A stretch of 64,000 nt of DNA from Flaccisagitta enflata (GCA_965153355.1 OZ231126.1:34410001-34474000), one strand, 5' to 3'. Numbered from the stretch's first letter, positions 1-64,000 are shown. The notes: generated by a model from the sequence alone, not told the origin. Numbers and translations: made by a program.

Positions 1-780
1 ATGATGTAGGATGTGATGGTATGGGATGTGATGGTATGGGATGTGTACAGTGAGATATGCTAACGTTGGATAGGATAGCATAAGCTGAGATGGGATTAGC
101 TAGGCAGAAATGAGCGTATAAAACGGGGAATAAAAAAGCATGAACATGCAATTTCAAAATATATGGGAGAGGATAGCACGTAAAGGGGTACGCATAAAAT
201 CTCGTACTTGGCATCAAGGGGGGAAATTTACGGAAATAAGAACTACTTTTGGCAGTGGAAAATCATAAAATCTGATTATTACAATACAATTTAAAACTAT
301 TAACACCCTCTGATGTACTGTGTTATTGCTTTATTGGGAAGAAAATCATAGATTTTGTATCGCGACGCGACGCGACGCGGGGAAGAAAATCAAAGGCAGG
401 GTGGGGGGAGGGTTGGGGAACCAAAAGTGACTCAATTACATACACCCCTGATTGACTGGTCAGTGGTCAGTGGTCCCCCTCCTTTGCACTTTTAATTCAG
501 TGAATGGTGGGTCCACTTAGGAGGAATTTCACCGTATAGAGATCGGATAAAATGGCAAGTTAATGTTGCTGAGAAATAGATAAGGATGTACTCTCCACGT
601 AGGGGAGCATGAGTTCGAAAGAAAAGAAGCAGATGGTAACGGGGATGAAGATGTAAAGGAAATGAAGGAATCTGACACATCCTACGAAGATAAATGGAAA
701 CGCGGAATCTGATGAAAATCGGGGAAGCAGACGACGAAAAGAGATGGAATGAAAAAGAGATTGAGAGAACGAGAGGCACA

Positions 781-1260
<480 letters not shown>

Positions 1261-1785
1261 GGAAAAAACAAGAGGGTTTACATGAAGGTAATGAGGAGAT
1301 AAGGAAGGGAGACAGGGCAAAGAAGAATGAATTTTGAAAAAACCAAAGAGAAGGAGGATTCAAAAGGCCAGACCAGGCCCGAGATCAAGATCAATCGCAT
1401 GCGATTGGGCAGGGGCAATTTTCACTTTATTCAGTTTCAGATCAACATTCAATAAGGGCTATGTGACGCAGGGTCACAATATCGTTTCCAACGGTGGGGG
1501 GGGGACATGCAAGTGCCATCCTCGTGATACAACCCTCATCCATACCCAACCCCACCCCATGCTGACAAACACACACAGACAATCATAACTGCAGCATCAA
1601 AAATGCGCATTTACAAACTTTTTGACTTGATCACAACGGACCAATAGCCTGATGGACGGACGGACGGAAGGACAAGGCCTCTTATGGAGTTGCATGTCCG
1701 TAACTAAAAACCATACGTATTGACTACAAGGTGGAATGTGAAAGTGAAATCCCTGTCGAATTGAACAACTAACTGAACTATTTAT

Positions 1786-1829
<44 letters not shown>

Positions 1830-3808
1830 GTGAACGTAGGCGTTGTAACATTTCCGTAGTTTGCATGGTACTCATACTGGTAGTTCATTTTCCGTGAACA
1901 AATATTTTTCGATGGTGTCGACATCGAGGCCGCACGAGGTCGTTCTTGTTTGTTATTCAAGACAAACGTGAATAGAAGTACAAAACGAATGGAAAAAGCT
2001 TGGGGTTGATTCCGAGCATCCGGGGGCGCCCGAGAAACCCCGACTCTCCACCAGGGTAGAAGTTGCATTGCTTCTGCTGTTGAATTGCATAAGGTCACAA
2101 AGGTTGGGTGACAAACCTAACTATCTGGTGCGCCATACCAAACCAATTTTTGCCACACCAACTGCCCCTATGGGGTCCAAAACAGGGGTAGAAGGGCCTA
2201 TTTTGGCCTGTCCCGATTCTGTCCCTGCAGGCAAAATGCAAGTTTGACTAATCAAATAATGTCAAGCAGGGTCATCCCAAAGCTTGTAAGCAATCACTAT
2301 CAATCCATTGATATGTGTGGAAAGTTTGAACTCAATATTTCAACTGTAAGATGACAAAAAATAGCTTTGAAACATAGTACTCCCCCCTTCATTTTTCAGT
2401 CATTTTTTGCTAAAAATGAGGTAAGTTGATCATTTTTTTTGTTAGCCTATCATCACTCAAATACTAAGCAATTTTTCTTTTTCCATAGCATTGACAACTA
2501 GTTGAAGGACATTCCCTCCAATTTTCAAAGATTTTTTCCATTCCATTGGTGAGAAATCATCATTTCCTTGAAGCGTTACAATTCAGAGGTGCTCCATGTT
2601 GTAGCTGTCACACTTATGTCACACTATGATTCTTACTATGTCACAGCATAGTAATATGCTTAACGCTGAATTTATCTATATGATGTGAAAGAGGTTAAAA
2701 TTCTGTACATACCTCTAAAATTTCAAGTCTTAACTCCAATGTGATTTGTCATAGTGAAATTCCAAAGTTGATCACTACCAAAATAAGGAATGAATTGTAA
2801 GTTTGTAACGCTTGCCGACCAAGTCTCATAGTTAATTCTTTGTTTCCACACAGCACTTCGCACAGAAATGCGCGCATGTTTTGGTGCCTTAATGTAGTAA
2901 ATTTCTTAAAATTCAAATTGGCATATCTCACCAACTAATTGAGCTAGCCCAATGAAATTTTGCATGGTTGATACCCAGATCAAGATGGTCCTTCATCTTA
3001 TTTCTGATGTGACTCAAATAATGTCAAGCAGTCCAACCAGACCAACCAGCCTACCAGATAAAAAAATGAAAAAATGGCATAACTTCCAAAATAATTGTCC
3101 AATCTAGTTGAAATTTTGTATGAAGCTTCCTTTAAAGGTTCCCTGTCACTGGCATCAAAACAAGCTTGGTGGGAAAAATTCTCCTCCAATAGCCCGCCCA
3201 GCCAAAAATGGTGCTTATAGAGACTTTTTAAAAAAACTCAAATTTCTTGAAAAAAATCGCAAAAACATAATCAAAAATGATTGCTTGAATATCATCATCA
3301 AAAATTTTGCTCTCATATTGATTGCCTTGTTGTATCTAGCTAAATATATGAGTAAAAAAATTGATAATAATGTCTTTCTAGGCCTTATTTGTATACAGCC
3401 CTCATAAAAATGTTTTCCTTCCGAGTAGCAGGATTTTTCCCTTGAAGTCTTCCAACATGAAAAATCCAACTCCACTAATGAAAATACACCAAAATTAAAA
3501 AGAAACCCCAATCTTTTACTTTAATTGACTTTCACAGCAGAAAACTATTCTTGCTCAACCAACTGCTTAAAAAAAAGGTAACCCTTATTGAAAATTCTAG
3601 TCACCAGGTGAAAAAAATTCATGATGCCTACAATTGTATATTTGATAGGATCACACTCTGTCCATTTTTTCCCTTTTCTCCTCCTCTCTTTTTTTCTTCT
3701 GTTTCTTTTCTTTTTCTTTTTCTTTTTTTCCCTATTTCTGCTACTTCTGGTATTTCTTCCTCTTCTTCTTCTTCCTCTTCTGCCCCTTCCAAAACCTCAC
3801 TTTACCTC

Positions 3809-3855
<47 letters not shown>

Positions 3856-4194
3856 TCTTCGTCTTTTTCTTTTTCTTCTTTTTCTCCTTCTTTTTCTCCT
3901 TCTTTTTCCTCCTCCTCTTCTTCTTCTTCCTCCTTTCCTACCAAAACCTTCCGACACATATCCCTCTCTTCCGAGTAGCGGCGCTACCCGCTACTCCACT
4001 TTTAAGAGGGCTGTTTGTATACAAAATGAGCTTGAATAAGAAAATCCAAGTATGGATTCATATACAATAATAGGTAACCTACATGATGATGTACAGTTTT
4101 GTTCAATTTTAAAATATTTAAAATTGACGAATTTCACTCTGTCTGCGCTCCCCTAAACGTGACACCAGCCTTGGAGAAAGAAAACATGAAAGGA

Positions 4195-4794
4195 AACAAG
4201 GCCGGATACACGGGCCAAGACGGTGCGCCGAGCGTTATTAATTCATAGCTATCCCGACCTCCATCAGACCTATCCCTAGCTCTATCAGACCATTCCTAGC
4301 TCTTTCAGACCTATCCCGTCTGGCGTTATTAATCCATAGCTATCCCTAACTCCATCAGACCTATCCCTAGCTCCATCAGACCTATCCCTAACTCTATCAG
4401 ACCATTCCTAGCTCTATAAGACCTATCCCGAGCTCTCTCAGGCCTCTCCCGAGCTCTATCAGACCTTTCCCGAACTCTATCAGACTTATCTCGAGCTCTA
4501 TCAGACCTATCATCAGCTCTATCAGACCTATTCCCAGCTCTATCAGACCCATCTCCAGCTCTATCAAACCTATCCGACCTATCACCAGACCTATCCAACC
4601 TATCCCCAGCTCTATAAGACCTAACCGTAGCTGATTATATTAGTGAATGAAATGACGAGTATCATTTATGATGAACAAAATGAGTTTTCTATTGATTTCA
4701 AACATTTTTAGCGATTTTTCAATCGAGCGTGACCAACGGATGGACGGACGGACGGACAGAGCATCTTATAGAGATGCTATGGCGCATCTAAAAA
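4195..4794 (-). mobile_element. HINE/DINE-1-like non-autonomous element carrying a 21-bp minisatellite (CCTATCCCTAGCTCTATCAGA)
   Basis: Starts AACAAGGCCGGATACACGG (shared 3' stem-loop end on minus), has a (GACG)n tract, ends in hairpin GATGCtatgGCGCATCTAAAAA; related copy at ~6125-6468. Confidence 0.6.
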
Positions 4795-4927
4795 TCATCC
4801 TAGCATATTTCTGAATCATTTCCAGTGATTTGTGCTTCTTTTCGACATTTTCAACTCGAGCGTTACCGACCGACCAACCAACCGACCAACCGACCGACAG
4901 ACAGAGCCTCTCATAGAGTTGCTATGG

Positions 4928-5343
<416 letters not shown>

Positions 5344-5362
5344 TAGCAGCCCAAGGCAGTAA

Positions 5363-6062
5363 GTGGTCAGCGGTACCTGCCCTGCTTGAGTAGTGTGTGA
5401 TTTAAGTTGAGGGAGAGGCAGCGGCCCCGAGGGCGAAGTCCTGAACACAGGGGGAATCTGTCCCTCCATCCGTCTGTCCGTCCGTCCGTCCGTCCGTCCG
5501 TCCGTCCGTCCGTCCGTCCGTCCGTCCGTCCGTCCGTCCGTCCGTCCGTTCGTCCATCCGTTCGTCCCCCTCCACCCCATCCTCAGGGCTTCGTCTCCTT
5601 TGGAACCTATTCTGACCCAAATAATGCCAAATAACCCAAATCCAAGCAATATGGTCAAAATCTAAGCAAAATGGCCCAAATCCAAGCATAATGGCCCAAA
5701 TCCAAGCAAAATGGTCCAAATCTGGTCAGAATCTAGGTATCGGAGGACACTGTATAGATCTAAGGGGCCAAAATGATGTACTCCGGGCCAGATTTGGGCC
5801 ATTTTGCTTGGATTTGGGCCATTTTGCTTGGATTTGGGCCATTATACTTGGATTTGGGCCATTTTGCTTAGATTTTGGCCATATTGCTTGGATTTGGGCT
5901 ATTTGGCATTATTTGGGTCAGAATAGGCCCCAAAGGAGACGAAGCCCAGAGGATGGGGCGGGGGGATGGACGTACGGACGGACGGACGTACATATGTACG
6001 GACGGACAGATTCCCCCTGTGTTCTACAGGACTTCGTCCCCTTTGGGGCCGCTGCCCAAAAA
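5363..6062. mobile_element. Fold-back non-autonomous element (GGGCAGCGGCCCC family) with inverted 21-bp minisatellite core
   Basis: ~50-bp inverted repeats at ~5417 and ~6005-6057; (GTCC)n; GGCCCAAATCCAAGCAAAAT units, then the same units inverted. Confidence 0.7.
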
Positions 6063-6482
6063 AGAAAGGAAGAGAAAAAAATTTTGGAAAGTAAGAAAGA
6101 AACCTCTTATAGACGGGATAAGAGAACTGGATACGCGGGCCAAGACGATGAGCCGGCGTTGTTACTTCTTAGGCCTATCCCTAGCTCTATCCCAAGCTCT
6201 ATTTACCTAACCGTAGAGACATATGATATGAATTGACAAGTAACATGAATTCCTATCCCGAGCTCTGTCAGACCTATTCCGAGCTCTACTAGAGTATCAG
6301 ACCTAACTGCATGAAATGATAATTGATAATTGATAATGTATGAAATGACGAGTAACATGAATGATAATCAAAATGAATTCTCATGTGATGTTAAACATTT
6401 TGTGCGGTTATTCACTTGAGACAGACAGACAGAGCCTCTTATAGAGGTGCTATGGTGCACCTAAAAAAGTTAGAAAGAAAGA

Positions 6483-6566
<84 letters not shown>

Positions 6567-6582
6567 AAAAAAGAAAGAACGA

Positions 6583-6653
<71 letters not shown>

Positions 6654-6694
6654 TAAGAAAGAAAGAAAGAAAGAATAGTCGCAAAAGCGTTAGA

Positions 6695-7362
6695 TGGTCA
6701 GCGGTACCCGTTGCCCCTGTGTTTGTGTATGTGAGTGTAATGATGAGAGGGGCAGCGGCCCCGAAGGGGCCGATGACCTATGCTCAGTAAGTTTGGTTGC
6801 TTGAGGCTGGAATTTAAGCCTCGCTGCAAGGATTTGAGCCTTAAAGCTGGGATTTGAGCCTCAAAGCTAGGATTTGAGCCTCAAGATTGGTATTTGAGCC
6901 TCAAGGTTAGGATTTGAGCTTTTAGTCTGGGATTTGAGCCTCAAGGTTGGGATTTGAGCTTTGAGTCTGGGATTTGAGCCTCAAAGCTGGGATTTGAGCC
7001 TCAAAGCTGGGATTTGAGTCTCATGAGTGGGATTTAAATCTCAAGGCTGGGATTTGAGCCTCAAGGCTGGGATTAGAGCCTCAAGGCTGGGATTTGAGCT
7101 TCAAGGCTGGGATTTGAGCTTCAAGGTTGGTATTTGAGCCACAAGGCTGGAATTTGAGCCTCAATACTGGAATTTGAGCCTTGAGGCTGGAGTATGAGCC
7201 CCAAGGCTGGAATTTGAGCCTTGAGGCTGGTATTTGAGCCTCAAGGCTGGGGTTTGAGCCTCGGAAGGGGGGGGACGGACGGAGAAGAAGGAGAAGGAGG
7301 AGAAATTTGTCCTATGCGTGAAAGCATAGGTCATCGGCCCCTTCGGGGCCGCTGCCCAAAAA
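6695..7362. mobile_element. GGGCAGCGGCCCC-family element with 20-bp minisatellite (GGCTGGGATTTGAGCCTCAA)n
   Basis: Perfect ~35-bp inverted repeat GGGCAGCGGCCCCGAAGGGGCCGATGACCTATGCT at ~6751 and ~7323-7357; near-identical layout at 25553-26080. Confidence 0.75.
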
Positions 7363-7455
7363 CCGAATAAATTAAATGAACGGAGAAATGTATGAAGGTG
7401 TGCATGGATGGATGAATGACGATGAGGGACGATGACTGCACATTGGACATAGTGC

Positions 7456-7557
<102 letters not shown>

Positions 7558-7805
7558 GGGAAAGAAAAAAAACTGGCTGAGAAGTGCAGATAAGAGAAAA
7601 TGGGGCAAAAAGTCAGGATGCAAAAAAGAGCGAGGTGAATTTGATGCTGGCGAAAGCTTCTGTCATGTTGGGTGACAAAAACGTCAATTCTGGAGCATCC
7701 AGGATTGTCGCGCCTTTGCCTTCACTTTTTCCCTCGCTTCTTTACGTCATTCTCACTTTGCCCTTGCCTCTCCATTTCACTACCACTTTGCCTTGGCCCC
7801 TTTCC

Positions 7806-7959
7806 TTTTTTAGTTGCGGACACGCAAGTCTATAAGAGGCTTTGTCCGTCCGTTGGTCGGTTGGTTGGTCCGTCACGCTCGAGTTGAAAAGAGGGAAAAA
7901 CGCGCATTTCCGCCCCTGCCCACCCGTCCGCAGCTGGTGGCCGTGTATCCGGCCTTGTT
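7806..7959 (+). mobile_element. Short HINE/DINE-1-like element (family A)
   Basis: TTTTTAGTTGCGGACACGCAA 5' hairpin, (GTCC/GTTG)n, 3' end GCCGTGTATCCGGCCTTGTT; further full or partial copies at ~24487, 29815, 30430, 35395, 49577, 50016, 57781 and on minus at ~24699, 46293, 51917, 59320. Confidence 0.7.
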
Positions 7960-9392
7960 TCATTTCGGTTTGCTTTTGTAAACCTCCTCACTTCACCTTC
8001 TCTTTACCTATGACTCTCTACTTCACCTCTATTTTGTCCTTACCTTCGGTATGATTCTTCTCCTCTCAGCTTCTCGCAGTCTCCATCGAAACAGCTTTTT
8101 CCCGCGTGGCAACTTAGCCTGTGCCTATCCTTCAGCTTTTGTAAAAAGTTGCGGCGCCAGGCTCAGTACGCTGAGTCAAACTTGGTTATTTTCGTCTCAC
8201 CACCATGATCAAAAGCTCATTATGTATATCTCCGTGAATATATCTCACAGCACTAAGCTGAATATAGTGAGTTAACTAAACCCTCTGTCGCAGAGCTTCC
8301 TCAAAAAGAAGGAAAACAGTAATAACTATTTCTAACATCTTTTTTTAATTTTTTTAGCATTTTTTTTTAAATCTCATTCATTTCTTTTTCAATTTTATTG
8401 TTTTTTTGTTGTTGTAATTACATTTTATAACCATTTTTTTCTATTTAAACTTCTGGTCTCATCAGATCATTGTTCATAAGTTGGAGCTATTTGTTTACAT
8501 TTCTTTGAAAAAAAAAAACAAAATCAATACTCGGCTCTTGTTGTATGGGACCGAGTTGCCAAGGGGATATTGCAAGGAAGATGTACTTTCTGGAGCAACA
8601 GGTCGGATTGCAGTCCGACTCTTCACAAATGCAAGCCCCAAGGCTCAAATACAGTTAAACCCTGCTCTAACAGACCCGCCACCAATGAAATTCGATATTT
8701 ATAAGCATTTGGTTTTTCCAACACCCAATACCCAATACTTTCCAAGTAAAACTCACTGTTTTAACTCTAGAAACAACTTATTCAATTTAAAGTATGCAAA
8801 AAATTCAGAAAAAATTTAGAATGTGCTGACCGACTGACTGACAGAGCAAGATGAACAGTCACGTGCACGCGACTAAGAATGCTGGTCCCTTGAGATCTGT
8901 CAGAGTAGGATTCAAATCAACTGTGCAAGCATTGAGACTTAAATCCTGGCCTCAGGGTTCAAATTCCAGCCTAGAGGCTGAAATCCCTGGTCTGCCTCAA
9001 GACTCAAATTCCAGTCTCGAGACTCAAACTCCAGTCTCGAAACTCAAACTCCAGTCTCAAACTTAAATTTCAGCCCCGACACTCAAATTCAAGCCTCGAG
9101 GCTCACATCTCAGCCTCAAGGCTCACTTCCTTGCCTCAAGGCTCAGACCACCACCTTGAGGCACGAATCCCCACTTTGAGGCTCAAATCCAAACCTCAAG
9201 GCTCTAGCACTCACCCTGAGGCACAAATACCCATCTCAAGGTTCAAGTCAAGGCTCAAATTCTCAAGATGAGGTTCAAATTCCTGCCTCAAGGTTCAAAT
9301 CCTTGCCTCAAGGCTCTAATTTCAGCCTCGAGACTCAGTTCCTTGCTATGAGGCTCAAATCTCTGCTCAACAGGTCGCCCACAGGCAATATG

Positions 9393-9897
9393 TGGTCAGC
9401 GATACCCGTTGCCCTGCTTTGCATGGTTGAAAATTGGAATGAGACGCAGGGCAGCGCCTCCGAAGGGGACAAAGTCCTGTAGAACAAAGGGGACTTTCGT
9501 TTGTTTGTTCTTCCATCCGTCCGTCCGTCCGCTTCCCCAGGCCCTCTCAGGCCTGAAATTTGACCTCTCAGGCCTGAAACTGCCCTCTCAGGCCTGAAAT
9601 CTACCCTCTCAGGCCTTGAATCTGAGAGGGTAGATTTCAGGCCTGAGAGGGCAGATTAAAGGCCTGTGAGGACAGGATTTAGGTCTGAAGGGCCAAATAT
9701 CAGGCCTAAGAGGGAAGATTCAAGGCCTGAGAGGGCAGATTTCAGGTCTGAAAGGCCATCTTAGGCCTGCAAGGTCAAAACTCAGGCCTGAGAGGGCTTG
9801 GGGGGATGAATGAACAAACGGACGGACGGACGAACGAATGAGCCAAAGTCCCCTGTTTTCTACACAACTTCGTCCCCTTTGGAGCCACTGCCCAAAA
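9393..9897. mobile_element. GGGCAGC-family fold-back element with 21-bp core (TCAGGCCTGAAATCTGCCCTC)
   Basis: Same termini as 5363-6062; direct then inverted 21-bp arrays; second copy in opposite orientation at ~10350-10880. Confidence 0.7.
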
Positions 9898-12338
9898 CCC
9901 AGCCACAAGACTTTAATCTAATCTCGAGGCTCAAATCCCACCTTCAAAGCTCTGATTCTACCTTAGATGCTTCAGCCCAAGCCTCCATGCTCAAATTCAA
10001 GCCAATTAGGGCCACTACCCCTTTCACTACCAATTACTATATCAGGGGGCGTTTCTACTTCTGGTCACAGGTCAAAGAGTTTTTTTAAGGGCCACAGATC
10101 TCTACTCATTTCAGTCTGTCCATCCGTCTGTCAGTCCGTCGGCCCATCTGTCACTGGTTCTTAGTCACTGGTTAAGCAACTCCATAGCAGGCTCTGAAGA
10201 TCCATAACACAAAATTCTGAGCGACGCAAATCCGCTGAAATTCTGATTTGTGAGCATTACGGTCCCTGCTTAGGCAAATTACAGCCCCGCCCGCCTACAA
10301 ACTGCCCCTGCCCGCTCGATTCCTGCCCCTACCCACCGCCAGCAACTAATTTTTGGGGCAGCGGCCCCAAAGGGGACAAAGTCCTGTTGAACACAGGGGG
10401 ACTTTTGTCCGTTAGTTTGTTTGTTTGTCGATCCATCCGTCCATCCGATTGTCCCCCACATGCCCTCTCAGGCCTGAAATCTGTCCTCTCAGGCTTGAAA
10501 TCTACCCTCTCAGGCCTGAAATCTGCCCTCTCAGGCCTTGAATCTGCCCTCTCAGGCCTGAAATCTGGCCTCTCAGGCCTGAAATCTGCCCTCTTGGGCC
10601 TTGAATCTGCCCTCTTGAACCTCAAATCTGCCCTCCTAGATTCAAGGCCTGAGAGGGTAGATTTAAGGCCTGAGAGGGCAGATTTTAGGCCTGACAGGGC
10701 AGATTTCTGCCCTGGTAGGGCCTGGGGGGACGGGCGGATGGACGGATGGACAAACGAACAGACAAACGAAAGTCTCCCTGTGTTCTATAGGACTTCGTCC
10801 CCTTTGGAGCCGCTGCCCTGTTTCCTCTCACTCCAATTAACAATCATGCAAAGCAGGGCAATGGGTATCGCTGACCACATGTTGTATCCAGCCTTGTTTA
10901 ATTGCGAGCGGTTTTTGCATTACTGCTCCTGCCCAACTGTCCGCAACTGGATTGCCGTGTATCTGGCTTTGTTGTTCTTGTTTTTGCAGTGAATGAATTC
11001 TTTGAATTCAAATTTTCGGTTAATACGGAGTTTCATGTTTCAACAAAGACCCAATACCAAAGTAGCGTGTGGGTGAGCAGGGACAGTCATGAATAAGCTA
11101 ACCCAAGCATTTGGGCAAGAGCTTATTGCAAGAACCACCCGTAAACGCCAAAAAAGCTAACAGTGATGGACTGACCAACAGATATAGCGGGTTAAAGGTT
11201 GTATGCCGCTAAAAACATACAGGATATAAGTATGCGAAATACATTTAAAAATCCGGATACATGGCTAAGTTACATGTGGGTGGGCGGGGGCAGTCAATTT
11301 AACGGTTAAAAAAGCATTCGGGCAGCAGAAGTAATGCACCCGTGAACCACCCGTGAAAGCCAAAAAAAAAAACAGAGATACAGACCAACTAACCAATGGA
11401 TGGACTGACAAACACCAAGGGGCACGACCGGTTACAGAGTTGTGTGCAACCAAAAAAAAAATATGGAAGTGATATACTAAATAAGTCTGTCACCAACGCG
11501 GCACAAGTGTCAAATAGTTGTAAGAATGAGAAAACTCAGGCGTAAGAGAAGCATTGCATATCTCACTGCACTGGTTTCTCCGCGACAGAGGGTTCCGTCA
11601 TGCCGAGGCTGCAATATTTGTAAATTCAACTCAGTATGCCATGTCTTACCGACCGAGCATCTGATACATGACAGAATCCAAGAATTTAGATCGCCGAATC
11701 AACGTAAGGCTCAGGCTTAATCGATCTTAAAGCTTAATAGTAATATCATTACTCTTAACAAAGACTTGATGCATGATGATACCTGCAGCTTTAATTAGTT
11801 GAGAAGTTGCATGTAGGAAATGATTTTTGATATGATCAATCCTCCGACATTATCTAGGTTATAGTTTAACGAAGCTCATCTGTCAAAAGCTCGTCAGAGA
11901 CATCTCCCTTCAAACTGCCCATTTCCTCATTGCCATCTCCATAAACCCTCATAGTCTACCGAAATTCTCTTTTTTTGTCCTCACGCCTCGACGAAACAAC
12001 CAAACGTTAATCTTTGACATGTATATTATCATCTCCGTTGTCTGCATCTTCCTCACGTTTTGTTTCCTTGTAATATTCGGCGTTCACCTCTGGGACGGGC
12101 ATGTGTACATTGAGCGTAAAATCTTCATCTGAGAAAATCGACCACTCAATATCATCATCTATCCACGATTCAGCGGTGAAGTTCTCTGAAGTTTTTGTAA
12201 GACGTACATGTAATGTTAATCAATCATCACTGATCAATCCAGGAAAGAATGAAAAAATACATAATTTGTGACCAATTTGGCACCTGTTGATATAGCCGTT
12301 TAAAAAAGAGCCATAATTCCAATTAACATGAAATTAAC

Positions 12339-13234
12339 TATAATTTACGCCCACGAGTTTCAACTGGCACTGTCTATGAGCGTCTATCTGACTGACGACT
12401 TGTGGTGAAAGAAAGTTGGCCGATTGGAAAATAGGAAGGCGATCGTCTTGTTTATTCCATAAAAATTTCAACAACTGAAGAGAGGGGGAAAAATGAAAGG
12501 GAAAGTGGGCGTTAATTGTGATCAGCAAACGCAAAAGATAACATGAAATCGAGATAGGACACAATAAAGGACAGAAACAGCACATGACAACATGTTCATC
12601 TTCTTCAGAGCCCATGCCACCTGATAATACCTGCCCCTGCCCCGGCCCATCCCATTAAATTCATCCATATCATCCCTATAGCAAGCTGATCGGGCAAGCG
12701 ATAAAAACCATACTAAAATCCGGCGATAAAAATGCAAAAGGGCAAAAGACAAAATAACAGACCGGAGGACAAAAATAAAAAACAATGATAATAAAAGCAA
12801 ACACGCGTCTATAAAACTTACTTTTAGCCCACTGCTGGTTTCAACCCACAGTCTGTCGAAGTCAAATTAACGCAATGTCCGCTCATTAGTTTATCTGCAA
12901 TAAAGATGAGAGATTATTGAAATTAGTGAATTCCAAGCATTCAACGATCACGAAAAATCAATCAATCACTTTAAGAAGCAATGCCGCAAATAAATAAAAT
13001 CAATCAATCCAAAAAATTGGATGATACGAAAGACGAGATACGTATGTTCGCCTACGTAATAAAAACAAATGGCACAAAATACAAGGCGCAACCATATGGT
13101 TACCCATCTAGCGTTCAATATAAAAAATGGCGAGAAACAAAAGACGCGGCATTGAATAATCGAAGAAGAGAAAAAGCCAAAAGCACGCAAAAGAGACAAA
13201 AGCACACATACCGGACGGACATACATTTCTAACA
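12339..13234 (-). repeat. 3' LTR (896 bp), TGTTAG...AATTATA on minus
   Basis: Matches 22571-23483 apart from a few substitutions and small indels; adjacent to PPT and TSD. Confidence 0.95.
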
Positions 13235-13249
13235 TTCTGCCCCATTTTT
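13235..13249 (-). promoter_or_regulatory. Polypurine tract AAAAATGGGGCAGAA
   Basis: Purine-rich run immediately 5' of the TG of the 3' LTR on minus. Confidence 0.8.
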
Positions 13250-14715
13250 GGAATTTCACGAATTTCAAAAATCCGACATCTAGTTTCCAGTCGGGGAAAC
13301 CCTACTAAAAAACCGATACTACCTTCCTTAAAAAAAATTTACATAGACACACCCCCGCCTCTCCCTCGTCCACTGCCTCTTACATCCCCACCCTAACTAT
13401 CAACAGATCGACGACTGCACGAATGATGATTCCGTCCGGAAAGGATCCACCACCAGCAATTGCAACGATCAATGACGAGCGGATGGAGACGAGGCGGCGA
13501 CGAGAGGAGTGTGGAGGCGCCCGTTCTGAAAAAAGTTAAAGGGAAGGGGGGGGAAGGAAGGTTTGGAGCACTCCAAGCTTGGATTTGACTTGAGAGTGGA
13601 AAATGATAAGTGGGGCATATTACTAAACATGTCATACGAAAGTATTCAGATAATGACTAAAAAGACCATGTCTAAAACAAACACAACAAATTTACATGTT
13701 CCAAGGAACCAAACAAAACAAGACAAAATAAATAAGTTACTAACTATATATAAAAACGAATCTGTAAGGTAAAAAAATTAGTAAGTATCATGGAACGACC
13801 ACATCACCTGCGCCTTCTCCATTACAGAGACGAGCGGATCATTCCGGAAGCTCCAACACCTCGTCAATCCGTGGGCGAAGCGATAAATGATGTCGGCTAC
13901 CGCATCGAAAGGCGCAGGTGGTGCAGCTGTCTGAGAATGTATCCTCCCCGAAGGGAAGAAAAGGAAAGAGAAAAAATGGGGCAGATTGATTAGTAAAGTT
14001 CTTATCGCACACGATTCAAATTTACAACAAAACTCAACCTCAACCCTTCTGCCATGAAACTTACGCGGGCGTTTTTACCAGCCCCGGGGGACGTCATTCC
14101 CACGCCCCGGGTAGCGCCCCCGACTTGGCCGGCCTGTCCATCGATGGGATGAGGATGCGAAGGTGGAATACGATCCTCAGCGAATGGCGGCGCTCTCCAC
14201 GCCATGTTGCAAATTGGTAGTTAAGTTGAACAGCAACTGGGCGTGGCACCAATCAGCGTTTAGCTGGCGGTCTGATTTTTCCAAGGCCTGGTTCGATTTT
14301 TCTTATTCCCAGGCTTGGATCCGTACGACGTCGACACGTCGGCTTCTGCCTCGAGACGCTGCTGACGGGACATCTTGACTTCGACGAGCGACTTCAAGAT
14401 GCGAACTGACTTCGTAGATGGAATGACGTCGTCAGCGGAAGCTTTGAAATGTTCGTATTGAAGAACTGATAAAGGTAAGAACGGATTTGGCACAATAATA
14501 TGTACATATAGACAGAGCGAAAGAATCAGTGTTTTGATGTGTAAGTGGAAATGGACAACATAATTGACAAGAGGAAAGATGAAAGCATGGATAATCAGAA
14601 CCAAATATGAATAATAACAACTCTTTGTAAATATAACAAGTCAGAGTATCAATCACTCATATCTATAGTTACTAATGGACAGGCCCCGCGCCTTTTTCTC
14701 AAAACTTAGCGTTTT

Positions 14716-17700
14716 TTATGAGTCCAATTCCAGCTTACGCTTCAAAAGGTCTTTCGTCACGATCTTTCCATCTTGCCGCCGGATGTGAGCCCTCCGGACA
14801 TGGGCTGACGAACCCTCGACGCCCATGACACGTCCTAAGCTCCAATTGTGACGAGGTAGCGTTTCGTCCATGACGATGACCATGTCATCAACCGCAAAGT
14901 CTCTCTCGGATCTCGACCATTTGCTTCGCGGAAGTAGAATAGAAATATTCGACCTCCACGATTTCCAAAATGCATCCACACGCGATTGCGACGCCTCCAT
15001 TGAATTCATGAGTGGTCAGAATTGACGCCTTGTTGCACCAGATCCAGAGGGGCATGGGCCGGATGTTGATGGATTGAGGATATGATTCGGTGTAAGGGTC
15101 CCAGAGTCATTTGGATCATCGCTGAGCGCTGTTAGAGGACGGCGATTGAGAATTCCTTCAACTTCGACAACGGCAGTGTTGAAGGCGTCGACGTGGAGGA
15201 TGGCGCCAGTCGAGATGGAAGCAAGATGGCGCTTAAAGAGAGCGACGATTCTCTCCCACACCCCTCCATAGTGGGGTGTTCTCGGCGTGATAAAATCCCA
15301 CCGAAGGCCGCGCCGCTGAACTCGAGTTACGAGTGGTTCCAAGCTTCCATTTCCTTCTTGAGGATGTTGTTGGCGCCGACTAGATTCGTCCCACAATCTG
15401 ATGTGAAACGGCGGATTCCTGGGCGCCTTGCTGCTAAGCGGATGATTGCATTTACCATCGCATCGGCTGACATGTTGAAGAGCAATTCCACATGGACGGC
15501 GCGTGACACGAAACAGGTGAACACTGCGATCCACACCTTGTGATCAGCACGCCCGTTCATTTTTACCATGAAATGCCCCATGACGTCCAATCCAGTCTCT
15601 GCAAAGACAGGCGCCGGATTGACGCATTTGATGGAAGATTGGCCATTTGCTGATTTGCGTTCTTTTTAAAGTTCTTCTGGCATCTAAAGCACGTGTTGAC
15701 GACGCTCTGACGGCCTGAAGACCTTTTGTAATCACACAAATTGGCGTAATTGGCACAATGTATGCTTTGCACCCGCGTGAAAATCATTATGATGATAATG
15801 GCGAATTAATGATTTCTCATTCTCGTCTTTTGGCGGCAGGATGAAGGGAAATTTAGCGTCATGAGCGATGTCGGCGTTTTCCAATCGGCTGCCGACGCGA
15901 AGGATGCCGTCGTCGTCGACGAAAGGGTTCAGCTTCCGCATCTCCTTGTTCTTTATGATAAAGTCACGACGGCTTTCTGGCTTGAAGACTTTTCCCAATT
16001 CCAATTGTTCGAAGACGTCAGAATAATGCTGCCGCTGCATTGACTTGACGAGCTGTTTGCGCGCCTCCTCCACGACGTCTTGCGTCACTTCCGGTTTGGG
16101 AAGGAGATCTTTTGTTGCTCGTGTCTTCGCCCTTGGATACGCTCTCCACCTTTTGACTGCGATGAGAACCATGCCGATAATCCGCAATTTCTGCATCCAT
16201 TTTCCCCGAGAAGCGGCTGCAAGAAGTATCGCGTCAGCCACTTGTTTCTTTTCACTCTCAGCCGCATACAGAGCGGCGACCTGTGCAGAAATAGGGCACG
16301 TCGCGATGTTCGTCTTTGGCCATTGATCTTCGGGAAGACGCAAAAATGCAGGGCCGTGATGGAATTGACGCCATTTTTCGGCTTCATGGGCCTGGATGCC
16401 TCTGCTACAGTGGTCCGCCGGGTTGTTTGACGAGTCAACCCAGCGCCACTGTTGAGGATCAGACCCACTATGGATCTTGGAGAGACGATTGGCGAAGAAT
16501 ACAGGCCTCGGTTTTGCCGGATTGTAAATCATCTTCAGTGCAGATTCAGAATCAGACCAAAATCTGACGACGAGATTGTCCAAGTTGATGGTCCTTCCGA
16601 CGAAGCGTTTGAGCTGCACTGCTTTTTCTGCGGATACAATCTCGACACGTGGAACGCTGTTGTGATGAGAAGCACGTTTTGGATTGAGTGGGATGACGTG
16701 AGATTTGGAGGCAAGGAATGAAATGTGAACATCTCCATCTCGGTTGACTTGACGTCGATATGCAACTGCTCCATATCCGCCTTTTGGAGCTGCATCGCAA
16801 AATAACTCGATTGTGACTTCCGCAATGTCGCTATTGTCGACGCCGCCATTCCACCAGCGTTCAATTCGATATTGTTGTAGAAGAGGCCAAGATGAAGTAT
16901 AGCGGAAGAAAGATTCCCCGACGCTCTCTTCCAAGGGCGAATCCCATCCCACTTCCTGTGGACGACAGAGTTGAAGATGTCGTTTGCACCGATGTATGCG
17001 CTGGGCTCCAAACCAATGGACGTAGTCGCTTTTGCATAGAGACCAATTGACGAGGTGTAAGTGGTTTAAGAGTTTTGAATTTTCGTCGAACAGTACAAAG
17101 ACGTCTTCCGCCGGAAGCCATGAGACGCCCAACACCTTCGTCGGCACATCATCTTGCTTATCTGAAATGGGGATTGGCATCACCGTGGCTAAAAACCACC
17201 CCCGACGCAGACCAAAGACCAACTAACCCCTTAACCAACCCGCCATCCATCCCGCCTTCAGCCATCGCCGCCACTGAATCCACCTTTAGTTGCAGTGCTT
17301 CGTCGACCGAATCCCCACCCCCACTTCCGTCGTCGACGTAAAAACCATACGAATAAGATCGTAGACGTTGTAGGGATATTTGGGCCGGATTACTTCAGCA
17401 TGCTTTCTGACGGTGAAAGACGTGACGAATGAGCTGGATTGGCTGCCGAAGACATGTGATAAGAACAGATTCAAAATGGCTTCTCGTAGAGTACGGTCTT
17501 TGAACCAAAAGAATCTGAACAGATCAGCGTCGTCAGGATGGACGCGGATCTGGTGGAAGAACGCCTTTATGTCACACATAAAGGCGATCTTCCACTGACG
17601 AAAACGCATGAGGATGTCCATTAAGCTATTCATCAAATTTGGACCTCCGACGAGCAAATCATTGAGTGAGATCCCGTCGGTCGCCGCACGCGCATCGTGA

Positions 17701-18754
17701 CATACGCGCGTTTTTCCGCGCAGTTCAACAATATGAAGCGGTAAGTACCAGCGCGGTTTCTCAATGCCGTCGTCGTCGTCGACGTTATCAATCTCAATCG
17801 CCACTCCCGTCTCGTAAAACTTCTCGATTTCACGGAAGACTCTTTCTTTGAAGGCTGGATCACGCTTGAAGCGAAAACGTTGATTACCGAGTCGCTTCAT
17901 CGCAGTTGGTCGTGATTTCACTCTTCTCAGAATCTCCATGATTTTCTCGTGATGAAATTTCCATGTGACGGGAGCAAAGTACTTTTTCACAATTGGGCAA
18001 AAATATGTCTTTTCCTCTAACGTTTTGCACGCTCTGACATTTTCAAGGGAATCACCCATCTCCTCTTGCGAGACGATTGATGATGCAAAGTCATGGTAGA
18101 AGATGCGGTCAATGTTGCTGTTGAGGACGCGATTGTCGAGGATGCGATCGATATTATCGTTGAGGACGCGGTCATCCGTCGCGATAGCGTTGATCGACGC
18201 AATATCTCGTCCTCTCTTGCCCGTTTTTCCACATACAGTCCAACCGAATAGACATCTGAAGCAAGTCAAAGATCCTGAAGGCCCTCGACGGATTTCTTGA
18301 GCGACGGCGGCATCCGCATGCGCCGCTCCGATGATCATCATCACACCGCCTTCAGCTTCTGGAAATTTTATGCCTTCGATGTGAGGTTGGTCAGATAGGT
18401 CGCGGAGAAAGGAGGAATGTCGCGTTCACTCGTTAACAAATCACCCACCAATGCGTCGTTGACGTCGACGACGTATTCTTCGTCGACCGATTGCATAGTG
18501 AATGATGCGATGAAACGATCCTCAACAACATGACTTCCCACAGTAATCACCGTCATTTGCACTGTTTTTGTTGGAATCAGAAGACTGCGAATGACATTGG
18601 TACTGATCACGTCGCGATCAGCGCCTGAGTCGATCATAGCGTAAATCGCCCCCTGCGCACCCGAAGAATTGTTTATGATAGTCACTGGAACAATCGGACG
18701 GACAACGCCGCCGAATGAAGAGACGACCGCGACGTTGCTGCCGCCGCCAGTCAT
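14716..18754 (-). pseudogene. pol: BEL/Pao pol (aspartic protease, RT, RNase H, integrase), frameshifted as assembled
   Basis: Protease AMIDSGAD; RT DIKAFFHQI...FRFFW and FYVDD (shifted frame near 17340); RNase H LFCDAA..YGAVAY, PRVE, FWSDS; integrase HHNDFHAG+CFRC, LDVMG, SDCGTN, PHYGGVWERIV; C-terminal FWKSW/WSLGRV segment. Confidence 0.93.
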
Positions 18755-18773
18755 GCCGTGACGTTAGAAGAGA

Positions 18774-21700
18774 TCACCTCCGTAGATTGGCTGCCTCCGC
18801 CGTCGACGGAGCTGTTGGTGCTGCTGCAGCCGCATCCTCTGACTTTTTGAAGGGAGCCAGCGGTACTTTATTTCCCTGCTTGTTTTCTCCTTTCTTCTCT
18901 TCCCTTTCTTCTTTCTTGTAGGTGCGCCCGTGGAGAATCGTTGCGTGCCGCTTCTTGCAGGTTTGGCAAGTCGGTCTGTTCGCGCATCCTTTGGCGTTGT
19001 GTCCTGGCGCGAGACAGTGGAAGCAAAGACGACGAGACATGATCTTTTGAACTCTCGCGTCCACTTCCAACTCTAACAGTTGATGACATTCTTCTGTTTG
19101 ATGCATTCCACTGCAGACGTTGCAGCGGTCCGTCGACTGCGTCTTTTGCTTGCCATTGGTCAAAGCATCTTCATATGATGATGGCGCTTCTTTCTCTGTA
19201 GTTGCGACTGCTGCCACTGATGCTGTTTTGCAGCTTGCGCCTTTGTTGCGCTGAATCACCGCCCATGTCTCGATCATATTGACCAAGTTGTCGAATGAAA
19301 ATAATTGTCCATTTTGGGCTGCTTCATGTTGCTTTTCCCAGAATTTATCTGCAAGATGAGGGACCCTCTTGTTGAGGATCTCCTGCAGCAGCTCGTCACG
19401 ATAGCATTGTTGCACTTCTCCACAGGTCCTCGCAATCTTCTTTGCCTTTTGCAACCTTGCAGACAAATTGAAATGCCTTGCATGGTCGGCCGACTGGATC
19501 TTCAACCGCGACGATTTCCTGAACAGCGCCGCAATGTTGCAGCGCCTCGCCATGAAGACGACGTCCATTTTTGCGAAGGCGTCGTCAATCTCTCCTCTTG
19601 CTGTCGCTTCAGTTGCATCAATCGTCGCAGTTTCAATGATCTCTTTTGCCGGACCAGCAAACCACTTAGGCAATTCCAATAAGATGTCCATTTGCGTCAA
19701 GCCCTCATGCTTCTCAGCATCTTTGAACTTCCTCTTCCACATCATAAAGTCGGTGGATGAAAGCTCCTGCAGAGGCTTCTCAGGTCTTGCTCTCTCCAAC
19801 GCTTTGAGGCCGACCTCCCTCTCTCGCATGAGATCATTGTACGTCGTTTCTTTCCAAAACCTGTCCAGAGCTGGATTGTTGGGCATCTGAACATGGACTT
19901 CCGGTTGACGGGCTACTTGATGATGCTCCACTTGATGATACGCTGGGGTTGTTGGATGAAGGCATATTGACCCCCGACTTTTACCGGAGATCTCTTTTTG
20001 GTGGTTTTTACACTCCACCCAACTTCCTCTTGCTGATTCACTTGTTGTTGACGATCATCTTGATGGAATCTGGGAGCATCAAAATCTTGGCGGACGTACT
20101 GTCGCTGTTGTTGTTCTTCTTTTCGTTGTCTCTCTGCTCTCGCTGCGGCAAGGTCAAAGTCTCTCTGCTGAATCTGCATCTTCAAACTATCCACTTCTTG
20201 CTGCAAACGTTGATTCTGCTGGATGACTTCCGCTTGAGGCGTTGTTAGAGGCGCTTGCGCTACTTTCGGCGCCTTTGGCTGCAATCCACTCGTTGTCTTC
20301 TTGGGAGCGACTTTTCTTCTTTCTTTATCTTGCAGCTGCTGGGCCAACTTCGCGTCAGCGGCCTCTTGCTTCTGCCTCCTGCGCATCGCCTCCGTCGCAT
20401 CACCTCCGCTTCCGGCTGTGTTGAAGACCTTTTCCTCTTGATGGGGAAGACCAGTCTCCCTTCTAGCAGAACCAATCTGCTTCTCGAAGATCACTCCGGT
20501 GCGGTAGGGAGAATCGTTGCTGCTGGGGTTTGATGATGCTGATCCTGATGCTGTTGCTGTTGTTGAAGCCGCTGCTGCCACTGTTGATGTTGAAGCTGCT
20601 GTTGCTGGTCAGGACGCTGTTGCTGTTCATTCTGCTGCTGCAGTTGACGCTGGCGCTGTCCTTGCTGCTGCTGCTGCTCCAACTGTTGCTGCTGCTGCAT
20701 CGGCTGCTTGACGGACGTTTCCACTGACTGCACATGACGTTGCTGTATGTTCGAATTGAACAATCCCGGATTGAAATTTCTGAAGATAGATCGACGGTCT
20801 TTTGACGGATGCTGCGGCTGCTGCTGGTCCAGCTCAGACAGTTGTCTAAGCTTCACATCCCGCTGCTCTAAAGCTCCACCAATGCCGCCGTCGTTCAGGC
20901 TATTCCAGTGCTTTCGTTGCATTTCTGCCGCATTGTTGAATACTCCTGCTCTTCTATCTTCATCTCGTTGCTGCTGCTGGCGAAAGTTACACATTCTGTC
21001 ATATAACTCTTTGTCTTCTTGTGATGAGCTTCGCTGTTGGAATCCCAATGGCACCGCGATCGGCGCCTTTGGAGCTGTTGCTGCACCACCACCTTCACCT
21101 TCAGCCATCATGCGCAGACGTTGATCTGCAAGGCGTTGCTGTCTCTCTTCTTCTGTCTCCTCACTGACGTTCATGTCGACAAGATGGTTGTTTGAAGCTG
21201 GAGGATCCACTACCACCGCTGGGATTGCGGCGGAAGGTTGCTGTTGCTGCTGCTGTTGCTGTTGCGTATTTTCTCCTGCATCGCTTTTGCCGCTGTTGTT
21301 GTTGTTCAGCGGCTGCATTGCCGCTTGTCGCAGCTCTTGTTGTTGCTGCTGTTGCTGTTGCTGCTGTTGATCGTGTGTTGTTGTTGCTGAGCGCCGGCGC
21401 AGGATCTGTTGACAAAATTGTTGGAGTTGCTGCAACTGCTGCTGCTGCAACAGCTCTTGCCGCTGCCGCTGAGCCGTCGCTGCTGCCTGGTGGTCGGTGG
21501 AGTTGACGCTGTTGTTGGAGTTGCTGCCGCTGCATCTGCACTGATGCTGCTGCTGTTGCTCCTGTTGCTGTCGCTGCTCCTCCTCCCGTTGTTGCTGCTG
21601 CATATCGTCAATCAGCCGACGGCCTTGTCGCATTTCCTCCTCCAATTGCCTGCCCCATCTGTCTCTCTCAGCACTCCTGTTGACGAAGCGTCCTCGCCCT

Positions 21701-22507
21701 CTCCTGCGGCGTCAATCCGTTGATGATCCCACGGCCTCTGCAGAGCGTCGGCGTCGCCGAGATCCGCAAGCATGTCGTCAGCTTGCTCCATCGGAGACGC
21801 ACGCGCAGGTTCAATTTCCGAGACCAAATCTGATACCCATTGATTGACGGCATCTCCTCTTTGGATCGGCGGCAGATTTAAAAATTGGCCGCCAGTTGGA
21901 GATTGCGCACCATGTCGCGGGACCGGAAGTGGTAGATACTCGGATCCGTCGGGGTTTGGCGAAGACGTTCGCATCCTTGGAGTTGGAGCGCCAGTAACAT
22001 TGTCACGGGCGGCGTGAGTGTCAGTTGGAAGACTGTTCCATGAGAATTCGTTGACGGGTCTTTTGCGATTCCCAATGTCATTATGCACTGCGTTCACGAT
22101 GTCGGGCTGGAAGGAAAACCCTCTGGATAGTTTTCACGATCAAAGAAACGCATGGAGTCCCACTCGCGCCGGATTCGACGCAAAGAAGACGCCGCGAATC
22201 GAAGAGGGTCGCCGGGCATCGAGTCGAGCGCCATTTGTCTTGCATACGATATAAAGTCGTAGACCATGTCCCGAAGGCCGTGTCGAGCGCCATCCGATTC
22301 ACAGGCGGCGTCGTCGAAGTCGTTCGTTCCTTCGGTGCAAGTAGAAACGGCGTCGAAAAGGCGCCGGCATCCTTCCATTTCCGCAGTGATGTCGTTCCTC
22401 ATTGCGCGCAAACGATTCGACCTCGGACACTGATTCAAACCGAAGTGAGATACACGAGATGACGTTGAAGCAGTCGAGACGGTGTCGTCGTTACGCGCGG
22501 CTGCCAT
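18774..22507 (-). pseudogene. gag: BEL/Pao gag with long Q-rich N-terminus and three zinc-knuckle motifs, frameshifted as assembled
   Basis: ATG 64 nt after the 5' LTR; overlapping ORFs 22507, 22097, 21645, 20581, 20018; CNVCSGMHQTEEC, CFHCLAPGHNAKGC, CQTCKKRHATILH. Confidence 0.88.
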
Positions 22508-22570
22508 TGTCCAATTTCGCTTTCGGAGGTCGAAGATGAAAAGAATCGAGTCGTTTTTAAATTTTTGAAA

Positions 22571-23483
22571 TATAATTTACGCCCACGAGTTTCAACTGGC
22601 ACTGTCTATGAGCGTCTATCTGACTGACGACTTGTGGTGAAAGAAAGTTGGCCGATTGGAAAATAGGAAGGCGATCGTCTCGTTTATTCCATAAAAATTT
22701 CAACAACTGAAGAGAGGGGGAAAAATGAAAGGGAAAGTGGGCGTTAATTGTGATCAGCAAACGCAAAAGATAACATGAAATCGAGATAGGACACAATAAA
22801 GGACAGAAACAGCACATGACAACATGTTCATCTTCTTCAGAGCCCATGCCACCTGATAATACCTGCCCCTGCCCCGGCCCATCCCATTAAATTCATCCAT
22901 ATCATCCCTATAGCAAGCTGATCGGGCAAGCGATAAAAACCATACTAAAATCCGGCGATAAAAATGCAAAAGGGCAAAAGACAAAATAACAGACCGGAGG
23001 ACAAAATAAAAACAACGATAATAAAAGCAAACACGCGTCTATAAAACTTACTTTTAGGCCCACTTTCGTTGGTTTCAACCCACAGTCTGTCGAAGTCAAA
23101 TTAACGTTAATTGTCCGTTCATTAGTTTATCTGCAATAAAAAGATGAGAGATTATTGAAATTAGTGAATTCCAAGGGCGCATTCAAACGATCACGAAAAA
23201 TCAATCAATCACTTTAAGAAGCAATGCCGCAAATAAATAAAATCAATCAATCCAAAAATTGGATGATACGAAAGACGAGATACGTATGTTCGCCTACGTA
23301 ATAAAAACAAATGGCACAAAATACAAGGCGCAACCATATGGTTACCCATCTAGCATTCAATATAAAAAATGGCGAGAAACAAAAGACGCGGCATTGAATA
23401 ATCGAAGAAGAGAAAAAGCCAAAAGCACGCAAAAGAGACAAAAGCACACATACCTAAGGACGGACGGACATACATTTCTAACA
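22571..23483 (-). repeat. 5' LTR (913 bp)
   Basis: Direct repeat of 12339-13234; followed on plus by TSD TTAAC. Confidence 0.95.
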
Positions 23484-23884
23484 TTAACCATAGATAGGAT
23501 TTTTACAGAAAATACATCATGACAAGTAGTGTTAGAGATGATTTTATCTCTGAAAAAAATCAATTTTATCCATGTGAAAACTCAATTGCAAATTCAGAAT
23601 GTATGCCGTGTATACACTGTTACACATATTTCATTCTTTTTCTTGTTCCCTTATTGTAATCTATACTAATCATTCATGCCATCAACTTGCATCATGTATG
23701 GGCTTTGTTGCAGATGAACATCCCAGAGCCTTTTGGCCCCGTCTAATCTTCGCCTAACTCGCACCAATTTGGTCTTAACCTCAACTGAGCCCACTTTTTT
23801 TGACATTCAGGTGAATTTTCTCGTGTCAGCCTTTTTTCCAGACGACTTGGCCTCACTCCCAAGAGTCACCGACGGAGGGAGGAG

Positions 23885-24425
<541 letters not shown>

Positions 24426-25087
24426 GAAACACAAAAGGAAGCGAGTGAAAAAGACTAATGGTAACTAGTTGGGTAATTTGCCAATATTTTTAGTCGCGGA
24501 CACGCGACTCTACACCTTGCCGTGTCGGTCGGTAGGTCGGTCGGTAGGTCGGTCGGTCGGTCGGTCGGTAGGTCACATTTTTTAATTTCGAGCGGTTTCG
24601 GCATTACAGCTCCTGCCCAACCGTCCGAGACTGGATTGCCGTGTATCCGGCCTTGTTTTGTACTGTAAAGAAAACGCGTGAAAATCTTCATAGAAAATCA
24701 ACAAGGCCGTATACACAGCAGCATTAGTCGCGGACGGGTGTTCGGAGCGGAAAACCTCGAAAAACAACTTTTTGACAAACGGACGGACGGACCAAAAAGT
24801 GGCTTGTATAGTCGCGAGTCCGTGACTAAAAACAGAATTTTGTCTTCAAGAAAATCGACCCAGTTTCTTTAACGCGAGCGTAGAGTGTGCCACTGGAGTT
24901 GTACTATTCTTTCATTCTAAGGATAAAGGCCCCCCCCCCGCCGGCCTCGGACGGCACTACAATCGCCCCAAGGAAACTTGGATGGAATTCATTAACACGA
25001 TGATTTAGTCCCCACTCACTTTTTATCATCAGTGATGGAAAGAATGATTAACCGAGAGACAAAGATAGCAGTGTGAGGGGCAGTAGC

Positions 25088-25152
<65 letters not shown>

Positions 25153-25552
25153 AAGAAAGGAAAGTACTGAAACAGATAGAGAGACAAGCAGTATGAAGAA
25201 GAGACATAAAAACTCAATGATTAGGCAGAAAGACAGACAGACAGACCGGGGGAAATTGAGACAGAGATAATAAGGAGTACGATCCACGTCGGAGAACCGG
25301 AACTGACTCTTTTAATTCCACTCTCTCTTTTTTCTCGTGCTTTTATAGCACTAACAAGAGAGTAGAGAGACCATCATTGATCAAACATTTATCCAGGATC
25401 TCCCTCCCCTCTTTCACTGGCAAGTTTCTCTCAAAATACAAAGACAGGCAGACAAGAGGCAGCGAGATTAGCAATTCGTCTTTTCCCGCCCACAGCAAAG
25501 CGAATAAAGGAGAAAAGAAGGACAAGAAGAAATAGTCACAAAAGCGTTAGAT

Positions 25553-26080
25553 GGTCAGCGGTACCCGTTGCCCCAATGTGAATGTTTGTGGGTGTGAGGT
25601 GGTTAGAGGGGCAGCGGCCCCGAAGGGACCAATGACCTATGCTGTTTTTATGCAAACCTCACGGATTGAATTAGAGCCTGGAGGCTATTTTTGGGGCCTT
25701 AAGGCTGAGATTTGAGCCCTCAGCCTGGGATTTGAGCCTCAAGGCTGGGATTTTAGCTTGGAGGCTGGGATTTGAGCCTTGTGGCTAGGATTTGGGGCAC
25801 GAGACTATGATTTGAGCCTTGGGGCTGGGATTTCAGCCTTGAGGCTGAGATTTGAGCTTTGAGGCTTTGGTTTGAGCCTTGAGGCTGGGATTTGAGCCTC
25901 AAGACTGGGATTTGATCCCTTAGGCTGGGATTTGAGCCTCAAGGCTGGGATTTGGGCCTCGAGACTAGGATTTGGGCCTCAAGGGGGGGTGGACGGAGAA
26001 GAAGAAGAAGGAGAAGGAAGAGAAATTTACCCTATGTGAGAAAGCATAGGTCATCGGCCCCTTCGGGGCAACTGCCCAAA
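25553..26080. mobile_element. GGGCAGC-family element with 20-bp minisatellite
   Basis: Same termini and core as 6695-7362; also shares upstream AATAGTC.CAAAAGCGTTAGATGGTCAGCGGTACCCGTTGCCC. Confidence 0.75.
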
Positions 26081-27823
26081 AGGAGAAGAAGAAGAAGGAA
26101 GCCGCGGAGTTCGTTTGCATACAACCGCTTTCTTTCACCCTGTTTCTTTCGTACTAGAGAAACAAGCGTAATGAACCCTTTGATGCGTCATCCGGGTCTC
26201 AGTGAATGACTTGGACGTTGTTTTTATTTCTGTCCATAGCTGTTAGTGGGTATTTCGGGTAGGACACCTGGTTTGCCTTGCCTTGCCATGGTGCTGCGGC
26301 GATCGGCTGTAATCGTACTTTGTTGTTCAAACCTAGTCCAATCCGTATGCATAGAAATAGATATATAGATAGAACATTTATGAATAAAATTTTTTTGCGG
26401 TTAAAACGATGAAAAAAGAATTACGATCAGATTCACACTTTTTCTTTGTCTTACACGGAAACGCAGAGCAACATGAGTCAGATGCCTTTTAGTTTCACTT
26501 TTTTAGGTTTTTTTTCTTTGAAAATCACAAAGCAAAATGAGTCAGATGCCTTTTAGTTTCACTTTTTAGTTTTTTTCTTTCGCTTTCGTGTCAACTCATC
26601 GCATGCTTTTTTTCCCTAATTTATGGCATGTCATGGTTGTGAATGGCAAAAATGGAAAATTTGACTTTTGACAATGGATTTTTCTAAACTCTTCTTTATT
26701 CCTTTTTTTCTATTTTCTTCCCTTCCTTTTAAAGTCCATGAAGCGATCTTTAACAAGGCCAACACCTATAAGTCGCGTGCAAGACTTTCTCACTTAGAAT
26801 GCCTTAGAATGCCTAAGAATGACTTGGAATGACGTAGAATGACTCAGAATGACATAAAATGCCTTAAAATTACTTAGAATGACTAAAAATAACTTGAAGA
26901 AATAAAAGTGATAAAAAAAGTGTGACCTACCAACCGACCGACCGACCGACGGACAAAGCGGGTTGTAGAGTCGTGTGCACGCGACTAAAAATGATTGTCT
27001 TTAGAGCGCCGCGAACTTCACCCATGTAACAATTGCGGAGGCAGACATTAAGATTTTTCTTTCCATACGAGAAACAAAATTTCCCCCATAAGATTCCGAC
27101 ATCAAGAGTCTGTCTCAGATGGCAGATTTTGGAGAAAAAAAACATGGCCAACCCCTGTTAGTTGCGTGCGGGACACAAATAGTTTTATTGACCTGACTTC
27201 AGTTTCAATCAAAGCCTTAAAACCCACTAGCCTCAGTTCAAGCCGTGGAACCCCCTCAGTTTCGATTCAAGTCTTGAGACCCACCACTTTTAATTTCAGC
27301 CTTGAAACCCACAAGTCTTAAGTCAAGCCTCTAAACGCTACCAGTTTCATTTAAATCTTTAAACCTTGAAACCCATCATGCATCTTATTCAATAAAAGCT
27401 TTGAAAACCACCATTTTCATTTCAAGCCTTGAAACCCGCCAGTCTCAAATTCATCCTTAGAACCCACCAGTTTCAATTCAAACCATGAAACCCACCACTT
27501 TCAATTGAGGTTTTGAAACCCACCAGTTTCAAAATAAGAAATGACAAAGTGACTTTAAATGACGATAATTGACTCTTATTGACTTAAAATGACTTCAAAA
27601 GACTTTTAATGCCTAAAAATGACTAAGAATAACTTAAAATGACTTACTATGACAAAATTTCATAAAATGACAAAAAATGTTGATATGACTTAAAATGACT
27701 CAATATGACCCAAGATGTACACTACAGGCACGGTCCCACCCAGGTAAAATACAAAGGCTATTTTCCAGAAAATTGAAGTTTTAGTCAGTTTTTTTTTTCT
27801 TTTTTTTTTTTGTCAGTCAACTA

Positions 27824-28404
27824 CAGTACGATGGGAGCAATGACGACCTAGGCTGGAGGATAGTTTTTAGGTATCCTAATTTCGTTTGTATTATGAAATA
27901 TTTGAGGTTGCTCCATTGAGTGAATGCATTTGCGTCTCTTAAACCTTAACTTGTGACTTGACTTCATCAAGATTTCATTTTTCAAAGTTCTAACTATTTT
28001 CATTAAATCGGTTTAAAAATTTTATATAATTAAAAGAAAATCAGCTCAATAAGACCATTTTTACAGGTTTTACGGCAATGTTTGATAAACAAAAGTTATG
28101 CAAATAAATTTTTGGGCAAATGTTAAAATGGCCATAAAACCTGTAAAAATAGACCGATTGAGCTGATTTATTTTTCAAAACCATATAAAATTTTCTACCC
28201 AATCTGTTGACATAGGTTAGAACTTTGAAAAAGGAAGTCTTGATGAGGTCAAGTCGCAAGTTGAGGTTTGAGAGACGCAAACATTTTCACTCAATAAAGC
28301 AACTTTTAATTACCCTAGAACTCAAAATTTTTATAATACAATAAAAATCAAGGTATCTAAAAATCTATCCTCCAGTCTAGGTCGTCATTGCTCCCATCGT
28401 ACTG
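27824..28404. mobile_element. Palindromic Tc1/mariner-type MITE
   Basis: TIR CAGTACGATGGGAGCAATGACGACCTAG, TA on both sides; arms complementary nearly to the centre. Confidence 0.85.
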
Positions 28405-29602
28405 TAGTTAAATCCATTTTTGGCACTTTTTTGCTTAAAAAAACGTTCTTTTGGGGCCCTTAAACGGGGCGCAAGAAGTTTTGTTCCCCAGAAAGAGGTT
28501 CCTCCAGTCCATGTCCATCATTTTTATCCTTAAAACAACTCAGTAAATCAATATTCTGTTTTTAAATTGACGAAATCTATTTTTTGCCTCTTTTTGGCTC
28601 AAAAAAGGCCCTTTTGGGCTCTTTGGGCGTCCATGGAGGGGGCCCCAGAGGTTTTTGCACCCAGAAACATGTTCCTCAAGACTTTGCCCATCATTTTGAC
28701 CCATGATAGGACCCAATTGATCATTTTTGTATCCGGGATGATTTAAACTGACCCGAGATGACTTATTAAGACAAAAAATGACAGAAACTGACAAAAATGA
28801 CAAAAATGACAAAAACGACAAAAAATACCAATAATGACTAAAATGACTGAAAATGACTTAAATTGATTTAAAATGAAAAAAGTGTAACCCACGGACTGAC
28901 CAACGGGCCAACCAACCGACAGAGAGGGTCATAGAGTCATAGTGCACGCGACTAAAAATCAAGACAATTTTTAACAACAAAGATAGATTCCTGAAACAAC
29001 TACACAAATTCTAGATGGTTCAATTTGTAAATAAAGAAATAATGATTCAGGATGACTGTTTAACTATTATACCACAGTCCACAGAAATTTCAAGACCTTC
29101 CGACCTAGTCGCTCTGCTCTGCGATGCGCCCTCAGATTTTTGTACTCAATTTGTTTTCTCTTTGATCTCATTTAGTCGAGTTCAATTTTGTCTTAATTTT
29201 CGCGATAATCGCGATCAGAAACGCCTCTCAAAATTGATAGGAACTTTGTCGATCTCATTCAAATTGATATTTAGCTGCACAAAGTTCTAGGCCAAAGTCA
29301 TTGAACTCCGATTTGCGATAATGACTTGAAGCCACATCAAAGATATTGTTAAGCCGTCAATTCGTATTCAACAATATGAAAACATTTTTTTTTCCTGTTA
29401 AGCCAAAATGTGCTCAAGTGCTTTCCTTTAAAAACGTGAATGCATACATCGTTGTGGGGTAGGTGAAGGTGTGTGTTTCTTACGTTTGACCCCGTCATTT
29501 TGCGAGTCCTTTTAGAGTTATTAAGCAAGAGTTTTCATTTCAGCTTTAGTTTGATGATGAAAACATGTGAAAACTAAACAAGCAATCAATATTCAAAAGA
29601 CA

Positions 29603-35171
<5,569 letters not shown>

Positions 35172-36302
35172 CAAATGAACAATGTCCTTATAGCCGTATA
35201 TCATGACACTTATACGTAGGTCGCGTAAATCGTATACGTACCCATCCTTCCATCGGCCATCCTTCTACCTTCTTTTCTTTCATCTAATCTATCCTTCATT
35301 CTGTCTAATGGTTTAAATGCATACTTAAGGCTCACCCCTCACATGCATCATTGTTCGTCTTCTTCTGCCAAACGTCCAAATGACGTTACATTTCTTTTTA
35401 GTCGCGTGCTACGCGACTCTACACCTCGCTTTGTCGGTCCGTCGGTCCGTCCGTTGGTCCGTCCGTCACACTTACTTTTTTGGCATTTATGGGGTTTTTG
35501 GCTATACCGCTCCTGCCCAAATGCTCCACTGACCTCGAATAGGGCCCCTCCCCACCCGCACGCGATTGGGGTAGCCGTGTATCCGGCCTTGTTAAAGAAT
35601 GGATTCACATCATGTTTGCAACTGTAGGTTGTATGTAGCTCTATGGTTCCGTCTTTTCAAATATTGAATGTAGCATTTATAAATATACCTTAAATGTAGC
35701 GATATCGAGCTGAAAGTGTACACGATGCTAATTATCGACCTGAACTAGCACAATATTTCTTTATTCTTTAGATGTACCACGCGAATACAACAAGGCCAAC
35801 ACCGCCCGTGAATATTTGAATTAACTTTTGACTAAAAATGGCTTAAGATGAATAAGTTAGAATGACCTCAATAGCTTAAAATGACTTAAAAGGACTGAAC
35901 TTTTTATATTTTCATATCTTTCAAAATTTGCGTGGTAGGTCGCATCGTCATTAAAAAGCCTCTCCCGCCTCTCCCGCTTTTTAATCATTTGAATTTAAAA
36001 GACGGTTATTGCTTCCTCGTCTCGCTAAGTTGCATGACTGTGTGTGATGTGTAATTATGATATTTGATATAATTTGGAGTTGCGACATTAAATTAACTCA
36101 TTGCACCCGATCAACTGTTCATGTATGAACCGTACGACTATGATTTAATCAAAAGACCTGTTTCGAGAAAAAGTAATTATTTCATTCGCGAGAGGTGACA
36201 TGATTTTTTTGATGATTTTGAATTAATGTGGCTTGTCTAGTCGTTAATTTAATCAGATCGGGAATGCCATCGGCTTGTAGAGAGGATTTTTTAGCTAGAC
36301 AG

Positions 36303-36364
<62 letters not shown>

Positions 36365-36376
36365 CACACACACACA

Positions 36377-36517
<141 letters not shown>

Positions 36518-36821
36518 AGGTAAAGTAGACACATATAGCTATATAGGCTTGACTTCAATGAGTTGTGAAGTCGCTCCGTACCTCCCCTCAAAATATTCTC
36601 AACAAACCAACTTGCAGCCGAGCGACCAACGGATATGTCTCCTAACACGTATATACACCTCACTTCTTAGCATATTAATACTTGAAAGTGGAATATTTTT
36701 TGTGTATATCGCGTCTTAATTTTGTGAGAATGACTCAATAGCAATTGTCCGCGTGTTTTGAAACATGGAGCCACTGCATATGACCACCGAATTTCTTTGT
36801 TTGTTTGTTTGTTTTTTTTTT

Positions 36822-36853
<32 letters not shown>

Positions 36854-37308
36854 TCCAGGAGTGTTTTCTTTCTAGTTTCGGCGCGACGTTTCTTCCCACG
36901 GGAAATCGATTTCGCGCCTAATCGAAAAAAAAAATTAGATCTAATTTTGGCCAGAGGCATTTCTTGGCGCCGGCGCTCTTTTTTTCTCAACTTTCTTACC
37001 CGCGTCTCTTTCATCATTTGCAACAAATAGACAGAAATGGTCCAAAATAGACATGGAAGGCCGTGGGGAAATGGCCTTAAAAGTTCTTGCTAGAAAAGCA
37101 AGGGTTTTGCTGCTTGAGTGTTGCGGGCATTTTTTAGCACCGAAAATGTTTGTAAGTAATCAACATTCAGTAAACCACCAAAAGTCTAGAAGGCATGTTC
37201 CGCAATGAGAAAGTTTTAGCAAGATAATTGTCTAGCATTGAGCCGTTTTTGCTTTTTGTTTTCGTTTTTGTTTTGCTTTCTTTTTCTGTCGATTTTGTGT
37301 GTGAGTGT

Positions 37309-37404
<96 letters not shown>

Positions 37405-37500
37405 CGACATTGCCCTCCGACCCGAGTCGTCCTTGCCCCAACATTTATCTTTAAAAAACTCACCCATAATTCTCCCAATACTCGTTCCATTTGCTCTCAG

Positions 37501-52349
<14,849 letters not shown>

Positions 52350-53617
52350 AAGAAAAGAATAAGCTAAAAACTTATAATGTGCCTCACGGTTGTTAGATCC
52401 AAAATGTTATCGTCGATGACTACCTTAATGTATCAATAAAGTCAATTTAGTCCTGGTTGACATTCGTGGTAATTTGAAGCAGGATCAGAGAGCATCGTAA
52501 CTGATCATTCTGAAGAAAAACTAATTTTGATAGAAATAATGTGGACTTGACATGCCTTTTTCATGGTTTTAAAAAGAGCATTACAAAAAGAGTAAGGATA
52601 GTACAACAAGCAAATTGACACTTCCTTGGCGAAGTTGATTATGATGATTTGATGTTTGAATTATATGTCTCAAATTAATCACCTTGGAAACAACTTGACC
52701 TAGAACCTACTTTCCCACATCTCCACCTTTTTTTTTTTTTTTTTTTTTTTGCCTTTTATTATTTGAAAAAAGCTTGCATAAGATATCGGATTACGCTAAA
52801 CAGAAAACCAACTACAAATCATTACTTTTTCGGTCCATGCATTTTAGCTTGAGACCTCCCAAGAACTCATTTTGAAAAAGATAAGTTGACAAATTTATTT
52901 CCATTGATTTTGTCAAAACCAAGGCATTGTGTTATTCGGCAAGAAATCCCTAAATTTGTTTATTTGTTCGCTCCTTTCTTTTTATCTTCCCCCTTTTCTC
53001 CTTCTTACTTGCGATACTAGTGATATTTTGACATGAGAAATGTAGCCGTAGTCTATCGAAATATTGACCTGAGACCATTTTTGACTACAGATTCGTATTC
53101 CTGGGGTCAAAATTGGTCTGATATGAGATGGACGCTGAAATCCCAGAATTTTGACATGATCCTGAGATTTATTATGCGTGCGTGCGCATGCACGCGACCC
53201 AATCCGTTCATGTGGGGGTCCTTCCGATCGTCCACAACATGGCCGCATTTCAATCGTTATTTTATATCTAGATTTTTTAAAGGCATTTCGTGCGCAGTGA
53301 TAATTGATCATAGATGGTTTGTTACGAATGGAGATGTTATTTCATATCTTTTTAGGTGCGACAAAGCACCTCTATAACTGGCTGTGTCCGTCTGTCGGTT
53401 GGTAACGCATTCGTTCGACGATCCACACGTCGCACCTTATTGGCCTACTTGGCCTTGTTTTAAGGTAGAACAATTTTTTTACTTTGTGATTATGTAATTG
53501 TACCAGGAAAGAGGAAGCACGAAGTACATGACTGTCACCCTGTTGTTCCTTAACTGCGTCCTTTTACTACTGACTTAATCTTTTCTTTTTGTTTCTTTGT
53601 TGGTTTCTCTCTCCCCT

Positions 53618-53700
<83 letters not shown>

Positions 53701-54308
53701 ATCCATACGGAAAAGCATCTTCCTCACCTGAGGCTTTGATACTGATCATTATTTTATCGCCTATCATTTCATGTCGAACTTCCTGGTCCCTTTCACATTA
53801 CTGCCTATTATTTATGTAATGAATTGTTACTACTTAATTTTTTTAAAAACTGCTCAAGTTTAGACTAACGGTACTCGATAAAAGAAGTTTTGGCTTAGAC
53901 CGTGTCCTATCATCACGAAAGAACATTTCAAGCAGTAATCATACTCATTATATGAGTTCATTGACTGATTTCGCCAAGAGTGGCAGGCTCAAGAAAAAGA
54001 TTCGTAATTCTTTCAAATCAATTACTGCCCCTTAATATAAAAAAGAAACATAATTAATGGATTGAATTTGCCTGACGGCAGAATAAAACGGCAATCGCGG
54101 GAAGCCAACTGGTTTTGGGTCATGTCCTCACGTTGGAAATCGATATCCTCTTCTTACTGGAAATATTTGTTTGTGTTTTAAATGTGCTTTGAATTTGCTG
54201 TATGCTTTTACACATATCGTTTCTCAGTGTTTTCGCTTTTTCTCCAAATTATTTCTGTACAATACAAAGCGACTAAAACGATGATACCCCTCTTATTTAA
54301 TATAGAGG

Positions 54309-55762
54309 CTAAGCCGGATCAACAAGGCGCGGGGCCCTAAGCTAGGCCACGGGCGCGGGGCCCCCTAACCCCCCATCTTTGCCCCCCCTGCTAACCCCTT
54401 TTTGCCCCCCCCCCATTTACCCAATAACTCAAAACCAGTGGATTGAAATTTTATCTAACATGCGCAATAGCCTAACAACAAAAAATGCGATGTCATAGAA
54501 AAGTTCTCTATCAAAGGGATATGGCCCAAAATCATGTTTACAGATGTTCTATGAAAAAAATTTGGTCACGTTCGCAATGACAATCCGTGTCTTTTGTTTT
54601 TAGTGTTTTTAAGCGGGTAATGTTTTAGGGTTAGGGGTGGGGTTAGGGCTAGGGATGGGGTGGGTTTTAGGGTTAGGGATAGCTTTAGGATTGGGGTGAG
54701 TGTGAGGTTTAGGAATGGGTTTGGTTTTATACGTTTTAGCTCTAGGAAGCTTGAATTATAGATTTGCCCTTGTAAGGAAAAACAAGTGCACCGGATTGAA
54801 TTACCTAACATGACCTAAAATTTATACCTGGTACCCCTATAAATTGGCGCCGCCACCCACCCCCTTTCCAATAATAAAACACAGGCAAAAATCCTTCCTA
54901 TACATTTTCAATCGGAAATAAGAACGGTGGCGGCGGTAATTTCCAGAGGTCCCATGACCAAATTTTTGTTGTGGTTTATCTTTGTACTACCTAGCTCATA
55001 TGTTTATCACCTCACTTATCTGTCATTATCTCCGTTTCAAATGATACTTTCTAAGCAAAATTGGTGAGATTCTAAAACTAGAGCAAATTTCCAATCAAAT
55101 GCCGCAAACCCCGTTTGATTATCTCTAACCGTTTAGAAATGACATGCAAAACAAAATTGCAGTTGCAGTTGCAGTTGATGGGGGTTGGTGATATGGCGCA
55201 TTGCGCCTCTAAAAGCAAGCATTGGCACTTCAAACATAGCGTCAAGCCTTCCCTTGTTGGCCTGAAAATAGTCTGGACTCTATCCCATCAAGTACCTGTG
55301 GTCTCAAATAAAGTAGCATCAATGCAAAGAGCCATATCTGCTGGAGGCCTGAAAATGATTGCCCGCAAGGTCTAGAGGAAGATCTTAACAGCCTACCTCA
55401 AATCTCTCTACAAAAGTATGCCAAGGCGAACGTAGGCATTGGTTGATACCCAACATGGTCACACTAAGTATTGAACATATTTGTGACATGTGATTGCATT
55501 ATTTATTGAATAAATTGACTCAATCTCAAAAAGGTGATAAACTTTTGAGCTAGATAGTACATGATTTTGAGTCATATGCCTCTGATAGAGAACTTTCCTT
55601 TGACTTTTCCTGAACTCTTGTTATGCTAATGCGCAACTTCCTGTCTGCCTAAAAGTGACATATTTAAAAAACTTAAAACAGATGAAATAACAAAATATGA
55701 TATTTCCATTACAGTTAATTATTTCAACTTTTTTTCTATCTTTCTTTCTTTTTTTCTTTCTC

Positions 55763-55798
<36 letters not shown>

Positions 55799-55811
55799 TT
55801 TTTTTTCTTTT

Positions 55812-55843
<32 letters not shown>

Positions 55844-55859
55844 TTTTTTTCTTTTTCTT

Positions 55860-55892
<33 letters not shown>

Positions 55893-55913
55893 GTCTGTCT
55901 GTCTGTCTGTCTG

Positions 55914-55949
<36 letters not shown>

Positions 55950-56058
55950 TTTCTTTCCCCTTTTTTTTTCTAAGGGTGGGTGCTGCAGGCGCGGGGCCCC
56001 CCTGAGGCGCGGGGCCCTAAGCTATAGCTTTTTTAGCCTATTTGTTGATCCGGCATAG
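54309..56058. mobile_element. hAT non-autonomous element with GCGCGGGGCCC subterminal repeats
   Basis: TIR CTAWGCCGGATCAACAA; perfect 8-bp TSD TATAGAGG (54301-54308, 56059-56066). Confidence 0.9.
54492..55604. mobile_element. Inverted-repeat element nested in the hAT, itself interrupted by a GGGTTAG-containing insert (~54540-54980)
   Basis: IR GTCAWAGRAAAGTTCTCTATCA...AAAATCATGT; the left arm resumes at ~54985 (GTACTACCTAGCTCA). Confidence 0.6.
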
Positions 56059-56578
56059 TATAGAGGTACAGGCAACCAACCTAATCGTGATGTAGATATT
56101 TGTCGTGTTACAGTCATCATACTGAAGATTTTCGGTGCATTGTCTAGCCTAGAGATGCTGGAATGCACAGGTACCACGTAGCACAGCACTCAGTGGGCCT
56201 AAATAGGATATGGGTTAAAAAAAATCCTCGACAGTAGTGACTTATATAAGAACGTACATTTTATAGTGGAGTATTGATGTTTACCTTTAAAAAAAATTTC
56301 CCTTGAAAGTTTCAAATATTTGATATAACTCTTTAGAGTTGAAGAATTTTCAAATTCTGATTAAAGATTCATATTCCTGGTAAAATTTCTTATCATTTTA
56401 TAAGTCATATAATATATTTTCATGAATTTTTTTTTTCATTTTCTATGCCGCAGTTGTAAAAATTGCAATGGTGGCCTGAAATATGACAATTTTTTTTTTA
56501 AATATATAGTGTGACATATCAAATGATTGAGAATTTCACCAGAAATTTGAACCTTAAATTGGAATTTCAAAATAGATA

Positions 56579-57141
56579 CAGTAGATTTCGTCTAGACTTG
56601 AGATAACGGGGGCAAGCATTGTGGAAAAACGAATGAAGGCAGGGGAGCGATATTTGGATCATAGACTAATCAAAGGATGATTAATTCCCCATGATAGCTG
56701 GTTGCCATGTAAACACATTTCCATGTATTCTCGCTAAAGTATCAATATTTTGAGAGATTTTTTCAGGGAACATTGCTTAAAATAAAATTTGCTATAACTT
56801 TCCCACAGTATGTTCTGTAAGAATGTCGCTCATTTGGCCGTTGCTAGGGAGTGTATCCATGTGTGACAACCCCTAGCAACCACTAAACAAGTGACATTCT
56901 TACAGCACGTACTGTGGGAAAGTTGTAGCAAATTTTATTTTAAGCAATGTTCCCTAAAAAAATCTCTCAAAATATTGATACTTTAGCGAGAATACATGGA
57001 AATGTGTTTCCATGGCAACCAGCTATCATGAGCAATAAAGCATCCAATTAATAGTCTATGTTTGAAATATCACTCCCCTGGCTTCATTTGTTTTCCTACA
57101 ATACTTGCCCCCGTTATCTCAAGTCTAGACGAGATCTACTG
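56579..57141. mobile_element. Near-perfect 563-bp palindromic MITE (CAGTAGAT family)
   Basis: TIR CAGTAGATYTCGTCTAGACTTGAGATAACGGGGGCAAG, TA flanks, arms pair up to a ~20-nt loop near 56850-56870. Confidence 0.9.
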
Positions 57142-58378
57142 TATATCCTTGAGATTTATGTATTAATACACAAGAAAATTCACACTTTTTAGTGGTTTTC
57201 TTATTTTTAGGGTCAGCATCAATTCTCCATTATGAAATATACCTACTTACACAAGTCACTACTGCCGGGAATTTTTTTGAATTCTTATCCTATTAATAGG
57301 GCTAATAATTAACAGGGCTAACAGAGCCTATTAAGGCCTACTGTGAGTTTGTGAGCATGATCTTTTTCTAATACACATGTATTTTGTTTTCATTACCGGA
57401 GGGACGCACGGATGGACCGACAAAAAAAAGTGTAGGGTTGCGTGTCCGCGACTAAAAACATGATTTCTAAAGGATGTGAACATCATTCTATGAAGAACAC
57501 ATGATTAAAAAAAAACCGATTTTTTGGCTCACGGAGTTGCAATATCGGCGCAGACGGGTAGGCAGGGGCGAACAACCCCCCTCCGGCCTCCAAACCCCTT
57601 CCCATACACACTTAGTCACACGTACACATGAGGGCGCGGTTTCTACACTTTTCAACATGAACACGGACGGAACAACGGAAGAACCGACAGACGGGCAAAC
57701 CCTCTTCCAGAATCGCCAGTCCGCGATTCAAAACGGGTGTACCAGTGATTGAAAAGCCGATACTTGCAGGACCTGTAGTCTTTTTAGTTGCGGACACGCA
57801 ACTCTATAAGAGGCTTTGTCTGTTCATCCGTCTGTCCGTCCAGGGTCATCGAGTTGAAAAATGGAAAGAAAGCGCTTTAGAAAAATTTTGTGTATGTTTG
57901 TATGTATGGGATGGGCGTTATTGTGTTCGGGAGTTGGATGCCCCTGCCCAGCCCTCCGGAATGATATTGTGTCCCCGCGTCACTTGTTTTCCAATCACAT
58001 CCAGAATTTCCTTCGAGAGCCGACATGATCATTTTTGAGTACGAGGAGAAAAAACGTTTAAAAACAAAAGAACACCTCATGCAACTTCACATGTGTCTTG
58101 AGGCTCAAATTGTGGCAATGCTACTATGTAGCATCAAGGCTCAACCCCAAGACTCAAATCTCGACCTTGAGGCCTAAATCCCAGCTTTGAGGCTAAAATC
58201 TCTGACTCAAGACCAGTCGTGAAGCCGTGAAGCTCGAATCCTGGCCTCCACACAAAAGTCTCAGCGTCCAGGCTTCGATCCGAGCCTAAATGTTCAAATA
58301 TCAACCTCCATGCTCAGTCCCCAGCTTAAACACCCCCAGTCCTGAGCCCGATCAACAAGTAGGCTAATGAGGCAGTGC

Positions 58379-59047
58379 GGCTTACGTGTAGGAGAGGACC
58401 GGACTTTTTTTAGCGTTTTAACGAGTTTTTTTTTCACGAAAATTTCAAATCTGAAACAAGAGAACAATTTAGGTCAATGATCCGAGCCCCTTACCAAACC
58501 CTACCCCACTACCCCTACCCCTAAACCCACCCCCTACCCTAAACCTAAACCCTAACCCTACCCCTAACCCTAAACCCCACCTCTACCCCTAAACCCTATC
58601 CCTAACACTACCCCTAACCCTAAACCTACCCCTACCCCTAACCCTAACCTCAACCCTACCTTAACCTTAAACCTACCCCTACCACTAACCCTAAACCCCA
58701 CCCTACCCCTAACCCTAAACCCACCCCTACCCCTACCCCTAAACCCCACCCTAACCCTAACCCTAAACCCTACCCCTACCCCTAACCCTAAACCAACCCC
58801 TACCCCTAACCCTAAACCCACCCCTACCCTAAACCCACTACCCTAAACCCACCTACCCTAAACCCACAAACCTAAATCAACAAGAAATCAAAGAATCATC
58901 GATAAATCAACATAAATCAACAAGAAATCAATAACTCGACGTAAGAAGTAGAAGCGAGAGTGAGAAATAGTCGAGAGAGGCCGAGACTCGGCTGAAAACG
59001 AAAACAAAAGACATCGCTCTAGTCCGGTCCTCTCCTACACGTAGACC
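58379..59047. mobile_element. TIR element carrying a telomere-like (CCCTAA/CCCTAC/CCCTAAA)n array
   Basis: TIR GGYYTACGTGTAGGAGAGGACCGGACT; 8-bp flanks GGCAGTGC / GGCAGGGC (one mismatch); array ~58490-58875. Confidence 0.8.
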
Positions 59048-59802
59048 GGCAGGGCCCCTGGTACAAAATTTCAAATCAGGCTCTGGTGCCCATTTCCACA
59101 TCATATCTTATGTCTTTTAAAATGTTTTAATCAGGCCCTAAGACAAAAATCTCAAATTCTAACTAGGGGCGTGAGGTTTGAAGACAAGACGTACAACCGC
59201 CAAAAATACTGCTAAAATTGATACTTCAAGAGAGATGTTCGTAGTTGCGGACACACAACTCTATAAGAGGCTTTGTCTGGCGATCCATCAGTCTGTCAGT
59301 TGGTTGTAATGATTGACTCAACAAGGCCAGATACACGGCCAATATGTACCAATTGTGGACGGGTGGGCAGGGGCGGAAATGTGCGTTTTCACACTTTTTG
59401 ACTCATGCTCGACTCATGCTTATGGACCGATGGACCGACAAACGGACAGACAAAGGCTCTTATAGAGTTGCGTGTCCGCATCTTAAAAGTAGAAAAACAA
59501 TTGTTCTAGATGCTTCTTGTGTTGTTTTGTTTGTGAGGGAGAGTTTGGATGGTGATTGGACGCCCCTGCCCACCCATCCACAACAAGATGGCAAACCCAC
59601 AAGACTTGCTAAAATTACAGGGGCCTTGCGGAAACCGTAGCCTCGGGCCTCGCACCAGGGGTTCATATTCTAGATGCACGGCGCACGCCGTGCCTCGGAA
59701 GAGGAGGAGGCTTGTCGGAAGGAAAGGAAGGAGAGGAAAGGGAAAGGGGAAAAGGAAAAGGAAGAAAGGAATGGGAAAAAGAAAAAGAAAAAAGAAAAAA
59801 AG

Positions 59803-59844
<42 letters not shown>

Positions 59845-60075
59845 TAGAGACAGATAGAGACAGACAGACAGACACATAGACAGACAGAGAGAGAGAGACA
59901 GAGAGACAGACAGACAGATAGACAGACAGAGAGACAGACAGAGAGACAGACAGACAGACAGACGACAGACAAACAGACAGAGAAAGAGAGGTCAAACATT
60001 TTGATTTTGTGAATATCACTTTAGCGGCAAGGGTCTGTTTATTCTTTTTTAGTACCTGTAAAGCAAAAACAGGTA

Positions 60076-60249
60076 CAGTTGAGCTTTGCTAGAGCGCATT
60101 TCAAGGGACTGAGCTAAATTGTGCCTTATAATGAAGCTGCCTTATTTCCAATATAGATTAAACTACAAAATCTTTCATGGGACAGTAAGTTGTGTGTCTT
60201 ATAGGCGGACATACCTTATTGGCGGGTGCGCTCTAGTGAAGCTCCACTG
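60076..60249. mobile_element. Short pogo/Tigger-like MITE
   Basis: TA-CAGTTGAGCTT ... GCGCTCTAGTGAAGCTCCACTG-TA; related to 39251-40230. Confidence 0.7.
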
Positions 60250-61310
60250 TATTTGCTTTTCATTTTCTGTTTCTTTTCTTTCATTTTGATTACTACGAGA
60301 TAGGGAACAAAATTATTAAACCAATGTCGCGCTCATCGGCACTTTCAGATGAAAGTCAGGCAGACAGGCAGACAGGCGGACAGACAGACAAACACAGACT
60401 TTTGGAAAAACCTCTGAATAGCTGTTTACCCCTCCAAGATTCTTTTCCAATGATCAAAATGCCTTAAATACAACTTTGTGGTGTATGGAGGGGCCAACCA
60501 ATGAACGGATAGACCAATCAACCAAAACTTGGCATATATAATCACTTTGAATGTGACTAAAAATTAAGAAGTATGTCGGAAACTTTATGAGAAAAAATTG
60601 TCTGCCTCGGAAGATTTTCAAAATATGAACGCCTGCCTCGCACATGGTTGATCAGGCCCAGACCCCCACCCAATCTTCCATACTCAAATACAAGCCAAGC
60701 ATAGATCATCGGCTCTTTCAAGGTCATTGCGCTGCTTAATCCTCACTTCCACATCCTAACATATACTGACTTAGGGGCAACGGTCTACTGACCATCTGTC
60801 GCTTTTGCGACTATTACTTTTTTTGGCGTTTATGAGCTTTATGACTCACTGCCTCTGCCCAAATGCTCCAGTGACCTTCTCTATCACTGCCCCTGCCCAC
60901 CCAAACGCGAATGGGGTAGCCGTGTGTCCGGCCTTGTTCATTTTAGAACCTTTCAACTCTTGAGCTCTTTTCATCTCCTTCGATTCACAAGTTGCCATCT
61001 GTGATAGCCCAATCGGCCCATCAACATCATCTATTCTGTCAGTGACCTTGACAGACTGGCAGCATTCTGTGTCGATGCAGTATAAAGCCGGTGAATGGTA
61101 AACCACCAGCTCGAACCATCATGGCTTAGAGGCACTGTTTAAAGAATAGTTAAACCTGCGATAGCGATTTTACAGAGATAGATAAAAGAAGAAATTCCAG
61201 ATAAATCCTAGATCTTTCAGCTCAATTCAAGGTTCAGCAGTACAGCGTAGACGACGGTCAGGAGAGACACGTTTATATCTAGGCATTTTGATTCTCTGCA
61301 CTGACATTAC

Positions 61311-61577
61311 GCAGCAGAAAAATAAACCGCCATGAATAGCTCACCTCGTAATCTAGGGTGAGATTGAACCCCGGGGGCTACTCGGGGATGCTTGAGGTTA
61401 AACCCCGAGTAAACCCCGAGCAACCAAAGCTCAGGGTTTGCTCGGGGTTTGTTCGGGGTTGCTCGGGGTTGACAGATATCCTTTAATTGTTTACTAGAGA
61501 CAATTCTGAGCAAATCCTGAGCAGCTCCCAGCAACCCTGGGGTTGACTCGGGGTTTAATCTCACGTTTTTTCTGTTA
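61311..61577. repeat. Small MITE-like element built of AACCCCGAG units in both orientations
   Basis: Repeated AACCCCGAG / CTCGGGGTT; imperfect terminal IR CAGAAAAA / TTTTTCTG. Confidence 0.5.
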
Positions 61578-63140
61578 TAGATTATGAGGTGTAGCTGTTG
61601 AACAGTCGTCAAGTTGATCATTGGCTTTGAATGAATGAATTTTATTTATGAGAAATAATCACAATTACATGTAGGAAATTGTAAAAAGCCTGCCCCGAGA
61701 GATAGCCTGTAACGTCCATAAACTTTTTCAGCTGCGGACTACAAGAGACTATGTCCAACCTTCCGTCTATCCGTCCGTCTGTGATGAAAAAACGAGTATT
61801 TCAGGCACTTTTGTGTATGATTGAGTTGGGGTGGGGCCACAGGGGTTTGGGTGTGGATCAGGGTTGGATGACCCTGCCCACTCGTCCGCAACAGTATTGT
61901 GACCCCGCGTCACTTGTTCCAACAGGGTCCCCTAGCAATAAATTCATAACAAATGCTGAAAGGGATAAAAGTTGCATATATGATATGTATATCATCATTA
62001 TCTACTGCCTTCATCACAGTAAGAACGCTTTTGACAAATGATCATACTGACGAGGCGGTTTTTTCTCAATTAACATGAGAATAATCAATTGAAGTCATTT
62101 GCAGCGTATCTTGCTTAATTCATGGCATCCGTCGATTTCTCTTGACAAAACACAAATTTCATATTGAATGACGTGGAAAATTAACGGAAAAGTGAAGAAC
62201 TGCATGATTCCCATTGGATAACAAAGAGAATGGTGAAAATTGAGAAGGTTGTAAACTTCCAATTGAATAACATGGTAAATTGACAAAAGGTTGGAAAAAT
62301 GCAAAATTCCTATTGAATGACGTGGGGAGTTGCTGCCAAAGCCTCAAATATGCCCTATCAGGACGTCTGGAGATTCACCCCTGTGTCCTGCAGGACATCG
62401 GCCCTTTGGGGCCGCTGCCCTGCTCTCACTCTAATTCTTCAGTTAATCACTCCAAGCAGGGCATCGGGTACCGCTGACCATGTGCGATCCTTCGATCCTT
62501 CGATGACTTGAATACCGATTGAGATATATCGATATATGCATTCCGTCGATGTATGTTTCCCCTATTTTGAAAACTGGTACTTCGCTACAAAATCTTTGCT
62601 CCAGTGCGTTTTTAGGTGCGACAAAGCACCTCTATATCTGGCTGTGTCCGTTGGTTGGTTGGTTGGTTGGTCGGTCGGTCTGTCTGTGGGGTAACGCATT
62701 CGTTCGACGATCCACACGTCGCACCTTATTGGCCTACTTGGCCTTGTTTCCCCCTATATCCCTTTTTGATATGACTTTGCCATTGTGTGATTATCATGTC
62801 TCGGGATTAAATTCATTTGTTAATTCCAAAATTCTCCGACAATTTTTCCGAAACCGGGTCGGCACAGGTTGACTGTATCCAAGTGCACGACGAGGCCGAT
62901 GTTACAGTTCCTTCGACAACGAAGAACATGATCAACGAATTTTGGTGGTTGGAGAAAGCCAACTGTTCTAAGAGAAAAAGGTTCATTGCATTGCGAGGGA
63001 TGAGTGGTCAGTGTCACCCATTGTACCCCCTGCACGTTTATTTCAATAGTATGGGATGACCAATACTGCATTGCTGCATTGCCGCAAGCTGGGATTTTCA
63101 ATGGTGAAATAAAGAAAGGCAGACAGCTTAGTCAGGGAAA

Positions 63141-63335
63141 GTGAAAGAAAGAAGGAAAAAAGGAAAACAAGAAAGAAAGAAAGAAAGAACGAAAGAAAGT
63201 AAGAAAGAAAAAAAGAAAAAAAGAAAGAAAGAAAAAAAAAGAAAGAAAGCAAAAATGAAAGAAAGAAGCAAAGAAAGACAGAAAGAGAGAACGAAAGAAA
63301 GAAAGAAAGAAGGAAAAAAAAGAAAAAAAGAGGCA

Positions 63336-63395
<60 letters not shown>

Positions 63396-63474
63396 AAAAA
63401 AGAAAGAAGGAAAGAAAGACCGAAAAAAAGAAAGAAAGAAAGCAAGAAAGAAAGAAAGAAAGCCAGAGAGAAAA

Positions 63475-63546
<72 letters not shown>

Positions 63547-63600
63547 GAAGGAAGAAAAAAAGAAGGAAAGAAAGAAAGAAAGAAAGATACAAAGAAAGGA
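63141..63600. repeat. Degenerate (AAAG)n microsatellite
   Basis: Direct inspection. Confidence 0.95.
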
Positions 63601-63644
63601 ACAATTGAAAAAAGTATGGAGGAAAGGGAGATGCGTAAAGATAA

Positions 63645-63815
63645 GTAAAATGAAAGATTTGGCTTTTGCCACTGCACCGCTCTCCTAATCAGGTCCCGAT
63701 GTTGTCTTACATGCGGTGAACATGGGGTAAGCCTTACTCCATTGTCCGGCGACGGATTCGACACCTATCTCAGTTTCGACGAGATTGTTGGCTGCTTCCT
63801 CCACTCGACCACCCA
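63645..63815 (-). mobile_element. Putative tRNA-derived SINE
   Basis: On minus: A box TGGTCGAGTGG, B-box-like GTCGAATCC, then a non-tRNA body running toward a (CTTT)n tract. Confidence 0.5.
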
Positions 63816-64000
63816 AAACCAATTCCGTTCCAGTCAAACCGGACGAAGCGTCAACCCGTCGATCACCATCCCACGTTCAGGGTCGGAATTCGAAATATTT
63901 ACTGTAGTCGTTTACGCGCCAAAAATCGTTGGCAAGAACAGGAAGATGCGAGAGAACGCGCGAGTTAAGTTAAGGCGGAAAACGTTCACTTTTCTCGTCG

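Follow-up and report, generated by a model that had tools for sequence, protein, structure and literature searches.

A marine BEL/Pao LTR retrotransposon family without a tRNA-type primer-binding site, read as a candidate for Tf1-like self-priming

The 64,000-nt stretch of DNA analysed here (the window) carries on its minus strand, at 12339-23483, a BEL/Pao LTR retrotransposon in which the sequence after the 5' LTR offers no site of the kind to which a tRNA primer would anneal, and this raises the question of how minus-strand DNA synthesis is primed. An earlier note on this DNA had proposed pairing of the primer-binding position with a motif next to the polypurine tract (PPT), for tRNA-independent priming or for circularisation of the genome. 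From the comparisons described below, Tf1-like self-priming in the window's BEL/Pao family emerges as the best reading, at a probability of about 0.5, with a site in the LTR itself, and not the PPT flank, as the partner.

The two LTRs aligned with 891 identities over 921 columns (97%), 23 of which were gap columns, and a short target-site duplication as well as a PPT before the 3' LTR were found, as in BEL/Pao elements (Table 1). Among the internal ORFs, the sole Pfam match was PF05380 (Peptidase_A17, the Pao peptidase; E = 1.1e-20) in the ORF at 15732-17222 on the minus strand. A 1312-aa pol protein from a metagenome contig (P0001), 89% identical to this ORF, was placed by tblastn at 18637-14719 with frame breaks, and PF05380, PF17921 and PF18701 were present in relatives at 89% and 71% identity. 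As pol was located on the minus strand by both the Peptidase_A17 match and the tblastn of P0001, the LTR at 22571-23483 is the 5' LTR. In a quick tree, the window family was placed among animal BEL/Pao proteins. The pol is of the Pao type (order protease, RT, RNase H, integrase) that characterises BEL/Pao (Belpaoviridae) and not of the Ty3/gypsy type expected by descent in the Tf1/sushi clade; the element may work like Tf1 without belonging to that clade.

The Pao pol and the frame breaks together identify the window copy as a decayed BEL/Pao element, and several of its single-base indels were missing from most or all other contigs of the DNA runs placed on the element. It is an old, frameshifted member of a highly repeated BEL/Pao LTR retrotransposon family of a marine animal. 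In one DNA run (X1), 36,628 contigs matched the element, of which 13,264 were at least 99% identical to it, and the family was also found in two marine metagenomes.

Table 1. Features of the element and of the candidate pairings; positions are counted from the first letter of the window.
Feature	Position	Strand	Description and basis
5' LTR	22571..23483	-	913 nt; sense TGTTAG...AAATTATA; 97% LTR-LTR alignment; ends set by the ttaac duplication
3' LTR	12339..13234	-	896 nt; LTR-LTR alignment
Target-site duplication ttaac, copy 1	12334..12338	.	5 bp, read from the sequence
Target-site duplication ttaac, copy 2	23484..23488	.	5 bp, read from the sequence
LTR-internal partner site, sense AGTTGTTGAAAT	22697..22708	-	putative first transcript bases; starts at the A of TCAGTT
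LTR partner site, copy in the 3' LTR	12465..12476	-	same sequence
AATAAA, putative poly(A) signal	22683..22688	-	sole AATAAA on the LTR sense strand; 8 nt after the partner site
Primer-binding position, sense ATTTCAAAAATTTA	22558..22571	-	last LTR base + 13 nt; includes the 11-mer 22561-22571
Likely gag start codon (ACAATGG)	22505..22507	-	proteins of P0122 and P0121 begin here or in frame
pol (protease to integrase)	14719..18637	-	frameshifted in the window copy; tblastn of P0001, Pfam
3' motif of the earlier note, sense ATTTTTGAAAT	13262..13272	-	exact complement of the window's primer-binding position only
Local hairpin	13244..13272	-	11/12 pairs; overlaps the 5' part of the PPT; no stabler than shuffles
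Polypurine tract, sense AAAAATGGGGCAGAA	13235..13249	-	abuts the 3' LTR

On the sense strand, the end of the 5' LTR (...AAATTATA) is followed by TTTCAAAAATTTAAAAAC. The first TGG was located 58 nt downstream of the 5' LTR, 4 nt ahead of the likely gag ATG (22507-22505), and G or C was present at only two of the first 18 nt after the LTR, a composition which, to our knowledge, is unlike that of any cytoplasmic tRNA segment of this length. The statement of the earlier note that no TGG-type primer-binding site (PBS) follows the 5' LTR was borne out, there being no TGG within 57 nt; the 18-nt PBS complementary to a host tRNA 3' end by which the ICTV characterises BEL/Pao is accordingly missing, and, as in Tf1-type elements, no tRNA-type PBS adjoins the 5' LTR. 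The same junction of LTR end and leader was observed in other copies of the family (P0121, P0126 and P0129-P0134), so the missing TGG site is not a private deletion of the window copy. Given that a TGG-first site is absent and that the junction is common to copies, priming without a tRNA is a reasonable idea; in this respect the earlier proposal is supported, whereas the partner that it named in the PPT flank is not, as detailed below. A search of the window with ARAGORN returned zero tRNAs, and Rfam gave nothing at gathering thresholds.

A PBS inside the LTR end (TGGGCGTAAATTATA) was considered and rejected, since this stretch is contained in both LTRs and the target duplication sets the LTR end after it. 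The stretch TGGCAGCC at the gag start was likewise rejected as a PBS, being 65 nt away from the LTR end on the downstream side and sharing bases with the start codon. The TG of the gag ATG, with which this stretch begins, was kept in P0121 and P0122, and the TGG 4 nt before the gag ATG was lost in P0123.

The complementarity on which the earlier proposal was built was confirmed. The 11 nt at 13262-13272 (ATTTCAAAAAT), which are separated from the PPT by 12 nt, form an exact reverse complement to plus-strand 22561-22571 (ATTTTTGAAAT), and the duplex is lengthened by two G-U pairs on one side. No further exact occurrence of the 11-mer was found in the 64 kb, so that the pair is unique in the window. 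Among about 39,400 random pairs of a 33-nt and a 60-nt window drawn from the same 64 kb, an exact complement of at least 11 nt occurred in 0.18%, a chance rate not corrected for the note's free choice of sequences to compare; with one mismatch, the 11-mer was encountered 9 times, with 6.2 expected. The PPT-flank site gave the top duplex energy in the element (-12.6 to -13.8 kcal/mol), rival sites being present in the LTR (-12.4 to -13.0 kcal/mol) and, once, in pol (-13.4 kcal/mol). Compared directly, the LTR and PPT-flank duplexes reached -12.4 and -12.6 kcal/mol, respectively, with a 25-nt probe, and -13.0 and -13.8 kcal/mol with a 29-nt probe, for which several unrelated sites in the element attained similar energies. 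Outside the element, -12.4 kcal/mol was reached by 129 of 21,096 windows (0.6%).

The local hairpin described in the earlier note, with 11 of 12 pairs and covering part of the PPT, was also recovered, as it is present in the minimum-energy fold. Its stability is like that of shuffled sequences, though (z = -0.49; 64 of 200 shuffles fold as well). The partner of the 3' motif in this hairpin is a stretch at the PPT that closely resembles the primer-site motif.

A second partner for the primer-binding position was found within the LTR. In the register starting from the last LTR base, the window sequences form seven pairs, one G-A mismatch and four further pairs, which means that 11 of 12 positions pair with one mismatch, in keeping with the LTR-to-post-LTR complementarity of about 11 nt of the Tf1 type. 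The 3' motif beside the PPT agrees with this LTR site at 9 of 11 aligned positions. TCAGT is an initiator consensus, and the AATAAA of the LTR is situated 22 nt after it. Since the partner site starts at an initiator-like A and lies 8 nt before the sole AATAAA, it probably contains the first bases of the transcript; judged from the sequence, 22697-22708 would be the transcript start, where R begins, and the putative poly(A) signal would imply a short R of a few tens of nucleotides.

When 22712-22500 was folded, the minimum-energy structure and the centroid structure alike paired the putative 5' end with the primer-binding position; the 213-nt leader overall folded no better than shuffles (z = +1.47). 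Complements of the LTR site, with G-U pairs tolerated, occurred five times in 128 kb (both strands), two of the five being the site itself on the other strand. When initiator-like motifs combined with an AATAAA and a helix from +1 were sought in a generic scan, only weak, G-U-rich matches were returned. In the poly(A) RNA run X22, only low-complexity stretches of the element were covered, and the few words that RNA runs X15-X20 share with the element are not evidence of expression.

To which of the two partners the primer-binding position belongs was judged from the other copies of the family. Sister copies were read as proteins whose open frames cross the LTR end and the leader (P0121, P0125-P0129 and P0130-P0134), and the codons of these proteins were threaded on the window; as proteins do not give the third codon positions, "compatible" here means that pairing is allowed and not that it is proven. 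Eight other copies were readable at the primer-binding position, five of which share one 90% cluster, so that about four independent lineages are represented. At motif position 8 (plus-strand 22564), the window has A, while six of the eight copies have C, two have Y and none has A. C or Y is unable to pair with the U of the window's PPT-flank motif, so that, on the 5' side, the complementarity to this motif is lost in all eight copies; the alignment of further copies, suggested in the earlier note as a check, goes against the partner named there, which depends on the A. The exact 11-mer match to the PPT flank is thus owed to a base peculiar to the window copy.

With G5 of the LTR site, on the other hand, the C or Y at position 8 of the other copies does pair. 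In each of the four copies covering both sites (P0126, P0129, P0131 and P0134), there was no incompatible position over 12-14 nt. In P0129 and P0131, from a diverged subfamily, the LTR site is 2 nt longer and the primer-site codons past position 11 differ, and 14 of 14 pairs are allowed. In P0128 and P0129, whose LTR reading frames are just 43-45% identical to that of the window, few or no changes were seen at the LTR site, in the AATAAA or over the final 30 nt of the LTR.

Several further searches bear on the sampling of relatives. The frame that crosses the PPT flank on the minus strand (12969-13301) shares words with no protein of the searched collection. Among the 40 of 518 base differences that were listed, none fell at the two motifs, which is uninformative either way. 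A protein-profile scan of viral contigs yielded no relative, and the 16-nt pattern of the PPT/LTR junction matched 14 stretches in viral contigs, none of them similar to the element by blastn. From the metagenome scan came 66 loci, none of which exceeded 51% pol identity or belonged to the window's own family, and a scan of prokaryote genomes delivered one distant relative (L067).

Under the self-priming reading, the course of events would be as follows. In copies other than that of the window, the 12-14 nt counted from the last LTR base would be complementary to the site that precedes them by about 125 nt within this LTR, and the RNA's own 5' end would fold back onto the primer-binding position. 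RNase H would cut the RNA duplex, and the short RNA released in this way would prime minus-strand synthesis through U5 and R; we infer the transcription start, the RNase H cut and the priming alike. In the window copy, the A at position 8 would break the pairing with the LTR site and at the same time complete the 11-nt match to a look-alike motif in the PPT flank. The 5'-3' duplex of the earlier note most likely arose incidentally as this copy decayed.

Sixty-seven relative loci were compared with the window family. Distant relatives (L015, L016, L021 and L025) have the ordinary form, in which the LTR ends with ...ACA and is followed by one T and then TGGTAGCAGAGC. Helices parallel to that of the window family were observed in two other BEL/Pao families. 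The locus L012 has no TGG-type site and contains a 13-nt exact helix between 640-652 and 721-733, with the first arm 7 nt before an AATAAA and the second arm 2 nt after ...ACA and 21 nt ahead of the first ATG; in 30 control windows of the same locus, helices stayed below 13 nt. The locus L001, which falls in the same well-supported clade as the window family in the quick tree, has a 12-nt exact helix (13 nt with one G-U pair), the sole helix of at least 12 nt in 2.2 kb of non-coding sequence. Its AATAAA is located upstream of the LTR site, which would leave a very short R, and the L001 helix may for this reason be only structural. For both L012 and L001, the ends of the LTR were deduced and not taken from a second LTR. 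Within 100 nt upstream from the 3' LTR, the post-LTR sequence finds a complement of just 6 nt in L012 and 5 nt in L001, compared with 13 and 12 nt to the LTR site, so that the comparison with related families, also put forward in the earlier note, reveals no long PPT-flank complement in these two.

In a test for long helices in the 250 nt before gag at 15 loci, only L012 stood out, the L001 helix lying outside this span. The tree relatives of L012 (L009, L010, L013 and L017) have no such helix, and in L067 the LTR-to-post-LTR match is just 8 nt.

Some additional observations were made at these loci. In the L012 metagenome contig (455-760 and 7150-7255), the LTR start TGTTAAC... follows the PPT GGAGGGGGAG; the layout parallels that of the window family and the sequence is unrelated. 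At L010:20-40 and L009:795-845, TCAGTT occurs shortly before AATAAA in the presumed LTR, as in the window, and no long complement was found in L010 and L009 between the LTR TCAGTT region and the following leader. A long third ORF follows pol in L001 (9031-10560), L002 (2510-4804) and L037 (8370-10619), with lengths of at least 510, 765 and 750 aa, respectively. Pfam assigned no family to these three ORFs, and those of L001 and L002 are dissimilar to each other; they could be env-like genes.

The explanation given in the earlier note, namely that for priming or circularisation a duplex forms between the primer-binding position and the motif lying 12 nt upstream of the PPT, and that the hairpin is the alternative state of a switch, is very improbable in light of the family comparison. 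It draws on a match that is exact, extended by G-U pairs, unique in the window and seldom equalled by random window pairs, on the best duplex energy in the element, and on a motif able to form the 11/12 hairpin with its near-copy at the PPT. Pairings between 5' and 3' regions are, moreover, known in LTR retrotransposon RNA from Ty1 (CYC5-CYC3) and Ty3 (bipartite PBS), and the duplex in the window would likewise join the primer-binding region to the region adjoining the PPT and U3. Yet the required base was present in none of the eight other copies, leaving position 8 unpaired with the window motif in all of them, so that a pairing of the Ty1/Ty3 kind between the PBS region and the PPT/U3-proximal region, read here on its 5' side, is exact in one decayed copy and not kept in 8/8 others. 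It has no analogue in L012 or L001, where the complement to the PPT flank is just 6 and 5 nt; the hairpin region is no stabler than shuffles; and the LTR site, nearly equal in duplex energy, lies close by in the same RNA. Priming from the PPT flank would also require a cut deep inside the RNA, and we know of no case of priming by this route. A combined arrangement can be conceived in which the primer-binding position has two partners, the RNA 5' end for Tf1-like priming and the PPT-side look-alike for circularising the genome and bringing the 3' R to the strong-stop start; the PPT hairpin would hold the look-alike in reserve, and the A at position 8 would be a lineage variant favouring the 3' partner. 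We regard this arrangement as very improbable, too.

A different primer, be it a small RNA or, as in copia or Ty5, a tRNA fragment (internal or half), is doubtful but deserves to be kept in mind; the helix between LTR and primer-binding position would in that case be a structural U5-leader stem, as in retroviruses. The missing TGG-type site is compatible with this, as is the position of the AATAAA in L001, which suits a structural stem better than a 5'-end primer, and half-tRNA primers are reported in Ty1/copia lineages (PMC6317226). The scarcity of G and C in the first 18 nt of the leader, however, argues against a tRNA segment, and the complementarity has its start precisely at the final base of the LTR, the place required for a primer's 3' end, and on its far side at an initiator-like A. 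That the complementarities are without function, being chance complements of AT-rich sequence in dead or non-autonomous copies that have lost their PBS, we consider unlikely. The motifs are indeed AT-rich, one-mismatch 11-mers are about as numerous as given above (9 for 6.2 expected), 0.4-0.6% of windows attain comparable duplex energies and the window copy is plainly decayed. Set against this are the great abundance of the family, with thousands of contigs at 99% identity or more, and LTR pairs with target duplications, from which it follows that the family retrotransposed with this leader. The junction is, furthermore, common to copies of diverged subfamilies, and an independent 13-nt exact helix occupies the same place in L012.

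Tf1-like self-priming, the reading preferred here, has a published precedent. In Tf1, the PBS is bound by the first 11 bases, and RNase H separates base 11 from base 12 (PMC7175516). According to PMC7175516 and PMC6317226, self-priming is demonstrated for Tf1 and otherwise only predicted, in some Ty3/gypsy and Ty1/copia lineages; the groups so predicted in the latter source are Tf1/sushi and Tcn1 (Ty3/gypsy) and TAR (Ty1/copia), and 6% of plant elements are given there as being without a detectable PBS. With Tf1/Tf2 of Schizosaccharomyces pombe, Tf1/sushi, Tcn1, TAR, Houba and Osr-1, the window family shares the lack of a tRNA-complementary PBS, and with Tf1-type elements a post-LTR sequence that complements the probable first transcript bases in the LTR over 11-14 nt. 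It differs from Tf1-type elements in that its pol is BEL/Pao and not Ty3/gypsy or Ty1/copia, in that its duplex takes in the last LTR base and one G-U pair, and in that the 5' end, the cut and the primer are putative.

In the ICTV profile of the Belpaoviridae, replication is primed by a host tRNA, and the PBS is given as an 18-nt complement of the tRNA-Arg or tRNA-Gly 3' end (PMC8742986). The window family resembles typical BEL/Pao elements (Belpaoviridae, genus Semotivirus) in its Pao-type pol (Peptidase_A17, DUF5641, integrase), in LTRs within the published 0.2-1.2 kb, in the 5-bp target duplication and in a PPT of about 10-15 nt; it is unlike them in having no 18-nt tRNA PBS (PMC8742986), and the absence of a tRNA-type site is a departure from the ICTV description of the Belpaoviridae. 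In the literature searched, no title or abstract dealing with self-priming in BEL/Pao was found; much of the older retrotransposon literature and of the subscription literature lies outside it, and an earlier report is possible. If the window family and L012 do self-prime, self-priming would extend to the third large group of LTR retrotransposons and, by the quick tree, to at least two of its clades. This would bear on whether hairpin priming is ancestral or has arisen repeatedly, and it would mean that annotation pipelines demanding a tRNA PBS miss or misjudge such elements.

Further peculiarities of the element concern its ends and its coding region. The window LTR ends with ...TTATA and not with the usual ...CA (window 22571 / 12339), and the last 10 nt of the LTR differ between copies, three versions being implied by the protein records. 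The distance from the gag start to pol is about 3.9 kb (window 18640-22505), which is long for BEL/Pao; only the last third of this region matches the gag of L001 (tblastn 19823-18918), which has a zinc knuckle, and its N-terminal part shows no recognisable family. From pol to the PPT, the distance in the window copy is only 1.5 kb. At window 13360-13362, the summed contig depth was 10- to 10,000-fold below that of neighbouring listed positions in all three DNA runs (in X1, 37-1,202 compared with about 135,000-440,000), and this 3' untranslated stretch seems to be rare or very variable among copies. Outside the element, an interstitial CTAACC array of about 54 copies (the TTAGGG telomere-type repeat on the other strand) was located at 58509-58876, and the whole window was unusually rich in microsatellites, with 82 tandem-repeat rows.
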